DNA from: an uncultured bacterium
GTDB taxonomy: Bacteria > Methylomirabilota > Methylomirabilia > Rokubacteriales > DASRDR01
NCBI GenBank assembly: GCA_964416315.1
Contig: CAYQDR010000006.1
Location: forward strand, 6,540-70,539
Direction: 5' to 3'
DNA: 64,000 bases
The notes beneath the pieces were generated by a model. It saw only the letters and a program-made list of their open reading frames with translations. It was not told the DNA's origin and ran no database searches. Position 1 is the stretch's first letter; every line of letters begins with the position of its first letter. A program made the position numbers and the translations under genes. Positions 1 through 64,000 of the stretch are shown one piece after another.

Positions 1-330
1 CGAGCCGCCGGCCTCCTCCTTGAGGACGAGGCTCCCCAGCCCCACCCCCATGAGGATCGAGACCTGCCGGACCGCCGTGACGTAGCTCACCTGGCTGAAG
101 GTGAACGCGTAGAGGATGAGGACGTAGGAGCCGTAGCGGAGGATGCCAGCGACGACGGCGATCGCCGGCGCTTCGCGCACGAGCCCGCCCAGCCGCGCGC
201 GGCGGGGCGGCAGCACCCAGAGCGTGAGGAGCCCGAGCTGGACCAGCTCCATCAGGTACATGTAGCGAAGCGGGTGGACATGCTGGACCCCGTACTTGTC
301 CACGACCGAGTAGAGCGAGATGCGCCCCCG
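1..330 (-). CDS. partial membrane protein with EamA/DMT-like hydrophobic segments; C-terminus continues beyond window start, start codon not resolved
   Basis: minus-strand frame with strong GC3 bias translating ...LGGLVREAPAIAVVAGILRYGSYVLILYAFTFSQVSYVTAVRQVSILMGVGLGSLVLKEE; truncated at window edge so absent from ORF track. Confidence 0.3.
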
Positions 331-350
331 CCGGCGGCGGCGCGGACACC

Positions 351-620
351 CTAGGAGGACCCGCGACCCCGGAGGTACCCCTCGACCGCCTGCTGCGCCC
401 GCGTCTGGTAGTCGAGGATCAGGCGGCTCACCTCCGCCCAGCGCTGCGAGAGCTCGCGCGCCGTCTTGCTGTAGGCCTCCAGCGCGTCGGCGAGGCGTCG
501 CGCGTCGCCGGCCGCCTGGGCGTCGCCGAGGGCCGCGGTGAGGGCCTGCAGCGCGTCCTCGCAGTCGGTGACGGAGACGCCGAAGATCTTGAGCAGCTTC
601 CGGGTGGAGTCCTCCGCCAT
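351..620 (-). CDS. hypothetical small protein (89 aa)
   Basis: ATG start at 620 preceded by GGAGGAG Shine-Dalgarno on minus strand; GC3-rich; no family recognised. Confidence 0.4.
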   Translation of the reverse strand: MAEDSTRKLLKIFGVSVTDCEDALQALTAALGDAQAAGDARRLADALEAYSKTARELSQRWAEVSRLILDYQTRAQQAVEGYLRGRGSS

Positions 621-621
621 C

Positions 622-1110
622 TCACTCCTCCGCGAGCTCGGGGACCGCCTGCCAGCGGGGCGGCCCTTCGGGCTTGAAGTTCTTCGTGTTCACGAAGTTC
701 ATCCCGTGGTGCAGGTTCATCTTGAACTTGCCGCCGCCGAACCGCTCCCGGAGGAACCCCTCGGGGTCCTCGAAGAACGGGCGCATCTCGTCGCCGCGGA
801 GGCGGAGCAGCCGCTTGAACCGGATCGTCCCCATCCAGGGCTCCTGGACCATCAGCGTGCACGAGAGGTCCGGCCAGAGGCGCGCCAGCTCCTCGAGGGT
901 CTGCCGCGGGCTCGGGTTCGCGAGCCCGCACGCCTCGAGGCGCCTGTCCACGTACGGCTCGAGGAGCACCCACGCCCACGCGGGGATCAATGGATGCTCT
1001 GTTTTGCCGCCCCTACCAGTCACTTCGTCGATGCGGCCACTGACAGTAGCCAGCGGGCCGCGCCTTAGTGTCCCGCCACAACACACTGGGGAAGCCTCAC
1101 AACCAGACAA
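622..1110 (-). CDS. hypothetical protein (162-aa ORF, true start uncertain)
   Basis: ORF track; stop abuts start of the 89-aa ORF; C-terminal half protein-like; no family recognised. Confidence 0.3.
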   Translation of the reverse strand: MSGCEASPVCCGGTLRRGPLATVSGRIDEVTGRGGKTEHPLIPAWAWVLLEPYVDRRLEACGLANPSPRQTLEELARLWPDLSCTLMVQEPWMGTIRFKRLLRLRGDEMRPFFEDPEGFLRERFGGGKFKMNLHHGMNFVNTKNFKPEGPPRWQAVPELAEE

Positions 1111-1495
1111 CTCTCACATTCTTCTCCACCGCCCTAAACTCGGGATCCCCGGTGTAAAGGTCGGCCCTGCGCTGGCTTGCCAGCGCAGCGGCAAAACAGT
1201 CGGCCAGCGACATTCTGGCCACAGCCTTGATCTCGCCCGCGGCTTCGGCCAGCAGTCGGTCGACCGGAACGACCTCTAAAGGAAGCCCCAGCAGCCTTTG
1301 ACGAACCTCAGTCCACCGCATGGTACTCGCTTTCCGGTCTACCATGTACCGCACCTCCGCCCAGTTCGGGGCGGCAATAAGAATCGGGAGATCTGCGTGG
1401 GCCGCCTTGTCGAAGAGATCGACGACCTTCTCGTGACCTTTCTCCGCAAAAAGGAAAGCCAGCAGCGCGTAGCTATCGAGCACGGAGGGCTTCAA
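1097..1495 (-). CDS. vapC: type II toxin VapC (PIN domain)
   Basis: 132-aa ORF with PIN-like sequence (LDSYALLAFL... DLPILI...LADCFAAALA); overlaps upstream antitoxin gene by 23 nt. Confidence 0.8.
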   Translation of the reverse strand: MKPSVLDSYALLAFLFAEKGHEKVVDLFDKAAHADLPILIAAPNWAEVRYMVDRKASTMRWTEVRQRLLGLPLEVVPVDRLLAEAAGEIKAVARMSLADCFAAALASQRRADLYTGDPEFRAVEKNVRVVWL

Positions 1496-1736
1496 GCTCG
1501 GCTTCCTCGCGCTCCTTGTCTCGGGCTCGCTCCTTCAGTAGTTCGCCCGTGGCGGAGACGTCGCTCTTGAGCATCCCGCAGACGCTTCGGATGTACTCCC
1601 GGGTCACGGGCTGAAAGAGGATTTCCCGGTCTCGCTCGATGAAGCAGATCTTCGTGCCAGGCCTGATCCCGTACTTCCTGCGCAGCCGAGACGGGATAAC
1701 CAATTGACCTTTGCTCGTCACGCGTGCAGTCTCCAT
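1473..1736 (-). CDS. vapB: type II antitoxin, AbrB/MazE/SpoVT-fold VapB
   Basis: 87 aa, METARVTSKGQLVIPSRLRRKYGI motif typical of AbrB-fold antitoxins; GGAGGAGG SD upstream; overlaps vapC. Confidence 0.8.
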   Translation of the reverse strand: METARVTSKGQLVIPSRLRRKYGIRPGTKICFIERDREILFQPVTREYIRSVCGMLKSDVSATGELLKERARDKEREEAELEALRAR

Positions 1737-1774
1737 CCGACGTCCTCCTCCTCCGCCGTGGCAATCGGCGTCTT

Positions 1775-1803
1775 ACCTTACGGCAAAAGTAAGGCACCGT
1801 CAA
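1775..1803 (-). promoter_or_regulatory. putative sigma70-type promoter (TTGACG-17-TAAGGT) with embedded inverted repeat CCTTAC-N8-GTAAGG, candidate VapB operator
   Basis: read directly on minus strand upstream of vapB start. Confidence 0.35.
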
Positions 1804-1831
1804 GGTCATCTTTCAACCCGGGTCGTGGCCT

Positions 1832-3568
1832 GTGCGGGTCTGTCGGTATGATGACGTCGTGCGGAATGTCGAGCTCGCCGAGCTGTTCGACGAGATCGCC
1901 GACCTCCTGGAGATCCGGGAGGAGAACGTCTTCCGGGTCCGCGCCTACCGCCGCGCGGCCCAGCAGCTCGAGAGCCTCGCCGAGGACGCCGCCGAGGCCC
2001 TCGAGGCCGGCAAGAAGATCCCGGGGATCGGCGCCGACCTGGCCGCGAAGATCCGGGAGTTCGCGGACACGGGGGCCGTCGCCTACCTCGAGGAGCTGCG
2101 CAAGACGCTTCCTGCGGGCGTGCGGGACCTCATGGCGATCCAGGGCGTGGGGCCGAAGACGGCGAAGCTCCTCGCCGAGCAGCTCGGCATCGACTCGGTC
2201 GAGCGCCTCGAGGAGGCGTGCCGGTCGGGGGCGATCCTGGAGGTGCCGGGCATCCGCGCGAAGACCCGCGACAACATGCTCCGCGGGATCGAGGCGTGGA
2301 AGGCCGGACAGGCGCGGATGCCGCTCGGCAAGGCGCTCGCCCTGGCGGATGCCGTCGTCCGCGCGCTCCGCGAGACCCCCGGCGTCCAGGCGATCGAGCC
2401 GGCCGGCTCCCTCCGGCGGCGCCTCGAGACCGTCGGCGACATCGACATCCTGGTCACCTCGACCCGCCCGGCCGCCGTCATCGAGCGGTTCGTCGGCTTG
2501 CCGCAGGTCGTGACGGTGCTCGCGCACGGCGAGACCAAGTCCTCCATCCGTCACCGCGAGGGGATCCAGGTGGACCTCCGGGTCGTCGAGCCCGAGGCCT
2601 TCGGCGCGGCCCTCCAGTACTTCACGGGCTCGAAGAACCACAACGTGAAACTCCGGGAGCTCGCGGTCCGGAAAAAGCTCAAGATCAGCGAGTACGGGGT
2701 CTTCGACGCGCGCGGCCGCCGGGCCGGCGGCCGGACCGAGGAGGAGGTCTACGCGGCGGTCGGGCTGCCCTGGATCCCGCCGGAGCTCCGCGAGGACACG
2801 GGCGAGATCGAGGCCGCGCTCGCCCGCAAGCTCCCGACGCTGGTCGAGGTGGAGCACATCCGCGGCGACCTCCACGCCCACACCGACTGGTCCGACGGCC
2901 ACCATCCCCTCGAGGCCCTCGTCACGGCCGCCGAGGCCCGGGGGTACGAGTACATCATCGTCTCCGACCACTCGCGCTCGGCCACGGTGGCCCGAGGCCT
3001 GACGCCGGACCAGCTCCGCGACCAGATCCGGAAGATCCGCGTCCTCCAGCGGAAGCACCGGGTCCGGATCCTCGCGGGCTCCGAGTGCGACATCCTGGCG
3101 GACGGGACGATGGACTTCCCGGACGACGTCCTCGCCGAGCTGGACGTGGTGCTCGCGGCCGTCCACTCGCGTTTCAAGCAGCCCCGCCCGGAAATGACCG
3201 CACGAATCTGCCGGGCGCTCGAGAACCCGCACGTCCGCATCCTGGCGCACCCGACGGGGCGGCTCCTCGGCTCCCGCGAGCCCTACGACGTGGACCTCGA
3301 GCAGGTGTTCGCGGCCGCGAAGCGCCACGGCAAGGCGATCGAGATCAACGGCTCGCCCTGGCGTCTCGATCTGAACGACGTCCACGCGCGCCGGGCGCGG
3401 GACCTCGGCCTCCTGGTCACCATCGACACGGACGCGCACTACCTCGACGAGCTCGAGAACATGGCGCTGGGCGTGGCGACGGCGCGGCGTGCCTGGATCG
3501 GCCCCGAGCGCGTCGTCAACGCCCTGCCGCTCGACCGGCTCCTCGGGTGGGCGCGGGCCGGGCGCTAG
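1832..3568 (+). CDS. polX: DNA polymerase X family protein with C-terminal PHP (histidinol-phosphatase-like) domain
   Basis: ELAELFDEIADLLE... helix-hairpin-helix regions, DIDILV, C-terminal HAHTDWSDG / VSDH PHP motifs; exact start (GTG 1832 vs 1858) uncertain. Confidence 0.85.
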   Translation: MRVCRYDDVVRNVELAELFDEIADLLEIREENVFRVRAYRRAAQQLESLAEDAAEALEAGKKIPGIGADLAAKIREFADTGAVAYLEELRKTLPAGVRDLMAIQGVGPKTAKLLAEQLGIDSVERLEEACRSGAILEVPGIRAKTRDNMLRGIEAWKAGQARMPLGKALALADAVVRALRETPGVQAIEPAGSLRRRLETVGDIDILVTSTRPAAVIERFVGLPQVVTVLAHGETKSSIRHREGIQVDLRVVEPEAFGAALQYFTGSKNHNVKLRELAVRKKLKISEYGVFDARGRRAGGRTEEEVYAAVGLPWIPPELREDTGEIEAALARKLPTLVEVEHIRGDLHAHTDWSDGHHPLEALVTAAEARGYEYIIVSDHSRSATVARGLTPDQLRDQIRKIRVLQRKHRVRILAGSECDILADGTMDFPDDVLAELDVVLAAVHSRFKQPRPEMTARICRALENPHVRILAHPTGRLLGSREPYDVDLEQVFAAAKRHGKAIEINGSPWRLDLNDVHARRARDLGLLVTIDTDAHYLDELENMALGVATARRAWIGPERVVNALPLDRLLGWARAGR

Positions 3569-3569
3569 G

Positions 3570-3613
3570 TCCTCGGAGGGGGCCTCGACGGCCCCCTCCG
3601 AACCCTCCCCCCG
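3570..3613. repeat. REP-like palindromic element family A, copy 1 (GGAGGGGGCC-TCGAC-GGCCCCCTCC hairpin), also serves as post-polX hairpin
   Basis: near-identical to 27037-27080 (opposite orientation) and variant at 25176-25218. Confidence 0.6.
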
Positions 3614-3814
3614 GAATACGTTGCGGCGGCGAAGCCGCCGCTCGGAGCGGACCACCATGGGCGCGTGGACGAGCGTCGCTTTGCGCCCGGTCAGTCCGAC
3701 TGCCACCCCGAGGCCGGCGACGGACATGACGGATGCGGGATGAAGGCCACGCGAGCGCCGGCGAACGAGGCCGGCGCATTTTGTCGTCCAGCCGGCGGGG
3801 TGTAGCATGAACGC

Positions 3815-4423
3815 ATGCGACAGACCCGCCGCTTCGTCGCCACGCTCGCCGCGGCCGGCGTGCTCGGGCTCCTCGCGCCTGGACCGGGCCGGACCCAGAC
3901 GCCGGAGCCGCCGAAGACGCCCGCCCCGGACGCGAGCGCTCAGCCCGCGCCCGACAAGGCCGCGGCGCCGGAGCTCACGCCCATCGGCGAAGACCAGGAG
4001 GTGCGGGCCGGCTCCGTCGTCCACCTCGAGTTCACCCTCCAGGACGACAAGGGCGAGACCCTCGACTCTAGCCGAGGCCGCGCGCCGCTCGTCTTCACCC
4101 AGGGCGCGGGACAGATCATCCCAGGGCTCGATCGCGCAGTGCTGGGGATGAAGGTGGGCGAGCAGAAGAAGATCACGGTGCCACCGGAGGACGCGTACGG
4201 GCCCGTCGATCCGGAAGCGATGACCGAGGTGCCGAAGAGCCGTGTCCCGGCGGACGTGGCGGTGGGCACGCTACTCGTCGGCCAGACGCGAAGCGGGCGC
4301 GAAGTTCCGGTGCGGGTCCGGGAGATCAAGGACGCGACCGTCGTCCTCGACCTCAATCACCCGCTCGCCGGCCAGGCCCTCGTCTTTGAGGTGACGATCA
4401 TCCTGGTCGAGCCGGCACCGTGA
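3815..4423 (+). CDS. FKBP-type peptidyl-prolyl cis-trans isomerase with N-terminal signal peptide
   Basis: signal-like N-terminus MRQTRRFVATLAAAGVLGLLAPG, FKBP motifs VHLEFTLQDDKGE..LVFTQGAGQIIPGLDRAVLGMKVGE. Confidence 0.8.
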   Translation: MRQTRRFVATLAAAGVLGLLAPGPGRTQTPEPPKTPAPDASAQPAPDKAAAPELTPIGEDQEVRAGSVVHLEFTLQDDKGETLDSSRGRAPLVFTQGAGQIIPGLDRAVLGMKVGEQKKITVPPEDAYGPVDPEAMTEVPKSRVPADVAVGTLLVGQTRSGREVPVRVREIKDATVVLDLNHPLAGQALVFEVTIILVEPAP

Positions 4424-4437
4424 CGAGCCGGGGGGAC

Positions 4438-4746
4438 TTACCCCCGGAAATCCCGGAGCTCGAACACCTGGCGCTCGACCTGCCCCTCGAAGGACGGGAA
4501 GCGCTTGACGTCCTCCTGCGACACCTTGCGCTCCGGTGACATGAGCGCGACCCGCAGGGTGTCGTGGGAGTCGAAGTAGATGTCGCAGACCTGGTAGATC
4601 TCCTGCCCGGCCTCCCCCCGGGCCAGCTCGATCCGGCGGACGCCCGGCCACCGCGCCACCGTCGGGAGGTGCTTCGACCAGTAGTAGTCGTCGAAGGCAG
4701 CCGGATCCGCCGGCCGCCCCCGGTAGATCACCGAGAGCTTCACCAT
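4438..4746 (-). CDS. EthD-family protein (ethyl tert-butyl ether degradation EthD-like)
   Basis: 102 aa MVKLSVIYRG...FDDYYWSKHLP pattern of EthD/TIGR02118; GGAGG SD. Confidence 0.55.
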   Translation of the reverse strand: MVKLSVIYRGRPADPAAFDDYYWSKHLPTVARWPGVRRIELARGEAGQEIYQVCDIYFDSHDTLRVALMSPERKVSQEDVKRFPSFEGQVERQVFELRDFRG

Positions 4747-4969
4747 GTCTGGCCTCCACGCGCGGCTCCGTTAGCCCGAAGTTCCCCTAGCGCGGGCAGG
4801 CCGCCGCGGATCGCGTCGATCAGCCGGATTTCGGTCACAGGCGGCGATGTTACCGGAAAACCGGACCCCGCGCCACGCGATTCGACGCGCCGCCGCCGCC
4901 GTCGGCCTGGGCTATACTGGGGTCGCCGCTCCCGGGGGCCATCCCGACTCCGACGACAGGAGACCCGCG

Positions 4970-6154
4970 ATGATCGACTTCAGTGTCCCGCCCGAGCTCG
5001 AGATGATCCGCAAGTCCGTGACCGACTTCATGGACCGCCACGTCTATCCGGCCGAGCAGGAGATGAGCGACGAGGGCGAAGGCCTGTCGCTCGACCGGCT
5101 CCGCTCGCTCCAGGCGAGGGCCAAGGCGCTCGGCCTCTGGGCCCCTCACATGCCCGAGGAGGTCGGCGGCATGGGGATCGGCGTGGTTGGTCTCGCCCTC
5201 CTGAACGAGATCATCGGGCGGAGCCCCATCGGCCCGATCATCTTCGGCTGCCAGGCCCCGGACGCCGGGAACTGCGAGATCCTCCACCTCTACGGCACGG
5301 AGGAGCAGAAGGAGAAGTACCTCCGGCCGAACGTGGGCGGCGAGGTCCGCTCCTGCTTCTCGATGACGGAGCCCGAGGTCTCGGGCGCCGACCCGACGAA
5401 CCTCCAGACGACGGCGGTGCTCGAGGGGGACACCTGGGTCATCAACGGCCACAAGTGGTTCACCTCGGGCGCGATCGGCGCCGCCTTCGCCATCGTGATG
5501 GCGAAGACAGACCCGCAGGCCCGATCCCACGAGCGCTTCAGCATGATCATCGTGCCGACCGATACGCCCGGGTTCAACATCATCCGGGCCGTGCCCGTGA
5601 TGGGGCACGCGCGGGCGCGCGGCGGCCACTGCGAGATCCGCTACGAGAACTGCCGGGTCCCCGCGAAGAACCTGCTCGGGCCGCGTGGTCAGGGCTTCCG
5701 CATCGCGCAGGCGCGGCTCGGCCCCGGACGGATCCAGCACTGCATGCGCTGGCTCGGCGTGGCCCAGCGGAGCCTCGAGCTCATGTGCCGATACGTCCTG
5801 CAGCGTGAAGCCTTCGGCGGGAAGCTCGCGGAGAAGCAGACGATCCAGAACTGGATCGCGGACTCCACGGCCGAGATCCAGGCCGCGCGCCTCATGACCC
5901 TCCACGCCGCCTGGAAGATGGACCAGAAGCTCGACGCGCGGGTGGACATCTCCCTCATCAAGTTCTTCGGGGCGAGGGTCCTGATCGACGTGATCGACCG
6001 GGCCATCCAGGCCCACGGCGCGGCGGGCATCTCGGGCGACCTCCCGCTCGAGATGTTCTACCGGGAGGCGCGCGCCGCGCGGATCTACGACGGCCCCGAC
6101 GAGGTCCACCGGATGGTGGTCGCCCGGCGGGTCCTCCGCCAGTTCCAGGGCTAG
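4970..6154 (+). CDS. acyl-CoA dehydrogenase
   Basis: ACAD motifs ([37 protein letters not shown]); ATG 4970 with AGGAG 8 nt upstream (in-frame upstream extension in ORF track rejected). Confidence 0.85.
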
Positions 6155-6161
6155 TCGACCC

Positions 6162-6187
6162 GGGGGGGCTCCGCCCCCCTTTATTTC
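6162..6187 (+). terminator. intrinsic terminator-like hairpin GGGGGGGCTCCGCCCCC followed by TTTTATTT
   Basis: directly after acyl-CoA dehydrogenase stop. Confidence 0.5.
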
Positions 6188-6255
6188 GGGGGGGCCAGAC
6201 CCTCCCCCGGGAGGGGTGGCGCCGGCAAAGCTGGCGCTCGGAGCGGAACACCAAG

Positions 6256-7347
6256 ATGGGGGCAGAGCCCGCCTCCGAAGGAGACACGGCGCCGGTCCGG
6301 CCCGACGAAGCGCTGGACTGGAACGCACTCGCGTGCTACCTGCGCGACCGGCTCCCCGGGGCAGAGGCGCCGCTCGCCGCCACCCAGTTCCCCGGCGGCC
6401 ACTCGAACCTGACCTACTGCCTCTGCTTCGGCGCGCAGGAGTACGTCTTGCGCCGTCCGCCGCTGGGCCCCGTCGCCCCCACGGCCCACGACATGACGCG
6501 CGAGCACCGTGTCCTCTCCGCCCTCTGGCGTGTCTTCCCGCCCGCTCCTCGCCCCTACCTCCTCTGCGAGGATCCCGCCGTCATCGGCGTCCCGTTCTAC
6601 GTGATGGAGCGGCGGCACGGGATCGTCGTCCGGACGGCCATCCCGCCGGAGATCGGCAGCGACCTCGCCCTCAGGCGCCGGGTCGGCGAGGCCGTGGTGG
6701 ACACGCTCGCGGCGCTCCACGCCGTGGACTGGGAGGGCGCGGGGCTCGCCGGGCTCGGGCGCCCGGCAGGGTTCGTCGAGCGGCAGGTCCGGGGCTGGGC
6801 CGAGCGCTACGAGCGGGCGAAGACCCGCGACATCGCGGCCATCCGCGATCTCGCCCGGTGGCTGGCGGAGCGGATCCCGCCGTCCCCACCGCCCGTGCTC
6901 GTCCACAACGACTACAAGCTCGACAACGTGATGCTGGATCGCGCCGATCCGGCCCGCATCGTGGCCGTGTTCGACTGGGAGATGGCGACCCTCGGCGACC
7001 CGCTGGTGGACCTCGGCCTCCTGCTCTGCTACTGGGCGGACCGGGCCGATCCGCCCGCGCGCCGGCAGCTCGTCAGCCAGGTCACCGCGGAGCCGGGGTT
7101 CCCGACACGCGCCGAGGTCCTGGCGCGCTACGCGGCGAGGACCGGCCGCGACGTCTCCCGAATCGCGTTCTACGAGACGTTCGCGCTCTACAAGGTCGCG
7201 GTGGTGGTGCAGCAGATCTACGTGCGCTACCACCGGGGGCAGACGCAGGACGCGCGCTTCGCCACGTTCGAGGACCGCGTGGTCGGCCTCGCCGAGGCGG
7301 CCCTCGAGGTCGCCGAGCGCTCGGGGCTCCAGGGCGGCGCGTCTTGA
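6256..7347 (+). CDS. phosphotransferase family protein (APH-like kinase, ACAD10/11 N-terminal-domain type)
   Basis: [14 protein letters not shown] and [15 protein letters not shown] kinase motifs; adjacent to acyl-CoA dehydrogenase. Confidence 0.8.
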
Positions 7348-7378
7348 CACCGCAATACGTTGGCCTTATGATCGTATT
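7344..7378 (+). promoter_or_regulatory. sigma70-like promoter TTGACA-17-TATGAT with inverted repeat AATACG-N12-CGTATT overlapping -10 (candidate VapB operator)
   Basis: read directly upstream of vapB2 start 7395. Confidence 0.45.
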
Positions 7379-7394
7379 ACACGTGGAGGCCGCG

Positions 7395-7586
7395 ATGGCG
7401 AAAGTGCAGATGTCCCTGCGACTCGACGCTCGGTTGATTCGCGAGGCGCAACGGATCCTGCGCGCCCGCAGCAAGACTGAGGTGGTCGAACGAGCTCTCA
7501 GCACGGTCGTGGAGCAGGAGAAACACCGCCAACTGATCCGGCGATTCAGCGGGACTGCCAAGCCGGAGGATTTCCGCGATAGCTGA
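7395..7586 (+). CDS. vapB: type II antitoxin VapB (63 aa)
   Basis: MAKVQMSLRLDARLIREAQRILRARSKTEVVERAL... typical VapB antitoxin; immediately upstream of PIN toxin. Confidence 0.7.
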   Translation: MAKVQMSLRLDARLIREAQRILRARSKTEVVERALSTVVEQEKHRQLIRRFSGTAKPEDFRDS

Positions 7587-7614
7587 GCTGGCCATCGTAG
7601 ATACATCGGTCTAT

Positions 7615-7986
7615 GTGGACAACCTACGCTCCGGCCGGTTCGAGTCCCAACTCCTCGGGCTACCGTTCCTCATCCGCGTCAGTGCGGTAGTCGTCGCCGA
7701 GCTGGCGCGGGGGGCCCGCTCGCATCGCGCCAGACGCTTCGTCGAGCAGCTCTCGCGGCGCGCGCCACTGGCGGTGCCACATGAGCGGGACTGGGTGCTC
7801 TCGGGTCGGCTTGTCCAGCGGCTCGCGGATCGGCACGGGTTCGAGATCACCAAGCTTCGGGAACTTCACTTCGACGTGCTCATCGCCCTCACTGCCCGTC
7901 GATCGGGAGCGCAGCTGATCACGTCGAACGCCCGGGATTTCCTGGCCATCAGGGAGATCATGGCTTTCAAGCTCACCGCGTGGTAA
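7615..7986 (+). CDS. vapC: type II toxin VapC (PIN domain); N-terminus probably extends upstream to a non-canonical start (in-frame ...ELAIVDTSVYV precedes GTG 7615)
   Basis: PIN-like IVDTSV...SAVVVAEL...DVLIALTA...ITSNARDF motifs; stop of vapB overlaps. Confidence 0.7.
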   Translation: MDNLRSGRFESQLLGLPFLIRVSAVVVAELARGARSHRARRFVEQLSRRAPLAVPHERDWVLSGRLVQRLADRHGFEITKLRELHFDVLIALTARRSGAQLITSNARDFLAIREIMAFKLTAW

Positions 7987-7999
7987 AGGCAAACACGCC

Positions 8000-9157
8000 G
8001 TGAAGATCACGAAGGTCGAGGGGATCCTCCTGAGCGTCCCCCTTCCCCCCGAGCACGTCGTCCGGTGGTCGGGAGGCGAGATGGCCATCGCGCACGCGGC
8101 GCTCGTCCAGGTCCACACGGACGACGGGCTCACGGGGCTCGGCGACACCTACGCCGGCGGCTGGTTCTACCCCCAGGCGGCCAAGGCCTTGCTCGAGCAC
8201 TTCGAGCCGTTGCTGGTCGGCGAGGACCCCTTCGACGTCGGGCGGATCGCCCACGGCCTCTGGGCGAAGAGCCTCTACTGGGGGCGCGTCGGCGCCGCGG
8301 TGAACGCGATCAGCGCGATCGAGAACGCCCTCTGGGACCTGGTCGGTAAGGCCCACGGCGTCCCCGTCTGGCAGCTCCTCGGCAGCCTCGCGCACCGGAC
8401 CCTCCCGCTCTACGCCTCGGGGGGCCTCGAGAAGCCGCGCGAGCAGACGGTGGCGGAGCTCCGGGGTTACGTGAGGGCCGGGTTCCGCGCGGTCAAGATC
8501 CGCGTGAGCACCGACCTCGAGCGCGCCGTCGAAAAAGTGCGGCTCTGCCGGGAAACCCTCGGCCGCAAGGTCCAGCTGATGGTGGACGCCGTCATGGGCT
8601 CGCACCCCGAACCCTGGTCGGCCAAGGACGCGATCCGGTTCGCCCGCGCGATCGAGCCCTACGACGTCGCCTGGCTCGAGGAGCCGTGCGCGGCGTGGGA
8701 CCTCGAGGGCCACGCCGCGGTCCGGCGCGCGACGACGATCCCGGTGGCCGCCGGCGAGACCTCCTACGGCCTCCAGGAGTACCGGCGGTTCTTCGACGCC
8801 GGCGCGCTCGACATCGTCCAGCCCGATGCGTGCACCTCGGGCGGGATGCTCGAGTGCACGAAGATCGCGGCGCTCGCCTCCGCGCACGCCGTCCGCGTCG
8901 CGCCCCACGCCTGGGGAAGCGCCGCAACCGTGATGGCGAACCTCCACTGGGCCTTCACCCGCCCCAGCGTCTTCATCCACGAGTATCCCACCTGGGGCTT
9001 CCCGCTGCGGGACGAGCTGCTCGTCGAGCCGCTGGTGATCCGCGACGGGATGGTCGCGCCGCCGACCGCCCCCGGGCTCGGCGTCCAGCTCATGCCGGAG
9101 ATCCGCGAGCGCTACCCCTGGCGGGGCGGCGTCGGCGCGACCATGCGACGAGGCTAG
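8000..9157 (+). CDS. mandelate racemase/muconate lactonizing enzyme family protein (enolase superfamily)
   Basis: KVDAVMG...WLEEP...DIVQPD metal-binding pattern of MR/MLE family. Confidence 0.85.
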   Translation: MKITKVEGILLSVPLPPEHVVRWSGGEMAIAHAALVQVHTDDGLTGLGDTYAGGWFYPQAAKALLEHFEPLLVGEDPFDVGRIAHGLWAKSLYWGRVGAAVNAISAIENALWDLVGKAHGVPVWQLLGSLAHRTLPLYASGGLEKPREQTVAELRGYVRAGFRAVKIRVSTDLERAVEKVRLCRETLGRKVQLMVDAVMGSHPEPWSAKDAIRFARAIEPYDVAWLEEPCAAWDLEGHAAVRRATTIPVAAGETSYGLQEYRRFFDAGALDIVQPDACTSGGMLECTKIAALASAHAVRVAPHAWGSAATVMANLHWAFTRPSVFIHEYPTWGFPLRDELLVEPLVIRDGMVAPPTAPGLGVQLMPEIRERYPWRGGVGATMRRG

Positions 9158-9173
9158 CGATGAGGGGAGACAG

Positions 9174-10631
9174 ATGAGCACGACGCAGGCGTTCGACCAG
9201 GTCTTCATCGGCGGCCAGTGGCGGCCCCCCGCCGCGGGCGAGACCTACGGGACGGTCAACCCGGCGACCGAGGAGGAGTCGGCCCGCGTCGCCAAGGGCG
9301 ACGAGCGCGACATCGACCTCGCGGTCCAGGCCGCGCGCCGCGCCTTCGACCAGGGCCCCTGGCCCCGCATGGCCGCGGCCGAGCGCGCCCGCGTCCTCTG
9401 GAAGCTCGCCGACCTCATCACGGCGAACCTCGACGAGATGGCGCGGCTCGAGAGCATCAACACGGGGAAGACGCTCTTCGACTCCGGCAAGGTCGAGCTG
9501 CCGTTCGCGGCCGAGGTCTTCCGCTACTACGCCGGCTGGACGACCAAGATCCACGGGGAGACGCTCGCCCTCCGGGACGGCGCGTTCACCTTCACGCTCC
9601 GCCAGCCCCTCGGTGTCGTCGCCGCCATCGTCCCCTGGAACTTCCCGTTCCTCCTCGCCTCGTGGAAGATCGCGCCCGCGCTCGCCGCGGGGAACACGGT
9701 CGTCCTCAAGCCCGCGTCGCTCACGCCGCTCACGGCGCTCAAGTTCGCCCAGCTCACGGCCGAGGCCGGGCTCCCCGAGGGCGTGTTCAACGTCGTGCCG
9801 GGTCCCGGCGGGAAGGTCGGCATGGCCCTCGTCCGCCACCCTGGCGTGGACAAGGTCGCCTTCACGGGCTCGACCGAGGTCGGCAAGGGGATCATGCGGG
9901 AGGCCGCGGGCACGCTCAAGCGCGTGTCGCTGGAGCTCGGCGGGAAGTCCCCGAACATCGTCTTCGCCGACGCCGACATGGAGGCGGCGGTGCGCGGCGC
10001 GCTGACCGGGATCTTCTACAACAAGGGCGAGGTCTGCGCCGCCGGCTCGCGCCTCTTGCTCGAGGAGCGGGTGCACGACGAGTTCCTGGCGAAGCTCACC
10101 GAGCGCGTGAAGGGCCTCAAGGTCGGCGACCCGCTCGACAAGGCCACGCGCATGGGCCCGGTGGTCTCGAAGCAGCAGCTCGACACGGTCATGGGCTACA
10201 TCGAGGCGGGCCGGAAGGAGGGCGCGCGGGTCGTGGCGGGCGGCGAGCGCGCGTCGGTCGGCAACGGCAAGGGCTACTTCGTCCAGCCGACGATCTTCGC
10301 CGGGGTGAAGAACTCGATGAAGATCGCCCGCGAGGAGATCTTCGGCCCGGTCCTCGCGGTCATCCCGTTCAAGGATGTGGACGAAGGGATCGCTCGGGGA
10401 AACGAGACGTTCTACGGCCTCGCCGCCGCCGTCTGGACGCGCGACGTCGCCAAGGCCCTCCGCGCCGCCCGGGCGATCCGCGCGGGCACGGTCTGGGTCA
10501 ACGCCTACAACCTCTACGACGCCGCCCTCCCCTTCGGCGGCTTCAAGGAGTCCGGCTTCGGTCGGGAGCTCGGCGCCGCCGGCATGGACCCCTACACCGA
10601 AGTCAAGAGCGTGTGGGTCGACCTGTCGTAG
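9174..10631 (+). CDS. NAD(P)-dependent aldehyde dehydrogenase
   Basis: ALDH motifs VLELGGKSP, GEVCAAGSR catalytic Cys, EEIFGPV; GAGGGGAG SD. Confidence 0.9.
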   Translation: MSTTQAFDQVFIGGQWRPPAAGETYGTVNPATEEESARVAKGDERDIDLAVQAARRAFDQGPWPRMAAAERARVLWKLADLITANLDEMARLESINTGKTLFDSGKVELPFAAEVFRYYAGWTTKIHGETLALRDGAFTFTLRQPLGVVAAIVPWNFPFLLASWKIAPALAAGNTVVLKPASLTPLTALKFAQLTAEAGLPEGVFNVVPGPGGKVGMALVRHPGVDKVAFTGSTEVGKGIMREAAGTLKRVSLELGGKSPNIVFADADMEAAVRGALTGIFYNKGEVCAAGSRLLLEERVHDEFLAKLTERVKGLKVGDPLDKATRMGPVVSKQQLDTVMGYIEAGRKEGARVVAGGERASVGNGKGYFVQPTIFAGVKNSMKIAREEIFGPVLAVIPFKDVDEGIARGNETFYGLAAAVWTRDVAKALRAARAIRAGTVWVNAYNLYDAALPFGGFKESGFGRELGAAGMDPYTEVKSVWVDLS

Positions 10632-10724
10632 ACCTGGATCTGATCCCGGACGCTCTCTGGCCCTGAGCCCTCCGCAGAATCGGAGCGGATCACGGCCGGC
10701 TCACCACTCGCCAGGAGGACACCC

Positions 10725-11540
10725 ATGTTCTCGCTCACGGGGAAGTCGTGCGTCGTCACGGGCGCGAGCCGTGGCCTCGGACGGGCGATCGCCCGCGCCT
10801 TCGCGCAGCAGGGCGCCGACGTCGTCCTCGCGGCGCGGGGCGCCGCCGACCTCGAGGCGCTCCGGCGCGAGGTCGAGGCGACGGGGCGGCGTGCCGTCGC
10901 CCGGCCGACCGACGTGACGGACGTCGCGCAGCTCCACGCCCTGGCCGAGGCCGCCCTCGAGGCCTTCGGGAAGCTCGACGTCTGGGTGAACAACGCGGGC
11001 GGGGACACGTCCATCGCCGGCGGCTGGAGCGAGCTCCTCGACATCACCGAGGAGGGCTGGGAGCGCATGGTCCGCCTGAACCTCAAGGCCCAGGTCTTCG
11101 GCGCCCAGGCGGCGGCGCGCGTCATGCGGCGCCAGGGCACGGGCGGCTCCATCATCTTCATGAGCTCGATCGACAGCCTCTACGCGGCGCCCGGGGGCGA
11201 GCTGATCTACGGCGCCTGCAAGGCCGCCGTCAACATGGTCACGCAGACCGCGGCCGTCGAGCTCGGCCAGCACGGGATCCGCGTCAATGCGATCGCGCCG
11301 GCGCTCGTCGAGACGCCGATGACCGCCCCCTGGCTCGCGACCGATGCCGACCGGCGGCTCCGCGCCGCCTTCTACCCGCTCCGCCGCGTCGGCCGGCCGC
11401 CCGACGTGGCGGCGGCCGCCGTCTACCTCGCTTCCGACGAGGCCGCGTGGGTCTCGGGGGCCGTCCTCCTGGTCTCGGGCGGCGCCGTGATGACGAGCGA
11501 CCCCTACCGCTACCTCATGCGCGTCAACGCGCAGCCGTAG
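10725..11540 (+). CDS. SDR family oxidoreductase
   Basis: TGASRGLGRAIA Rossmann motif, YGACKAAV catalytic YxxxK; AGGAGG SD. Confidence 0.85.
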   Translation: MFSLTGKSCVVTGASRGLGRAIARAFAQQGADVVLAARGAADLEALRREVEATGRRAVARPTDVTDVAQLHALAEAALEAFGKLDVWVNNAGGDTSIAGGWSELLDITEEGWERMVRLNLKAQVFGAQAAARVMRRQGTGGSIIFMSSIDSLYAAPGGELIYGACKAAVNMVTQTAAVELGQHGIRVNAIAPALVETPMTAPWLATDADRRLRAAFYPLRRVGRPPDVAAAAVYLASDEAAWVSGAVLLVSGGAVMTSDPYRYLMRVNAQP

Positions 11541-11643
11541 CGGCGCGCGCGCTGGCGGACGCGCGGCGGGTCCCGCTTCCGGCCACGGGGTCCCGAGCGG
11601 CCGCTTGACAAGCCCCCGGCGTGCGACTACTGTGTGGGGCACC

Positions 11644-11718
11644 ATGACGCGGTCCGAATCCCTCTGGTGGTGGCGGCGGTGGTGGTGCCCTGAGGGGGGG
11701 AGGACCGCGCCCGCGTAG
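11644..11718 (+). CDS. trpL: tryptophan operon leader peptide (24 aa, MTRSESLWWWRRWWCPEGGRTAPA, five Trp codons)
   Basis: short ORF 98 nt upstream of trpE with WWW-RR-WW run, followed by terminator hairpin. Confidence 0.6.
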   Translation: MTRSESLWWWRRWWCPEGGRTAPA

Positions 11719-11750
11719 AGTCGACGTAGCAAGCCCAACAGAGACAGGAA

Positions 11751-11791
11751 GCCGAGGGAAGTGGGCGGGGCCCGCACCCTCGGCTTTTTTT
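11751..11791 (+). terminator. attenuator/intrinsic terminator: GCCGAGGG...CCCTCGGC stem followed by TTTTTTT
   Basis: read directly; located between leader peptide and trpE start. Confidence 0.6.
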
Positions 11792-11815
11792 GTCGTCCGG
11801 ATGAGGAGGGCGGAG

Positions 11816-13306
11816 ATGTCCGCGATCGCGCTGGAGCCGACGCAGAGCGAGTTCCTGAGCCTCAAGGGGGACGCCAACGTCGTGCCGGTCTCCTGCGAGC
11901 TGCTGGCCGACCTGGAGACGCCCATCTCCGCCTACATGAAGCTGCGCGACCTGCCGTCGAGCTTCCTCCTCGAGAGCGTCGAGGGGAGCGCTCAGGTCTG
12001 CCGCTTCTCGGTGCTCGGCGGCAGCCCCCGCCTCGTCCTCGAGTGCGACGGCCGCATCGTCAGGGTCACCGCGCCGGACGGGCGCGTCCTGGGGGAGGGC
12101 GAGCCCCGCGCGACCGTGCGCGCGCACCTCGACCGGTACCGGGCCGTGCGCCGGCCCGAGCTGCCGCCCTTCGTGGGCGGCTACCTCGGCTACCTCGGCT
12201 ACGACGCCGTGCGGCTGTGGGAGCGCCTGCCCGGCCGGCCGCCCGACGATCTCGGCCTCCCCGTCTTCCGCCTGGCCCTCATGGACACCGTCGTCGTCTT
12301 CGACCACCGCCGCCACACGCTGCGGGTCGTCGCCAACGCGTTCCTCGACGACGGGGCCGAGGCGGCGTACCGGCAGGCGCGGGAGCGGATCGCCGCGACG
12401 GTCGCCCGCCTCGAGGGCCCGCGCCCCCCGCAGCCGCCCGCGCCCCGCCTCGACCTCGACACGCGGGCGAATGTCACGCCCGAGGCGTACTGTGCCGGCG
12501 TCGAGCGCGCCAAGGAGTACATCCGCGCGGGCGACATCTACCAGGTGATCGTCTCCCAGCGCTTCTCGACGTCTGTTCCGGGGCTCGATCCCCTCGCGAT
12601 CTACCGGGCGCTTCGGGTCCTGAACCCCTCCCCGTACATGTTCCTCCTGGACTCCGGCGCGGGGATGCTGGTCGGCTCCTCGCCCGAGCGCCTGGTGCGC
12701 CTCGAGGAGGGCCGGATCGACATGCGCCCGCTCGCGGGGACGCGACCCCGGGGGAGAACCGAGGCCGAGGATCGCGCGCTCGCCGAGGGGCTCCTCGCCG
12801 ATCCGAAGGAGCGCGCGGAGCACGTGATGCTCGTGGACCTCACCCGGAACGACGTGGGGCGCGTGTCGCGCTACGGGACGGTCCGGGTGACGGAGCTGAT
12901 GGCCGTCGAGCGCTACTCCCACGTCATGCACCTCGCCTCCCACGTCGAGGGGCAGCTCCTCCCGGGCCGGGGCGCCTGGGACGTCCTCGAGGCGGTCTTC
13001 CCCCACGGGACCGTGAGCGGGGCGCCCAAGGTGCGGGCGATGGAGATCATCGACGAGCTGGAGCCCGTGGCCCGTGGCCCGTACGCGGGCACGGTCGGCT
13101 ACATCGGCTTCGACGGGGCGCTGAACACGGCGATCACCATCCGCACGGTCCTCGTCCGGGACGGCGTCGCGTCGGTCCAGGCGGGCGCCGGGATCGTCGC
13201 CGACTCGGTCCCGGAGCGGGAGCACCAGGAGTGCGTCGCGAAGGCCCGGGGCGTGCTGCGGGCCATCGAGCGCGCGGGGGTGGAGCATGCTGCTGGTCCT
13301 CGATAA
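11816..13306 (+). CDS. trpE: anthranilate synthase component I
   Basis: chorismate-binding enzyme motifs ([30 protein letters not shown]); AGGAGG 6 nt upstream of ATG 11816. Confidence 0.9.
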
Positions 13307-13913
13307 CTACGACTCGTTCACCTACAACCTCGTCCAGTACCTCGGCGAACTCGGCGCCACCCTGGCCGTCCACCGGAACGACCGGATCTCGCTCGCCGAC
13401 GTCGAGCGGCTCGGACCGGACGGGATCGTCATCTCGCCGGGCCCCGGGGATCCCGACGACGCCGGGGTCTCGAACGCGGTGATCCGCGCCTTCGCCGGCC
13501 GGGTCCCGATCCTCGGCGTCTGTCTCGGCCACCAGTGCATCGGCGAGGTGTTCGGGGGCGTGGTGGCGCGGGCGTCCGAGCCGGTGCACGGGAAGACCTC
13601 CTGGATCCACCATGACGGCCGCGGGGTCTTCGCCGCCGTGCCCAGCCCGTTCGAGGCGACGCGCTACCACTCGCTCATCGTCCGGCGGGAGGGGCTGCCC
13701 GAGTGCCTCGAGGTCTCGGCCTGGACCGAGGAGGGGCTCATCATGGGCCTCCGCCACCGGACGGCGACCGTGGAGGGAGTCCAGTTCCACCCGGAGTCGA
13801 TCCTCACGAGCGTGGGGAAGGCCCTCCTCCGGAACTTCCTCGCGACCGGCGGGGCGTCCGCGCCATCCGCCGGGATCGATCTCACGGGCTCCGGGGCCGA
13901 AATTCCTTCTTGA
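13287..13913 (+). CDS. trpG: anthranilate synthase component II / glutamine amidotransferase
   Basis: [25 protein letters not shown] catalytic Cys, FHPES; overlaps trpE end. Confidence 0.85.
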
Positions 13914-13938
13914 CATTCCCGATGGACATAGGTACTTA
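13910..13938 (+). promoter_or_regulatory. near-consensus promoter TTGACA-17-TACTTA; -10 ends 7 nt before ATG 13945 (leaderless transcript predicted)
   Basis: AT-rich island in GC-rich DNA overlapping trpG stop. Confidence 0.4.
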
Positions 13939-13944
13939 TCCCCC

Positions 13945-14172
13945 ATGTCCCGTCCCCTTCCCGTCGCCCCCGGGGGCTCCCCGGCGACGCCCCCAGTCAC
14001 GCCGGCGCCCCGGCGCTGCCCCGTCTGCCGGACGAAGATCGTCGTCCCCGACCCCCAGGGGGTCGTGGTCAAGAACGCGATCCTGCGGGTGAGTCGGGAG
14101 ACCGGGCAGGCGACCGCGAAGTGTCCACGCTGCAAGGCGTGGATGGAGGTGCCGCTGCAGTACCGCGAGTAG
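13945..14172 (+). CDS. small zinc-ribbon protein (75 aa, two CPxC pairs; Mu Com-like arrangement)
   Basis: MSRPLPV...CPVCRTKIVV...CPRCKAWMEV; no SD, apparently leaderless; followed by terminator. Confidence 0.5.
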   Translation: MSRPLPVAPGGSPATPPVTPAPRRCPVCRTKIVVPDPQGVVVKNAILRVSRETGQATAKCPRCKAWMEVPLQYRE

Positions 14173-14214
14173 CCCAAGCCCCGCGCGAAGGCGAAAGTCG
14201 CAGGAAGACGGAAA

Positions 14215-14254
14215 GCCGAGCGGTGCGGGCCCCAAGCCCGCCCCTCGGCTTTTT
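14215..14254 (+). terminator. intrinsic terminator GCCGAGCGG...CCCCTCGGC + TTTTT
   Basis: hairpin plus T-run after zinc-ribbon ORF; resembles trp attenuator hairpin. Confidence 0.5.
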
Positions 14255-14282
14255 CGTTTCGGCTTCGACGAGGAGAGGCGAG

Positions 14283-15977
14283 ATGAGCGACCAGCCGAAG
14301 GAGACGAAGGCCCAGCGTGTCGAACGGTTGAAGCGCGAGCTGAACCCCTGGGAGCACTTCCAGGAGATCCTCCGCTTCGCCCGCGAGGGCTACGAGGCGA
14401 TCCCGCCCGAGTGGAACACGTATTTCCGGTGGTGGGGCGTCTACTCGCAAGGAGACGGCGTCGGCGCGATCGGCGGGAAGGGCGGCGAGGGGAAGGCCGT
14501 GCCCTACTTCATGGTCCGGATCCGGATCCCGAACGGCTTTCTCGTCTCCCACCAGCTCCGGACGATCGCCGACCTGGCCGAGCGGCACGCGCGCGGGATC
14601 GCCGACCTCACGGTCCGCCAGAACATCCAGCTCCACTGGGTGCGGATCGAGGACCTCCCGGCGATCTTCGAGGACCTCGGCCGCGCCGGGATCACCACCA
14701 TGGGCGCGTGCGGGGACGACACCCGCAACGTCACCGGCTGCCCGCTCGCCGGCGTGGACGCCGACGAGATCGTGGACGCTTCCCCCCTCGTCCACGCGGC
14801 CACGCGAATGCTCAACGGCAACCCCGAGTTCTACAACCTGCCGCGCAAGTACAAGATCTCGGTCACCGGGTGCCGCGTCTGGTGCTCCTACCCCGAGATC
14901 AACGACATCGGGATGACCGCCCTCCCCCACCCGCGGACGGGCGAGATCGGCTTCTCGGTCCGCGCCGGCGGAGGGCTGTCCACCGACCCGCATCTGGGGG
15001 TGCGGCTCGATGCCTTCGTCCGCTGGAACCAGGTGGTGCCGGTGATCCTCGGGATCAGCGAGATCTTCCGGGACAGCGACGTCCTCCGCCAGAACCGGGA
15101 GAAGGCCCGGCTCAAGTTCTTGTTTCTCGCCTACGGGTGGACGGCGGAAAGCTTCCAGGCGGAGCTCGAGCGCCGGCTCGGCTTCCCGCTGGACCGCGCC
15201 GTGTCCGAGGATCCGCCGGACGACGTCTACCGGGACCACGTCGGGATCCACCCGCAGAAGCAGGAGGGCTACCGCTACGCGGGGCTTGCGGTCCTCCGCG
15301 GCCGCATGACCCCGCCCGAGATGCGGGTCGTCGCCGACCTCGCCGACCGCTTCGGGACCGGGGAGCTCCGGACGACCAACATGCAGAACCTCGTCATCCC
15401 GAACGTGCGCCGGGAGCGGGCCGACGCGCTGGGGCGCGAGCTTGAGGCCGCGGGGCTCAGGCTCCATGCCTCGCCGTTCTGGCGCGGGACCATCGCCTGC
15501 ACGGGCACCGAGTTCTGCAAGCTCGCGCTGACCGAGACCAAGGGCTTCGCCCGCTGGCTGGTGGAGGATCTGGAGCGGCGGCTCCCGGGCTTCGATCAGC
15601 ACGTGAAGATCCACGTCACCGGCTGCCCGAACAGCTGCGGCCAGCACTGGATCGCCGACATCGGCATCGAGGGGAAGAAGCTGAAGGTGGACGGCAGGCT
15701 CGTGGACGCCTACTACTTCTGCGTGGGTGGGGCGGTGGGGAAGCACCAGGGTAAGGCCCGCCCGATCGGCTACCGCGTCCCGGCCACCGGAGTTCCCGAG
15801 GCCGTCGAGCGGCTGCTGACGGCGTACCTCGAGGAGCGCTGGGGCGGCGAGAACTTTCGCGAGTTCGCGGCCCGCCACTCCGATGACGAGCTCCGAAACT
15901 TCCTGGCCGGGGAGACCGTCGCAGCGGTCGCGCGCGACCCCTCACCCGGCCGAGCGCCGCACGGCGTCGACGGCTGA
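14283..15977 (+). CDS. ferredoxin-dependent sulfite/nitrite reductase hemoprotein (siroheme + 4Fe-4S)
   Basis: siroheme/Fe-S cysteine cluster CTGTEFCKLA...TGCPNSCGQH; GGAGAGG SD before ATG 14283. Confidence 0.85.
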   Translation: MSDQPKETKAQRVERLKRELNPWEHFQEILRFAREGYEAIPPEWNTYFRWWGVYSQGDGVGAIGGKGGEGKAVPYFMVRIRIPNGFLVSHQLRTIADLAERHARGIADLTVRQNIQLHWVRIEDLPAIFEDLGRAGITTMGACGDDTRNVTGCPLAGVDADEIVDASPLVHAATRMLNGNPEFYNLPRKYKISVTGCRVWCSYPEINDIGMTALPHPRTGEIGFSVRAGGGLSTDPHLGVRLDAFVRWNQVVPVILGISEIFRDSDVLRQNREKARLKFLFLAYGWTAESFQAELERRLGFPLDRAVSEDPPDDVYRDHVGIHPQKQEGYRYAGLAVLRGRMTPPEMRVVADLADRFGTGELRTTNMQNLVIPNVRRERADALGRELEAAGLRLHASPFWRGTIACTGTEFCKLALTETKGFARWLVEDLERRLPGFDQHVKIHVTGCPNSCGQHWIADIGIEGKKLKVDGRLVDAYYFCVGGAVGKHQGKARPIGYRVPATGVPEAVERLLTAYLEERWGGENFREFAARHSDDELRNFLAGETVAAVARDPSPGRAPHGVDG

Positions 15978-15979
15978 CG

Positions 15980-16615
15980 ATGGGGTATTACCCGATCGTC
16001 GTCGAGATGGCGGGCCGGCTCTGCCTCGTCGTCGGTGGCGGGGCCGTGGCCGAGCGCAAGGTAGAAGGCCTCCTGGACGTGGGCGCGAGCGTCACGGTCG
16101 TCGGCCCCCGCCTCACCGAGCGTCTTGCCTCCTGGGTGGAGGCAGGCACGGTTCGCCATGTGGCCCGCGCCTATCGCCCCGGCGACCTGGTCGGGTACGC
16201 GCTGGCGTTCGTCGCAACGGACGACCGCGCGGTCAACGCTCAGGTCTTCCGGGACGCGAAGGCGCGCGGCGTCTGGGTCAACGCCGCGGACGACCCCGCC
16301 CACTGCGATTTCATCCTCCCCTCGGTCCTTCGACGCGGCGAGCTCACGGTCGCGGTGGCCACGGGAGGCGCGAGTCCGGCTCTGTCGAGAGCCATCCGGG
16401 AGGAGCTCGAAGCCTACTTCACCGACGACTACGCGGCACTCGCCCACGTCGTCGCCGAGGTGAGGCGGGAGCTCAGGCGGCGCGCTCCCCTCCCCGACGC
16501 GACGGCGTGGCGCACGGCTCTCGACGCCGACCTTCGCCGGCTCGTCGCCGAGGGGAAGCGCGAGGAGGCCAAGGTCCACCTCCTCGGGCGGCTGGAGGCG
16601 GGGAGATGCGGCTAG
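15980..16615 (+). CDS. sirC: precorrin-2 dehydrogenase / sirohydrochlorin ferrochelatase (SirC/CysG N-domain-like)
   Basis: Rossmann LVVGGGAVAERK, family-typical VNAADDP motif. Confidence 0.75.
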   Translation: MGYYPIVVEMAGRLCLVVGGGAVAERKVEGLLDVGASVTVVGPRLTERLASWVEAGTVRHVARAYRPGDLVGYALAFVATDDRAVNAQVFRDAKARGVWVNAADDPAHCDFILPSVLRRGELTVAVATGGASPALSRAIREELEAYFTDDYAALAHVVAEVRRELRRRAPLPDATAWRTALDADLRRLVAEGKREEAKVHLLGRLEAGRCG

Positions 16616-17412
16616 GCACCGTGTACCTCGTGGGCGCGGGCCCGGGGGACCCGGGCCTCCTGACGATCCGGGGCCGGGACCTGCTGCGGACAGCGGACGT
16701 GGTCGTCTACGACCGCCTGGTCAACCCGAGGATTCTGGACGAGGCGCCGGCGCGGGCACTCCGCATCTTCGCCGGCAAGCTAACCGGAAGCCATCCCCTC
16801 CCCCAAGAGCAGATCAACGATCTCCTCGTCGCCCACGCCCGCCGTGGTCGCCGCGTGGTCCGGCTGAAGGGCGGCGACCCTTTCGTCTTCGGCCGGGGTG
16901 GCGAGGAGGCCGAGGTGCTGGCCGAGGCGGGGATCCCGTTCGAGGTGGTGCCGGGCGTCAGCTCGGTGGTGGCGGTCCCGGCCTACGCCGGCATCCCGCT
17001 CACCCACCGCAAGCTCTCCTCCTCGTTCGCCGTGATCACCGGCCACGAGGATGCCTGCAAGGGGGCGCCGGCCGTGGACTGGGGGCGCCTCGCGACCGCC
17101 GTGGACACCCTCGTCATCCTCATGGGCGTGCGGACCCTGCCGCAGACCGTGGCTACCCTCTTGGCCCACGGCCGCTCCCGGGCCACCCCGGTGGCGTTGA
17201 TCCGCTGGGGGACGACGTCGGCCCAGGAGACCGTGGTCGGCGTGCTCGCCGACATCGTCGCGAAGGCGCGCGCCGCCTCGCTGGAGCCGCCGGTGATCGC
17301 GGTCGTCGGCGACGTGGTGACGCTCCGGGAGCAGCTGCGGTGGTTCGAGGAGGGAGCGGCGGCGTGGCCCGACGAGAGGGCGGCGATCCTTTCCGCAACC
17401 CGAATGACGTGA
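16606..17412 (+). CDS. cobA: uroporphyrinogen-III C-methyltransferase
   Basis: VYLVGAGPGDPGLLT, VVRLKGGDPFVFGRGGEE SUMT motifs; overlaps sirC end. Confidence 0.85.
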   Translation: MRLGTVYLVGAGPGDPGLLTIRGRDLLRTADVVVYDRLVNPRILDEAPARALRIFAGKLTGSHPLPQEQINDLLVAHARRGRRVVRLKGGDPFVFGRGGEEAEVLAEAGIPFEVVPGVSSVVAVPAYAGIPLTHRKLSSSFAVITGHEDACKGAPAVDWGRLATAVDTLVILMGVRTLPQTVATLLAHGRSRATPVALIRWGTTSAQETVVGVLADIVAKARAASLEPPVIAVVGDVVTLREQLRWFEEGAAAWPDERAAILSATRMT

Positions 17413-17544
17413 GGAGGCAGCCATGAGCGTCACCGACGCGTGAAGACGGGGCGGCTCCGCGAGGTGGCGTGACCGGCACCCCCCGCTCTCTGCTAGAATC
17501 GGCGCCGTCGGCGGCCCCGGGCTGCCGCCGGGAGGCCAGATGCC

Positions 17545-18687
17545 ATGATCCGCCGGTTCTCGGTCCTTTACGTCGGCCAGATCGAGCTGGAGAACGTCGG
17601 GCGGGAGGGCACGCCCGCCGATGCGCGGCGTTACCCGAACGAGCGCGTCGTCGAGGCCTACCGCACCGTGGTCGACCTCGCCCGACTCATGGACGACCTC
17701 GGCTTCTACTGCCTCTGGACGGCCGAGCACCACTTCCAGCGGGAGGGGTACGAGGTCCTCCCGAACCTGATCCTGCTCGGGACCTACCTTGCCGCGGTCA
17801 CGAAGCGCCTCAAGTTCGGTTGCGCCTTCAACATCCTCCCCATGTGGCATCCGATCCGGCTCGCCGAGGACTACGCCGTCGCCGACATCCTCACGAACGG
17901 CCGCGTCATCATGGGGATCGGCCGCGGCTACCACTCGCGCGAGGTCGAGTCCTTCGGCGCCCCGGTCCTCGACCAGCCGGCGAACCGGGAGCTGTTCGAG
18001 GAAGGGTTCGAGCTGATGACGAAGGCCTGGAACGAGGAGGCGTTCAGCCACCGCGGCAAGCACTACACGGTCCCGCCGGCGATCAAGTACCGCGCGTACG
18101 AGCTCACCGAACTGACGCTCGTCCCCCGCCCGATCCGCCGGCCCGTGGAGATCTGGCAGCCGATCGCGAGCGGCAAGAGCATCGACTTCATGGCGCGCCA
18201 CGGGATCAAGGGCATGGTGACGCTGAACGGCGAGAGGGTCACCGACCAGGTCTTCCGCGCGTACCGCGACGCGTGCGCCGAGTACGGCCGCCAGCTCGAG
18301 CTGGGCCAGGACCTCATCCTCGGCCTGGGGTTCTACATGGCGGAGACCCGCGGGGCGGCGATCCGCGAGGTCGAGCCGGCCCACGACGAGCGCTACAAGT
18401 GGTTCGCCCCGTTCGGCTTCGTGCGCTACGCGGACCCCGAGGGGCGGCCGTGGGGGTCGCCGGGGGCCCCGGCACGCGCCCCGACGATCCACGAAGGGGT
18501 CGAGCAGAAGGCCTGGATGGTCGGCTCGCCCGCCGACTGCATCGCGCTCCTCCGGGAGTACGAGGCCAAGTACCCGGGCCTCGAACAGGTGATGCTCCAC
18601 TGGCCCGAGGGCGTCCCCCCGCGCGAGTTCATGGACCAGCTCCGCTGGTTCGCCCGCGACGTCATGCCGGCCTTCGCCCGGAGGTAA
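17545..18687 (+). CDS. LLM-class flavin-dependent oxidoreductase (luciferase-like monooxygenase family)
   Basis: TIM-barrel LLM pattern (LWTAEHHF, GIGRGY). Confidence 0.8.
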   Translation: MIRRFSVLYVGQIELENVGREGTPADARRYPNERVVEAYRTVVDLARLMDDLGFYCLWTAEHHFQREGYEVLPNLILLGTYLAAVTKRLKFGCAFNILPMWHPIRLAEDYAVADILTNGRVIMGIGRGYHSREVESFGAPVLDQPANRELFEEGFELMTKAWNEEAFSHRGKHYTVPPAIKYRAYELTELTLVPRPIRRPVEIWQPIASGKSIDFMARHGIKGMVTLNGERVTDQVFRAYRDACAEYGRQLELGQDLILGLGFYMAETRGAAIREVEPAHDERYKWFAPFGFVRYADPEGRPWGSPGAPARAPTIHEGVEQKAWMVGSPADCIALLREYEAKYPGLEQVMLHWPEGVPPREFMDQLRWFARDVMPAFARR

Positions 18688-18730
18688 CGCCGAGCCGACT
18701 CTTGACCCCTCCCGTGCGTGCCGGCTAGTC

Positions 18731-20616
18731 TTGGCCTGGCTCGCTGGAGGACCCGCCATGCAGTGTCCCCGGTGCCGCGCTCAGAACGAGGAAGGCGCCC
18801 GGTTCTGCGAAGACTGCGGAGCCCGCCTCGAACTCGCATGCCCGAGTTGCGGCGCGCCGGCCACAGCAGGCAAGAAGTTCTGTCGCTCCTGTGGCGCGTC
18901 ACTGGCCACTGAGCCTGCCGGCCGCTTCACCTCCCCGCAGGCCTACACCCCGAAGCACCTCGCCGAGAAAATCCTGACGTCCAAGGGTGCCCTCGAAGGC
19001 GAGCGCAAGCAGGTCACGGTCCTCTTCGCCGACCTCAAGGGCTCGATGGAGCTCCTCGCCGACCGCGACCCCGAGGAGGCCCGGAAGCTCCTCGACCCCG
19101 TGCTCGAGCGCATGATGGACGCCGTCCACCGTTACGAGGGCACCGTCAACCAGGTCATGGGCGACGGGATCATGGCGCTCTTCGGCGCGCCGGTCGCGCA
19201 CGAGGACCACGCTGTCAGGGCCTGCTATGCCGCGCTCAGGATGCAGGAGAGCGTGCGCCGGTACGGTGACGAAATCCGGCGGTCCGGCACAATTCCGGTA
19301 GAGATCCGAGTGGGGCTGAATTCGGGAGAGGTGGTGGTGCGGTCGATCGGCAGCGACCTCCACATGGACTACACGGCCGTCGGCCAGACGACGCACCTCG
19401 CCGCCCGGATGGAGCAGATTGCGACGGCAGGCTCCGTGCTCGTCACCGGCGAGACGCTGAGGCTCAGCGAAGGCTACGTCCAGGTGAAACCGCTCGGGGC
19501 GGTGCCGGTGAAAGGGCTCGACAGTTCGATCGAGGTGTACGAGTTGGTCGGCGCTGGGTCGGCGCGATCTCGTTTGCAGGCGGCCGCCGCTCGGGGCCTC
19601 ACCCGTTTCGTCGGGCGTGATCCGGAACTGGAAGTCCTTCATCAAGCCCTAGTGCCCAAGCCGTTGCCGACACGCTGGGGGATCTTGGCCTGGCTGTTTC
19701 GGCCCGTGTCTATCTCGGCGCGGCCTGCCTTGCCCTGGGTGACCATCGGCGGGCCGAGGAGTCTCTCCAGAAGGTGGCGCAGTCGCTCGAAGGCGATCGG
19801 AGTCGTGAGCGCTTCGGCCTACACGGGTTCCCCGCTGTCCTGGCTCGTTGCTATTTGGCGTGGACGCTGGCCGAAGGCGGACACTTCGACGAGGGAGTCG
19901 CCCACGGCCAGGAAGGCGTCCGGATCGCCGAGGCAGTTGATCATCCCTACAGTCTGGCCTATGCGTGCTGGATCCTCGGGTATGTCTACGCTCTCAAGGG
20001 GGACTTCGGCCACGCGATCCCTCTGTTTGAGCGTGGTCGCGCACTGTCCCGAGACTGGAACCTCACCGTCCTGTCGCCAGCCCTCACCCGGCTGTTGGGC
20101 TATGCGTACGTGCTCTCCGGGCGAGTGGTGGACGGCCTCCCGCTACTGCACGAAGGGATGAGGGCCTGGGAGTCCATGGGCACGCAGTTCTTCCGAGCGC
20201 TCTCCCTCGTGCAAATGGGCGAAGGGAGCCTGCTCGCGGGCCGACTCGGGGACGCGCGCGAATTCGCCGGGGAAGCGCTGGCGCTGGCCCGCGAGCACGC
20301 TGAGCGCGGCTACGAAGCATGCGCGCTCCGCGTCCTTGGCGACATCGCCTCCCATCCGGATCCTCCCGAGGTCGAGACGGCTGAAAGCTATTACCGTCAG
20401 GCGCTTGGCCTCGCCGAAGGGCTTGGGATGCGCCCCCTCATGGCCCACTGCCACCTCGGCCTCGGCCGGCTCCACCGCAAGATTGGCAGCCGCCCGAAAG
20501 CGAGCGAGCACCTCACCACGGCGACGACGATGTACCGCGACATGGACATGGGGTTCTGGTTGGCGAAGGCCGAAGCGGCGCTCGGGGAGGTAGGCTCTGG
20601 GAGGAGCGGGGCGTGA
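18731..20616 (+). pseudogene. adenylate/guanylate cyclase-domain protein with N-terminal double zinc ribbon (18731-~19650) followed in a different frame by the TPR C-terminal region (~19620-20616); AAA-ATPase middle domain apparently deleted and frame shifted
   Basis: CPRCRAQNEEGARFCEDCG...CPSCGAP zinc ribbons, VTVLFADLKGS / VMGDGIMALFG cyclase motifs ending ...FVGRDPELEVLHQAL then garbage; frame 1 from ~19620 reads TPR-like ...LGAACLALGDHRRAEESL... through 20616. Confidence 0.4.
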
Positions 20617-21413
20617 ACCGCCACGACGGCCCGCCAGAGGCGTCTGACAAGCCGGAGGTCCCCGAGCCGGGCTACGCCGAGCGCGTCCGGACACTCACCT
20701 ACCTCGCGCGCTGGGGCGCGCTCGCGACGGTCTCGCGGAAGCACCCGGGGCACCCGTTCGGTTCGGTCATGCCGTACGCGCTCGATGGCCAGGGCCGGCC
20801 GCTCTTCCTGATCAGCAGCCTCGCCACGCACACGCAGAACCTCAAGGCGGATCCTCGGGCGAGCCTCCTCGTGACCGAGGCTGGGGAGGGCGGCGATCCC
20901 CTCGCCGTCGGGCGTGCGACGCTGATGGGCGAGGCGACCCCGGTGCCGGCGACGGAGGCCGACGAGGTCCGCGCGGCGTACCTGGCCCGCCACCCGCAGG
21001 CGGCCTACTGGGTGGAGTTCAGCGACTTCGCGTTCTACCGGATGGACCTGCGGGACATCTACTACGTCGGGGGCTTCGCCCGGATGGACTGGGTGGAGTC
21101 GGCGGCGTACGCCGCGGCGCGCCCGGATCCCCTGGCCGATGCGGCCGCCGGCATCCTCGAGCACGTGAACCGCGACCACGCCGACGCGCTCGTGACGCTC
21201 GCACGCGCCCTGGCCCACGTCGAGGCGGACGCCGCGACGATGGTCGCGGTGGACCGCCTCGGCTTCAAGCTCCGCCTCCGGAGCGGGCCGCGTCTCTCGA
21301 GCGCCCGCCTCCCCTTCCCGCGCGAAGTGCGGAGCGCGGAGGAGTGCCGCGCCGCCCTAATCGAGATGCTCCGGGGCGCGCGAACCCGACTCTCACCCCG
21401 ACCCTCTCCCTAG
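20613..21413 (+). CDS. pyridoxamine 5'-phosphate oxidase-related / HugZ-like (DUF2470) protein
   Basis: PNPOx split-barrel-like N-terminal half and DUF2470-like C-terminus; GTG start overlapping previous stop. Confidence 0.6.
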   Translation: MNRHDGPPEASDKPEVPEPGYAERVRTLTYLARWGALATVSRKHPGHPFGSVMPYALDGQGRPLFLISSLATHTQNLKADPRASLLVTEAGEGGDPLAVGRATLMGEATPVPATEADEVRAAYLARHPQAAYWVEFSDFAFYRMDLRDIYYVGGFARMDWVESAAYAAARPDPLADAAAGILEHVNRDHADALVTLARALAHVEADAATMVAVDRLGFKLRLRSGPRLSSARLPFPREVRSAEECRAALIEMLRGARTRLSPRPSP

Positions 21414-21426
21414 AAGGGAGAGGGAG
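21392..21426. repeat. REP-like element family B copy (CTCACCCCGACCCTCTCCCT-AGAA-GGGAGAGGGAG hairpin) between convergent genes
   Basis: same unit recurs at 35118-35141 and 35167-35206. Confidence 0.55.
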
Positions 21427-22279
21427 ACCTGGTCAGCGCGCGCCAGCGCTCGAGCAGCCGCTCGCGCGTCGGAACCCCCGCGATCCCCTCGCCCTCCACC
21501 GTGAGCGCGCCCGCCACGGCCGCGAAGGCGGCCGCGTCCCAGGGGTCGCCGGTCGCGTTGTAGCGGATCAGGAAGGCCGCCGCGAAGACGTCGCCCGCCC
21601 CCGTCGGCTCCACCTCGACCGCCGGGGCCGGCGCGACCCGGTGGCGCTCGCCGTTGACGAAGAGCATCGCGCCCTTCTCGGCGAACGTGAGCGCGCCGAG
21701 GGGCACGTGCTGGTAGAGCTCGAGCGCCTCGCCCGCCCACCCGGCGACGTCGTCGCTCGACAGGAACAGGGCTTGGATCCGCCGGAGGACGGGCTCGGGG
21801 TCCGGCCAGGGCCGCATGGTCACCGTCCCCACCCGGTCCCACACGCGGCACCAGCCCTGGGCGCCGGCCCCGACGGCGGCGTCGGGGAAGGCCCCCGCGA
21901 GCTGCGGCGAGACCTCGTCGGCGACGGGCGCGAGATACGCGAGCCCCGCCTCGGCGAAGTGGGGCGGCAGGGCGGCCGGCCCGAGCGGCGTCGCGCGCGC
22001 CCGCAGCGTGAGCCGCCGCCCGCGTGGCGTGTAGTCGAGGGCGAAGCGCGTCGTCGCCTCCGCGGGCAGCGCGACGACCTCGATCCCGGGGGGAAGCACT
22101 TCCAGGGGGAAGTCGGGCCCGTGGCTCGTCAGGAGGCCGACCCGCAACCCCTGGCGGTGGGCCAGGAGCCCGGCGTAGAGAACCGAGCCCCCCGGGCGGA
22201 GGCCCCCCGCCAGCTCGTCCACGGTGAGGTGACCGACGGCGACGAAGTCCGGCGGCTCGCCCGACGCGCTCGGTGGCAC
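21410..22279 (-). CDS. PfkB-family sugar kinase (candidate 5-dehydro-2-deoxygluconokinase IolC-like)
   Basis: ribokinase-fold motifs incl. C-terminal GAGDVFAAAFL; in iol gene neighbourhood. Confidence 0.75.
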   Translation of the reverse strand: MPPSASGEPPDFVAVGHLTVDELAGGLRPGGSVLYAGLLAHRQGLRVGLLTSHGPDFPLEVLPPGIEVVALPAEATTRFALDYTPRGRRLTLRARATPLGPAALPPHFAEAGLAYLAPVADEVSPQLAGAFPDAAVGAGAQGWCRVWDRVGTVTMRPWPDPEPVLRRIQALFLSSDDVAGWAGEALELYQHVPLGALTFAEKGAMLFVNGERHRVAPAPAVEVEPTGAGDVFAAAFLIRYNATGDPWDAAAFAAVAGALTVEGEGIAGVPTRERLLERWRALTRSPSPF

Positions 22280-22280
22280 G

Positions 22281-23051
22281 TCAGGCGGCCTCGACGAGCC
22301 GGCGGAGGTACGTGAGGGCCCGGGGGATCCCCGTGGCCTCGGCCTCGGCCGCCTCGTACTCGAACGTGACCCAGCGGTCGTACCCCCGCGCTCGCAGCGA
22401 TGCCAGGAGCCTCGGGTAGTCCATCGTCGGCTCCGACCCGTCGGGCGCCACCTGCCAGAACTTCGCGTGGACGTGGACGGCGTGGGGGGCGGTCCGCTCG
22501 ACCGAGCGCCAGCCGTCGGGGTAGTTTCCGGTGTCGAGCAACGGCCGCAGTGCGGGCGAGCCGACCTCCTCGACGATGCGGAGGTGTTCGGCCGAGGACG
22601 GCGTGAACCCCGCCTCGTTCTCGAGGACCAGCGCGACCCCGGTCTCGGCGGCGTACGCGGCGGACTCCCGGAGCGCGGCGATCATCGCCGGCCAGCGCTC
22701 GCCGGGGGAGCCCTCGGGATGGCCGGCGAAGACGCGCACCTGCGGCGCGCCGACGTCGGCGGCGACCTCGATCCACTGCTTGACCTTCACCATCTCGCTC
22801 TGCCGCCAGGTGCTCTCGGCGCGGCCGAAGTCGTTGTGGACGCCGATGCCGATCAGCGCGAGGTTGAGATCCTGCGCCGTCCGCCGGAGGCGCTGGAGGT
22901 AGGCGGGCCGGGTCTCCCGGAAGTGGATGTCCTGGAGCTCCGCCCCCTTCACCTTCAAGTCGCGGGCGCAGTGCCGGAGGAACCGGAACTGATCCATCTG
23001 GCCCGCGTCGAACAGCCGGTTGAAGCAGCCGCAGATGCACCCGAGCTTCAT
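22281..23051 (-). CDS. sugar phosphate isomerase/epimerase, xylose-isomerase-like TIM barrel (IolI-like)
   Basis: ATG 23051 (MKLGCICG...) with GAAAGGA SD; TIM-barrel motifs; upstream in-frame extension rejected. Confidence 0.75.
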   Translation of the reverse strand: MKLGCICGCFNRLFDAGQMDQFRFLRHCARDLKVKGAELQDIHFRETRPAYLQRLRRTAQDLNLALIGIGVHNDFGRAESTWRQSEMVKVKQWIEVAADVGAPQVRVFAGHPEGSPGERWPAMIAALRESAAYAAETGVALVLENEAGFTPSSAEHLRIVEEVGSPALRPLLDTGNYPDGWRSVERTAPHAVHVHAKFWQVAPDGSEPTMDYPRLLASLRARGYDRWVTFEYEAAEAEATGIPRALTYLRRLVEAA

Positions 23052-23120
23052 CGAGCGAGTCCTTTCGGGGGCTCGAGGCCCCGGAGCGCGCCCAGCACCT
23101 CGGCGTGCAGGCACGGGTTG

Positions 23121-23146
23121 GCGCTGCACACCAGACTGTGCAGCGC
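23121..23146. promoter_or_regulatory. perfect 10-bp inverted repeat GCGCTGCACA-N6-TGTGCAGCGC in divergent iol promoter region (candidate repressor operator)
   Basis: read directly; sits just upstream of the iolD -35. Confidence 0.4.
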
Positions 23147-23147
23147 A

Positions 23148-23176
23148 TTGAGCTTCGCGACATCGCGCACTATAGT
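23148..23176 (+). promoter_or_regulatory. putative promoter TTGAGC-17-TATAGT for iolD
   Basis: read directly; GGAGG SD and ATG 23221 downstream. Confidence 0.45.
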
Positions 23177-23220
23177 ATCCGCACACGCGCGGTCGCGCAC
23201 CCACCCGGGGGAGGTCCGAG

Positions 23221-25062
23221 ATGGCAACGGTCCGGCGCACCACGGCCCAGGCCCTCGTCAGGTACCTTTGCGCCCAGCGGAGCGAGGTGGACGGCGTCGA
23301 AGTGCCGCTCTTCGCGGGCGTGTGGGCGATCTTCGGCCACGGGAACGTCGCCGGGCTCGGGGAGGCCCTCTACCAGGCGCGCGCCGAGCTCCCGACCCTG
23401 CGGGCCCACAACGAGCAGGCCATGGCCCATGCCGCCATCGCGTTCGCGAAGGCATCGGGCCGCCGCCGCGTCATGGCGTGCACGACCTCGATCGGCCCCG
23501 GCGCGACGAACATGGTCACGGCGGCGGCGGTCGCGCACGTCAACCGCCTGCCGGTCCTGCTCCTGCCTGGCGACGTCTTCGCCACCCGGGGTCCGGACCC
23601 GGTCCTCCAGCAGATCGAGGACTCCGGCGACCCGACGATCACGGCGAACGACTGCTTCCGGCCGGTCTCCCGCTACTGGGACCGGATCACCCGACCGGAG
23701 CAGCTCCTCGCGTCGCTCCCGGCCGCGGTGGACGTCCTCATGGACCCGGTCCGCTGCGGGCCCGTGGCGCTCGCGCTGCCGCAGGACGTCCAGGCCGAGG
23801 CGTGGGACTACCCCGAGACCTTCTTCCGGCCGCGGGTCCACCGGCTCCGGCGCCCCGGGCCCGACCCGGCCCAACTCCAGGCGGCGGCCGAGCGGCTCGG
23901 GCGGGCCCAGAAGCCGCTCGTCGTCGTGGGCGGTGGCGTCCACTACTCGCTCGCGTGGGAGGCGCTCCGCGACTTCGCCGAGCGCCACGCCCTCCCCGTC
24001 GCCGAGACGCAGGCCGGCAAGGGCGCGCTGCCCTGGAACCATCCCTCCAACGTCGGGTCGATCGGGGTCACCGGCTCCAGCGCGGCCAACGCGCTCGCCG
24101 CCGAGGCCGACGTCGTCCTCGCCGTGGGGACGCGGCTCGGCGACTTCACGACCGGCTCGCGCGCGCTCTTCCAGCGCCCCGACCTCACGCTGATCGGGCT
24201 GAACGTCGGCCCGCATGACGCCGGTAAGCACGGCGGGCTCCCGCTGGTCGCCGACGCCCGCCGCGGGCTCGCCGACCTCTCCGCGGCGCTCGGCACCTGG
24301 CGCACGCCCGAGGCGTGGGGAGCGAAGGCGCGCGGGCTCATGGCCGAATGGACCCGGGCGGTGGACGCGGCGACGGCGCCCGGCCACGCGATCCCGCCCA
24401 CCGAAGGCCAGGTCATCGGCGCCGTGAACCGCGCGGCCGGCCCGCGCGACGTCGTCGTCTGCGCGGCCGGGGGCTTGCCCGGCGAGCTCCACAAGCTCTG
24501 GCGGACGACGGACCCGCGGGGCTACCACCTCGAGTACGGCTACTCCTGCATGGGCTACGAAATCGCGGGGGGCCTCGGGGTGAAGCTGGCGCTCCCGGAC
24601 CGCGAGGTCTTCGTCATGGCCGGGGACGGCAGCTACCTCATGCTCAACTCCGAGATCGCGACTTCGGTGGCGATGGGAAAGAAGCTCGTGATCGTCGTCC
24701 TCGACAACCACGGCTTCGGCTGCATCAACCGCCTCCAGCAGGCGTGTGGTGGGGCGCCGTTCAACAACCTCCTCGGGGAGGGTGGCCCCCCGCCGGTCAT
24801 CGACTTCGCGGCCCACGCGCGGAGCCTCGGCGCCCTGGCCGAGCAGGTCAAGTCGATCGCCGACCTCGAGGGGGCGCTCGTCCGCGCCAAGGCGGCCGAC
24901 CGCACCGCGGTGGTCGTCATCGAGACCGACCCGACGGCCACGACCGTGGCGGGCGGCGCCTGGTGGGACGTCCCGGTACCGGAGGTCTCGCCGCGCGCCG
25001 AGGTGCGGAGCGCCCACGAGCGCTACGTCGCCGCCCGACGGCGGCAGCGCTTCCGGGGCTGA
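23221..25062 (+). CDS. iolD: 3D-(3,5/4)-trihydroxycyclohexane-1,2-dione acylhydrolase (TPP-dependent)
   Basis: TPP enzyme motifs (GPGATN, GDGSYLM...LDN) and overall IolD-like sequence. Confidence 0.85.
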   Translation: MATVRRTTAQALVRYLCAQRSEVDGVEVPLFAGVWAIFGHGNVAGLGEALYQARAELPTLRAHNEQAMAHAAIAFAKASGRRRVMACTTSIGPGATNMVTAAAVAHVNRLPVLLLPGDVFATRGPDPVLQQIEDSGDPTITANDCFRPVSRYWDRITRPEQLLASLPAAVDVLMDPVRCGPVALALPQDVQAEAWDYPETFFRPRVHRLRRPGPDPAQLQAAAERLGRAQKPLVVVGGGVHYSLAWEALRDFAERHALPVAETQAGKGALPWNHPSNVGSIGVTGSSAANALAAEADVVLAVGTRLGDFTTGSRALFQRPDLTLIGLNVGPHDAGKHGGLPLVADARRGLADLSAALGTWRTPEAWGAKARGLMAEWTRAVDAATAPGHAIPPTEGQVIGAVNRAAGPRDVVVCAAGGLPGELHKLWRTTDPRGYHLEYGYSCMGYEIAGGLGVKLALPDREVFVMAGDGSYLMLNSEIATSVAMGKKLVIVVLDNHGFGCINRLQQACGGAPFNNLLGEGGPPPVIDFAAHARSLGALAEQVKSIADLEGALVRAKAADRTAVVVIETDPTATTVAGGAWWDVPVPEVSPRAEVRSAHERYVAARRRQRFRG

Positions 25063-25063
25063 G
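25024..25063. repeat. 40-bp direct repeat copy 1 (3' end of iolD incl. stop), repeated at 25221-25260
   Basis: TACGTCGCSGCSCGACGGCGGCAGCGCTTCCGGGGCTGAG, 38/40 identical. Confidence 0.7.
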
Positions 25064-25175
25064 GCTGATGGCGACGGCACCGCGGCCCGTTCGACCTGAG
25101 TCCACGCCGCAACCCTTTCGCCCGTCCGCGCGCTCCTGGCCGAAGCGCTCCGAGCGCGGGCTTCGCCCGCGCGAC

Positions 25176-25218
25176 TCTGGGGGGAGGCTTCGGAGGGGGG
25201 CGATGCCCCCCTCCGATG
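25176..25218. repeat. REP-like element family A, variant copy (GGAGGGGGGC-GAT-GCCCCCCTCC) inside the 157-bp insert between the 40-bp direct repeats
   Basis: shares flanks TCTGGGGGGAGGC..CGGAGGGGG / CCCCCTCCGATG with 27037-27080. Confidence 0.55.
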
Positions 25219-25220
25219 GT

Positions 25221-25260
25221 TACGTCGCGGCGCGACGGCGGCAGCGCTTCCGGGGCTGAG
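25221..25260. repeat. 40-bp direct repeat copy 2
   Basis: see 25024-25063. Confidence 0.7.
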
Positions 25261-25263
25261 CCG

Positions 25264-26151
25264 GTGGCCGTCCGCCTCGGGGTCAATCCGATCGGCTGGA
25301 CGAACGACGACCTGCCGGAGCTCGGCGACGAGACGTCGCTCGAGGTCTGCCTCGCCGAGGCGCGGGAAGCCGGCTACGGCGGGATCGAGCTCGGCCGGAA
25401 GTTCCCCCGGCGCGCCGCCGAGCTCCGTCCGATCCTGGCCCGTCACGGCCTCGTCCTGGTCTCCGGCTGGTACGGCGCCGAGCTCCGGACCCGGGCCGTG
25501 AAGGAAGAGCTCCGGGCCGTCGAAGACCACTTCGCGCTCCTCGTCGAGATGGGCTGCCGCGTGATGGTGTTCGCCGAGGTGTCGGGCGCCGTCCACGGCC
25601 GACGGGACACGCCGCTCTCCCGACGCCCGCGCCTCGCCGAGGGCGAGTGGGAGCGCTTCGGAGAGGCCCTGACCGAGGTAGCCGAGCACCTCCAGGGACG
25701 CGGGCTGCGGATGGCCTACCACCACCACATGGGCACGGTGATCGAGACCGAGGCGGAGATCGACCGGCTGATGGCGGTCACGGGGGAGGGGGTCGGGCTC
25801 CTCCTCGACACGGGCCACCTGACGCATGCGGGCGGGGACGTGCTCGGCCTCGCCCGACGCCACGGCCGCCGCCTGGTCCACGTCCACTGCAAGGACGTGC
25901 GGCCGGCCGTCTTGGCCGAGGCGCGGCGGCGCGACCGGAGCTTCCTCGACGCCGTCGTCGCCGGCGTCTTCACCGTGCCGGGGGACGGCTGCGTGGACTA
26001 CGGGTCGCTGACGCGGGCCCTCAGGGAGGTCGGGTACTCGGGGTGGCTCGTGGTCGAGGCCGAGCAGGACCCGGCCGTCGCCCACCCCCTGACCTACGCG
26101 AGGCTCGGCTTCGCCAACCTCTCGCGCGCCGTCGCCGCCGCCGGCCTCTGA
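25264..26151 (+). CDS. iolE: myo-inosose-2 dehydratase
   Basis: GVNPIGWTNDD N-terminus and xylose-isomerase-like TIM barrel typical of IolE; GTG start chosen by homology-style reasoning. Confidence 0.8.
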   Translation: MAVRLGVNPIGWTNDDLPELGDETSLEVCLAEAREAGYGGIELGRKFPRRAAELRPILARHGLVLVSGWYGAELRTRAVKEELRAVEDHFALLVEMGCRVMVFAEVSGAVHGRRDTPLSRRPRLAEGEWERFGEALTEVAEHLQGRGLRMAYHHHMGTVIETEAEIDRLMAVTGEGVGLLLDTGHLTHAGGDVLGLARRHGRRLVHVHCKDVRPAVLAEARRRDRSFLDAVVAGVFTVPGDGCVDYGSLTRALREVGYSGWLVVEAEQDPAVAHPLTYARLGFANLSRAVAAAGL

Positions 26152-26336
26152 TCCGCCGCCGGGCGCCTCGTCCCGCCCCGGGTCACTACATCTCCGCCAG
26201 GGTCGGGGGCGCGGTCCAGCCCGAAGATGGTGAGGCGCGATCGAGCCGGCCGGCAGTGCCGGACGAACGCCTCACCGAGCGAGTGCCGCGCCACCCCGGT
26301 CAGGAGCACCAAGAGGTTGCGCTCCTACGCCGCAGG

Positions 26337-26609
26337 TCAGTCGAGTCCAGGTCGCCCCTTCCGGTAGACGTCGCGCCGGTGGCCGATGCGAAGGACGAGA
26401 TATCCCTCGTCCGTCCGCACGTAGATGACCCGATAGTCCCCAACGCGAAGGCGGTACAACCCCGCGAACTCTCCCGCAAGGGCCTGCCCTTGATGGCCCT
26501 CGGCGGCAAGCGCGTTCTCCACCCCCTGGAGAACGCGCAACGCAGTGGCTCTGCCGAGCCTTCGAAGGTCCTTCGCGACGGAGGCCTTGTACTCAATCCT
26601 CGCGGCCAA
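26337..26609 (-). CDS. type II toxin, RelE/ParE family
   Basis: YRLRVGDYRVIY...IGHRRDVY C-terminal signature; TTG start overlapping antitoxin gene. Confidence 0.75.
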   Translation of the reverse strand: MAARIEYKASVAKDLRRLGRATALRVLQGVENALAAEGHQGQALAGEFAGLYRLRVGDYRVIYVRTDEGYLVLRIGHRRDVYRKGRPGLD

Positions 26610-26817
26610 GTCGCTTCCGCAGCTCCGCCGCCGAGATCACGGGGTCGTCCTTGTCCTTCAGCCGGTCCAGGGCTACCTGGTAGTCCGCAGCCTCAGCCAA
26701 ATAGGCCTCCAACGCCTTGACGATGAGATACGTCTTCGACCGCTCGGTCGTGCGCGCCAGTTCCTCAAGCGCCCTGGCAGTCGCGTCCGGCAGGCGCACG
26801 GAGACTGAGGTGGGCAT
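26593..26817 (-). CDS. type II antitoxin, ribbon-helix-helix (CopG/ParD-like)
   Basis: 74 aa with N-terminal RHH-like MPTSVSVRLPDATARALEELA; GAGGAGG SD. Confidence 0.7.
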   Translation of the reverse strand: MPTSVSVRLPDATARALEELARTTERSKTYLIVKALEAYLAEAADYQVALDRLKDKDDPVISAAELRKRLGRED

Positions 26818-26836
26818 ACACCGGCACCTCCTCTTA

Positions 26837-26885
26837 CTTGTAATACAAGCAACACGAGTATAGCCGGCCGGCGGCTCCGAATCAA
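26837..26885 (-). promoter_or_regulatory. promoter TTGATT-17-TATACT followed by 13-bp palindrome CTTGTAaTACAAG (candidate antitoxin operator)
   Basis: read directly on minus strand upstream of antitoxin ATG 26817. Confidence 0.45.
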
Positions 26886-27036
26886 CCTCAGATGCAGCAC
26901 CACGGCTCAGAGTCCGTGAGAAATGGCGGGCGGGGCCGAAACCCGACTCTCCCCGCCTGGGCTTCTCGCCACGCTCCCGTCATCCGCCTCGCGGCCGTGG
27001 CGTTCCGCTCCGAGCCGCGGCTTTGCCGCGGCAACC

Positions 27037-27080
27037 TCTGGGGGAGGCCCGGGAGGGGGCCGTCGAGGCCCCCTCCCGAT
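27037..27080. repeat. REP-like element family A copy (GGGAGGGGGCC-GTCGA-GGCCCCCTCCC)
   Basis: reverse-complement-identical core to 3579-3603. Confidence 0.6.
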
Positions 27081-27085
27081 GAACT

Positions 27086-27851
27086 TCAGATCATCGTGAG
27101 GCCGCCGGAGACGGACAGCGTCTGGCCCGTGATGTACGCGGCCTCGTCGGAGGCGAGGAAGACGACGGCTCCGGCGACGTCCTCGGGGGTCCCGAGCCGA
27201 CCCCACGGAATCGCCTTCTTCAAGGCCTCCGCGAGCCCCGGCTTCCCGGCCGCGACCTCGGTCTGGAAGAGCGGCGTGTCCGACGGGCCCGGGCATACGC
27301 AGTTCACGTTGATCCGGTGGCGGGCCATCTCCCGGGCGAGCGTCTTCGTGAACGCGATGACGCCGCCTTTCGCCGCCGAGTACACGGCCTCCCCGGTCGA
27401 GCCCACGCGGCCGGCGTCGGACGCGATCGCGATGACCTTGCCCAACCCCTGGCGGATCATGTGGGGGAGCACGACCTGGGCCAGGTGGAAGTAGGCCTTG
27501 AGGTTCAGCGCGAGGATCCGGTCCCAGAAGGCCTCGTCCGTCTCGAGGAACGGCATCGGGCGGTCCCAGCCGGCGTTGTTGACGAGGATGTGGACGGCGC
27601 CGTAACGGCGGAGGACCTCGGCGACGGCCGCCTCGACCTCGGCCCGTGCGGTCACGTCCGTCCGGATCGCGCACCCCTCCCCGCCCGCGCGCCGGATCGC
27701 GTCAGCCGCCTCCCGCGCCCCGGCCTCGTTCAGGTCGAGGATCGCGACCCGTGCCCCCTCGGCCGCGAGGGCCAGCGCGATCCCGCGCCCCAGGCCGCTC
27801 GCCCCGCCGGTCACGATCGCCGGGCGATCCCGGAGCCTCACGCGCCCGTCG
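27086..27851 (-). CDS. SDR family oxidoreductase
   Basis: TGGASGLGRGIA Rossmann motif, YSAAKGGV catalytic YxxxK; GTG start overlapping upstream ATPase stop. Confidence 0.85.
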
Positions 27852-28917
27852 CCTCTGCGGGCAGGAGGTAGAGGCCGTGATCGAGGAAGACGAGGCCGAC
27901 CGGGCTCCCTTCGGGCAGGAGGTCCCCCTTCGGGTCCGGCTGCACGATCGTGACGAGGCCCGCGTCCGTCTCGATGCCGTACTCGGCGCCCGCGCCGACG
28001 TAGAACGCGGTCGCGACGCGGCCCCGGAGCCCGCTCCCGTCCCGCTCGAGCCGGACCGCCTCCGGCCGCGCCATCAGCGTCACCGCCCCCGTGGCGACGC
28101 CTTCCTGGCTGAACGCGAAGGCGTACCCGCCGAGTCGCACACGCCCGGTCTCGTAGACCGCGGGCAGGAGGTTCGCCTCGCCGACGAAGTCCGCCACGAA
28201 CCGGGTCGCGGGCCGCCGGTAGAGCTCGACGGGCGGCCCCACCTGCTCGACGCGCCCCTGGTTCATGACCACGACGGTATCGGACATCGCGAGGGCCTCC
28301 GCCTGGTCGTGGGTGACGTACAGGCTCGTGATCCCGAGCCGGCGCTGGAGGTGGCGGAGCTCCCCGCGGACGCGCTTCCGGAGCTTCGCGTCGAGGTTCG
28401 AGAGCGGCTCGTCGAAGAGGATCACCTCGGGCTCCATGACGATGGCGCGCGCCAGCGCCACACGCTGCTGCTGGCCGCCCGAGAGCTGCCCCGGCTGCCG
28501 CCCCTCGAAGCCCGGGAGCCCGACGAGCGCGAGCGCCCCCTCGACGCGCCGCCGGATCTCGGCCGCGGGGCGCCGCGAGACGCGGAGCCCGTACGCCACG
28601 TTCTCGAAGACGGAGAGGTGGGGAAACAGCGCGTACGACTGGAACATCATCGTCACGTTGCGACCGCTCGGCGGGAGCCCCGTGACCTCGCGCTCGCCGA
28701 TCCAGATCCGGCCGCTGGTCGGCTGCTCGAGGCCGGCGACGATGCGGAGGGTCGTCGTCTTCCCGCACCCCGACGGCCCGAGCAGGGTGACGAGCGAGCC
28801 CGGCGGGACGGTGAGGGTCACCTCCTCGAGCGCCGCGATCCCCCCGAAGCGCTTGGCGACGCGCTCCAGGCGGACCGGCACCCCCGCGTGGCTCGTGCCG
28901 ATGGCCGCCTCGCTCAC
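27838..28917 (-). CDS. ABC transporter ATP-binding protein (FbpC/PotA-like, with C-terminal TOBE-like domain)
   Basis: Walker A GPSGCGKTT, signature LSGGQQQRV, Walker B ILFDEP. Confidence 0.85.
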   Translation of the reverse strand: MSEAAIGTSHAGVPVRLERVAKRFGGIAALEEVTLTVPPGSLVTLLGPSGCGKTTTLRIVAGLEQPTSGRIWIGEREVTGLPPSGRNVTMMFQSYALFPHLSVFENVAYGLRVSRRPAAEIRRRVEGALALVGLPGFEGRQPGQLSGGQQQRVALARAIVMEPEVILFDEPLSNLDAKLRKRVRGELRHLQRRLGITSLYVTHDQAEALAMSDTVVVMNQGRVEQVGPPVELYRRPATRFVADFVGEANLLPAVYETGRVRLGGYAFAFSQEGVATGAVTLMARPEAVRLERDGSGLRGRVATAFYVGAGAEYGIETDAGLVTIVQPDPKGDLLPEGSPVGLVFLDHGLYLLPAEATGA

Positions 28918-31148
28918 GCTGCCCCGACCTCCTGCTCCGGCTCCAGCCGAGCCGTGAACAGGTAGAGCGCCGCGATCACCAGGACCAGCGTGACGACTAG
29001 CACCGCCGACAGCGCGGCGCCGCGGCCGATCGTCCCGTACTCGACCCAGGAGAGGATCAGCGCGGTGACGAGGTTGTGGGCCGGGCTCACGAGGAAGATG
29101 ACCTGGCTCACCGCCGTCATGGCGCGGACGAAGGCGAAGACGAGACCCGAGAGGAGCGCCAGGCGCGCCAGCGGTACGACGACCCGACGGAGCGTCGTCC
29201 AGGCGCCGGCGCGCAGCGTGATCGAGGCCTCCTCGAGGGCCACGTCGATCTGGTGCACGGCGGCGATCCCGCTCCGGATCCCCACCGGCATGTTCCGAAA
29301 GACGAACGCGAGGATCAGGATCGTCTCCGTCCCCGTCAGAAACAGCGGCCCCTCGTTGAAGGCGAGGATGTACCCGATCCCCATCACCGTCCCCGGCACG
29401 GCGAAGGAGAGCATGGAGGCGAACTCGAGGGCATCGCGCCCGGGGAACCGCACGCGCGTGACCAGGTACCCGATCAGGAAGCCGAGCGCCGCGGAAGGGA
29501 CGGCGGCGATCGCGGCGAGCAGGACGGTGCCGCGGAAGACCTGCCAGCCGGTCGGCGAGAGGTCGCGGTAGTTCTGCAACGTGACCGTGTTGTCGAACCC
29601 CCAGAGCTTCACGAGGCTCCCGACGAGGATCGAGCCGTAGAGGGCGAGGATCACCGCCGCCCAGAGGCAGAAGACGCCCGCCGCGGCGTAGTCGAACGCG
29701 GCCGGCAGCGGCCGCTGCGAGGCGGCCGTCGGCTTCCCCGTCACCGTCACGTAGGAGCGCCGCCCGACCCAGTACCGCTGCGCCAGGAACACCGAGAACG
29801 TCATCGCGAGGAGGACCACCCCGTAGACGGCGGCCTCGTGCGCGTTGAACCGGCCGATCACGGCGTAGAAGACCTCGGTCGCGAGGAACGGGACGCCGCC
29901 CCCCAAGATGAGCGGGTTGCCGAAGTCGGCCAGGCTCTCGATGACGACGAGGAGCCAGGCGTTCGCGATCCCGGGCCGCGCCAGGGGCCAGATGACCGTG
30001 CGCAGGACGTGCCACCGCGAGGCCCCCAGGACCTCGGCCGCCTCTTCGAGCGTGACGTTGAGCGCGCGAACCACGCCGGTCAGCACGAGGTAGGCGATCG
30101 GGGTGAAGGCCAGAATCTGGGCGGCGGCGACGCCGACCGGGCCGAACACGATGTTCACCGAGAGCCCCAGCAGGTCGTAGGTCACGAAGCCACGGCGCCC
30201 GAAGAGGTAGATCATCGCCAGGCCGAGGATGAACGGCGGCGTGATGATCGGGAGCAGCGTGAGCGGCCGCGCCCACCGGCGGACCGGCAGCCGGCTCCTC
30301 TCCCCGAGGAGGGCGAACGCGAATCCGAACGCGGTCGACAGCGTGCCGACGACGAGCGCCAGGAGCACGCTGTTCCGGAGGGCGCCGATCCCGACGCCCA
30401 GCACGTTGAGGACGAACGCGAGGACGGTCACGCCGGCGGTCCATCCGAGGCGCGCCGGCCAGCTCCCGGCCCAGCCGACGCGTGCCCCGAGGCCGCTCCC
30501 GAAGACGGCGGCCGCCGCGACGAGAGCGGCGAGCGTTCGCCAGGCCACCAACCGCCACTCGCGCTCGGGGGTCGCGGGATTGTCGATCAGGAGGAAGCCG
30601 GGCGAGGCGAAGGTCTGACGGAAGGGGTCGAGCGTGAGCCGCCCCTCGACCACAACGGCCGCCTGGAGCACGGTCGCGAGCGGATAGAGGATGAAGGCGC
30701 AGACGAACGCTGCGAGCCAGAGGATCGCGGTGGCGAGGAAGGCGTCCGTCTGGAGCACGCCGGCCCGGGAGAGCCCGACCCCGAGCACGGCGAGGCAGGC
30801 GAGAATCGCCAGCACCGCGCCCAGGCCGAACGGGTGCCCGCGGGCGATGAGCACCCACAGGGCCACGACGCTCCCGGCCACGCCGAGGCCGACCCAGGCG
30901 AAACCGGCGCGCCGCGCCGGCCACCGGAGGGCGGCGACGATGACGGCGGCGGCTCCCGCAAGGGCGACGATGGCGAGGGATCGGGCACCGCCGGGCGCCG
31001 CCACGAGCCGCCAGCCGGCCGCCTCCCAGGGCCACACGAGGATCTCCCGCCCCGGCCGGCTCCACGGCCCCAAGAGCGCGGCCCCCGCCGCCAGGGCGCC
31101 CCACGCGCCGACGGCCCACTCGACCCGCTGGAGCGTGGCGGAGCTCAT
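28914..31148 (-). CDS. ABC transporter permease, fused two-domain type (FbpB-like, 744 aa)
   Basis: long polytopic membrane protein with two permease-like halves; GTGA overlap with ATPase gene. Confidence 0.8.
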   Translation of the reverse strand: MSSATLQRVEWAVGAWGALAAGAALLGPWSRPGREILVWPWEAAGWRLVAAPGGARSLAIVALAGAAAVIVAALRWPARRAGFAWVGLGVAGSVVALWVLIARGHPFGLGAVLAILACLAVLGVGLSRAGVLQTDAFLATAILWLAAFVCAFILYPLATVLQAAVVVEGRLTLDPFRQTFASPGFLLIDNPATPEREWRLVAWRTLAALVAAAAVFGSGLGARVGWAGSWPARLGWTAGVTVLAFVLNVLGVGIGALRNSVLLALVVGTLSTAFGFAFALLGERSRLPVRRWARPLTLLPIITPPFILGLAMIYLFGRRGFVTYDLLGLSVNIVFGPVGVAAAQILAFTPIAYLVLTGVVRALNVTLEEAAEVLGASRWHVLRTVIWPLARPGIANAWLLVVIESLADFGNPLILGGGVPFLATEVFYAVIGRFNAHEAAVYGVVLLAMTFSVFLAQRYWVGRRSYVTVTGKPTAASQRPLPAAFDYAAAGVFCLWAAVILALYGSILVGSLVKLWGFDNTVTLQNYRDLSPTGWQVFRGTVLLAAIAAVPSAALGFLIGYLVTRVRFPGRDALEFASMLSFAVPGTVMGIGYILAFNEGPLFLTGTETILILAFVFRNMPVGIRSGIAAVHQIDVALEEASITLRAGAWTTLRRVVVPLARLALLSGLVFAFVRAMTAVSQVIFLVSPAHNLVTALILSWVEYGTIGRGAALSAVLVVTLVLVIAALYLFTARLEPEQEVGAA

Positions 31149-31200
31149 CGTCGACGCCCGCCCCCCGCTCCCCCGACGAGGGAGCGGGGGGCGCGCACGC

Positions 31201-32223
31201 CTACTTGGGCTGCGGGAAGACTTCCGTCGTCCACTTCTTCACGACCCCGTCGCGCACCGCTTTGGACCCGTACTTGGCGAAGTCGTAGTTGATCACCTTG
31301 TAGTCCTCGAACCGCGGGGCCTGCTTGGGCACCGGCGTCTTCGCGTTCGAGGGGACCTGGTAGGACTGCCCGCGCTCCGCGGCCAGCCGCTGCGCCTCCG
31401 GTGCCAGCGCCCAGTCGATGAACCGCGTCGCCGCGTCGCGGTTCGGGCTCGCCTTGACGAGCGACAGCCCGCCGATCTCGTAGCCCATCCCGTCCTCCGC
31501 GCCGCCGTACGTGATCGGGAACCCCTTGATGACCTGGTCCACGGCGTCGTGCATGAACGTGATGCCGAGCGCGACTTCACCGCGGCCCGCGAGCAGCCCG
31601 GGATCGGCACCGCTCCGCGTGTATTGCGCCATGTTCTTGTGGATCTGCTTCACCAGCGCCCAGCCCCTGTCGTCGCCGTAGACCTGCAGCACGGTCGCCA
31701 GCGTCGTGTACCCGGTGCCCGACGTGTTCGGGTTCGGCATGGCGAGCAGGCCCTTGTACTTCGCATCCGCCAGATCGGTCCACCTCTTCGGGAGCGCCAG
31801 CCCCTTCTCCTTGAAGAGCTTGTCGTTGATCGCCCACCCGAGCACCCCGGCATAGAGCGGGATGTACTTGCCGCCGACGGCCTCGCGGAGCTGGGCACGG
31901 AGGTCGTCCCACGCTTTGGGTTTGTAGAACTCCGTCAGCCCCTCTTCGAACGCGACGACGTGAGGATCCCCCGTACCCCCGAACCAGACGTCGAACGAGG
32001 GCCTCCCCTTCTCCGCCCGGAGCCGTGCCAGGGCCTCGCCCGACGACAGGCGGATGAAGTCGAGCTGGGTCCCGGTCCCCTTCGGGAACTCGGCCTTGAT
32101 GGCATCGCACCACGCGGGGTTCGGGCTACAGAGGACCGTCACCTTCTGCTGGGCCGACGCGGAGCCGGCGATCCCGAGCAGGCTGACGGCAGCGACGATC
32201 AGGAGCGCGAGTGCCTGTCCCAT
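31201..32223 (-). CDS. ABC transporter periplasmic substrate-binding protein (Fe3+/family-1 solute-binding)
   Basis: signal peptide MGQALALLIVAAVSLLGIAGSASA; GGAGG SD; solute-binding-like sequence. Confidence 0.8.
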   Translation of the reverse strand: MGQALALLIVAAVSLLGIAGSASAQQKVTVLCSPNPAWCDAIKAEFPKGTGTQLDFIRLSSGEALARLRAEKGRPSFDVWFGGTGDPHVVAFEEGLTEFYKPKAWDDLRAQLREAVGGKYIPLYAGVLGWAINDKLFKEKGLALPKRWTDLADAKYKGLLAMPNPNTSGTGYTTLATVLQVYGDDRGWALVKQIHKNMAQYTRSGADPGLLAGRGEVALGITFMHDAVDQVIKGFPITYGGAEDGMGYEIGGLSLVKASPNRDAATRFIDWALAPEAQRLAAERGQSYQVPSNAKTPVPKQAPRFEDYKVINYDFAKYGSKAVRDGVVKKWTTEVFPQPK

Positions 32224-32249
32224 GCGGAGCCTCCTCTGTCCAGCGTGTG

Positions 32250-33287
32250 TCATGCGGCGTAGACCTGCAGCTTGGCGGTCGGGACGCGAACGGTGATCGG
32301 GCCCGGCTCGAGGGCCTCCGAAGCGTCGACCATCACCGCCTCCCCCTCGACGCGCACGTAGTGCCGGTAGATCGCACCGAGAAACAGCCGCTCCTCCAGG
32401 GTACCGCGGAGGACGGCCTCCCCGGAACCCGGTGACGCGTTCCCGGGGGCGAGCACGGCGTCGGTCGCCTTGAACACGACCGTCGCAGAACCCCGGACCG
32501 CCCCAGGATAGGGCAGCCGCTGTTCGCCGATGGCCAGGATCCCCGCCGCCGCCGTCGCCCGGAGCTGGTTCGAGACCCCGAGGAACTCCGCCGCGAACGC
32601 GCTCTCGGGGCGGTGGTAGATCGCCTGCGGCGTCCCCACCTGCACGACGCAGCCGGCGTTCATGAGGACCACGGTGTCGGCGATGGCGAGCGCCTCCTCC
32701 TGGTCGTGGGTCACGTAGATCGCGGTGATCCCGACCGCCTTCTGGAGGCGCCGCACCTCCACCCGGAGGCGCTGGCGCACCTTGGCGTCCAGGTTCGACA
32801 GCGGCTCGTCCAGGAGCAGCACCCGCGGCTCCACCACGAGGGCGCGCGCGACGGCGACCCGCTGCTGCTGGCCGCCCGACAGCTCGGCCGGCTTCCGCCG
32901 CATGACGCCCTCGATGTGCCCGATCTCCACCAGATTCAGGACCTTCTCCACCCGCGCGCGCACCTCGGGCTCCGGGGTCCGCCGGAGGCGGAGCCCGTAC
33001 GCCACGTTGTCGAAGACGGTCATGTGGGGCCAGAGGGCGTAGCTCTGGAAGACCATCGCGGTCCCCCGGGCCTGCGGCGAGAGCCGGGTGACGTCGTCCC
33101 CGCCGAAGAGGATGCGGCCCCCGTCCACCGCGACGAACCCGGCGACGCTCCGGAGCAAAGTCGTCTTCCCGCACCCGCTGGGCCCGAGGATGGCGGTGAG
33201 CCCGCCGCTCGGAAAGGCGATACCGACCCGGTCGAGCGCCGCGACGCGCCCGTACCGCTTGGTCAGCTCCTCGACCCGGACGTCCAT
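32250..33287 (-). CDS. ABC transporter ATP-binding protein (PotA-like)
   Basis: GPSGCGKTT, LSGGQQQRV, LLLDEP motifs. Confidence 0.85.
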   Translation of the reverse strand: MDVRVEELTKRYGRVAALDRVGIAFPSGGLTAILGPSGCGKTTLLRSVAGFVAVDGGRILFGGDDVTRLSPQARGTAMVFQSYALWPHMTVFDNVAYGLRLRRTPEPEVRARVEKVLNLVEIGHIEGVMRRKPAELSGGQQQRVAVARALVVEPRVLLLDEPLSNLDAKVRQRLRVEVRRLQKAVGITAIYVTHDQEEALAIADTVVLMNAGCVVQVGTPQAIYHRPESAFAAEFLGVSNQLRATAAAGILAIGEQRLPYPGAVRGSATVVFKATDAVLAPGNASPGSGEAVLRGTLEERLFLGAIYRHYVRVEGEAVMVDASEALEPGPITVRVPTAKLQVYAA

Positions 33288-33290
33288 GGA

Positions 33291-34115
33291 TCAGAGACGG
33301 CCGAACATGGAGAGGTACTCGGCCTTCATGAAGCGCTCGAGGGCCACCAGCAGCAGGATCCCCGGCAGCATGAGGATCAGCGCCGCGATCGAGGCGACCT
33401 GCAGCTCGTAGCCGACCGACGTGCGGTACATGTACACGGGCAGCGTCAGCACGAACGGGCTCCCGACCAGCAGCGTGCCCGTGAACTCGTCCAGGGAGTA
33501 GAGGAAGACCAGCAGGGTGCTGGCGATGATCCCGGGCGTCGCGAGGGGGAGCGCCACGGTGAAGAAGGTCCGCACCCGTGAGGCGCCCAGGTTCATCGCG
33601 GCCTCCTCCAGGCTCTCCGGGATCGACTTGAACACGGCGGTCATCGTCCACACCGCGTAGACCAGCGCCCCGACCAGGTGGATCAGGACGACGCCGCTCA
33701 CGGTGGCGGCGAGGTTCACCCGGTACAGCAGCGTTGTCGCGTTCACGAAGACGGGAAGCTGCGGGAAGGCGTGCGGCAGGAGGAAGACCATCAGGATGAC
33801 CGCCTTGAGCGGGACCGGGTAGCGCGCGAGGAGGTACGCCAGCGGCACCGTCAGGACCAGCGTCAGGGCGGTGACGATCACCGCTATGAGGAAGCCCGAG
33901 TGGAGCGCCCGGAAGAGGTCGCCCTCCAGCACCTTCCGCCAGTAGAAGAACCCCATCTCCTGCGGGAAGGGGTGCGGCCAGAACCACTTGTGGGTGAACG
34001 ACCAGATGACCAGGCTCGAGAGCGGGGCGAAGATGATGAACGCGACCACCACGCCCCCGCACAGCCGGAGGCTCGCGCGCCGGAGGTCGCGCGTGGCGAC
34101 CGGCTCCACCCTCAC
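33291..34115 (-). CDS. ABC transporter permease (PotC-like)
   Basis: 6-TM permease with EAA-like loop region. Confidence 0.8.
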   Translation of the reverse strand: MRVEPVATRDLRRASLRLCGGVVVAFIIFAPLSSLVIWSFTHKWFWPHPFPQEMGFFYWRKVLEGDLFRALHSGFLIAVIVTALTLVLTVPLAYLLARYPVPLKAVILMVFLLPHAFPQLPVFVNATTLLYRVNLAATVSGVVLIHLVGALVYAVWTMTAVFKSIPESLEEAAMNLGASRVRTFFTVALPLATPGIIASTLLVFLYSLDEFTGTLLVGSPFVLTLPVYMYRTSVGYELQVASIAALILMLPGILLLVALERFMKAEYLSMFGRL

Positions 34116-34208
34116 CCGCGTACCCTCCGTAGAAACTCGCCTGGCAGCAACGGCATCGGAACCGGGCCGAGACCCGAGCAGATCAAGGACGCAGGCCCGA
34201 GGGGCGCC

Positions 34209-34234
34209 GAGGCGTATGCCGCATACGTTGAGGC
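34209..34234. repeat. 26-bp palindromic motif GAGGCGTATGCCGCATACGTTGAGGC (second copy at 54599-54624)
   Basis: exact duplicate in two minus-strand intergenic regions. Confidence 0.6.
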
Positions 34235-34287
34235 GCTCCGAGGGCCGAGGACGCCGAGATGCGACGGGGATCGGGCCGGGCCTCTCA

Positions 34288-35112
34288 TCAGGAGTCCTTC
34301 CCCGTGATCGTCCGGAGGTAGTAGCCGGCCACCCCCATCGCCAGGAGGTACGAAACCATGCCGAGGGCGTTGGCCGTCCCCAGGTCGTCCTGGTAGTTGA
34401 TCCGGTAGTAGACGTCCACCATGAGCATCTGCGGCGCCTCCCCGCTGCCGATCATCAGGGGGATCGAGAACGACGCCAGCATGGACGTGAACATGAAGGC
34501 CGAGGCGACGACGACGGAGGGGGCGGCCATGGGGAGGAGGATGTCCTTGATCTGGCGGAAGGTGGAGGCGCCGACGTTCCGCGCCGCCTCCAGGTACGCC
34601 TCGTCCACGGCGCGGTAGGCCCCGAGTACCAGCAGGACCGCGAGGGCGAGGTTCTTCCAGACGAGGGAGACCACGATCCCGGCCCAGGTGAAGGCGATGG
34701 AGGGGGGATCGGCCAGGTTGATCAGCCCGACCTGGGCGAGCGCGGAGTTCAGGGTGCCCCGCGGGGCCAGGAGCACGCGCATCCCGTGCCCGACGACGAC
34801 GAACGGCACGAAGAGCGGGATCTTGAAGAGGAACTCCACCGGTCGGTGCCCCACGATCCGGAGAAACCCGCAGAGCAGCACGGCGATGCCGATGACGAGG
34901 ACCAGGCTGACGAGCGAGATCCCGAGGGTGTAGAGGACGTCGAACTTGTAGAGCCGCCAGACGAGGTAGTAGTTGCGGAGGGACCACTGACCCTCGCGGA
35001 GGAACGAGAGGTGCGCCGAGGAGAGGAACGGGATGAAGAACAGCCACACGACGATGCCGAGGGGCGGCGCCGCGATCGCCAGGCTGGCGAGCCGGAGGGA
35101 CGGTCGCATCAA
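34288..35112 (-). CDS. ABC transporter permease (PotB-like)
   Basis: 6-TM permease. Confidence 0.8.
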   Translation of the reverse strand: MMRPSLRLASLAIAAPPLGIVVWLFFIPFLSSAHLSFLREGQWSLRNYYLVWRLYKFDVLYTLGISLVSLVLVIGIAVLLCGFLRIVGHRPVEFLFKIPLFVPFVVVGHGMRVLLAPRGTLNSALAQVGLINLADPPSIAFTWAGIVVSLVWKNLALAVLLVLGAYRAVDEAYLEAARNVGASTFRQIKDILLPMAAPSVVVASAFMFTSMLASFSIPLMIGSGEAPQMLMVDVYYRINYQDDLGTANALGMVSYLLAMGVAGYYLRTITGKDS

Positions 35113-35210
35113 GAATTCCCTCTCCCCCGAGGGGGAGAGGGCCAGGGTGAGGGGGACGTCCGGACCCTCACCCCGACCCTCTCCCTGTCAGGGAGAGGGA
35201 GGGGGGTCGG
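35113..35210. repeat. cluster of three REP-like hairpins (family B: CCCTCTCCC-N-GGGAGAGGG twice, plus GGGTGAGGG-N11-CCCTCACCC) between binding-protein gene and permease gene
   Basis: read directly; third unit near-identical to 21392-21426. Confidence 0.6.
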
Positions 35211-35216
35211 CGGCGC

Positions 35217-36362
35217 TCAGTTTTCCTCGTAGGCCGTCAACAGGTCCTTGAAGTACGGGCTCAGCGGGAACGACAGTCCGTGCTTCCCGAGGGCGTCCGG
35301 CGGCACGTCCTGGAATAGCAGCGCCTTGGCCTTCTCCGAGACGTGCGGCAGGACGTGCTGCCCGTCGATCCCCGGGTACCAGCCGTTCCGCTCCACGATC
35401 ACCTTCGCCTGGATCTCCGGGGAGGTGATGAACTCGACGTACTTCTTGGCGACGTCGTAGTTGGCCGCCTTGGAGGGCACGATCAGGTACATCGGCTGGC
35501 CGGGGAAGCCCGGGGAGATCAGCTTCATCCGGATCTTGGGGTCCATCCGGCCCTGGTTCTTCAGGTCGATGAGCATGTCCACCCACACCGGGCCCATCGC
35601 GATCTCGCCCCGGTTGAGGCGGTCCAGGGTGTCGTTGTTCCCGGTCGTCAGCGTGACCGGCAAGCTCTTGAGCTCCTTGATCGCGGCGGCCCAGCCGGCC
35701 TGCGCGGCCTTGTCGTACGGGCCCTTCGCGTACCGGTCGTACTGGCCGGTCTTCCAGTAGACCCAGCCCGTCGTGAAGGCGACGCCGCTCATCCCGCCCT
35801 TGATCCCGTTGTAGCCGAACTTCTTCGGGTTGGCCTTGATCCACGCCACCAGCTCCTCGAAGGTGCCGGGCGGGCTCTTGACCATCTCGGGGTTGTACGC
35901 GATGACGACCTGGCTGTGGAACATCGGCATCACGTACCCCTCGACGTTGAAGCCGAGGGCGTTCTTGCCGTCCGCCGCCGTCATGAGCTTGAAGGTCCCG
36001 ATCTCCGGGCCGTACCTGGCCACGAGGCCCTGCTGGACCAGCTCGGGCATCACGATCTGGTGGACGATGGCCACGTCCACGTCCCACTTCGCGACGTTCG
36101 CGTCCTTCTGGCTCTTGAGCTTGTTCACGATCACGCGGCTTCCTGGCTCGCCCGGGCCGCTCCCCACGGCGTTCACCTTGACGCCCGGGTTCCGTTTCTC
36201 GAACTCCGGCCCGAAGATGGTCCGCTGGAGGTCGTGCATGTTGGTGTCCCCGGCCGTCACCACGTTCAGGGTGACCTGCTGGCCGGCGCCTGGCCCCGCC
36301 CAGGCGAGCAGCATCACCACCAGGAGCCCGACCATCGTCCACGCGGAGAAATGCGTCCTCAT
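35217..36362 (-). CDS. ABC transporter substrate-binding protein (PotD/PotF-like polyamine type)
   Basis: signal peptide MRTHFSAWTMVGLLVVMLLAWA; AGGAGG SD; ATG 36362. Confidence 0.8.
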   Translation of the reverse strand: MRTHFSAWTMVGLLVVMLLAWAGPGAGQQVTLNVVTAGDTNMHDLQRTIFGPEFEKRNPGVKVNAVGSGPGEPGSRVIVNKLKSQKDANVAKWDVDVAIVHQIVMPELVQQGLVARYGPEIGTFKLMTAADGKNALGFNVEGYVMPMFHSQVVIAYNPEMVKSPPGTFEELVAWIKANPKKFGYNGIKGGMSGVAFTTGWVYWKTGQYDRYAKGPYDKAAQAGWAAAIKELKSLPVTLTTGNNDTLDRLNRGEIAMGPVWVDMLIDLKNQGRMDPKIRMKLISPGFPGQPMYLIVPSKAANYDVAKKYVEFITSPEIQAKVIVERNGWYPGIDGQHVLPHVSEKAKALLFQDVPPDALGKHGLSFPLSPYFKDLLTAYEEN

Positions 36363-36418
36363 GGGGTCCTCCTTGAAGTCAGCGGGAGTGGCCACGACTC
36401 GACATTCGGGCGCCCCAC

Positions 36419-36447
36419 ACTCTATGACACCCGGCGGGGGTAATCAA
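36419..36447 (-). promoter_or_regulatory. putative promoter TTGATT-17-TAGAGT for the pot-like operon
   Basis: read on minus strand ~50 nt upstream of binding-protein gene; overlaps 3' end of HAD gene. Confidence 0.4.
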
Positions 36448-37280
36448 GCGGACCCCAGCACGAAGCGCTCGATGACCTCCCGGAAGCCCTCCTCCTCGCT
36501 CGTCCCGCAGACGTGGTCGGCGCGGGCCCGCACGCCCTCGGGCGCGTGCCCCATCGCCACGCCGAGGCCCGCGGCCTCCAGCATCTCCACGTCGTTCCAG
36601 CCGTCGCCGACCGCGATCACCTCGGCGGGCGGGATCCCGAGGGCGTCCAGCATGGCGAGGAGCGCGGTGCCCTTCGTGGTGCCGTGGGGCAGGATCTCGA
36701 GATACGTCGGCTCGGACTGGACGGCGTGGACGGGGACGGCGGCCTCGCGGACCGCGCGGCCGAGGGCCTGCACGCGCTCGGGCGCGCCGATGACGAGCAT
36801 CTTGTGGGGGTCCTCCCGCAAGAGCGCGTCGAAGGCCGGGACGATCTGGTAGCTCAGCCCGTCGTCCGCCGCGTACCTCTCCGTGAGCGGGTGGGCGCGC
36901 TCCACGTAGACCCGGTCGTTCAGGAAGAGGTGGATCTGGACCGCCGGGTCCTGCCGGAGCAGTGCCAGCGCGCGCCGGGCCGCCTCCCCCGGCAATCGGC
37001 GGTCGAGCAGGATCCGGCGTGTCGCGAAGTCGAAGACGCGCCCGCCGTTGTAGAGGATGACCGGCGGGTCCGCGCCGAGCGCCCGGACCCAGCGTTCGGC
37101 GGACGGCCACATCCGCCCGGTGGCCACGCAGACGCGAACGCCGTGCGCTCGGGCCTCGGCGACCGCGCGCCGCACGCCCTCGGTGATCCCCAGGGTACGC
37201 GAGCGCACGGTCCCGTCGAGGTCGGCGACGACCAGGCGATATGGCACGAAAGACGTCCCGCCGGGCGGGACTGCGGGCAC
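36444..37280 (-). CDS. Cof-type HAD-IIB family hydrolase (sugar/inositol phosphatase-like)
   Basis: LVVADLDGT motif I, Cof-like cap, GDGWNDVEML motif IV. Confidence 0.8.
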   Translation of the reverse strand: MPAVPPGGTSFVPYRLVVADLDGTVRSRTLGITEGVRRAVAEARAHGVRVCVATGRMWPSAERWVRALGADPPVILYNGGRVFDFATRRILLDRRLPGEAARRALALLRQDPAVQIHLFLNDRVYVERAHPLTERYAADDGLSYQIVPAFDALLREDPHKMLVIGAPERVQALGRAVREAAVPVHAVQSEPTYLEILPHGTTKGTALLAMLDALGIPPAEVIAVGDGWNDVEMLEAAGLGVAMGHAPEGVRARADHVCGTSEEEGFREVIERFVLGSA

Positions 37281-37296
37281 CGGCGCCCCGCGGGGC

Positions 37297-38778
37297 TCAG
37301 GCCGTGACGCCGGCGCCCGGGAGCGGCTCCGTCGGCCCGGCCGGCGCCTTCCGCTTCCGCATGAACCGGTAGAACTCGACGGTCTCCCGCAGGCGCCGCC
37401 GCATGACCGCGGGGTCGCGGAGCATGCCGCCCACCATCGCGACGATCTTCCGCGGCCGGAGGTAGAAGCGGCGGTAGAACTCCTCGACGGAGCCGAAGAT
37501 CGTCGTGTGGGAGAGGCCGGGGTAGCTCAGCGCCGCCACCTGGACCCCGTGGCTGTCCACCAGCTCCCCGCTCCGGACCGCGAGCCACCCCGCGCTCTGC
37601 GCCTGGCGGTGGAGCTCGGTCCCGGGGTACGGCGCCGCGAGCGAGACCTGGATCGTGTCCGGCTCGATCTCGCAGGCGAAGCGGATGGTCTCCCGGATCG
37701 TCTCCGGAGTCTCGCCGGGGAGGCCGAGGATGAACGTCCCATGGATCGTGATCCCGAGCGCCTTCGCGTGCTTCGTGAACTCGCGGGCGACGTCGAGCCG
37801 CATGCCCTTCTTGATGTTGTTGAGGATCGTCTGGTTCCCGGACTCGTACCCGACCAGGAGGAGGCGGAGACCGTTGTCCCGCAGGACCTCGAGCGTCTTT
37901 CGGGGGACGTTCGCCTTGGCGTTGCACGACCACGTGAGCCCGAGTCGCCCGAGCCGCCGCGCGATCGCCTCCGCCCGCGGGAGGTCGTCCGTGAAGGTGT
38001 CGTCGTCGAAGAAGAACTCCCTCGCCTGGGGGAAGTAGGCCCTGGCCCGGGCCATCTCCGCCTCCACGCTCTCGGGACTGCGCACGCGGTACCGGTGCCC
38101 GCCGATCGTCTGGGGCCAGAGGCAGAAGGTGCACTTCGACCGGCAGCCCCGCCCGGTATAGAGCGAGACGTAGGGGTGGAGGAGGTACCCGATGAAGTAG
38201 TTCTCGATCGTGAGGTCGCGCTTGTAGACGTCCACCACGAACGGGAGCGCGTCCATGTCCTCGATCGGCGGGCGCGGGGGCGTGAAGCGGATCCGGCCGT
38301 TGTCCCGGTAGGCGAGCCCGGGCACCTCACGGAGCGGCGTCCCCGCCGCGACCTCGGCGCACGCGTAGTCGAACTCGCCGACCGCGACCCAGTCCACGGC
38401 CGGCGCCGCGGCCAGCGACTCGCGCGGCAGGACGCCGACGTGGGCGCCGACCAGCCCGATCTGGAGCCGCGGGTTCTCCGCCTTCAGGCGCTCGGCCACG
38501 CGCGCGTCGTTCGCGAACGACGGCGTGCTCGTGTGGAGCACGGCCAGGTCGTACTCCCGGGCCAGGGGCGCCACCCCGGCGACGCCGAGGCCCTCGGGCG
38601 GCGCGTCCACGAGCCGGCTCCCCGGCACGAGAGCGGCCGGCTGGGCCAGCCACGTCGGGTACCAGAACGAGCGGATCTCGCGACGCGCCTGGTAGCGCGA
38701 GCCCGCGCCGCCGTCGAACCCCTCGAACGACGGCGGGTGCAGGAACAGCGTCCGCAGCGCGGCCGTGTCGGGGTTCAC
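37297..38778 (-). CDS. B12-binding radical SAM protein, HpnJ-like
   Basis: N-terminal LFLHPPSFEGFDGGAGSRYQARREIRSFWYPTWLAQPAAL signature, radical SAM CxxxCxxC (GRGCRSKCTFC); GTG start in GTGA overlap. Confidence 0.7.
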   Translation of the reverse strand: MNPDTAALRTLFLHPPSFEGFDGGAGSRYQARREIRSFWYPTWLAQPAALVPGSRLVDAPPEGLGVAGVAPLAREYDLAVLHTSTPSFANDARVAERLKAENPRLQIGLVGAHVGVLPRESLAAAPAVDWVAVGEFDYACAEVAAGTPLREVPGLAYRDNGRIRFTPPRPPIEDMDALPFVVDVYKRDLTIENYFIGYLLHPYVSLYTGRGCRSKCTFCLWPQTIGGHRYRVRSPESVEAEMARARAYFPQAREFFFDDDTFTDDLPRAEAIARRLGRLGLTWSCNAKANVPRKTLEVLRDNGLRLLLVGYESGNQTILNNIKKGMRLDVAREFTKHAKALGITIHGTFILGLPGETPETIRETIRFACEIEPDTIQVSLAAPYPGTELHRQAQSAGWLAVRSGELVDSHGVQVAALSYPGLSHTTIFGSVEEFYRRFYLRPRKIVAMVGGMLRDPAVMRRRLRETVEFYRFMRKRKAPAGPTEPLPGAGVTA

Positions 38779-39791
38779 CGGCGCCACTCCGCGGGGGGCG
38801 CGACGGCGGCGTGGAGCGCCGGTCCCCGGCGAGCCGAGAGGCACCCGAGCGCCACCATCCCGAGCCCCGCGTAGGTGAGCTCGCGGATGCGACGGACCAC
38901 CCCGACCGTGAGCCCGCGCGCCGGGTTGAGCCCGAGGGCAGCGAAGAGGACGACCTTCCCGCCCTCCTGCGTCCCGAGCTTGGCGGGGACGAAGAAGAGC
39001 ACCCCGTCGATGAAGGCGGAGCCCGTCTCCACGGCCAGGGCCGTCTGCCAGTCCACCGGCCCCCCGAGCCACGTCAGGATCAGGTAGATCTCGGCCGCGC
39101 CCACGGTCCAGCCCCCGAGGAAGCACGCGAGCGACCCGGTGAGGCGCCACCCGCCGAGCCGGCCGAGAGCGGCGTCGAGATCCTGGCCCGGCCCCGCCCA
39201 CGATCCCGGCAGCCAGTGCCGGAGGCCGATCCCGCGCACGACGGTCGTGAACGTCCGCCAGATGCCCCGGCTCAAGAGCCACGCGAACGCGACCGACACG
39301 CCCGTCGCGACGCTGCCGGCCAGGACCCACGTGACCCACGGCGCGGTGTGGGTCAGCCGGGGGAGCACGAGCGCGAGCCCCAGGAGGACGAAGACCGCCT
39401 GGGCCACCGTCTGGCCGATCTTCGCGACACTCACCGACGCCCAACGGACGCCGAGCGGCATCCCGCCGCCGAGGAGGCGGATGCGGAGGAGCTCGCCGCC
39501 CACCGACCCCGAGGGCGTCAGATAGTTCACGCCGTCGCCGGCGAGACGGACGGCGAACAGCCGCCCCGGTCGGATCGTCCGCTCGCCCGCCGGGAAGGCC
39601 AGCAGCCAGCCCGACGTGTTGCAGGTGACCGCGAGGCTCTCCACCGTGAGGATCAGCAGAAGCCCCCAGCCCAGGACCCCAAGATCCCGCACCAGGGTCT
39701 CGACGCCCACGTGCCAGACGATGCCCGTGAGGAGCCCGAGCCCCAGGCCCAGGCACGCCAGCTCGATCCAGCGCGCCCTGACCCAGCTCAC
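38775..39791 (-). CDS. lysylphosphatidylglycerol-synthase-like (UPF0104) membrane protein, HpnL-like
   Basis: polytopic membrane protein family-like; GTGA overlap with upstream gene. Confidence 0.6.
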   Translation of the reverse strand: MSWVRARWIELACLGLGLGLLTGIVWHVGVETLVRDLGVLGWGLLLILTVESLAVTCNTSGWLLAFPAGERTIRPGRLFAVRLAGDGVNYLTPSGSVGGELLRIRLLGGGMPLGVRWASVSVAKIGQTVAQAVFVLLGLALVLPRLTHTAPWVTWVLAGSVATGVSVAFAWLLSRGIWRTFTTVVRGIGLRHWLPGSWAGPGQDLDAALGRLGGWRLTGSLACFLGGWTVGAAEIYLILTWLGGPVDWQTALAVETGSAFIDGVLFFVPAKLGTQEGGKVVLFAALGLNPARGLTVGVVRRIRELTYAGLGMVALGCLSARRGPALHAAVAPPAEWRR

Positions 39792-40963
39792 GGCGAGACC
39801 ATCGACCCGCGCGGCGCCACGCGCCGGTATCCCCGGTAGACGAGCAGCCCGGCGACGAAAGCCCACGAGCCGACGGCCGCCGCATAGAGGAACCACTCGA
39901 GGTGACCCAAGAGCGCGAGGACGAGGAGGAGGTAGGTGTAGTCGCGGCTCGCGACTTTCTCGACGACGACGGCGGCGGGCGCCCCGCGGAGGCTCTCCGC
40001 ATCACCGCTCCAGTGGAGGTCCCCGCCCCGCTGGAGCGCCGGGCGGACGAAGAGCGCGTGCATCGTCGCCATGGCCGTCGCCACGCCGAGGACGAGCCCG
40101 ACGACCGCCCAGACCCCCACCGCGGGGAGTCCCTCCCGTGTGAGCCCGATCCCGAGACCGGCGAACGTCGCCGTGTGGACGACGTAGTCGCCGATCACGT
40201 CGAGGCGGGCGCCCGCCGGGCTTTCCTCGAACCGGGCGCGCGCGACCTCCCCGTCCACGCAGTCGAGGACGATCGAGCCGACGAGCGCGAGGAGCCCGGC
40301 CACGCGCAACGGGTAGGACACCGTGGCGAGCCCCGCCGCCCCGAGGAGCCCGACGAGGACGCTCGCGAGCGTGATCTGGCTCGGCGTGACGGGCCGGGCG
40401 AGAAGGAGCCGCGTCAGGGGGCGCGCCAGCCGGCGGTCGATCAGGGTCGCGAAGAAGCTGTCGGTGCCCGCCGTCCGGCGAGCCAGGTGGTCGAGGAGCC
40501 CGCGCTCGAGGGCCCCTCGCGGGTGGGCCACGTCGAGGGGCACGAAGAGGCCGTCGCCGCGCGACGGCTCGGTCGCCCCCGCGCTCCGCAACGCCTCGGC
40601 GAGCCCCACGCCGGCGTCGAGGTCTGCGAGGAGCCGCGGTAATGCGCTCCCGGGGCATCGCGGGGCGCGGGCCGCGCCCTCGGCATCGACGAGGACGTCG
40701 CCCGCGATCACGAGCACGAGGTCGAGGCCGACCAGCCCGGCGGTGTCGCCCGGGCCCGTGAGCCAGCGGAGGCCGCGGGCATCCCGCCGCCGCTCGAGCG
40801 CCGCGCGGAGTCGCGACACGTGGGCCCCGGCCAGGACCGTCACCTCCGCGACGCCCGCGGCCCGAAGCGCCAGGATCCCGCGGACGGCGAGCGGCACCCC
40901 GCCGACCACCTCGAGCGCTCCCGGCATCGTGGCGACGACGAGGGCTCCCCTGGCCAATGCCAT
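39788..40963 (-). CDS. bifunctional nucleotidyltransferase / CDP-alcohol phosphatidyltransferase (IPCT/DIPPS-like architecture)
   Basis: N-terminal NTP-transferase-like GALVVATMPG..., C-terminal membrane domain with CDP-OH-P-transferase motif DCVDGEVAR. Confidence 0.65.
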   Translation of the reverse strand: MALARGALVVATMPGALEVVGGVPLAVRGILALRAAGVAEVTVLAGAHVSRLRAALERRRDARGLRWLTGPGDTAGLVGLDLVLVIAGDVLVDAEGAARAPRCPGSALPRLLADLDAGVGLAEALRSAGATEPSRGDGLFVPLDVAHPRGALERGLLDHLARRTAGTDSFFATLIDRRLARPLTRLLLARPVTPSQITLASVLVGLLGAAGLATVSYPLRVAGLLALVGSIVLDCVDGEVARARFEESPAGARLDVIGDYVVHTATFAGLGIGLTREGLPAVGVWAVVGLVLGVATAMATMHALFVRPALQRGGDLHWSGDAESLRGAPAAVVVEKVASRDYTYLLLVLALLGHLEWFLYAAAVGSWAFVAGLLVYRGYRRVAPRGSMVSP

Positions 40964-41515
40964 GAATCAGTCCTTTCCCGACGGCCGGTTACGGCCAGCC
41001 GCCCGAAACATGCAGGCAGGGTACCAGACCCGAGGGGCTCTGTCACGCCGCGCGAGAGGGGGACCGTCCGGCGCAGACCCAGCCGGTCGAGTGCGCTATC
41101 TCGTGCCGGTCACCTCCCGCGTTGGGTTGCGCGAGCGTCCCTGGCGGGCACCACGAAGCCCCGAACGCCGTGGGGAAAGGCTGGGGAAAAAGCGGGCTCT
41201 CCGGAAATCGTGTGGGTTCGACGAGCTGGACTGGCCGACGCTCCACTCGCTGCAGCCCCCGGAGGCCCGAAGGAGGCCGGCGCGGTCCGCTCAGGGCCCC
41301 CGGCCGCATTTTTCGCTTGACAGGATTTTGCATGGGGGGTGTGACCGCGGTCGCGGTGTCGACTGCCAGGCCCGGCCAGCGGCGCGCCTCGGTCCGGTGC
41401 GCCGTGCGTGGCCCGCGCCGACCCGAAAACGATTCCCGCCCTCCCGATCTCCCGTCCTGGGGCCTCCCCGGGCGCCCGAGACTCGCATGGTAGAGTCCGC
41501 GCAAGGAGGTCGCGC

Positions 41516-42874
41516 ATGCACCAGACCACGACTCCCCCGCCATCCCCCGCCCCGGCGGACCTCGACCGGCTCGGCGACGAGATCGCCGCGCTCGCGGCCC
41601 ACCTCGACGCCGCCACCGCGCGGCTGCTGACCCTGCTCCGCGAGTTTGACGCCCGGGGCGGCTGGGCCCAACAGGGCTGCCGCTCCTGCGCCGAGTGGCT
41701 CAGCTGGCGGGCCGGGCTCGACCCCGGGGCGGCGCGGGAGCGGGTGCGGGTGGCCCGGGCGCTGGGCGCCCTGCCGGAGCTCGCCGGGGCCCTGGCCCGG
41801 GGGGAGCTGTCCTACTCGAAGGTCCGCGCCCTGACGCGGGTGGCCACCCCGGAGACGGAAGCGCGCCTCCTGGCCGTGGGGCGGGCGGCGACGGCGGCGC
41901 ACGTGGAGCGCATCGTGCGGGCGTGGCGGCGGGTGGACCGGCTGGCGGAGGCGCAAGAGGCCCAGGCGCGCCACGCGCGGCGGTCGCTCCAGGTGTATCC
42001 AGACGCAGACGGGATGGTGGTCGTGCGGGGACGGCTGGAGCCCGAGGTCGGGGCACTGCTCGTGCGCGCGCTCGAGGCGGGGCGCGAGGCCCTGTACCAG
42101 CAGCGGCGAGCCACGGCGGTACCGGACCAGCCCGAGGCGGACCCGCCGACCCCCGGCCAGCAGCAGGCCGACGCCCTCGCGCTGGTGGCGCAGACGGCGC
42201 TTCAGCACGGCCTCGACCCCGGCCCGGGGTGCGAGCGGTACCAGGTGGTCGTCCACGTAGACGCCGCGGCGCTGGCCGACCCGGCCCAGCCGGGCCCGGC
42301 CGCGCTCGAGGACGGCGTCGGCGTTTCCCCGGAAACGGTCCGCCGCCTGGCCTGTGACGCGACCCGGGTCGTCCTGCGCCACGCGGGAGACGGGGAGGTC
42401 CTCGACGTCGGGCGGCGGACGCGGGCGATCCCGCCGGCGCTCCGCCGGGCCCTCCAGGCCCGGGACCGAGGGTGCCGCTTCCCGGGCTGTGGGGTCCGCC
42501 ACGCGCAGGGCCACCACATCCATCACTGGGCCAACGGCGGCCCGACCCGGCTCGAGAACCTCGCACTCCTCTGCCGGCGCCATCACCGGGCGGTCCACGA
42601 GGAGGGCTACCAGGTCGAACGCGGCGCTGACGGCACCCTCCGCTTCAGCCGGCCGGACGGGCGGCCGATTCCCGAGGTGCCGCGGGCGCCGGCGGTGCCG
42701 CGCGACCCGACCGGCGCGCTGGTCGCGGCCCATCGGGCGCACGGCCTGGTGATCGACGCGCGGACGGGGTGCCCGAGCTGGCTCGGCGAGCGCCTCGACC
42801 TGGACTGGGCGATCGGGGTCCTGCATCCCGCCGCCCAAGCGATCGCGTTCCGACCCGCCGGCCGCTCGCCCTGA
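41516..42874 (+). CDS. HNH endonuclease, DUF222 (13E12-repeat) family
   Basis: DUF222 N-terminal region and C-terminal HNH motif CRFPGCGVRHAQGHHIHHWANGGPTRLENLALLCRRHHRAVH; TAGAGT -10 and GGAGG SD upstream. Confidence 0.8.
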   Translation: MHQTTTPPPSPAPADLDRLGDEIAALAAHLDAATARLLTLLREFDARGGWAQQGCRSCAEWLSWRAGLDPGAARERVRVARALGALPELAGALARGELSYSKVRALTRVATPETEARLLAVGRAATAAHVERIVRAWRRVDRLAEAQEAQARHARRSLQVYPDADGMVVVRGRLEPEVGALLVRALEAGREALYQQRRATAVPDQPEADPPTPGQQQADALALVAQTALQHGLDPGPGCERYQVVVHVDAAALADPAQPGPAALEDGVGVSPETVRRLACDATRVVLRHAGDGEVLDVGRRTRAIPPALRRALQARDRGCRFPGCGVRHAQGHHIHHWANGGPTRLENLALLCRRHHRAVHEEGYQVERGADGTLRFSRPDGRPIPEVPRAPAVPRDPTGALVAAHRAHGLVIDARTGCPSWLGERLDLDWAIGVLHPAAQAIAFRPAGRSP

Positions 42875-43028
42875 GCACCCCGTCTCGGGGACCGCGTCGA
42901 GGGGTTCTCCCCGGCGATGGCCCCTGCCCTGGATGGCGCGTCAGCCGAACGCTTGTCCGGGAGCGCTCGAGGTTCCACCCAGCTCCGACCCTCGCCTCGG
43001 CGGGTCGGAGCAGAACTCGAGTTGCTGC

Positions 43029-43328
43029 TTATCCCACACGATTCCCAGAAGGGCGAAAAAGCGAGGAGACCGATCCACTCCCAGCATCAGGCCCCCTCTG
43101 ATCATAGATCGTTCCAGACCTCATGTTCCAGAAGTCCAGCGAGGGCTCGGAGAGGTTGCGCCGTCCCCGGCCCCCCAGGATGAACCCCTCCAGCTCGTCC
43201 TCATGGAGCCGCGCCACGACCGCGAACGGCTTCCCGCGCTTGGTCAACACGACCCGCTCGCCCCGCCCGACGGCCTCCAGAACCTCGCCGGTCCGGTTCC
43301 TCAGCTCGCGGACCCCGACGAACTTCAT
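43029..43328 (-). CDS. Phd/YefM-family antitoxin-like protein, apparently orphan (no toxin ORF downstream)
   Basis: MKFVGVRELRNRTGEVLEAVGRGERVVLTKRGKPFAVVARLHEDELEGF N-terminus typical of Phd/YefM. Confidence 0.55.
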   Translation of the reverse strand: MKFVGVRELRNRTGEVLEAVGRGERVVLTKRGKPFAVVARLHEDELEGFILGGRGRRNLSEPSLDFWNMRSGTIYDQRGPDAGSGSVSSLFRPSGNRVG

Positions 43329-43336
43329 CGCGTGCC

Positions 43337-43370
43337 CCCCATGTGGCTCCGATTGTATGCGCACATGGGG
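43337..43370 (-). promoter_or_regulatory. inverted repeat CCCCATGTG-N16-CACATGGGG enclosing a TACAAT -10 box upstream of the Phd-like gene (candidate autoregulatory operator/promoter)
   Basis: read directly. Confidence 0.4.
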
Positions 43371-43629
43371 CGCGCAGCCAGCTCCCGGCGGCCCGTCGGA
43401 GCCCGGCTGCCACCGGTCAGCCCGGCGTTCGGGAACCAGAGCCCCTCCACGACGCGATGACGAGTGCCCCTTCACTGCCCTCGTGCGTCTCCTTGCTCGG
43501 CCTAGGCCCCGGTCGGGGTCACGGGGAGACAGACTTCCGGAGGTCGCCGGAAGGGACCGGTGGCTGACCAACGCGGATTGCACTAAGTTGACCACGGCTT
43601 CCCGCGATTCGGGTAGAATTCTCGACAAG

Positions 43630-46629
43630 ATGAGCCACCTCCACCAGGTTCTCGCGGGTAAGGTGGACCAGTGGCGCAAGGGCGGTTACGCGTCCGACTA
43701 CCCCGCCATCGCGGAGATTTTCGAGTGGGCGAGTGACCCGGAGACGGGCGAGCTCAGATTCCTCAGGAGGCCACAGCTCAAGGCCCTGGAGACCTACTGG
43801 TACCTGAGACTCGTCGAGGGCACGCCGCACGTCTTTTCGCTCTACCAGAGGCTCTTTCCAAGCCCCCCGGAACTGCTCGACGCCCTGGGGCTCGGCACCG
43901 CGCAGATCCATCGGCTTGTGGCCGGCCAGCCGCTCGATTCCCTGTGGAAACGCATCAAGACCGACGACCGGTTCGTGCGGGACTTCAGGTTGGAGAGCGT
44001 CCGTGAGACGCTGACGCTGGACTACCCAAGCTACATCCTGGCCCTTGCCATGGGTGCAGGGAAGACCATCCTCATCGGGGCGATCTATGCGGCCGAGTTC
44101 GCGATGGCGCTGGAGTACCCGGACGGGCCCTTCGTCCAGAACGCCCTCGTGTTCGCTCCGGGCAAGACGATCATCGAGTCCCTGCGAGAGTTGGCTGCGA
44201 TCCCCTACGACCGGATCCTGCCTCCACGCCTTTACAAGCCGTTCGCGGCGTCCGTCAAGCTGACCTTTACCCGTGACGGGGAGAAGGACATTCCGGTAGT
44301 CCGGGGCAGCTTGTTCAACGTCGTGGTGACCAACACCGAGAAGATCCGAATCCAGAAGGAGACGATACGGCGGCGCGATCTGGGGGGGCTGCTGGGCGCC
44401 GGCCGCGAGGACGAGGCGCGGGCCGAGGTGGCGAACCTTCGCCTTCAGGCCATCGCGTCGTTGCCACACCTGGCCGTGTTCTCCGACGAGGCGCACCACA
44501 CCTACGGCCAGTCGCTAGAGACCGAGCTGAAGAAGGTCCGGAAGACCGTGGACTACCTGGCGGCCAACACGAAGGTCATCTGCGTCGTCAACACCACGGG
44601 CACGCCCTACTACCGCCGCCAGCCGCTGAAGGACGTCGTGATCTGGTACGGGCTCTCCGAGGGGATCCGGGACAACATCCTCAAGGACGTCTCCGGCAAC
44701 ATCCACGCCTTCGAGTTCGAGGGAAAGACCGACGCCTACGTGAGCCACGTCATCGAGGACTTCTTCCGGGACTACGGTGACGTCCGGCTCCCGAATGGTG
44801 CCCCGGGAAAGCTGGCGATCTATTTCCCGCAGACCGACGACCTGGAAGAGCTGCGTCCGGCCATCGACGCGGCGCTGGTGAGGGTCGGCCAGGCTCCCAC
44901 CGTCTCTCTGCGAAACACCACGGACTCCCCGAAGGAAGAGGTCGAGGCGTTCAACCGCCTGAACGATCCGGCGGTGCCGCACCGCGTGATCCTCCTCGTG
45001 AACAAGGGCACCGAGGGCTGGAACTGCCCGAGCCTCTTCGCGTGCGCGCTGGCCCGGCGACTCCGGAGCAGTAACAACTTCGTCCTCCAGGCCGCGACGC
45101 GATGTCTCCGCCAGGTTCCGGGCAACAAGATGAAGGCCCGCATCTACCTGTCCCGGGAGAACCGTGCGATCCTCGACCGCCAGCTCCAGGAGACGTACGG
45201 GGAAACGATTGCGGATCTCGACCGTACGACCCGGGAGATCGGGTCTGCTCGGCTGGTCCTCCGCAAGCTCGCCCCCCCGCCCATCCGGCTCACGCGTTCG
45301 GTTCGGTCGGTCGTTCCCGCTGCTGCAGGCGCGAGAATGCTGCGCCTGGAGCGACCCGGGACCGATGCGGCCGCGACGGCTCTCACCAAGGCAGTGTTCG
45401 ACATCGCTGCCAGGTCCGGCGTCAGGCGCCTGCTCCAGCAGGTCGGCGAGACGATCCAGATCGACACCGCGCCGGAGATCGTGGATCGCCATGAGGCCGC
45501 CGTCAGTCTGGCCGCGGCATTCCGCCTCGACGTGTGGGCCGTGTATGACGAGCTGGGGAGGCTGTACGCGGCGGCCGACGGAATCCCTGCCGCTCACCTC
45601 GAGGAGCTGGCACGCCAGCTGGCGGAGCAGACCCGACACTACGAGGTCCGCGAGGAGAGCGCCGAGTGGGTGCTGGCCCTCGTCAAACCCCACGGCTTCG
45701 TCAGAGCCACCGACGCCGAGGGACGCGAGGTTTACGCCGCGGACATCACCTATCCGAAAGACCGGGAACGGCTAATGCTCCACGCCAGGACGATCCGGGA
45801 GAACCCGGCCCGCTTCGGGTTCCACTACGACCCGTACAACTTCGACTCCGGGCTGGAGCTGGACTTCTTCCAGCAGGTGCTCGCGGAGCTGAACATCCGC
45901 CCGGCCGAGGTGGAGGACATCTATTTCACCGGCGGTCTCACCGACCCCGCCAAGACCGACCTGTTCGTGGAGTACCTGGGCGAGGACGGGCGCTCGCACC
46001 GCTACACCCCGGACTTCGTGATCCGCAAGCGCCCTCGCCAGGGCGGTCCGCCCGGATCAGGGCGCGTGCTGGTCGTGGAACTGAAGGACGATCGGTTCGA
46101 GGCTCAGACCTGCGAGGACGAGGGCCGGTTCGAGCGAGGGGAGCCGCCGTTGACCAACGAGGGCCGGAAGGCGATTGCCCTGAGAGGGCTCGAGCGCCTG
46201 AATCCCGACCGGCTGCGCTACGAGCTGATCTTTGCGAAGAGCGGGGTAACCTACGACCAGCTGGACGAGGTGCGGCGGTTCGTCCGAGAGCCCGAGGGCA
46301 TCTACGCGCACGACCTGGACGTCGCCCGAAAGCTCAAGGACTTGGTCCTTCGGGTTGACGGGAAGCGCATCCGGAAGATCATCCTGTTCGGCTCCCGGGC
46401 CCGCGGTGACGCGCGCCCCGACAGTGACTATGACCTGCTCGTCGTATTGCGCGACATCCCGCCGGACGAAAAGCGATCGTATCGACTGGCTCTCTACGAC
46501 GCGCTTCAGGGCACAGGCGCGGAGCCCTGGGTCATGGGCGAAGAGGAGTTCGAGGAGACCAAGAGCGTCATCGGTGGCCTGGCTCACCCAGCCTGGACCG
46601 AAGGGGTGCTTCTCTACGAGGACTCCTGA
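43630..46629 (+). CDS. Type III restriction Res-like protein: SF2 DEAH helicase + PD-(D/E)xK nuclease with C-terminal minimal nucleotidyltransferase (MNT) domain
   Basis: motif I LALAMGAGKT, motif II FSDEAHH, motif III TGTP, nuclease YTPDFVI...VLVVELKDD, MNT ILFGSRARGDARPDSDYDLLVV. Confidence 0.8.
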   Translation: MSHLHQVLAGKVDQWRKGGYASDYPAIAEIFEWASDPETGELRFLRRPQLKALETYWYLRLVEGTPHVFSLYQRLFPSPPELLDALGLGTAQIHRLVAGQPLDSLWKRIKTDDRFVRDFRLESVRETLTLDYPSYILALAMGAGKTILIGAIYAAEFAMALEYPDGPFVQNALVFAPGKTIIESLRELAAIPYDRILPPRLYKPFAASVKLTFTRDGEKDIPVVRGSLFNVVVTNTEKIRIQKETIRRRDLGGLLGAGREDEARAEVANLRLQAIASLPHLAVFSDEAHHTYGQSLETELKKVRKTVDYLAANTKVICVVNTTGTPYYRRQPLKDVVIWYGLSEGIRDNILKDVSGNIHAFEFEGKTDAYVSHVIEDFFRDYGDVRLPNGAPGKLAIYFPQTDDLEELRPAIDAALVRVGQAPTVSLRNTTDSPKEEVEAFNRLNDPAVPHRVILLVNKGTEGWNCPSLFACALARRLRSSNNFVLQAATRCLRQVPGNKMKARIYLSRENRAILDRQLQETYGETIADLDRTTREIGSARLVLRKLAPPPIRLTRSVRSVVPAAAGARMLRLERPGTDAAATALTKAVFDIAARSGVRRLLQQVGETIQIDTAPEIVDRHEAAVSLAAAFRLDVWAVYDELGRLYAAADGIPAAHLEELARQLAEQTRHYEVREESAEWVLALVKPHGFVRATDAEGREVYAADITYPKDRERLMLHARTIRENPARFGFHYDPYNFDSGLELDFFQQVLAELNIRPAEVEDIYFTGGLTDPAKTDLFVEYLGEDGRSHRYTPDFVIRKRPRQGGPPGSGRVLVVELKDDRFEAQTCEDEGRFERGEPPLTNEGRKAIALRGLERLNPDRLRYELIFAKSGVTYDQLDEVRRFVREPEGIYAHDLDVARKLKDLVLRVDGKRIRKIILFGSRARGDARPDSDYDLLVVLRDIPPDEKRSYRLALYDALQGTGAEPWVMGEEEFEETKSVIGGLAHPAWTEGVLLYEDS

Positions 46630-46639
46630 GCAGGTCCGA

Positions 46640-47044
46640 TGGGACTGGGTCAAGCTGTGGCTCGCCAAGGCGCGAGAGGATCTGTTTGCAGGCGAGGTGA
46701 TCCTCAACGCATCCATGCCCTCATATGATCTGGTCGGTTTTCATGCCCAGCAGGCGGCGGAGAAAGCATTGAAGGCGCTTCTCATCAGACACCAGGTGAA
46801 GTTCGGAAAGACTCACAATATGACAGAGCTCCTTCAACTCGCCGAGCCGATCGCTCCGGGCATCCGTCAGCAGTTGACCGATGCCACGGCACTCACCCCC
46901 TTCGCCGTGGATGTCCGATATCCCGGCGAGCCGCCCTTGGGCCAGGGCGAGGCGGCCCGCCACCTCGCGGCCGCCCGAAAAGCGCTGGACCATACTGGCG
47001 TGCTCCTGAAACCGTACCTCGACGCGGGCCGGCCCGGCGGGTAG
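46640..47044 (+). CDS. HEPN-domain protein (start unresolved: nearest ATG 46639 is 1 nt out of frame; alternative in-frame GTG 46574)
   Basis: WDWVKLWLAKAREDLFAGEVIL...FHAQQAAEKALKALL...VRYPGEP HEPN-like helices; partner of MNT domain. Confidence 0.55.
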   Translation, partial: WDWVKLWLAKAREDLFAGEVILNASMPSYDLVGFHAQQAAEKALKALLIRHQVKFGKTHNMTELLQLAEPIAPGIRQQLTDATALTPFAVDVRYPGEPPLGQGEAARHLAAARKALDHTGVLLKPYLDAGRPGG

Positions 47045-47058
47045 GATGAGGGTCGAGG

Positions 47059-48999
47059 ATGGCCAAGAGCCGCACTAAGAAAGCGCTGCCGAAGCGGCAG
47101 AAGCCTGTCGCTCGGAAACCGGCACTCACGCCGAGCTTCGCGAAAAAGCAGGAGGTCGCCATCACGGCGGCCAAGGGCCGGCCGATGCTCACGTGGGTCG
47201 GCAAGCGGCCTCTGCGAAATGTCGTCGCCTTCCCCGCCCAGCATGTCGAGACCTACGACCCCTCCGGCGACGCCGCCAAGCGTGGTGGCGACGTTTGGAA
47301 GGACTGGCCGGAAGCCTACCCGCGGGGCGGGCTCCTCTTCCACGGCGACAACAAGGAGGTGCTGGCGCATCTCCTGGCGAACGGCTTCCGAGGCAAGGTC
47401 AACCTGATCTATATCGACCCACCCTTCGACTCCGGTGCCGACTACGTGCGGAAAGTGAGCCTGCGCGGACCGAGGGGGACTGCCAAGCTCGACGGCGAAG
47501 GTTACACGCTCGGGGAACAGCTCCAGTACACCGACATCTGGGCCAACGACAACTACCTCCAGTTCATGTACGAGCGGCTTCTGCTACTGAAAGAGCTCCT
47601 GGCTGATGGTGGCTCCATTTTCCTCCACTGTGACAGTACTAAGGGCCATCATCTCCGCTGTCTAATGGACGAAGTCTTTGGAGCCGAAAAGTTCCTCAAT
47701 GAGATCGTTTGGAGCTATCGGCGGTGGCCGGCGGACACCGACTCATTTCAGTCGATGCACGACACAATTCTCTACTACGTCGTGGAAATCTCCAAGAAGC
47801 GTACCTTCCATCGCATGTATGAAGAAGCATCCGAAAGCTATCTCAGGCGATTCGGCGGCAAGACTCAGAAGCTCGACGAAGAGACCGGGACGCGAAAGAT
47901 CACCCTCGATCAGGAAACGAAAGGCATGCCTTTGCGCGACGTATGGGAGATATCCATAGTCGCCGGCTTCAAAGGGGAGCGGACCCAGTACCCAACCCAA
48001 AAGCCAGAGGAACTTGCCGCAAGAATCATAGAGGCCTGCTCTAACCCTGGGGATGTCGTTCTAGACTCTTTCGTCGGGTCTGGTACCACTGCGGCGGCTG
48101 CGCAGAGGCTAGGGCGCCGCTGGATTGCTTGCGACATCAACAAAGGCGCGATCCAGACCACGAGCAAGCGCCTCCAGACGATCATCGAGGAGCAGATCAA
48201 GCACGCGGCGAAAGGCCGGCAGGGTGCGTTAGCCGACGTCCCGGAGGGAAAAGAAGAGCAGGTCGAGTCCGCGCAACTTACTTTCTCAGTCTACCGGGTC
48301 AACGACTACGACCTGGCGATCCAGCACCAGGAGGCCGTCAACCTCGCCTGCGAGCACATCGGCGTGACGCGGATGCGGACCGACCGCTACTTCGATGGAA
48401 CCCTCGGCAAGAAGCTCGTCAAGGTTGTCCCGTTCTCGCACCCGCTGACGCTGCTGGACCTCGAGGAGCTCAAGCGCGAGCTGGACGCGCGGCCGGGCGA
48501 AGAGCGCGACGTCGTGCTCGTGTGCCTCGGCAAGGAGCCCGCCGCCGACGCCTGGATCGAGGACTGGGACCGCTTCCGAAGAGGCAAGACCGCGGTGAAC
48601 CGGATCGAGGTCATCGAGCTCCGGACAGATCCGAAATATGGCAAGTTCTTCCAGCACCAGCCGGCCAGAGCCAGGGTCAAGGCGGTCCGAAAGAACGACA
48701 CGCTAATGGTCCACATCGAGGACTTCATCTCGCCGAGCATCATTGAGCGTCTCCACAAGCAGGCCGGACTCCTCAAGCCGAAGATCGACGACTGGCGGGC
48801 GATGGTGGACTGCGTGATGCTCGACCTCGACTACGACGGCAAGGTCTTCCGGATCGGCCTCTCCGACGTGCCGGAACGGAAGACCGACCTGGTCGCCGGT
48901 CGCTACGAGATCCCGGCGGTCCGGAACGGCGCGACCGTGGCGGTCAAGATCATCGACATGCTCGGGGAGGAAGTCCTCGTTACCCTTCCCGCGAGTTGA
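47059..48999 (+). CDS. site-specific DNA methyltransferase, beta-class N6A/N4C (Type III Mod-like) with ~250-aa C-terminal extension
   Basis: motif IV IYIDPPFDSG before motif I FVGSGTT; ATG with SD-like GAGGGTCGAGG. Confidence 0.85.
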   Translation: MAKSRTKKALPKRQKPVARKPALTPSFAKKQEVAITAAKGRPMLTWVGKRPLRNVVAFPAQHVETYDPSGDAAKRGGDVWKDWPEAYPRGGLLFHGDNKEVLAHLLANGFRGKVNLIYIDPPFDSGADYVRKVSLRGPRGTAKLDGEGYTLGEQLQYTDIWANDNYLQFMYERLLLLKELLADGGSIFLHCDSTKGHHLRCLMDEVFGAEKFLNEIVWSYRRWPADTDSFQSMHDTILYYVVEISKKRTFHRMYEEASESYLRRFGGKTQKLDEETGTRKITLDQETKGMPLRDVWEISIVAGFKGERTQYPTQKPEELAARIIEACSNPGDVVLDSFVGSGTTAAAAQRLGRRWIACDINKGAIQTTSKRLQTIIEEQIKHAAKGRQGALADVPEGKEEQVESAQLTFSVYRVNDYDLAIQHQEAVNLACEHIGVTRMRTDRYFDGTLGKKLVKVVPFSHPLTLLDLEELKRELDARPGEERDVVLVCLGKEPAADAWIEDWDRFRRGKTAVNRIEVIELRTDPKYGKFFQHQPARARVKAVRKNDTLMVHIEDFISPSIIERLHKQAGLLKPKIDDWRAMVDCVMLDLDYDGKVFRIGLSDVPERKTDLVAGRYEIPAVRNGATVAVKIIDMLGEEVLVTLPAS

Positions 49000-49031
49000 G
49001 CCCGCCCTCGCGGCGGATCGGGCGGCGCCAA

Positions 49032-49307
49032 CTACAAGTCGCCCTTGAGCCAGGCCCGGTAGGCGTCGAACCACTCTGCGCCGACCGGCGGCCGATCCGC
49101 CCATTCGAGGGCGGTGACGCCGACCCGGTAAGTCCGTCCCTTGCGCCGGCAGATGGCCCTGAACGGGCAGGCGACGCGATCCTCAAGCATCACCAGGAAT
49201 GCGCCGTGCTGCCGGTCCGCTCCATAAGCGTCGACGAGGACCTCCCCGATCAGTTGACGGAGGCGGGCTCTGCCCGTCCTGCCTTTCCGGCTCAACTCAG
49301 CGGACAC
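49032..49307 (-). CDS. hypothetical protein (91 aa)
   Basis: ORF overlapping end of upstream 538-aa gene by 16 nt; no family recognised. Confidence 0.45.
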   Translation of the reverse strand: MSAELSRKGRTGRARLRQLIGEVLVDAYGADRQHGAFLVMLEDRVACPFRAICRRKGRTYRVGVTALEWADRPPVGAEWFDAYRAWLKGDL

Positions 49308-50908
49308 CCTTCCGCCTCGAGCTTCCTCCAGATGAGCCGCTTCCTCCCGTGGCGCTGCCGGAGGTGCCGCAGGAGATCCGCCCAGAACCGTGGCTCACCG
49401 ACCAGCCGGGACAGCTCGGCGACGATGGCGCAGTAGTGGGCGGCCGGCGCCGCGCGTGACGGCCTGCCGGAGTCGAGATGCAGATCCACGAGTCGCTGGT
49501 ACATGGCGGCGGCGAGGCGCGCGTACTCGGCGCGGCTAGCGGTCCCGGGTCGCTCGAGGATGAGGCGAAGCCAGTCGTACGGTTCCTCCCGGTCGCGTCC
49601 CAGCCGGCGTTGAAGCTCCCTAAGCTTCGGGAACGCGGTGAGGTCCGCTCCGTCCGAGGCTTTGGCAACGGCGTACTTGGCCACGAGTTTCAGCTCGTCG
49701 AAGCCCATCCGACCCTGCCGGCCGGCGATCCCGTCGAAGACCTCGCGCTCCCGGCCCTCGGCCAGGAGAATGCGTGTCTTGAGCCCCGTCACGTGCCACG
49801 CCCCTTCTCCGGGCCGAGTCGCCGTCCGCAGCAGCCGCGCCAATACCGCGTCCCAGTTGGAGAGGGCCTCCGACTGCCGCCTCAGCGCCGCGAAGGCTGC
49901 GGCGTCGGGCTCCCTGAGAAACTGTGCGACCCGGGCCTCCTGGGCCGCCGACCGGTCCCCGAGGGCCTCCCGGGCCCGGATGAGGGCCGTGGCGAACTTC
50001 CCGTGGTGGCCGAACGTCCTGACCCCCACCTCAGCCAGCCTGGCCACCCCGGCCCAGTCCATCTTCCGCTCGTACTGGGAGAGCACCTCCTCCAGGTACA
50101 CGGCGTTCCGGGGCGCGAAGCGCTCCTTTAGGGCCAGGACCTCGGCCCGGTTGCGTCCGACCGTGGCCAGGGCGATGAGGCCGTCCACCTCGGTGGGACA
50201 GTCCGGCCGATCGGTCCTCAGGGCGCCCTCCGCTGCTGCGGTCAGCCGCATCTTGAGCCGCTCGCGGCCGTCCGCGTCCAAAGCCCTGGCCAATCCGGTG
50301 AAGCCCCCCCGGTATCCGAACTTCTTCGCGAGCGGCAGGATCTCGGTAATGACCCCCTCCACACCTCCGCGGCACGCCACCAGGCTCCGGGTGTAGCCCT
50401 CGACCACCCGGGCGAAGTCCAGGGCGATGGCGTCCTCCGGGGCTCCGTGATTGCCGAGAATGTCCGTCGTCTCCCCGGCCTCGGCCAGAAGCCCCAGTAG
50501 CAGGGCATAGGCTCTGACCGCTGCTGCGTGTTGCCCTGATCGGGTGAGCTCCAGCGCCCGGCTCATGAAGTCGGTGAAGAGCTCGACCCACTCTCCGAAC
50601 GCCTCCGACTCGTCCCCCTCGTCGCCCGGGTCAGACCACTCATCCTCAGGGATCCAGGAGACGAAGGCGCCCGAACGGGATTGCGCGCAAAAGTCTTCGA
50701 TTTCCTCGAGGAGCGCCCCCGGCCGGGAGCGTGAAGTCGAGCCCTTCGACCCGCGCGGCAGGTGCTCGCGGACCCACCGCGTCTGTCGGTGGGACGGCAG
50801 ATTGGCGATCTGCTCGGCCAGCAGCTCGGCGAGCTTCGCTTCGCCGAGGCGCGCCAGGTCGGCCTTCCGAACCGCCGCTCGACCGGGGCCGACCCTCCTT
50901 CGTGGCAT
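49292..50908 (-). CDS. hypothetical alpha-helical protein (538 aa), unknown function
   Basis: GAGAGGG SD before ATG 50908; GC3-rich; acidic stretch WSDPGDEGDESE; no family recognised. Confidence 0.55.
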   Translation of the reverse strand: MPRRRVGPGRAAVRKADLARLGEAKLAELLAEQIANLPSHRQTRWVREHLPRGSKGSTSRSRPGALLEEIEDFCAQSRSGAFVSWIPEDEWSDPGDEGDESEAFGEWVELFTDFMSRALELTRSGQHAAAVRAYALLLGLLAEAGETTDILGNHGAPEDAIALDFARVVEGYTRSLVACRGGVEGVITEILPLAKKFGYRGGFTGLARALDADGRERLKMRLTAAAEGALRTDRPDCPTEVDGLIALATVGRNRAEVLALKERFAPRNAVYLEEVLSQYERKMDWAGVARLAEVGVRTFGHHGKFATALIRAREALGDRSAAQEARVAQFLREPDAAAFAALRRQSEALSNWDAVLARLLRTATRPGEGAWHVTGLKTRILLAEGREREVFDGIAGRQGRMGFDELKLVAKYAVAKASDGADLTAFPKLRELQRRLGRDREEPYDWLRLILERPGTASRAEYARLAAAMYQRLVDLHLDSGRPSRAAPAAHYCAIVAELSRLVGEPRFWADLLRHLRQRHGRKRLIWRKLEAEGCPLS

Positions 50909-50922
50909 CCCGGCCCTCTCGC

Positions 50923-51602
<680 letters not shown>

Positions 51603-51606
<4 letters not shown>

Positions 51607-53090
51607 CGGCGCGCGAACACGGCGGCCCCGGTCCCGGCGAGCTGGCCGAACGTGGCCCCCGCCATGAGCCCGGCGCCTCCGGGGTAGTTGTAGTAGAACA
51701 GGCCGCCGACCAGCTCCCCGGCGGCATAGAGACCGGGGACGGGGCGATCCTCCGTGTCCAGGACGGCGGCGTCCGCGTTCACCCGGAGGCCCCCGAACGT
51801 GAACGTGATCCCGCACGTGACACCGTAGGCGACGTAGGGCGGGCTGTCGAGCCGCTGGGCCCAGTTCGACTTGGGCGGCGTGATCCCCCGGGTGCCCTTG
51901 CCGTCCAGGACCGACGGATCGAAGGGCTTGTCCTCGACGGCGAGGTTGAACTCCCGGACCGTCCGGACGAGACCGGCCACGTCGACCTCGCAGCGTCGCG
52001 CCAGCTCCTCGATCGTGCCGGCCTCGACCTTCGTGACCCGGCGGATCCGGTACTCTTCGCGCAGGAGCGGGACGACCTTCTGGTCGAAGATCTGCCAGCC
52101 CGCGCGGCCCGGCTGCTTGAGGACCTCGCGGCCGTATCTCGCGTACGTGTAGTTCCGGTAGTCGGCGCCCTCGTCCACGAAGCGCTCCCCGCGGAGGTTC
52201 ACCACGATCCCGAGGGGGTAGGAGTGCTTCTGGAAGAGGTCGAGCACCGTCCGATCGCCGAACTCCGGCGCGTTGAGGTCCCACTGGACGGCGTGGCACG
52301 ACGACCAGTGCCCGTAGGGCTGGGCGCCGATCTCCAGCGCCATGCGGATCCCGTCCCCGGTGTTGTGTCGCGTCCCGCGGACGCGGGCCAGCTCCCAGTC
52401 GGGCCCGAGGTAGCGGGTGCGCCACTCCGGGTTCGCCTCGAACCCGCCGCAGGCGAGGACGACCGCCCGCGCGGCGATCTCCTCGAACTCCTCGGGCCCG
52501 CGGGCGACGACACCCGTCACGGCGCCGCGCCGATCCACGAGCAGCCGGCGCGCGCCGGTCCCGTAGCGCACTTCGACGCCGACGCGGGCCGCGCGGTCGT
52601 AGAGGGCCTGGACGAGCCCGGCCCCACCCCCCACTGCCTCGACCGCCAGCCCACCCCAGAACCGGTGGCGCTCGCCGACTCTGAACGACTGGCGGCTCAG
52701 CATCAGGATCCAGCGCACCCCCTGACTCCGCATCCAGACCACCGTCGCCCGCGAGCGTCGGACCAGGAGGTCGGCGAGGTCCGGGTTGGCGCAGGCGTCG
52801 GTGAGCCGCATCAGGTCGTCGTAGAACGCCTCCTCGGGGTACGGCGGCACCTCGGCGGCCAGCGCTTCGGCTTCGGTGAGGTCGGGCAGGACGTCACGGC
52901 GGAGGTCCTCGAGCCCCCGGTGGGCGAACCGGAAGGCTCCCGCGGTGAACAGCGAGTTCCCCCCGCGCTCGACCTCGGCCGCCTTCTCGAGGACGAGGAC
53001 GCGCGCTCCCTGCTCGCGCGCCGCGAGCGCCGCGCACAGCGCCGCATTCCCACCCCCCACGACAATGACGTCGTACGCGCGATCCGTCAT
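51603..53090 (-). CDS. FAD-binding oxidoreductase (fumarate reductase/succinate dehydrogenase flavoprotein-like, TcuA-like)
   Basis: YDVIVVGGGNAALCAALAA dinucleotide fold, C-terminal LYAAGE motif. Confidence 0.8.
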
Positions 53091-53168
53091 GGCACGCTAA
53101 GTCGCGGCCGCCACGGGTGGCGCCGGGTGAGCCGCAGAGCGCCGCGCGGAGTGGGACCCCTTTAGCTT

Positions 53169-53196
53169 CCTCCCGCGATTCGGCGAATCGCGGGAG
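53169..53196. repeat. perfect 14-bp-arm palindrome CCTCCCGCGATTCG-G-CGAATCGCGGGAGG
   Basis: read directly in intergenic gap between permease and FAD oxidoreductase genes. Confidence 0.5.
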
Positions 53197-53268
53197 GAGG
53201 TAAACGGGTGACGGAGCGCGGCGCGGCTGTCGGCGAGCCCGGCGACAGGACCCGTGGCGGCCATGGCT

Positions 53269-54462
53269 CTACGCGCCGCGGCGGATCGCCTCGGCCGGCG
53301 GCAGCCGGAGGATCCGCGTCGTCGCGTAGGTCCCCGCGATCACGCCCAGCGCCGCCGCGAAGGCCACGGCGAAGGCGAGGAGGCGCCCGGTGAAGAGGAA
53401 GAGCTGCTGCCCCGCCTGGGCCGCCCGTGCGTCCACGGCCACCCCGGCGCCGAGCGCGAGGAGCGTGCCGAGGACACCCCCCGACAGGCTCACGACGAGG
53501 CTCTCGCGCAGGACCTCCCCGAGGAGCTGGACGTCCGTCGCGCCGAGGGCCTGCTTGATCCCGAAGTCGCGGAGCCGCTCGAACATGGACGCCGCCATCG
53601 TGTTGGAGAGCGACAACCCGCCCACCAGGAGCCCGATGCCCCCGACGCCGGCGAGGAGCCAGGTGAAGAAGACAGTGGAGGCGGCGAGCCGGCGCGCGAC
53701 CTCGCCGGGCGGGGCCACGTTCACCCCCGGCACCTCGCGCCGGATCCGCGCGGCGAGGGCGTCCGCGTCCACGCCGGGCGCCCACCCCACCGCGGCGCCC
53801 GTGTTCAGGTCCTCGCGCGCCACCGGACCGCCCGGCGCGAAGAGGAACCGGACAGTCGGGTCCAGGGCGAGCCAGAGGTCGCGCGCGTCCTCGAGGGGGA
53901 CGATCGCGAAGCGATCCGGGGCCGTGAGCAGGCGCTCGAGGATGCCCACGACCTCGAGCTCCCGATCGCCGACGCGGAGCCGGTCGCCGGGGCGGAGGCC
54001 GCGGGCCGCAGCGAAGTCCGCGCCCACGACGGCGCGGCCCCGATCGGCCGGGGCCAGGAACCGGCCGCGGGCGACCGGCAGCGTCGGGTAGTTCCGGTTC
54101 GGCGTCGGCACCGTCAGATCCACCCCCAGCACGAGCTCCTGGTTGATGCTGAACAGCTCGGAGGTCGCGGGATCGACCGGCACCATGACCTGCGCCTGGA
54201 CGACGCGAACGCCGGGGACCGCCCGGATCGCCTCGAGGGTGCGCCGGGGGAGGAGCCCGCCCGCGGTGAAGCCGGCGCCGCTCCCGATCCCCGCGCCCGC
54301 GACCGAGATCTGGCCAAGCACGAACCGGTGGCCGCCCTCGATGAAGCGGCTGATCCGCTCGGCGAGCGCCCCGAGCGCGACGAGACCGGCCATCCCGACG
54401 GCGATGCCCGTGATGGCGAACAGGTAGCCACGGGGCCACAGGCGTCGGGGAAGAGCCGGCAT
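53269..54462 (-). CDS. ABC transporter permease, FtsX/MacB-like
   Basis: N-terminal TM, large periplasmic domain, C-terminal 3-TM FtsX-like region; start ATG 54462 (SD too close) vs 54540 uncertain. Confidence 0.7.
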   Translation of the reverse strand: MPALPRRLWPRGYLFAITGIAVGMAGLVALGALAERISRFIEGGHRFVLGQISVAGAGIGSGAGFTAGGLLPRRTLEAIRAVPGVRVVQAQVMVPVDPATSELFSINQELVLGVDLTVPTPNRNYPTLPVARGRFLAPADRGRAVVGADFAAARGLRPGDRLRVGDRELEVVGILERLLTAPDRFAIVPLEDARDLWLALDPTVRFLFAPGGPVAREDLNTGAAVGWAPGVDADALAARIRREVPGVNVAPPGEVARRLAASTVFFTWLLAGVGGIGLLVGGLSLSNTMAASMFERLRDFGIKQALGATDVQLLGEVLRESLVVSLSGGVLGTLLALGAGVAVDARAAQAGQQLFLFTGRLLAFAVAFAAALGVIAGTYATTRILRLPPAEAIRRGA

Positions 54463-54598
54463 CCCTCCGGTGCTACGCGTCGGCGCGTCGGGCCGTCGGC
54501 ATCGGCCCCCGACCGCCTCCCACGTCCGGCGGGAATCCATCCCTGGTCCCGGCGGGGTGAGGCACGAGCGCGGCTAGGACGCAGGGAGGAGGAGGGCC

Positions 54599-54624
54599 GA
54601 GGCGTATGCCGCATACGTTGAGGC
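54599..54624. repeat. second copy of 26-bp palindromic motif GAGGCGTATGCCGCATACGTTGAGGC
   Basis: identical to 34209-34234. Confidence 0.6.
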
Positions 54625-54678
54625 CCGCCGACGACCGAGGACGACGCCGGGCGACGCGCATCGCCCCGCCGGAGCGGT

Positions 54679-55962
54679 TCACCACGTCAGGCGGGATTCC
54701 ACCGGCAGGCCGCGCCGCCGCCGGGCGCGCCGGGTGATCCGGGTGACCAGGAACACCAGCGCGAGGCGCGCCCGGAGCCAGAGCGGCCGGCGCAGGAACG
54801 CGGCGCCCGCGAGGACCGCCACCACGGCGTCCCGGAGGACCCGGGGCGGGCTCGGGGAGAGGAACACCTCGAGGAACGACGGGTCGTAGTAGCGGTCGAT
54901 GAAGTCGAAGAACAGCCGCGCCCCACCGGCAATCCGCCGCCGGTACCGGTCGAAGCGGGCGGCGCGGAAGTCGCCGCGGCGGAACCCCTCGACGACGACC
55001 CGCGAGGCCAGCTCGGCGGACTGCATCGCGATGTAGACGCCGGTCGAGAAGATCGGATCCACGAACGTCACCGCGTCCCCGATCGCCACGAAGCGGTCGC
55101 CGATCGCGGGCACGGTTCGGTACGAGAAGTTCGCCGCCGTCCACACCCCCGTCGTCCGGGTCGCCCGCGCGAGCCCCGCCCGGACGCTCGGACAGGCCGC
55201 GATCATCTCGTCGAAGAGGCGCTCGACGGGGACCTGGCGGGCCTTGACGACGCGCTGGTGCAGGACGCAGCCGATGCTGGCGAGGTCCCCCGCGAAGGGG
55301 ATCCACCAGAACCAGCCGTGCTCGAACAGGTAAATCCGGATGTGCCCCTCGAGCCGCCCCTCCCAGCGCTCCGCCCCGCGAAAATGGGCGAACAGGGCGA
55401 CCTTCCCCAGGCTCGGCATCGGCTCGCGCCGCCCGAGCCGGGTGGCGGTGAGGGCGTCCCGGCCGCTCGCGTCCACGAGGAACGCCGCCTCGACCCGGTA
55501 GGAGCCGGCATCGTCGGTCCGGACGTCGAGCCGCACGCGATCGGCTTCAACGGCGACCTCGGCCACCTCCGCCCCCTCGAAGACCGCCGCCCCCTGCTTC
55601 ATCGCGTGATCGAGGAGCAGCCGGTCGAAGTCGGCGCGCGGCACGTTGTAGGAGTGGTCGGCCATGGCCACGCGCGCCTGGAAGTTGAAGACCACCTGCC
55701 GGCCCTCGATCTCGTCGATGAACGCGGCGCCGTGCTTGCGGATGAAGCCTGCCGCCTCGAGGGCCGGCAGGAGGCCGAGGCGCTCGAAGAGGGGGACGTT
55801 GGCGGGCAGGAGCGACTCGCCGATGTGGAAGCGCGGGAAGCGCTCCCGCTCGAAGCACGCGACGTCGAGCCCGGCCCGCGCGAGGAGGGTCGCCGCCGTC
55901 GCGCCGGCCGGTCCGCCCCCGACCACGGCGACGTCGTACCGGCTCCGGATGCGGTCGGCCAT
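54679..55962 (-). CDS. FAD-dependent oxidoreductase, flavin halogenase / geranylgeranyl-reductase-like
   Basis: YDVAVVGGGPAGATAA, later GDAVTFVDPIFSTG FAD-binding motifs. Confidence 0.8.
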   Translation of the reverse strand: MADRIRSRYDVAVVGGGPAGATAATLLARAGLDVACFERERFPRFHIGESLLPANVPLFERLGLLPALEAAGFIRKHGAAFIDEIEGRQVVFNFQARVAMADHSYNVPRADFDRLLLDHAMKQGAAVFEGAEVAEVAVEADRVRLDVRTDDAGSYRVEAAFLVDASGRDALTATRLGRREPMPSLGKVALFAHFRGAERWEGRLEGHIRIYLFEHGWFWWIPFAGDLASIGCVLHQRVVKARQVPVERLFDEMIAACPSVRAGLARATRTTGVWTAANFSYRTVPAIGDRFVAIGDAVTFVDPIFSTGVYIAMQSAELASRVVVEGFRRGDFRAARFDRYRRRIAGGARLFFDFIDRYYDPSFLEVFLSPSPPRVLRDAVVAVLAGAAFLRRPLWLRARLALVFLVTRITRRARRRRGLPVESRLTW

Positions 55963-55973
55963 CCCGTCCCCCC

Positions 55974-56720
55974 CTACGACTCGCCGGCCGCGGCCGGGAC
56001 CCGACGGCGGCCGAGCCCATCCGCCGCGAGCCGGTGGCCGGCCTCGCGCCACAGCTCCCGGGCGAGATACCAGGCGATGCGGCCGCCGTCGGCCAGCGCG
56101 CGGAACCGGCTCGCCCGCTCCAGCGGGTAGATCCGGCGGATCGGCACCGAGACGAGCCCGAATCCCGCCCGGACGCCGCGCACCAGCGCCTCGGTCTCGA
56201 GCACGAACCCTTCCTCGCGGAGGGAGACGGCCCGCAGGAGCGCCGCCGGGTAGATGCGAAAGCCGCACTGCGTGTCGCGAACGTCGGCGCGGACGAGCCG
56301 CGTCACGAGCCAGTCGGCGGCGCGGATCGCCCCTCGGCGGAGCGAGGGCACGCGGTCGCCGTCCCCCGAAGCCAGCCGATCGCCGACCACGAGGGCCTCC
56401 GGGGCCGCCCGGGCCGCGGCGAGGAGGCCGGGCAGATCCGTCGGGTCGTGCTGGCCGTCGCCGTCGAGGGTCGCGACCGCGGTCGCGTTCCGCCGGAGCG
56501 CCTCGGCAAAGCCCCGGCGGAGGGCGGCGCCCTTGCCGGCGCGGCGCGGGCTGCGGAGCACGCAGGCCGCCCCGGCCGCCGCGGCGCGGACATCGCTCCC
56601 GTCGGTCGAGGCGTCGTCCACGACGATCACCGGGCAGACCTCGCGGAGCCGGCGGACGACGGCGCCCACGGTGGCCGCCTCGTTGAAGACCGGCACGACC
56701 GCGACCAGGCTGCTCATCAT
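55974..56720 (-). CDS. glycosyltransferase family 2
   Basis: VVPVFNE...VVDDASTDGS...DGDGQHDP GT-A motifs; ATGA overlap with upstream gene. Confidence 0.8.
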   Translation of the reverse strand: MMSSLVAVVPVFNEAATVGAVVRRLREVCPVIVVDDASTDGSDVRAAAAGAACVLRSPRRAGKGAALRRGFAEALRRNATAVATLDGDGQHDPTDLPGLLAAARAAPEALVVGDRLASGDGDRVPSLRRGAIRAADWLVTRLVRADVRDTQCGFRIYPAALLRAVSLREEGFVLETEALVRGVRAGFGLVSVPIRRIYPLERASRFRALADGGRIAWYLARELWREAGHRLAADGLGRRRVPAAAGES

Positions 56721-57979
56721 GCCGCGGCGCGCTCGCGCCGCGCCGCGCCGGCGCGCTCGAGGAGCAGGGCGACGTGACCGCCGCCCCGCGCGAGGCCGTG
56801 GACGAGCACGGTCTGGGCGGAGCGTGACCCGGCCCCGCCGTTCGTCGCGAAGGCGAAGCCCCCCCGCACCGGCGTCCGGAGGTCGGGGAGCGGTGGGAGC
56901 CGCCCGCCGCCGAGCGTCGCGACCGCCGCACCCGCCACGGCGAGCACCCCGAGGCCGGCGTGGTCGCCGGCGAGCGGCGTCAGCGCGGTGAGCCGGGGCC
57001 CGGACGCACCCGGCGTCCCGAAGACCACCCCGATCAGGTCCAGCTCGCACACGTCTTGGGTCGGGTCCCCGCTCCCCGTGAGGTAGACGGCGTCCACCTC
57101 CGCCGGCTCGCGGCCGGCTCCCGCGAGGGCGCGGCGGATCACGGCCGGCGCGCGGCGGCGCCGCGTCGGGAACCCGTGGGCCGGCGCCGGCAGGTTGCCC
57201 CAGGCCACGCCCGTGAGGTCCGCGTAGACGCGCGCGCCGCGCGCCCGCGCGCTGTCCTCGGTCTCGAGCAGCACGGTCGTGGCGCCCTCGCCGAGCACCG
57301 TGCCGTTGGCGCGTCGGTCGAACGGCCAGCACCCCTCGGGCCCCGCCCCGCGCGGCGACGTCGTCCCGAGCCGCGTCAGCTCGCGGAAGACGATCGGGCA
57401 CAGCTCGTCCACGCCGCCGGCGAGGACCGCCGGGGCCCGCCCCGCCGCGACGAGGCCGGCCGCGCGAGCCACGGCCAGCTCGCCCGCGATCCCCGCCTGG
57501 TTCACCGTCAGCATGGGCCCGCGCGCCCCCAGGTTGATCGCCGCGAGCGCGGCCATCGCGTTCATGACCGTGTTCGGGAAGATCATCGGCGAGAGCCCCA
57601 GCGGGCCGCGGGCGAGGTAGCCCCGCGCGAACTCCTCCGACGACCGGAAGTCGCCCCACTGGGAGCCCAGGACGAGCCCGAGCCCCGGCAGCGCGCCGGC
57701 CTCGACGCCCGCGTCGGCCATCGCCAGTCGGCACGCGACCACGGCGAGCTGGCACACCCGGGAGAGCCGCCGCACCTCCTCCGGGGTCAGGTAGGGCGTG
57801 AGATCCCCGACCTCGGCGCCCAGGTGGCTCCGGAGGCCCGCAGTCGGGAAGGCCCGGATCGGCCCGATGGCGGGCGTCCGCGCCAGGGCCTCCACCACGT
57901 CGGCGCCAACGCCGACGCCGAGCGCGCTGACGGTGCCGACACCGGTCACGAACACCCGATGCCTCGGCTCAGGCGGCAC
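56717..57979 (-). CDS. beta-ketoacyl synthase-like protein lacking the active-site Cys (chain-length-factor-like)
   Basis: KAS fold (RVFVTGVGTVS...) but active-site region reads TVNQAGIAGE instead of ACSSG. Confidence 0.65.
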   Translation of the reverse strand: MPPEPRHRVFVTGVGTVSALGVGVGADVVEALARTPAIGPIRAFPTAGLRSHLGAEVGDLTPYLTPEEVRRLSRVCQLAVVACRLAMADAGVEAGALPGLGLVLGSQWGDFRSSEEFARGYLARGPLGLSPMIFPNTVMNAMAALAAINLGARGPMLTVNQAGIAGELAVARAAGLVAAGRAPAVLAGGVDELCPIVFRELTRLGTTSPRGAGPEGCWPFDRRANGTVLGEGATTVLLETEDSARARGARVYADLTGVAWGNLPAPAHGFPTRRRRAPAVIRRALAGAGREPAEVDAVYLTGSGDPTQDVCELDLIGVVFGTPGASGPRLTALTPLAGDHAGLGVLAVAGAAVATLGGGRLPPLPDLRTPVRGGFAFATNGGAGSRSAQTVLVHGLARGGGHVALLLERAGAARRERAAA

Positions 57980-59192
57980 CGGTCCCCCGACGGTCCGGGA
58001 TCCGGCGGAAGAGCAGGCTGAGGTTCTGCCCGCCGAACCCGAGCGAGTTGGACATGGCGTACTCGAGGCGGACTCGCCTGGCCGCGCCCGCGACGCACTC
58101 GAACGGGATCTCGGGGTCCGGCTCGCGGAGGTTCGCGGTCGGGGGGACCACGCCGTGGACGAGCGTCAGGACCGTCGAGACCGCCTCGAGCGCGCCCGCG
58201 GCCGCCATGGTGTGGCCGATGAGCGACTTGTTCGCGGTGAGGAGGACCGACTCCGGCCCGAAGACCTTCCGGATCGCGAGCGCCTCGGCCTGGTCGTTCT
58301 GCACCGTGCCCGTCCCGTGGGCGTTGACGTGACCGACGGCGGCGGCTGGGACGCCGGCCCGCTCGAGCGCCTCCACCATCGCCCGGGCGCTCCCCTCGCC
58401 GTCGGGGTGGGGCGCGGTCATGTGATGGGCGTCGGTCGTCAGGCCGTAGCCGGCGAGCTCGACGTAGGGGCGCGCCCCGCGCGCAGCCGCGCGCGCCGCG
58501 TCCTCGAGGACGACGAACCCCGCGCCCTCGCCGAGCGACATCCCGCGGCGGTCGCGCGAGAACGGGCGGCACGGCTCCGGGTCGAGAAGCTTCAGGGCGT
58601 TGAAGCCCATGAAGCAGATCCGCGTGAGCGCATCCACGCCGCCGGCCAGCGCGATCGGGGTCACCCCGGTCTCGATGAGGTCGGCGGCGAGCCCGATCGC
58701 AGCGCTCCCCGAGCTGCACGCGAGGACCACCGTCTCCTTGGGACCGGTCGTCTGGTATCGCCGCGCCAGAAGCTCGGCGTGCGCCGTGGGCAGCACGGTG
58801 CGCAGCGCCGTCCGGCGCGCCGGGTCGTCCACGCCCTCGCGCTGGAGTCGCCAGTACCAGGTCTCGACCTCCAGCATGCCCCCGCCGATGCCGCCGACGA
58901 CGATCCCCGCCGGGGCGAGCTCGGCGCGCGTGAGGCCGGCGTCGGTGATGGCCTCGTCCGCCGCCGCGATGGCCAGCCGGTCCCCGCGCGGGCGGCGCCG
59001 GGAGGCCCGGCGGATCGCCACGTCCGGCGGCACCTCGGCGGCGATGCGCGAGCGGAACCCGTCGGTCTCGAAGAGCGTCACGGGCCCGATCACGCATCGG
59101 CCGGCGACGAGACCAGCCCAGAACGCCTCCTGCCCCAGCCCGTACGGGCTCGTGACCCCGACCCCGGTGACGACGACGCGCGGTCGAGTCAT
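57969..59192 (-). CDS. beta-ketoacyl-ACP synthase II-like (active)
   Basis: RVVVTGVGVTSP, active Cys VLACSSGSAAIG, HGTGT and SLIGHT motifs. Confidence 0.85.
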   Translation of the reverse strand: MTRPRVVVTGVGVTSPYGLGQEAFWAGLVAGRCVIGPVTLFETDGFRSRIAAEVPPDVAIRRASRRRPRGDRLAIAAADEAITDAGLTRAELAPAGIVVGGIGGGMLEVETWYWRLQREGVDDPARRTALRTVLPTAHAELLARRYQTTGPKETVVLACSSGSAAIGLAADLIETGVTPIALAGGVDALTRICFMGFNALKLLDPEPCRPFSRDRRGMSLGEGAGFVVLEDAARAAARGARPYVELAGYGLTTDAHHMTAPHPDGEGSARAMVEALERAGVPAAAVGHVNAHGTGTVQNDQAEALAIRKVFGPESVLLTANKSLIGHTMAAAGALEAVSTVLTLVHGVVPPTANLREPDPEIPFECVAGAARRVRLEYAMSNSLGFGGQNLSLLFRRIPDRRGTGAA

Positions 59193-59243
59193 TCGAGACC
59201 CCCCGCACCCCCGTCCCCTCCCACCCTTCGGGGGGAGGGGGGG
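59188..59243. repeat. G-rich 5'-UTR element copy 1 (GTCATTCGAGACCCCCCGCACCCCCGYCCCCTCCCACCCTTCGGGGGGAGGGG); contains the KAS start codon context
   Basis: tandem copy at 59277-59330, third partial at 59388-59406. Confidence 0.65.
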
Positions 59244-59276
59244 ACGCGCGGCCCTCGGCCCGCTCGCCCCCGGTGG

Positions 59277-59330
59277 GTCATTCGAGACCCCCCGCACCCC
59301 CGCCCCCTCCCACCCTTCGGGGGGAGGGGA
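59277..59330. repeat. G-rich 5'-UTR element copy 2
   Basis: see 59188-59243. Confidence 0.65.
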
Positions 59331-59421
59331 GCCCGGCGCTGCAGGCGCTCCTCGAGACGCCCAGGCGTGACGCCGCCTCCCTCATGCGGGTCCCCCGCAC
59401 CCCCGGTTGACACCGGGTGTC

Positions 59422-59709
59422 TCACAGGGCCTCTCCCCGACCCTGCTCCCGCACGAAGCGGGCGAGCGCCCCCAGCGTGGCGAAGTGCGCCTGGACATGG
59501 ACATCCTCACCCTCCTCCACCACGACCCCGAAGCGCTCCTCCAGCGCGATGGCCAGCTCGATGAAGTCGAGCGAGTCCAGGCCGAGCGATCCCTCGACCC
59601 CCTTGGGCAACGGCGTCTCCGGGGAAATCGCCGCGACCGTCTTCGGGTCGAACCGAAGCCGCTTGACGACGATGTCTCGAAGCTCGTCGAGGATCGCCCG
59701 CTCGTCCAT
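59422..59709 (-). CDS. acyl carrier protein
   Basis: 95 aa with LGLDSLDFIELA phosphopantetheine-attachment motif; GAGGAGG SD. Confidence 0.85.
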   Translation of the reverse strand: MDERAILDELRDIVVKRLRFDPKTVAAISPETPLPKGVEGSLGLDSLDFIELAIALEERFGVVVEEGEDVHVQAHFATLGALARFVREQGRGEAL

Positions 59710-59730
59710 CCGTCCTCCTCGGATTCCCGG

Positions 59731-60705
59731 TTACAAGGGCCAGAGCATCGCCGCGTAGTCCTGGCGCCACGCCGCCGTCGCGAGGCACGGGCCTTCGAGG
59801 CCCGACGCCCGCGCCCGGGCGAGGCCGATCAGGGGTCCGGACGCGAACGCCTCGCCGAGGTCGCCCACTCCCACGCGCGTCGCCGCCACGCCGCGCGCGG
59901 CGAGCGCCGCGGCCTCGAAGCGCCCGGGTCCGCGCCCCGGGACGCACCCGGCCAGCGTCCGCGGCCGACGATCCCGGAGGACCGCCTCGAGCACGGCGGC
60001 GACGGACCCGGACGCCTCCCGTCCCGACGCGGCGGCAGACGCCCAGGCGAGCGGCTCGCCCCCGCCGGGCTCGACCAGGAGGCACGCGGCGCTCTCGATC
60101 AGAGGCCCGGCGTAGAGGCGCCGCGCGCGGGTGAAGAGGTCCCACACCTCGTGCACGGCCTCGACGGCCAGGACGAGGACGCGGTCCGCCACGCCGTCCG
60201 CGAGCCAGCGCGCGGCGACCCAGAGCCCCTGGAGGGCGGTCGGACCGCCCCCCATGAGGTTCACGTACGGCCCGCGGATCCCGTACTCGATCGTGACCTC
60301 CGCGGGCACGGCGCTCGGCGCCGTGTACGGGAAGTGGAGCGTCGTCGAGCCCTCGTCCTCGAGGAATGCCCGGTTCGCCGACGCGTACGCGGTCGCGCTC
60401 GCGTACAGCACCCCCGTGCGGGGGCCCGCCAGCGCCGCCGTGTCGAGCCCCGCGTCCCGGGCCGCCGCCCGGACGGCCGCGACGCCGAGGAGGCACTCGC
60501 GGGTCGCGCGCCGGAAGCGCTCCCCGGCGAACGCGGGCGTGGGCACGGCAACCAGGCCGCGCGCCCCCTCGGGACCCGCGGCGTCGGGCGCCGCCAGGCC
60601 CTCGCCCCAGCCCGTGAGGATGCCGGCGCCGCGGATCACCGGGGCCGGCGCCTGGGCGACCGGCACCGCGTGACGGACCTCGCGCTCGACGGTCGCCGGC
60701 GTCAT
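59731..60705 (-). CDS. beta-ketoacyl synthase-like protein lacking active-site Cys (CLF-like partner)
   Basis: KAS-fold similarity; active-site position reads LYASATAYASA; ATGA overlap with upstream KAS. Confidence 0.55.
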   Translation of the reverse strand: MTPATVEREVRHAVPVAQAPAPVIRGAGILTGWGEGLAAPDAAGPEGARGLVAVPTPAFAGERFRRATRECLLGVAAVRAAARDAGLDTAALAGPRTGVLYASATAYASANRAFLEDEGSTTLHFPYTAPSAVPAEVTIEYGIRGPYVNLMGGGPTALQGLWVAARWLADGVADRVLVLAVEAVHEVWDLFTRARRLYAGPLIESAACLLVEPGGGEPLAWASAAASGREASGSVAAVLEAVLRDRRPRTLAGCVPGRGPGRFEAAALAARGVAATRVGVGDLGEAFASGPLIGLARARASGLEGPCLATAAWRQDYAAMLWPL

Positions 60706-61919
60706 GCCGCCGCCAGGACCAGGGCGGCGTTGCAGCCGCCGAAGCCGAGGGAGGTGGACAGGCTGACGCGGGGCCGGTGGCGCCGCGCCTGGTTCGGGAC
60801 GCAGTCGAGGTCGCAGCCCGGGTCGGCTTCGCCGTAGTTGAGGGTCGGCGGCACCTGGCCGTGACGGCCCGCGAGGAGGCACATGATCGCCTCCAGCGTG
60901 GCCGCCGCCCCCATCGTGTGGCCCAGGTGCGCCTTGATCGAATTCACCGGGATCGCATACGCGTGCCGCCCGAGGACGCGCTTGAGCACGTCGGTTTCGA
61001 CCCGGTCACTGACGGGCGTCCCCGTCCCGTGCGCGCTGACGAGGTCGACCGCCTCGGGGCCCAGCCCCGCCTCGCTGAGCGCCTGGCGAACCGCCAGCTC
61101 GAGGCCGCGCCCCTCGGGGTCCGGCGCCGTGATGTGGGCGCCATCGGCGGTGCTCGCGTGGCCGAGCAGGAGCCCGAGCGGCGCCCCGTGGCCGCGCCCC
61201 CGGGCCGCCGCGGGCCGCTCCATGACGACGACCCCTGCCCCCTCGCCCAGGAGGATGCCGCTGCGCCGCCGGTCGAAGGGCCGCACCTCGTCGCGCGTGA
61301 GCGAGCGCAGCACGTTGAAGCCCCGCTGGACGAAGCGGCAGAGGACGTCCACGCCGCCCGCGAGCGCCCAGTCGGCGCGGCCGGCCCGGAGGAGGTCGGC
61401 TGCGACGCCGAGGCTGGTCGCCCCCGACGCGCAGGCCGTCGAAACCGTGAGGACCGGACCCGCCGCGCCGAGGGCGTGCGCGAGGTTCCAGGTGGGCCCG
61501 TCGTAGAGCGACCCGAGCAGGGCTCGGACGCCGCCGTGACCGCGCAGCGCGCGTCCCGCGTCATCGATCCCGCCGAGCGCGGTGCCGATCACGACGGCCA
61601 CGCGCGCCGGATCCGGGAACCCACCAGCGAATCCGGCGCTCGTCAGCGCCTCCTCCGCTGCGCGCCGGAGGAAGCGGGAGGCACGGCAGGCGGGCGGCCG
61701 GCGTCCGTCGCGGGCGAGCGGCCCGAGGCCGCGCCCCTCGCGCGCGGCCAGCTTCTTCACCTCCCCAGCGCGCCCCACGCGCAGGTCGGCGACCGGGAAG
61801 CGCTCGATCTGCGAGATCCCGGAGACACCCGTGATGAGGCCCGCCCAGAACGCGTCGAGGTCATGCCCGATCGGGCTGACGACACCGGCGCCGGTGATGG
61901 CGATCGGCTCAGCCGCCAT
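60702..61919 (-). CDS. beta-ketoacyl-ACP synthase (active)
   Basis: IAITGAGVVSP, active Cys VSTACASGATS, SAHGTGT, KAHLGHT. Confidence 0.85.
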   Translation of the reverse strand: MAAEPIAITGAGVVSPIGHDLDAFWAGLITGVSGISQIERFPVADLRVGRAGEVKKLAAREGRGLGPLARDGRRPPACRASRFLRRAAEEALTSAGFAGGFPDPARVAVVIGTALGGIDDAGRALRGHGGVRALLGSLYDGPTWNLAHALGAAGPVLTVSTACASGATSLGVAADLLRAGRADWALAGGVDVLCRFVQRGFNVLRSLTRDEVRPFDRRRSGILLGEGAGVVVMERPAAARGRGHGAPLGLLLGHASTADGAHITAPDPEGRGLELAVRQALSEAGLGPEAVDLVSAHGTGTPVSDRVETDVLKRVLGRHAYAIPVNSIKAHLGHTMGAAATLEAIMCLLAGRHGQVPPTLNYGEADPGCDLDCVPNQARRHRPRVSLSTSLGFGGCNAALVLAAA

Positions 61920-62006
61920 GATCGTCAGACAGGGGGGAGCCCCCTCCGGGGGACCCCCTCCCTGACCCCTCCACCTGGGGGTCGCACGCTCGTGCGTTGC
62001 CCTCGC

Positions 62007-62933
62007 TCACGGCCGCTCCGAACTCCACACGTCGAAGAAGTTGAACCACTGCTCCCAGTACCCCGTGACGTAGCGCTCGAGCACGGTGACCGCGCGCGCC
62101 AGGCCCCGCTCCTCCTCGCCCCGCCTCACGTCGAACGCGGCCTCGACACACAGCCGGTACCGCCCTCCCTCGTCGAGGACACAAAACGCGGGCACGACCG
62201 GCACGCCCGCCGCTCCGGCCATGACGAACGGCCCGAGGGGGAACGCCGCCGCCGCGCCGAAGAAGGGGACGCGCCGGTCACCGCGGTCGCCCATCGCCCG
62301 GTCCATCTGGAAGGCGACGAACTCGCCCCGCCTGAGCGCGGCGACGAGCTCCACCGAGACGAGGGGGCTCGTCCGACGGACGGCGCGCAGCCCGCTATCC
62401 GGGTCGCCGTCCAGGATGGCCGCGACCCCCGGCTCTTGCTCCGGGGCCATGACGAGGTGCACGCGCCGACCGAAGGTGGCCAGCAGCCGGCCCGCGAGCT
62501 GCCAGTTGCCGAGGTGCGCCGTGACGAACACGCTGCCGCGCTCCCGCGTGAGCAACTCCCGGGCCGGCTGGTCGCACTCCACTCTGGCCACGTGTTGCCA
62601 AAGCTTCGCCGCGGGCTCGCGGTTCAGCGACAGGAGGTCGGCGAAGCACACGGCGAAACGCTGGAAGACCCGACGCACGGCCGCGTCCAGCCAGGCCCCG
62701 TCGCGCCCCGGGTGCACGCGCGCGAGGTTTCGGCCGACCGCGGCCCGCTCCACCGCGAGGCACGGGGCGAGGACGCGCGCCGCTCCCGCGGCAAGCCACC
62801 GCCGAGCCCGGCGCGGCAAGCGCGGGGCGGTCGCGAGCGCCAGCCGGTAGTAGCTTGGGCGATTGTAGGAGTGGGCATACCAGCGCGCCGGCGACGGAGT
62901 CGGCGGGGCGGCGGGCGGCGCGGCTACGCTCAT
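62007..62933 (-). CDS. lysophospholipid/lipid A-type acyltransferase (LpxL/HtrB family)
   Basis: family-like sequence incl. VFVTAHLGNWQL acyltransferase HX4D-region analogue. Confidence 0.65.
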   Translation of the reverse strand: MSVAAPPAAPPTPSPARWYAHSYNRPSYYRLALATAPRLPRRARRWLAAGAARVLAPCLAVERAAVGRNLARVHPGRDGAWLDAAVRRVFQRFAVCFADLLSLNREPAAKLWQHVARVECDQPARELLTRERGSVFVTAHLGNWQLAGRLLATFGRRVHLVMAPEQEPGVAAILDGDPDSGLRAVRRTSPLVSVELVAALRRGEFVAFQMDRAMGDRGDRRVPFFGAAAAFPLGPFVMAGAAGVPVVPAFCVLDEGGRYRLCVEAAFDVRRGEEERGLARAVTVLERYVTGYWEQWFNFFDVWSSERP

Positions 62934-63193
62934 CCGCGTACCTTCCGCCGAGACACGTCTGGCAATAGATCCCGCACGCTAGACGGCTTGTCTGCTCAGA
63001 GTCTGGACGAACCTGTCGGATTTCGGGACCCACTCGAGCCGTGGCCGAGGACCGAGCAGCTCGAGGACGCAAGCCCGAGCCGACCGGAGGCGTACGACCC
63101 AGCCTGCCCCGTTGGGGCGGGACCGGGTACCCCGCAAAGGTAGGACCGGCGAGGGCCGAGGACGAAGAGCTGCGACGGTCATCGGCCGCGGCA

Positions 63194-64000
63194 CTAGAGC
63201 AAGGGCGAGGCGAAGAGCCGGAATACGCGGATGCGGCCCGGCGGGCTGTACGGCAGCCCGGCGACCCAGAAGGCCCGCGTCGCGGGGTCGTAGCGGAACT
63301 CGAGGGGGGTGTCGGGATCGTTCGGATCGTACGCGAGAAACGCGACGCCCCCGAACCGCGGCCGGTAGTCGTAGACCAGGACCGCGTGGTTCAAGAGGTC
63401 GGGCTCGGGGAAGTTCGTGATCATCAAAGGCGCAGGCTGCCCGGCGTCCAACTCCGCCACGAGCTCCGCCGCGACACGGCTCTGGTGGCCGGCCCCCAGC
63501 GGCAGGGCGACGCGCCAGGTCCGCCAGTGGATCATGCTCAGCAGGTTCGAGTCGAACGCGGTCTTGATCGCCTCCTCCTGGGCGCGCGAGAGCGTGTAGA
63601 GATCCGGATAGCCCGGGATGACGATCCGCTCCCCGTCGCGTCGCGGCGCCTCCCAGGGCCTCTGGGCCATGACCTCTCGGCCGAGCCGCGTATACTCCCC
63701 GGGCGCCAGCGGCGGCTCCCCGGGAGCGAAGCGGGCGAAGCGGTAGAACTGGCTCGCCGCGCGCGCCATTACGATGCAGTAGTTGGCGAAGTCCACCGCC
63801 CTCTCCGGGTGCTCCCCGCGGACGAGGTTCGCGAAGGCGAACGTGTCCTGTCCCAGCTCGAACCGAGCGGCAGGCGCGGGCGTCCGGCCGCGCCCCGGCC
63901 GCGGGAGCACGGACTCGGGCCCGGCCGTAGCGCACCCCGTCAGCGCGATCCCGAAGAGGACAAGCGCCAGCCAGCGCGAGGGTCGGAACCGGCAGAGCCC
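63194..64000 (-). CDS. partial lipoprotein of unknown function (N-terminus incl. lipobox LTGC lies at window end and beyond)
   Basis: ORF 63194-63910 continues in frame to window edge; translated N-term ...LALVLFGIALTGCATAG. Confidence 0.45.
   Translation of the reverse strand, partial: GLCRFRPSRWLALVLFGIALTGCATAGPESVLPRPGRGRTPAPAARFELGQDTFAFANLVRGEHPERAVDFANYCIVMARAASQFYRFARFAPGEPPLAPGEYTRLGREVMAQRPWEAPRRDGERIVIPGYPDLYTLSRAQEEAIKTAFDSNLLSMIHWRTWRVALPLGAGHQSRVAAELVAELDAGQPAPLMITNFPEPDLLNHAVLVYDYRPRFGGVAFLAYDPNDPDTPLEFRYDPATRAFWVAGLPYSPPGRIRVFRLFASPLL

Follow-up and report, generated by a model that had tools for sequence, protein, structure and literature searches.

The G-rich gap of 229 nt between an ACP gene and the second ketosynthase (KS) gene, in the 64-kb stretch of DNA analysed here (the window), is probably an array of three units that belong to a MIRU-like intercistronic repeat family dispersed in Rokubacteria/Methylomirabilota. 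The array would have been gained in this lineage at an original GTGA stop/start overlap; we give this reading a probability of about 0.65. The repeated G-rich stretch is not a KS-specific regulator, and the repeat appears to be built to keep the downstream gene translated.

Anatomy of the ACP–KS gap

Between the ACP gene (59709-59422, minus strand) and the ATG of the KS gene at 59192, the 229 nt are filled by two 53-nt copies of a direct repeat and by a partial third copy. The two long copies (59188-59240 and 59277-59329) are identical at 52 of 53 positions and start 89 nt apart; blastn recovers the second with E = 1e-23 and no further copy elsewhere in the 64-kb window. The partial copy is the 14-mer CCCCCGCACCCCCG at 59392-59405, which has three exact occurrences. 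With one mismatch tolerated it has 5 matches against a chance expectation of 0.43, a number reached by no shuffle. The minus-strand 3' end of both long copies is GGTCTCGAATGAC. All of these features had been described in an earlier note on this DNA, including the start-codon context in each long copy and the fact that only the proximal copy precedes the KS ORF, and all are present. What went unnoticed there is that the region consists of three units (40, 104 and 89 nt), each with a terminal ATGA. The features, all on the minus strand, are as follows.

59422-59709, minus: ACP gene (Pfam PP-binding match; sequence)
59424-59422, minus: TGA stop of the ACP gene, the left boundary of the array, read as GTGA at 59425-59422 (sequence)
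59386-59425, minus: unit 3, 40 nt, truncated and lacking the large hairpin (GTGA, 5' motif, G-box, ACCCGC)
59421-59406, minus: 5' motif of unit 3, GACACCCGGTGTCAAC, with a small GACAC/GUGUC hairpin
59405-59392, minus: third G-box, in unit 3, CGGGGGTGCGGGGG (repeat family D3)
59282-59385, minus: unit 2, 104 nt, from the ATGA at 59385 to the base before the ATGA at 59281
Parts of unit 2, minus: variable stretch of 52 nt; hairpin 59329-59304; G-box 59301-59288; spacer TCTCGA 59287-59282
59385-59278, minus: 35-codon ORF of unit 2, ending at a TGA that overlaps the next ATG
59193-59281, minus: unit 1, 89 nt, from the ATGA at 59281
Parts of unit 1, minus: variable stretch of 36 nt; hairpin 59240-59215; G-box 59212-59199; spacer TCTCGA 59198-59193
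59281-59189, minus: 30-codon ORF of unit 1, ending at a TGA that overlaps the KS ATG
59208-59226, minus: canonical G-quadruplex (G4) motif in copy 1, GGGTGGGAGGGGACGGGGG (motif scan, G4Hunter, G4-enabled folding)
59189-59425, minus: 78-codon stop-free bridging ORF (ORF listing; frame analysis)
57969-59192, minus: second KS gene (Pfam ketoacyl-synt N and C domains)

Each long copy carries a 26-nt hairpin, CCCCUCCCCCC-GAA-GGGUGGGAGGGG, with an energy of about -25 kcal/mol. Since the sequences that precede the two copies, of 36 and 52 nt, are unrelated to each other, a simple 89-bp tandem duplication was abandoned, TRF also reporting no 89-nt period. A CRISPR-like array (53-nt repeat, 36-nt spacer) was likewise set aside, given only two full copies, a start codon in the repeat and a family that sits at gene starts. 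A scan for promoters and terminators found none.

Repeat copy 1 contains the KS ATG together with the first bases of codon 2 (ATGAC), so that the start codon is supplied by the insert. The KS N-terminus reads MTRPRVVVTG in the window, VSARGRPRVVVTG in the related cluster L003 and VSGARVVVTG in L004.

Filled and empty sites and the dispersed repeat family

The repeat module is absent from the ACP–KS junction in all ten other sampled clusters of the same gene order. Three of the ten have a GTGA stop/start overlap at this position (L004-7, L009 and L236), and elsewhere the gap is 7 nt (L240), 16 nt (L003), 31 nt (L237-9) or 73 nt (L008), a gap of 229 nt being found only in the window. In L003, whose KS is 90% identical, GTGAGCCACCCGGTGTCC is kept, matching the 5' motif of the window, and runs straight into CGACCGCGCGTC. 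The two clusters provide a second pair of filled and empty sites at the GT2–flavoprotein junction, this time filled in L003 and empty in the window (11-nt gap); the L003 unit after the GT2 gene spans position 3709 to the contig end, the contig breaking inside the hairpin. An nhmmer profile of the family found no extra copies in the 64-kb window and 97 kb from seven related loci, and one locus is visible in the 64 kb of the window's own genome.

Beyond this cluster, the module (a C/G hairpin, the G-box GGGGGUGCGGGGGG, 5–6 nt and AUGA) recurs between co-directional genes on contigs of Rokubacteria/Methylomirabilota, where it stands immediately ahead of the start codons of at least 9 unrelated genes. 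These include hisG, hom, a livH-type permease and an oxidoreductase; their functions are unrelated, and their Pfam domains begin at residues 1-12. The earlier note had proposed a cis-regulatory 5'-UTR controlling the second KS. A conserved regulator of this kind is not supported, with ten homologous clusters lacking the module and the same module in front of unrelated genes. The note had staked its idea on homologous clusters sharing the element and on the repeat not being unique to one assembly: the clusters lack the element, but the repeat does occur in more than one assembly.

A full unit is about 100 nt long, starts right after NTGA and contains, in this order, a C/G hairpin of 26-28 nt, the G-box, a spacer of 5-6 nt and the AUGA in which it ends; the start codon accordingly lies 5-6 nt after the G-box. 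The co-directional upstream ORF ends 22-114 nt before the hairpin, and every copy is a direct one that points the same way as the genes. Some units also have a 5' motif, GACACCC(U/G)GUGUCAAC; that of unit 3 is common to L003, L064, L096, L164, L165 and L188, directly 3' of NTGA. At least four contigs of a single MAG, SMAG_U4595, carry the module (L014, L064, L068 and L096), and further members are L103, L060, L155, L164, L165, L174, L188, L030 and L093. Arrays are found in the window (3 units), L165 (2), L103 (2; TRF period 96, 97% match), L188 (2) and L060 (2 and a partial one). The 104-nt period of unit 2 recurs in L165 (twice), L188b and L030, units outside the window being 101-110 nt long.

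The hairpin alone is a generic pattern, matching GC-rich hairpins in many phyla, and among the matches listed in that genome scan the full module occurs only in Rokubacteria/Methylomirabilota and in L060, which is labelled Actinomycetes. A metagenome scan with the 3' arm plus G-box gave 120 matches, of which about 90% were poly-G sequencing artefacts, and recovered about 7 genuine family members. Accumulibacter matches with the same hairpin were excluded, as they belong to a different, MITE-like repeat of about 130 nt.

The filled and empty sites suggest that the element is mobile. Most units are flanked by duplications of 3-4 nt (TGA/ATGA), but these are longer in L014 (about 38 nt of the end of the upstream gene) and L103 (about 35 nt), and because their length varies a single fixed-length target duplication is no explanation. 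The left ATGA lies 59 nt downstream of the upstream stop in L165 and about 19 nt in L030. A repeat search and the inspection of full units found no terminal inverted repeats, no pair joining GACACCC... and ...CCCGAATGA, and a MITE was rejected on this ground. No transposase or copying mechanism was identified for the family. An IS200/IS605-type or REP/RAYT-type origin, prompted by the subterminal hairpins and the conserved mismatch described below, is unsupported, as nothing separates the left hairpin from the boundary and no transposase was seen.

Reading frame, RNA folding and competing explanations

The 78-codon bridging ORF begins with a GTG that overlaps the ACP stop (GTGA) and ends at a TGA that overlaps the KS start (ATGA). 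Apart from L003, every gapped ACP–KS junction (4/4; periods of 11, 35, 77 and 233 nt) is bridged in this way by a stop-free ORF with 4-nt overlaps at both ends, and coupling thus looks maintained at this junction as far as the sequences tell. Across the family, a period of 2 mod 3 with a stop-free frame is found in 9 of 12 units (89 nt, 101 nt twice, 104 nt five times and 110 nt), a count resting on few independent events, since stop-free frames come easily by chance in such G/C-rich sequence and related units share their length by descent. Each of these nine is a small ORF with a 4-nt overlap with the start codons at both ends. Three units break the rule, L188a with 102 nt and those of L103 with 96 and 76 nt.

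The most likely mechanism would be the following. The left NTGA would preserve either the stop codon of the upstream gene or the former start codon, and the right AUGA would provide the start codon of the downstream gene, with the G-box at Shine-Dalgarno distance from it; with the unit length held at 2 mod 3 and stop-free in frame, an insertion would do little harm. A ribosome ending ACP could restart at the overlapping GUG, read 78 codons while melting hairpins or G4s on the way, stop at the UGA within AUGA and then restart on KS, and further ribosomes could enter inside the array, at the AUG of unit 2 or that of unit 1. The bridging ORF would then be translated and the genes translationally coupled.

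As the earlier note proposed, the transcribed strand is, at the level of prediction, strongly G4-prone, with competing folds. The canonical motif GGGTGGGAGGGG(A/G)CGGGGG lies on the minus strand at 59226-59208 and, in copy 2, at 59315-59297; both copies have the four G-tracts (G3 or longer), the loops of 1-7 nt and the high G4Hunter score of a canonical G4, and nothing else in the window reaches their G4Hunter peaks of 2.72 and 2.88. When G4 energies are included, the fold predicted by ViennaRNA is a G4 that is closed by pairing of the C-rich arm with the G-box, and in this energy model that fold lies 4-24 kcal/mol below the plain hairpin in 15/15 family members tested. The U and A that split the G-tracts are invariant across the family. 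Among the matches listed in the genome scan, the resulting C·U mismatch is present in 9/9 family hairpins, whereas 80 of 98 similar hairpins of other taxa have a base pair there.

These observations would fit an RNA switch serving the host, the idea of the earlier note in sharper form: the plain hairpin would leave the G-box (Shine-Dalgarno) free, the G4 with its C-rich arm:G-box helix would hide it, and KS translation would respond to potassium, temperature or a helicase. Inhibition of translation by rG4s has indeed been reported for M. tuberculosis transcripts (PMC10801317). We nevertheless consider such a switch unlikely. The element is missing from all ten sampled homologous clusters and is therefore not a conserved control of this pathway, the genes downstream of other copies are unrelated, the G4 is predicted from an energy model only, and the invariant U and A could reflect recent common descent. 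The hairpin shows no compensatory change at any base pair, a test that is uninformative because the pairs never vary. A riboswitch, or any known cis-regulatory RNA, was rejected on the same absence from the ten clusters, unrelated downstream genes and lack of covariation, and on the lack of an Rfam match: in positions 59000-59600, Rfam 15 in E-value mode gave nothing near a gathering score, the best match being NiCo-AnGGAG (21.3 vs 64.5 bits), inside the ACP coding sequence.

One might go further and speculate that these are start-codon-seeking mobile elements, from an uncultured phylum, with a portable translation cassette (Shine-Dalgarno, start codon and relay ORF), whose RNA toggles between the hairpin, with the Shine-Dalgarno free, and a G4 clamped by the C-arm:G-box helix, with the Shine-Dalgarno hidden, so that each insertion would place a G4-dependent translational switch on the downstream gene. 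Structured G-rich DNA might then also drive the spread of the element by template switching at stalled replication forks, which would explain the variable flanking duplications of L014 and L103. We hold this extension to be doubtful.

It is similarly improbable that the array is a REP-like stability or processing element, whose hairpins would protect the ACP message or mark a cleavage site and so set the ACP:KS ratio, the small ORFs being incidental. The hairpins are strong (-24.6 and -26.2 kcal/mol, z about -2.5) and lie just 3' of a gene within an operon, folding of the gap as a whole is more stable than that of shuffled sequence (z = -3.2), another C/G hairpin of the window lies between two co-directional genes at 31150-31200, and REP elements are known as intercistronic regulators, as far as the references given in PMC3184786 indicate. 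The copies, however, are co-oriented with the genes and form direct-repeat arrays, not the inverted pairs typical of REP/BIME, and no terminator-like site was found by the scan. Moreover, the unit extends far enough to take in the downstream start codon, always at 5-6 nt, which would be needless for a decay barrier, and the 2 mod 3 rule is left unexplained.

It is very improbable that there is a real small-protein gene here, with a functional peptide of the cluster made from the 78-codon bridging ORF or from the ORFs of 30-35 codons, although the bridging ORF is stop-free and overlaps both neighbours as operon genes do. With a GC content of 0.84/0.73/0.76 at codon positions 1/2/3, where the neighbouring genes have about 0.75/0.52/0.93, it lacks a coding signature. 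Further, it reads through the two repeat copies in frames that differ, the frame through the hairpin shifts across the family where the spacer is 5 and not 6 nt, so that the peptide is not conserved, and the ORF is absent from the homologous clusters.

Least credible of all is a local duplication or assembly artefact without wider meaning: the repeats are short and G/C-rich and the L003 contig break inside a hairpin shows that assemblers struggle with such sequence, but the 229-bp region is base-for-base identical in the window, in the JGI contig L001 and in L002, a k141 contig from a separate ENA assembly, typical sequencing reads should be longer than 53-nt repeats at 89-nt spacing, many unrelated contigs carry the same module and similar arrays, and the unrelated stretches before the two copies speak against a simple tandem duplication. 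The number of units is the same in these three; in every other relative the KS is at most 90% identical.

The MIRU-like repeat thus remains our preferred reading, and it would have consequences beyond this cluster. In the literature that we found, MIRUs are the only described repeats that insert at start codons and are harmless through a translationally coupled internal ORF. If our reading is true, an independent, sequence-unrelated family in Rokubacteria would mean that this strategy arose more than once; it would offer a second system in which to ask how such elements move and why the frame rule holds, and a source of natural "bicistronic design" parts for high-GC hosts. For annotation, long G-rich gaps in Rokubacterial biosynthetic operons would be repeat insertions and not pathway-specific regulators, and the gene starts beside them would derive from the element.

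Comparison with known systems

Bacterial rG4 inhibitors of translation, as in the PE/PPE transcripts of M. tuberculosis (PMC10801317), share with this repeat G-tracts on the mRNA strand, a high-GC organism and predicted stable G4s near a translated region. Here, in contrast, the G-tracts are part of a dispersed repeat and double as an arm of a perfect-complement hairpin, and the G4 is predicted only.

The REP/BIME elements of enterobacteria and pseudomonads are likewise short, GC-rich imperfect palindromes, dispersed and often placed between operon genes, with possible effects on mRNA stability and downstream translation. REPs, however, occur in both orientations and in inverted pairs and bring no downstream start codon, whereas the copies of the present family are all direct and share the orientation of the genes, extend exactly from NTGA to ATGA, start codon included, and follow a reading-frame rule. 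We rejected REP/BIME membership for these reasons.

A synthetic counterpart is the bicistronic design (BCD), with the delivery of ribosomes by short upstream ORFs (PMC12548453), in which a short leader cistron contains the downstream Shine-Dalgarno and has a stop that overlaps the downstream start; since the leader is translated through the Shine-Dalgarno up to the overlapping start, the ribosome unfolds structure at the start site. BCD is engineered and single-copy, whereas the present element occurs naturally, is repeated and apparently spreads by itself.

Of the known systems, the mycobacterial MIRU comes closest. MIRUs are intercistronic, 40-100 bp long, with GC-rich inverted repeats and tetranucleotide direct repeats, and are known from filled and empty sites (PMC3184786); as outlined in PMC12548453, citing Supply 1997, they are mobile, have start codons as their insertion sites and contain an ORF that is coupled at -4. 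All five features of MIRU architecture that we compared are found here, namely unit size and arrays, dispersal, co-directional placement, the -4 internal ORF and filled and empty sites. In both systems the units are short (tens to about 100 nt) and often in direct tandem arrays, dispersed between co-directional operon genes and oriented with them; both have GC-rich internal inverted repeats and 4-nt direct repeats at their ends. An internal ORF that overlaps the neighbouring stop and start, and the low-impact insertion at a start codon that it would allow, are also shared, as far as that outline of MIRU goes.

The two differ in host (Mycobacterium vs Methylomirabilota/Rokubacteria, the latter going by what the best protein matches and the MAG records are called), and the family has, to our knowledge, no sequence resemblance to the MIRU consensus. 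The C/G hairpin here is also much stronger, and it is joined by a canonical G4 motif and by a G-run Shine-Dalgarno whose distance to the supplied start is fixed at 5-6 nt; the strain copy-number variation on which MIRU-VNTR typing is based is not seen among the three identical assemblies. We therefore file the element as working like MIRU, not as MIRU: by analogy, it would be a sequence-unrelated, MIRU-like repeat that preserves translational coupling between the genes it separates.

Repeat structure of the ACP–KS gap

On the minus strand, genes for a lipid-A-type acyltransferase, a ketosynthase (KS), a CLF-like protein and an ACP are followed by a 229-nt gap and then by a second KS, a CLF-like protein, GT2, a halogenase-like flavoprotein and MacB/ABC genes (MacB/FtsX and an ABC ATPase). 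This series lies in a conserved Rokubacteria/Methylomirabilota cluster (window about 54679-62933, minus; also L001, L004, L009 and L234-L240, L-numbers denoting contigs or loci fetched or matched for comparison), which holds in addition DUF8321/8322 and an FAD oxidoreductase, and in some relatives CDP-alcohol phosphatidyltransferase, LPG-synthase-TM and radical SAM genes. The cluster appears to encode an aryl-polyene-like or unusual-lipid pathway.

Features of the gap:
59709-59422, minus: ACP gene
59392-59405: third repeat copy, the 14-mer CCCCCGCACCCCCG alone
59277-59329: second copy of a 53-nt direct repeat
59188-59240: first copy, containing the KS start codon (ATGAC)
59192 (ATG) to 57969, minus: KS gene after the gap

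The repeats described in the earlier note are there: the two 53-nt copies match at 52 of 53 positions with a spacing of 89, and the 14-mer is the partial third copy. It occurs exactly three times, and five times with one mismatch allowed, against 0.43 expected; blastn found no further repeat copies in the 64-kb window. Read on the minus strand, each long copy forms the hairpin CCCCUCCCCCC-GAA-GGGUGGGAGGGG (-24.6 and -26.2 kcal/mol, z about -2.5), followed 3' by a 2-nt linker, the G-box GGGGGUGCGGGGGG, the spacer UCUCGA and AUGAC; we call hairpin, G-box, spacer and start codon the module. The 229-nt region, which a JGI contig and a separate ENA k141 contig share without a difference, is real sequence and not the misassembly unique to one assembly that had been envisaged.

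An Rfam hit to the NiCo-AnGGAG riboswitch (59417-59513, minus; E = 0.053) reached 21.3 bits where the gathering score is 64.5, falls inside the ACP coding sequence and was taken as chance.

The junction in relatives and the dispersed family

The best-matching named proteins for the KS are Methylomirabilota/Rokubacteria MAG proteins. We compared the junction in loci that were fetched from relatives for sharing the gene order of the window.

ACP–KS junction in relatives (KS identity to the window in brackets)
L003, the closest relative (90%): 16-nt gap
L004-7 (85%): GTGA overlap
L009 (79%): GTGA overlap
L008 (79%): 73-nt gap
L234/235 (77%): rearranged
L236 (76%): GTGA overlap
L237-9 (76%): 31-nt gap
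L240 (72%): 7-nt gap

None of these loci carries the module at this junction, and the array of the window appears from such comparison to be an insertion. The junction reads GTGAGCCACCCGGTGTCCGCCCGGGG-CCGACCGCGCGTC in L003 and GTGAGACACCCGGTGTCAACCGGGG-[about 205 nt]-CGACCGCGCGTC in the window, and the KS N-terminus is VSARG-RPRVVVTG in the former versus MT-RPRVVVTG in the latter. We infer that their common ancestor acquired the array and that L003 has since lost most of it. Elsewhere, L003 has a family unit after the GT2 gene (L003:3709-3828), where the window has a mere 11-nt gap (55963-55973); its contig ends within the hairpin, and such breaks are typical of assembly at repeats.

A hairpin-only pattern run against the genome collection matched GC-rich hairpins from many phyla. 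Among the matches listed, the whole module was confined to Rokubacteria/Methylomirabilota records and L060, a contig labelled uncultured Actinomycetes. One MAG carries it on at least four contigs (L014, L064, L068, L096), and the ACP–KS junction of this same MAG (L009) is empty; the other genome matches listed are L103 and two variants, L030 and L093. A metagenome scan, swamped by poly-G artefacts, added L155, L164, L165 (two copies), L174 and L188. Matches to the G-rich pattern there (L114-L233) were mostly long poly-G runs typical of two-colour sequencers, and scans of this kind require a poly-G filter. Searched with a module profile (nhmmer), neither the window nor 97 kb of sequence from seven additional relatives yielded an extra copy.

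In nine members a long ORF starts 5-6 nt after the G-box, and a co-directional upstream ORF ends 22-114 nt before the hairpin. Ten downstream proteins were scanned, those of the variants L030 and L093 included, and eight of them have clear and mutually unrelated Pfam identities (GFO/IDH/MocA oxidoreductase, molybdopterin oxidoreductase, amidohydrolase, PAP2, LivH-type permease, HisG, [2Fe-2S] subunit, homoserine dehydrogenase), a Pfam domain beginning within residues 1-12 in several.

Other hairpins were met on the way. At window 31150-31200 (minus), a C/G hairpin unrelated in sequence to the family (G4Hunter 2.04) separates co-directional ORFs as TAG-GCGTGCGCG-CCCCCCGCTCCC-TCGT-CGGGGGAGCGGGGGG-CGGGCGTCGACG-ATG; this genome may generally favour C-run/G-run hairpins within operons. 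Candidatus Accumulibacter contiguus (L016:7045, L018:5692, L020:956, L023:4905) carries a distinct repeat, about 130 nt long and likewise dispersed, which looks MITE-like: a hairpin CCCCTCCCCCC...GGGGGGAGGGG as in the family, then TTGGGGGAGAGGGGAAACGGTCATGAC, with an inverted GTCATGACCGTTT downstream. Another uncharacterised repeat family is that of Calidithermus chliarophilus (L037, L051, L074, L095, L105), with at least five copies of the hairpin CCCCTCCCTCCGGC(C/T)GGAGGGAGGGG flanked by GCAAGAC/GCAAAAC heptamer runs on one side and GCTGA(C/G)GG-type repeats on the other. In a Fimbriimonadaceae MAG (L110:3770-3822), AGGGGTGAGGGGTCCCGAGTAAC follows a hairpin; at 32.7 bits with the family profile, this may be a distant module relative in another phylum.

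Units and the frame rule

A sub-family second motif, GACACCC(T/G)GTGTCAAC, is present in the window (59421-59406), L003, L064, L096, L164, L165 and L188. It stands directly 3' of ATGA or GTGA, and full units therefore span NTGA to ATGA.

Units and ORF of the window:
59425-59386, minus: unit 3, 40 nt, truncated (5' motif, G-box, ACCCGC, then ATGA)
59385-59282, minus: unit 2, 104 nt, full
59281-59193, minus: unit 1, 89 nt, full
59425-59189, minus: a single bridging ORF of 78 codons, GTGA (ACP stop) to ATGA (KS start)

Of 12 family units bounded on both sides, nine have a period of 2 mod 3 with no stop in that frame: one of 89, two of 101, five of 104 and one of 110 nt. The other three have periods of 102, 96 and 76 nt. 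Given a period of 2 mod 3, an ORF from the left NTG terminates at the TGA overlapping the next ATG. Besides the bridging ORF, units 2 and 1 each have an ATGA-to-ATGA ORF, of 35 and 30 codons. The bridging and unit ORFs lack the codon signature of the genome (GC at positions 1/2/3 of 0.84/0.73/0.76 versus about 0.75/0.52/0.93), and the peptide is not conserved, since spacer length alters the reading frame through the hairpin. Should these ORFs matter, what counts would be that they are translated and not what they encode.

Seven relatives keep the ACP–KS order and lend independent support. Three have direct 4-nt overlaps, and three have unrelated short inserts with NTGA on both sides (L008:3924-4004, 73 nt, period 77; L237:9966-10004, 31 nt, period 35; L240:9990-10004, 7 nt, period 11), bridged by a stop-free ORF with a 4-nt overlap at each end, all periods being 2 mod 3; L003 has neither arrangement. 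The bridging ORF of the window (period 233 nt) obeys the same overlap rule. These overlaps and stop-free bridges suggest that ACP-to-KS coupling is under selection.

Most units have nothing but TGA or ATGA at both ends; no terminal inverted repeats were found at the units, and no transposase is in view. In L014:2735-2890, immediately ahead of a thrC-like start, about 38 nt of the 3' end of the upstream gene (GCCGGCCAGACCGTCATGCTGCGGGTCGAGGCGCAGTA) are duplicated on both sides of the element, far exceeding the TGA/ATGA repeats of other units. At L103:2561-2754 a stretch of 96 nt, made up of the element and about 35 nt from the end of the upstream gene, is tandemly duplicated (2.0 copies, 97% match); its period is 0 mod 3 and breaks the frame rule.

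Predicted folds and comparison with MIRUs

The G-rich half of each long copy is, as the earlier note had it, G-quadruplex-prone: both hold a canonical motif, with the two highest G4Hunter scores of the window (2.72 and 2.88). With G4 energies on, ViennaRNA prefers for 15 of 15 aligned modules a quadruplex GGG-U-GGG-A-GGG...GGG, enclosed by a helix of C-rich arm and G-box and predicted to be 4-24 kcal/mol more stable than the hairpin. The Shine-Dalgarno-like G-box would be hidden in this fold and free in the hairpin. Owing to the U within the G-run, the family hairpins of the genome scan have a C·U mismatch (9 of 9). Of 98 similar hairpins in other taxa, 80 have a base pair at the equivalent position. 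rG4s have been reported as translation inhibitors in M. tuberculosis (PMC10801317). The proposal of alternative rG4 and hairpin folds stays alive as a matter of energy modelling; the comparative data speak against a pathway-specific role.

The closest known analogue is the mycobacterial interspersed repetitive unit (MIRU). The ACP–KS region would be a MIRU-like element, tolerated because it would itself restore a stop and a start codon along with a relay ORF and a G-run resembling a Shine-Dalgarno sequence. Neighbouring genes of the cluster also have G-runs before their starts, e.g. TAGGGGGGGACGGGATG. The Rokubacteria family is not known to resemble the MIRU consensus in sequence. We found no description of such elements in Rokubacteria in the open-access literature. 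Passages of PMC12548453 (citing Supply 1997) describe MIRUs as mobile, inserting at start codons and having an internal ORF coupled at -4; passages of PMC3184786 put them at 40-100 bp, intercistronic and co-transcribed, with inverted repeats rich in GC, direct repeats of four nucleotides, and sites either filled or empty. With this published description the element of the window agrees feature by feature. We read it as a sequence-unrelated element of the MIRU kind in an uncultured phylum, the functional steps all being ones that we infer, and as a second, independent case of a rare insertion strategy, carrying an unusual G4/hairpin module.
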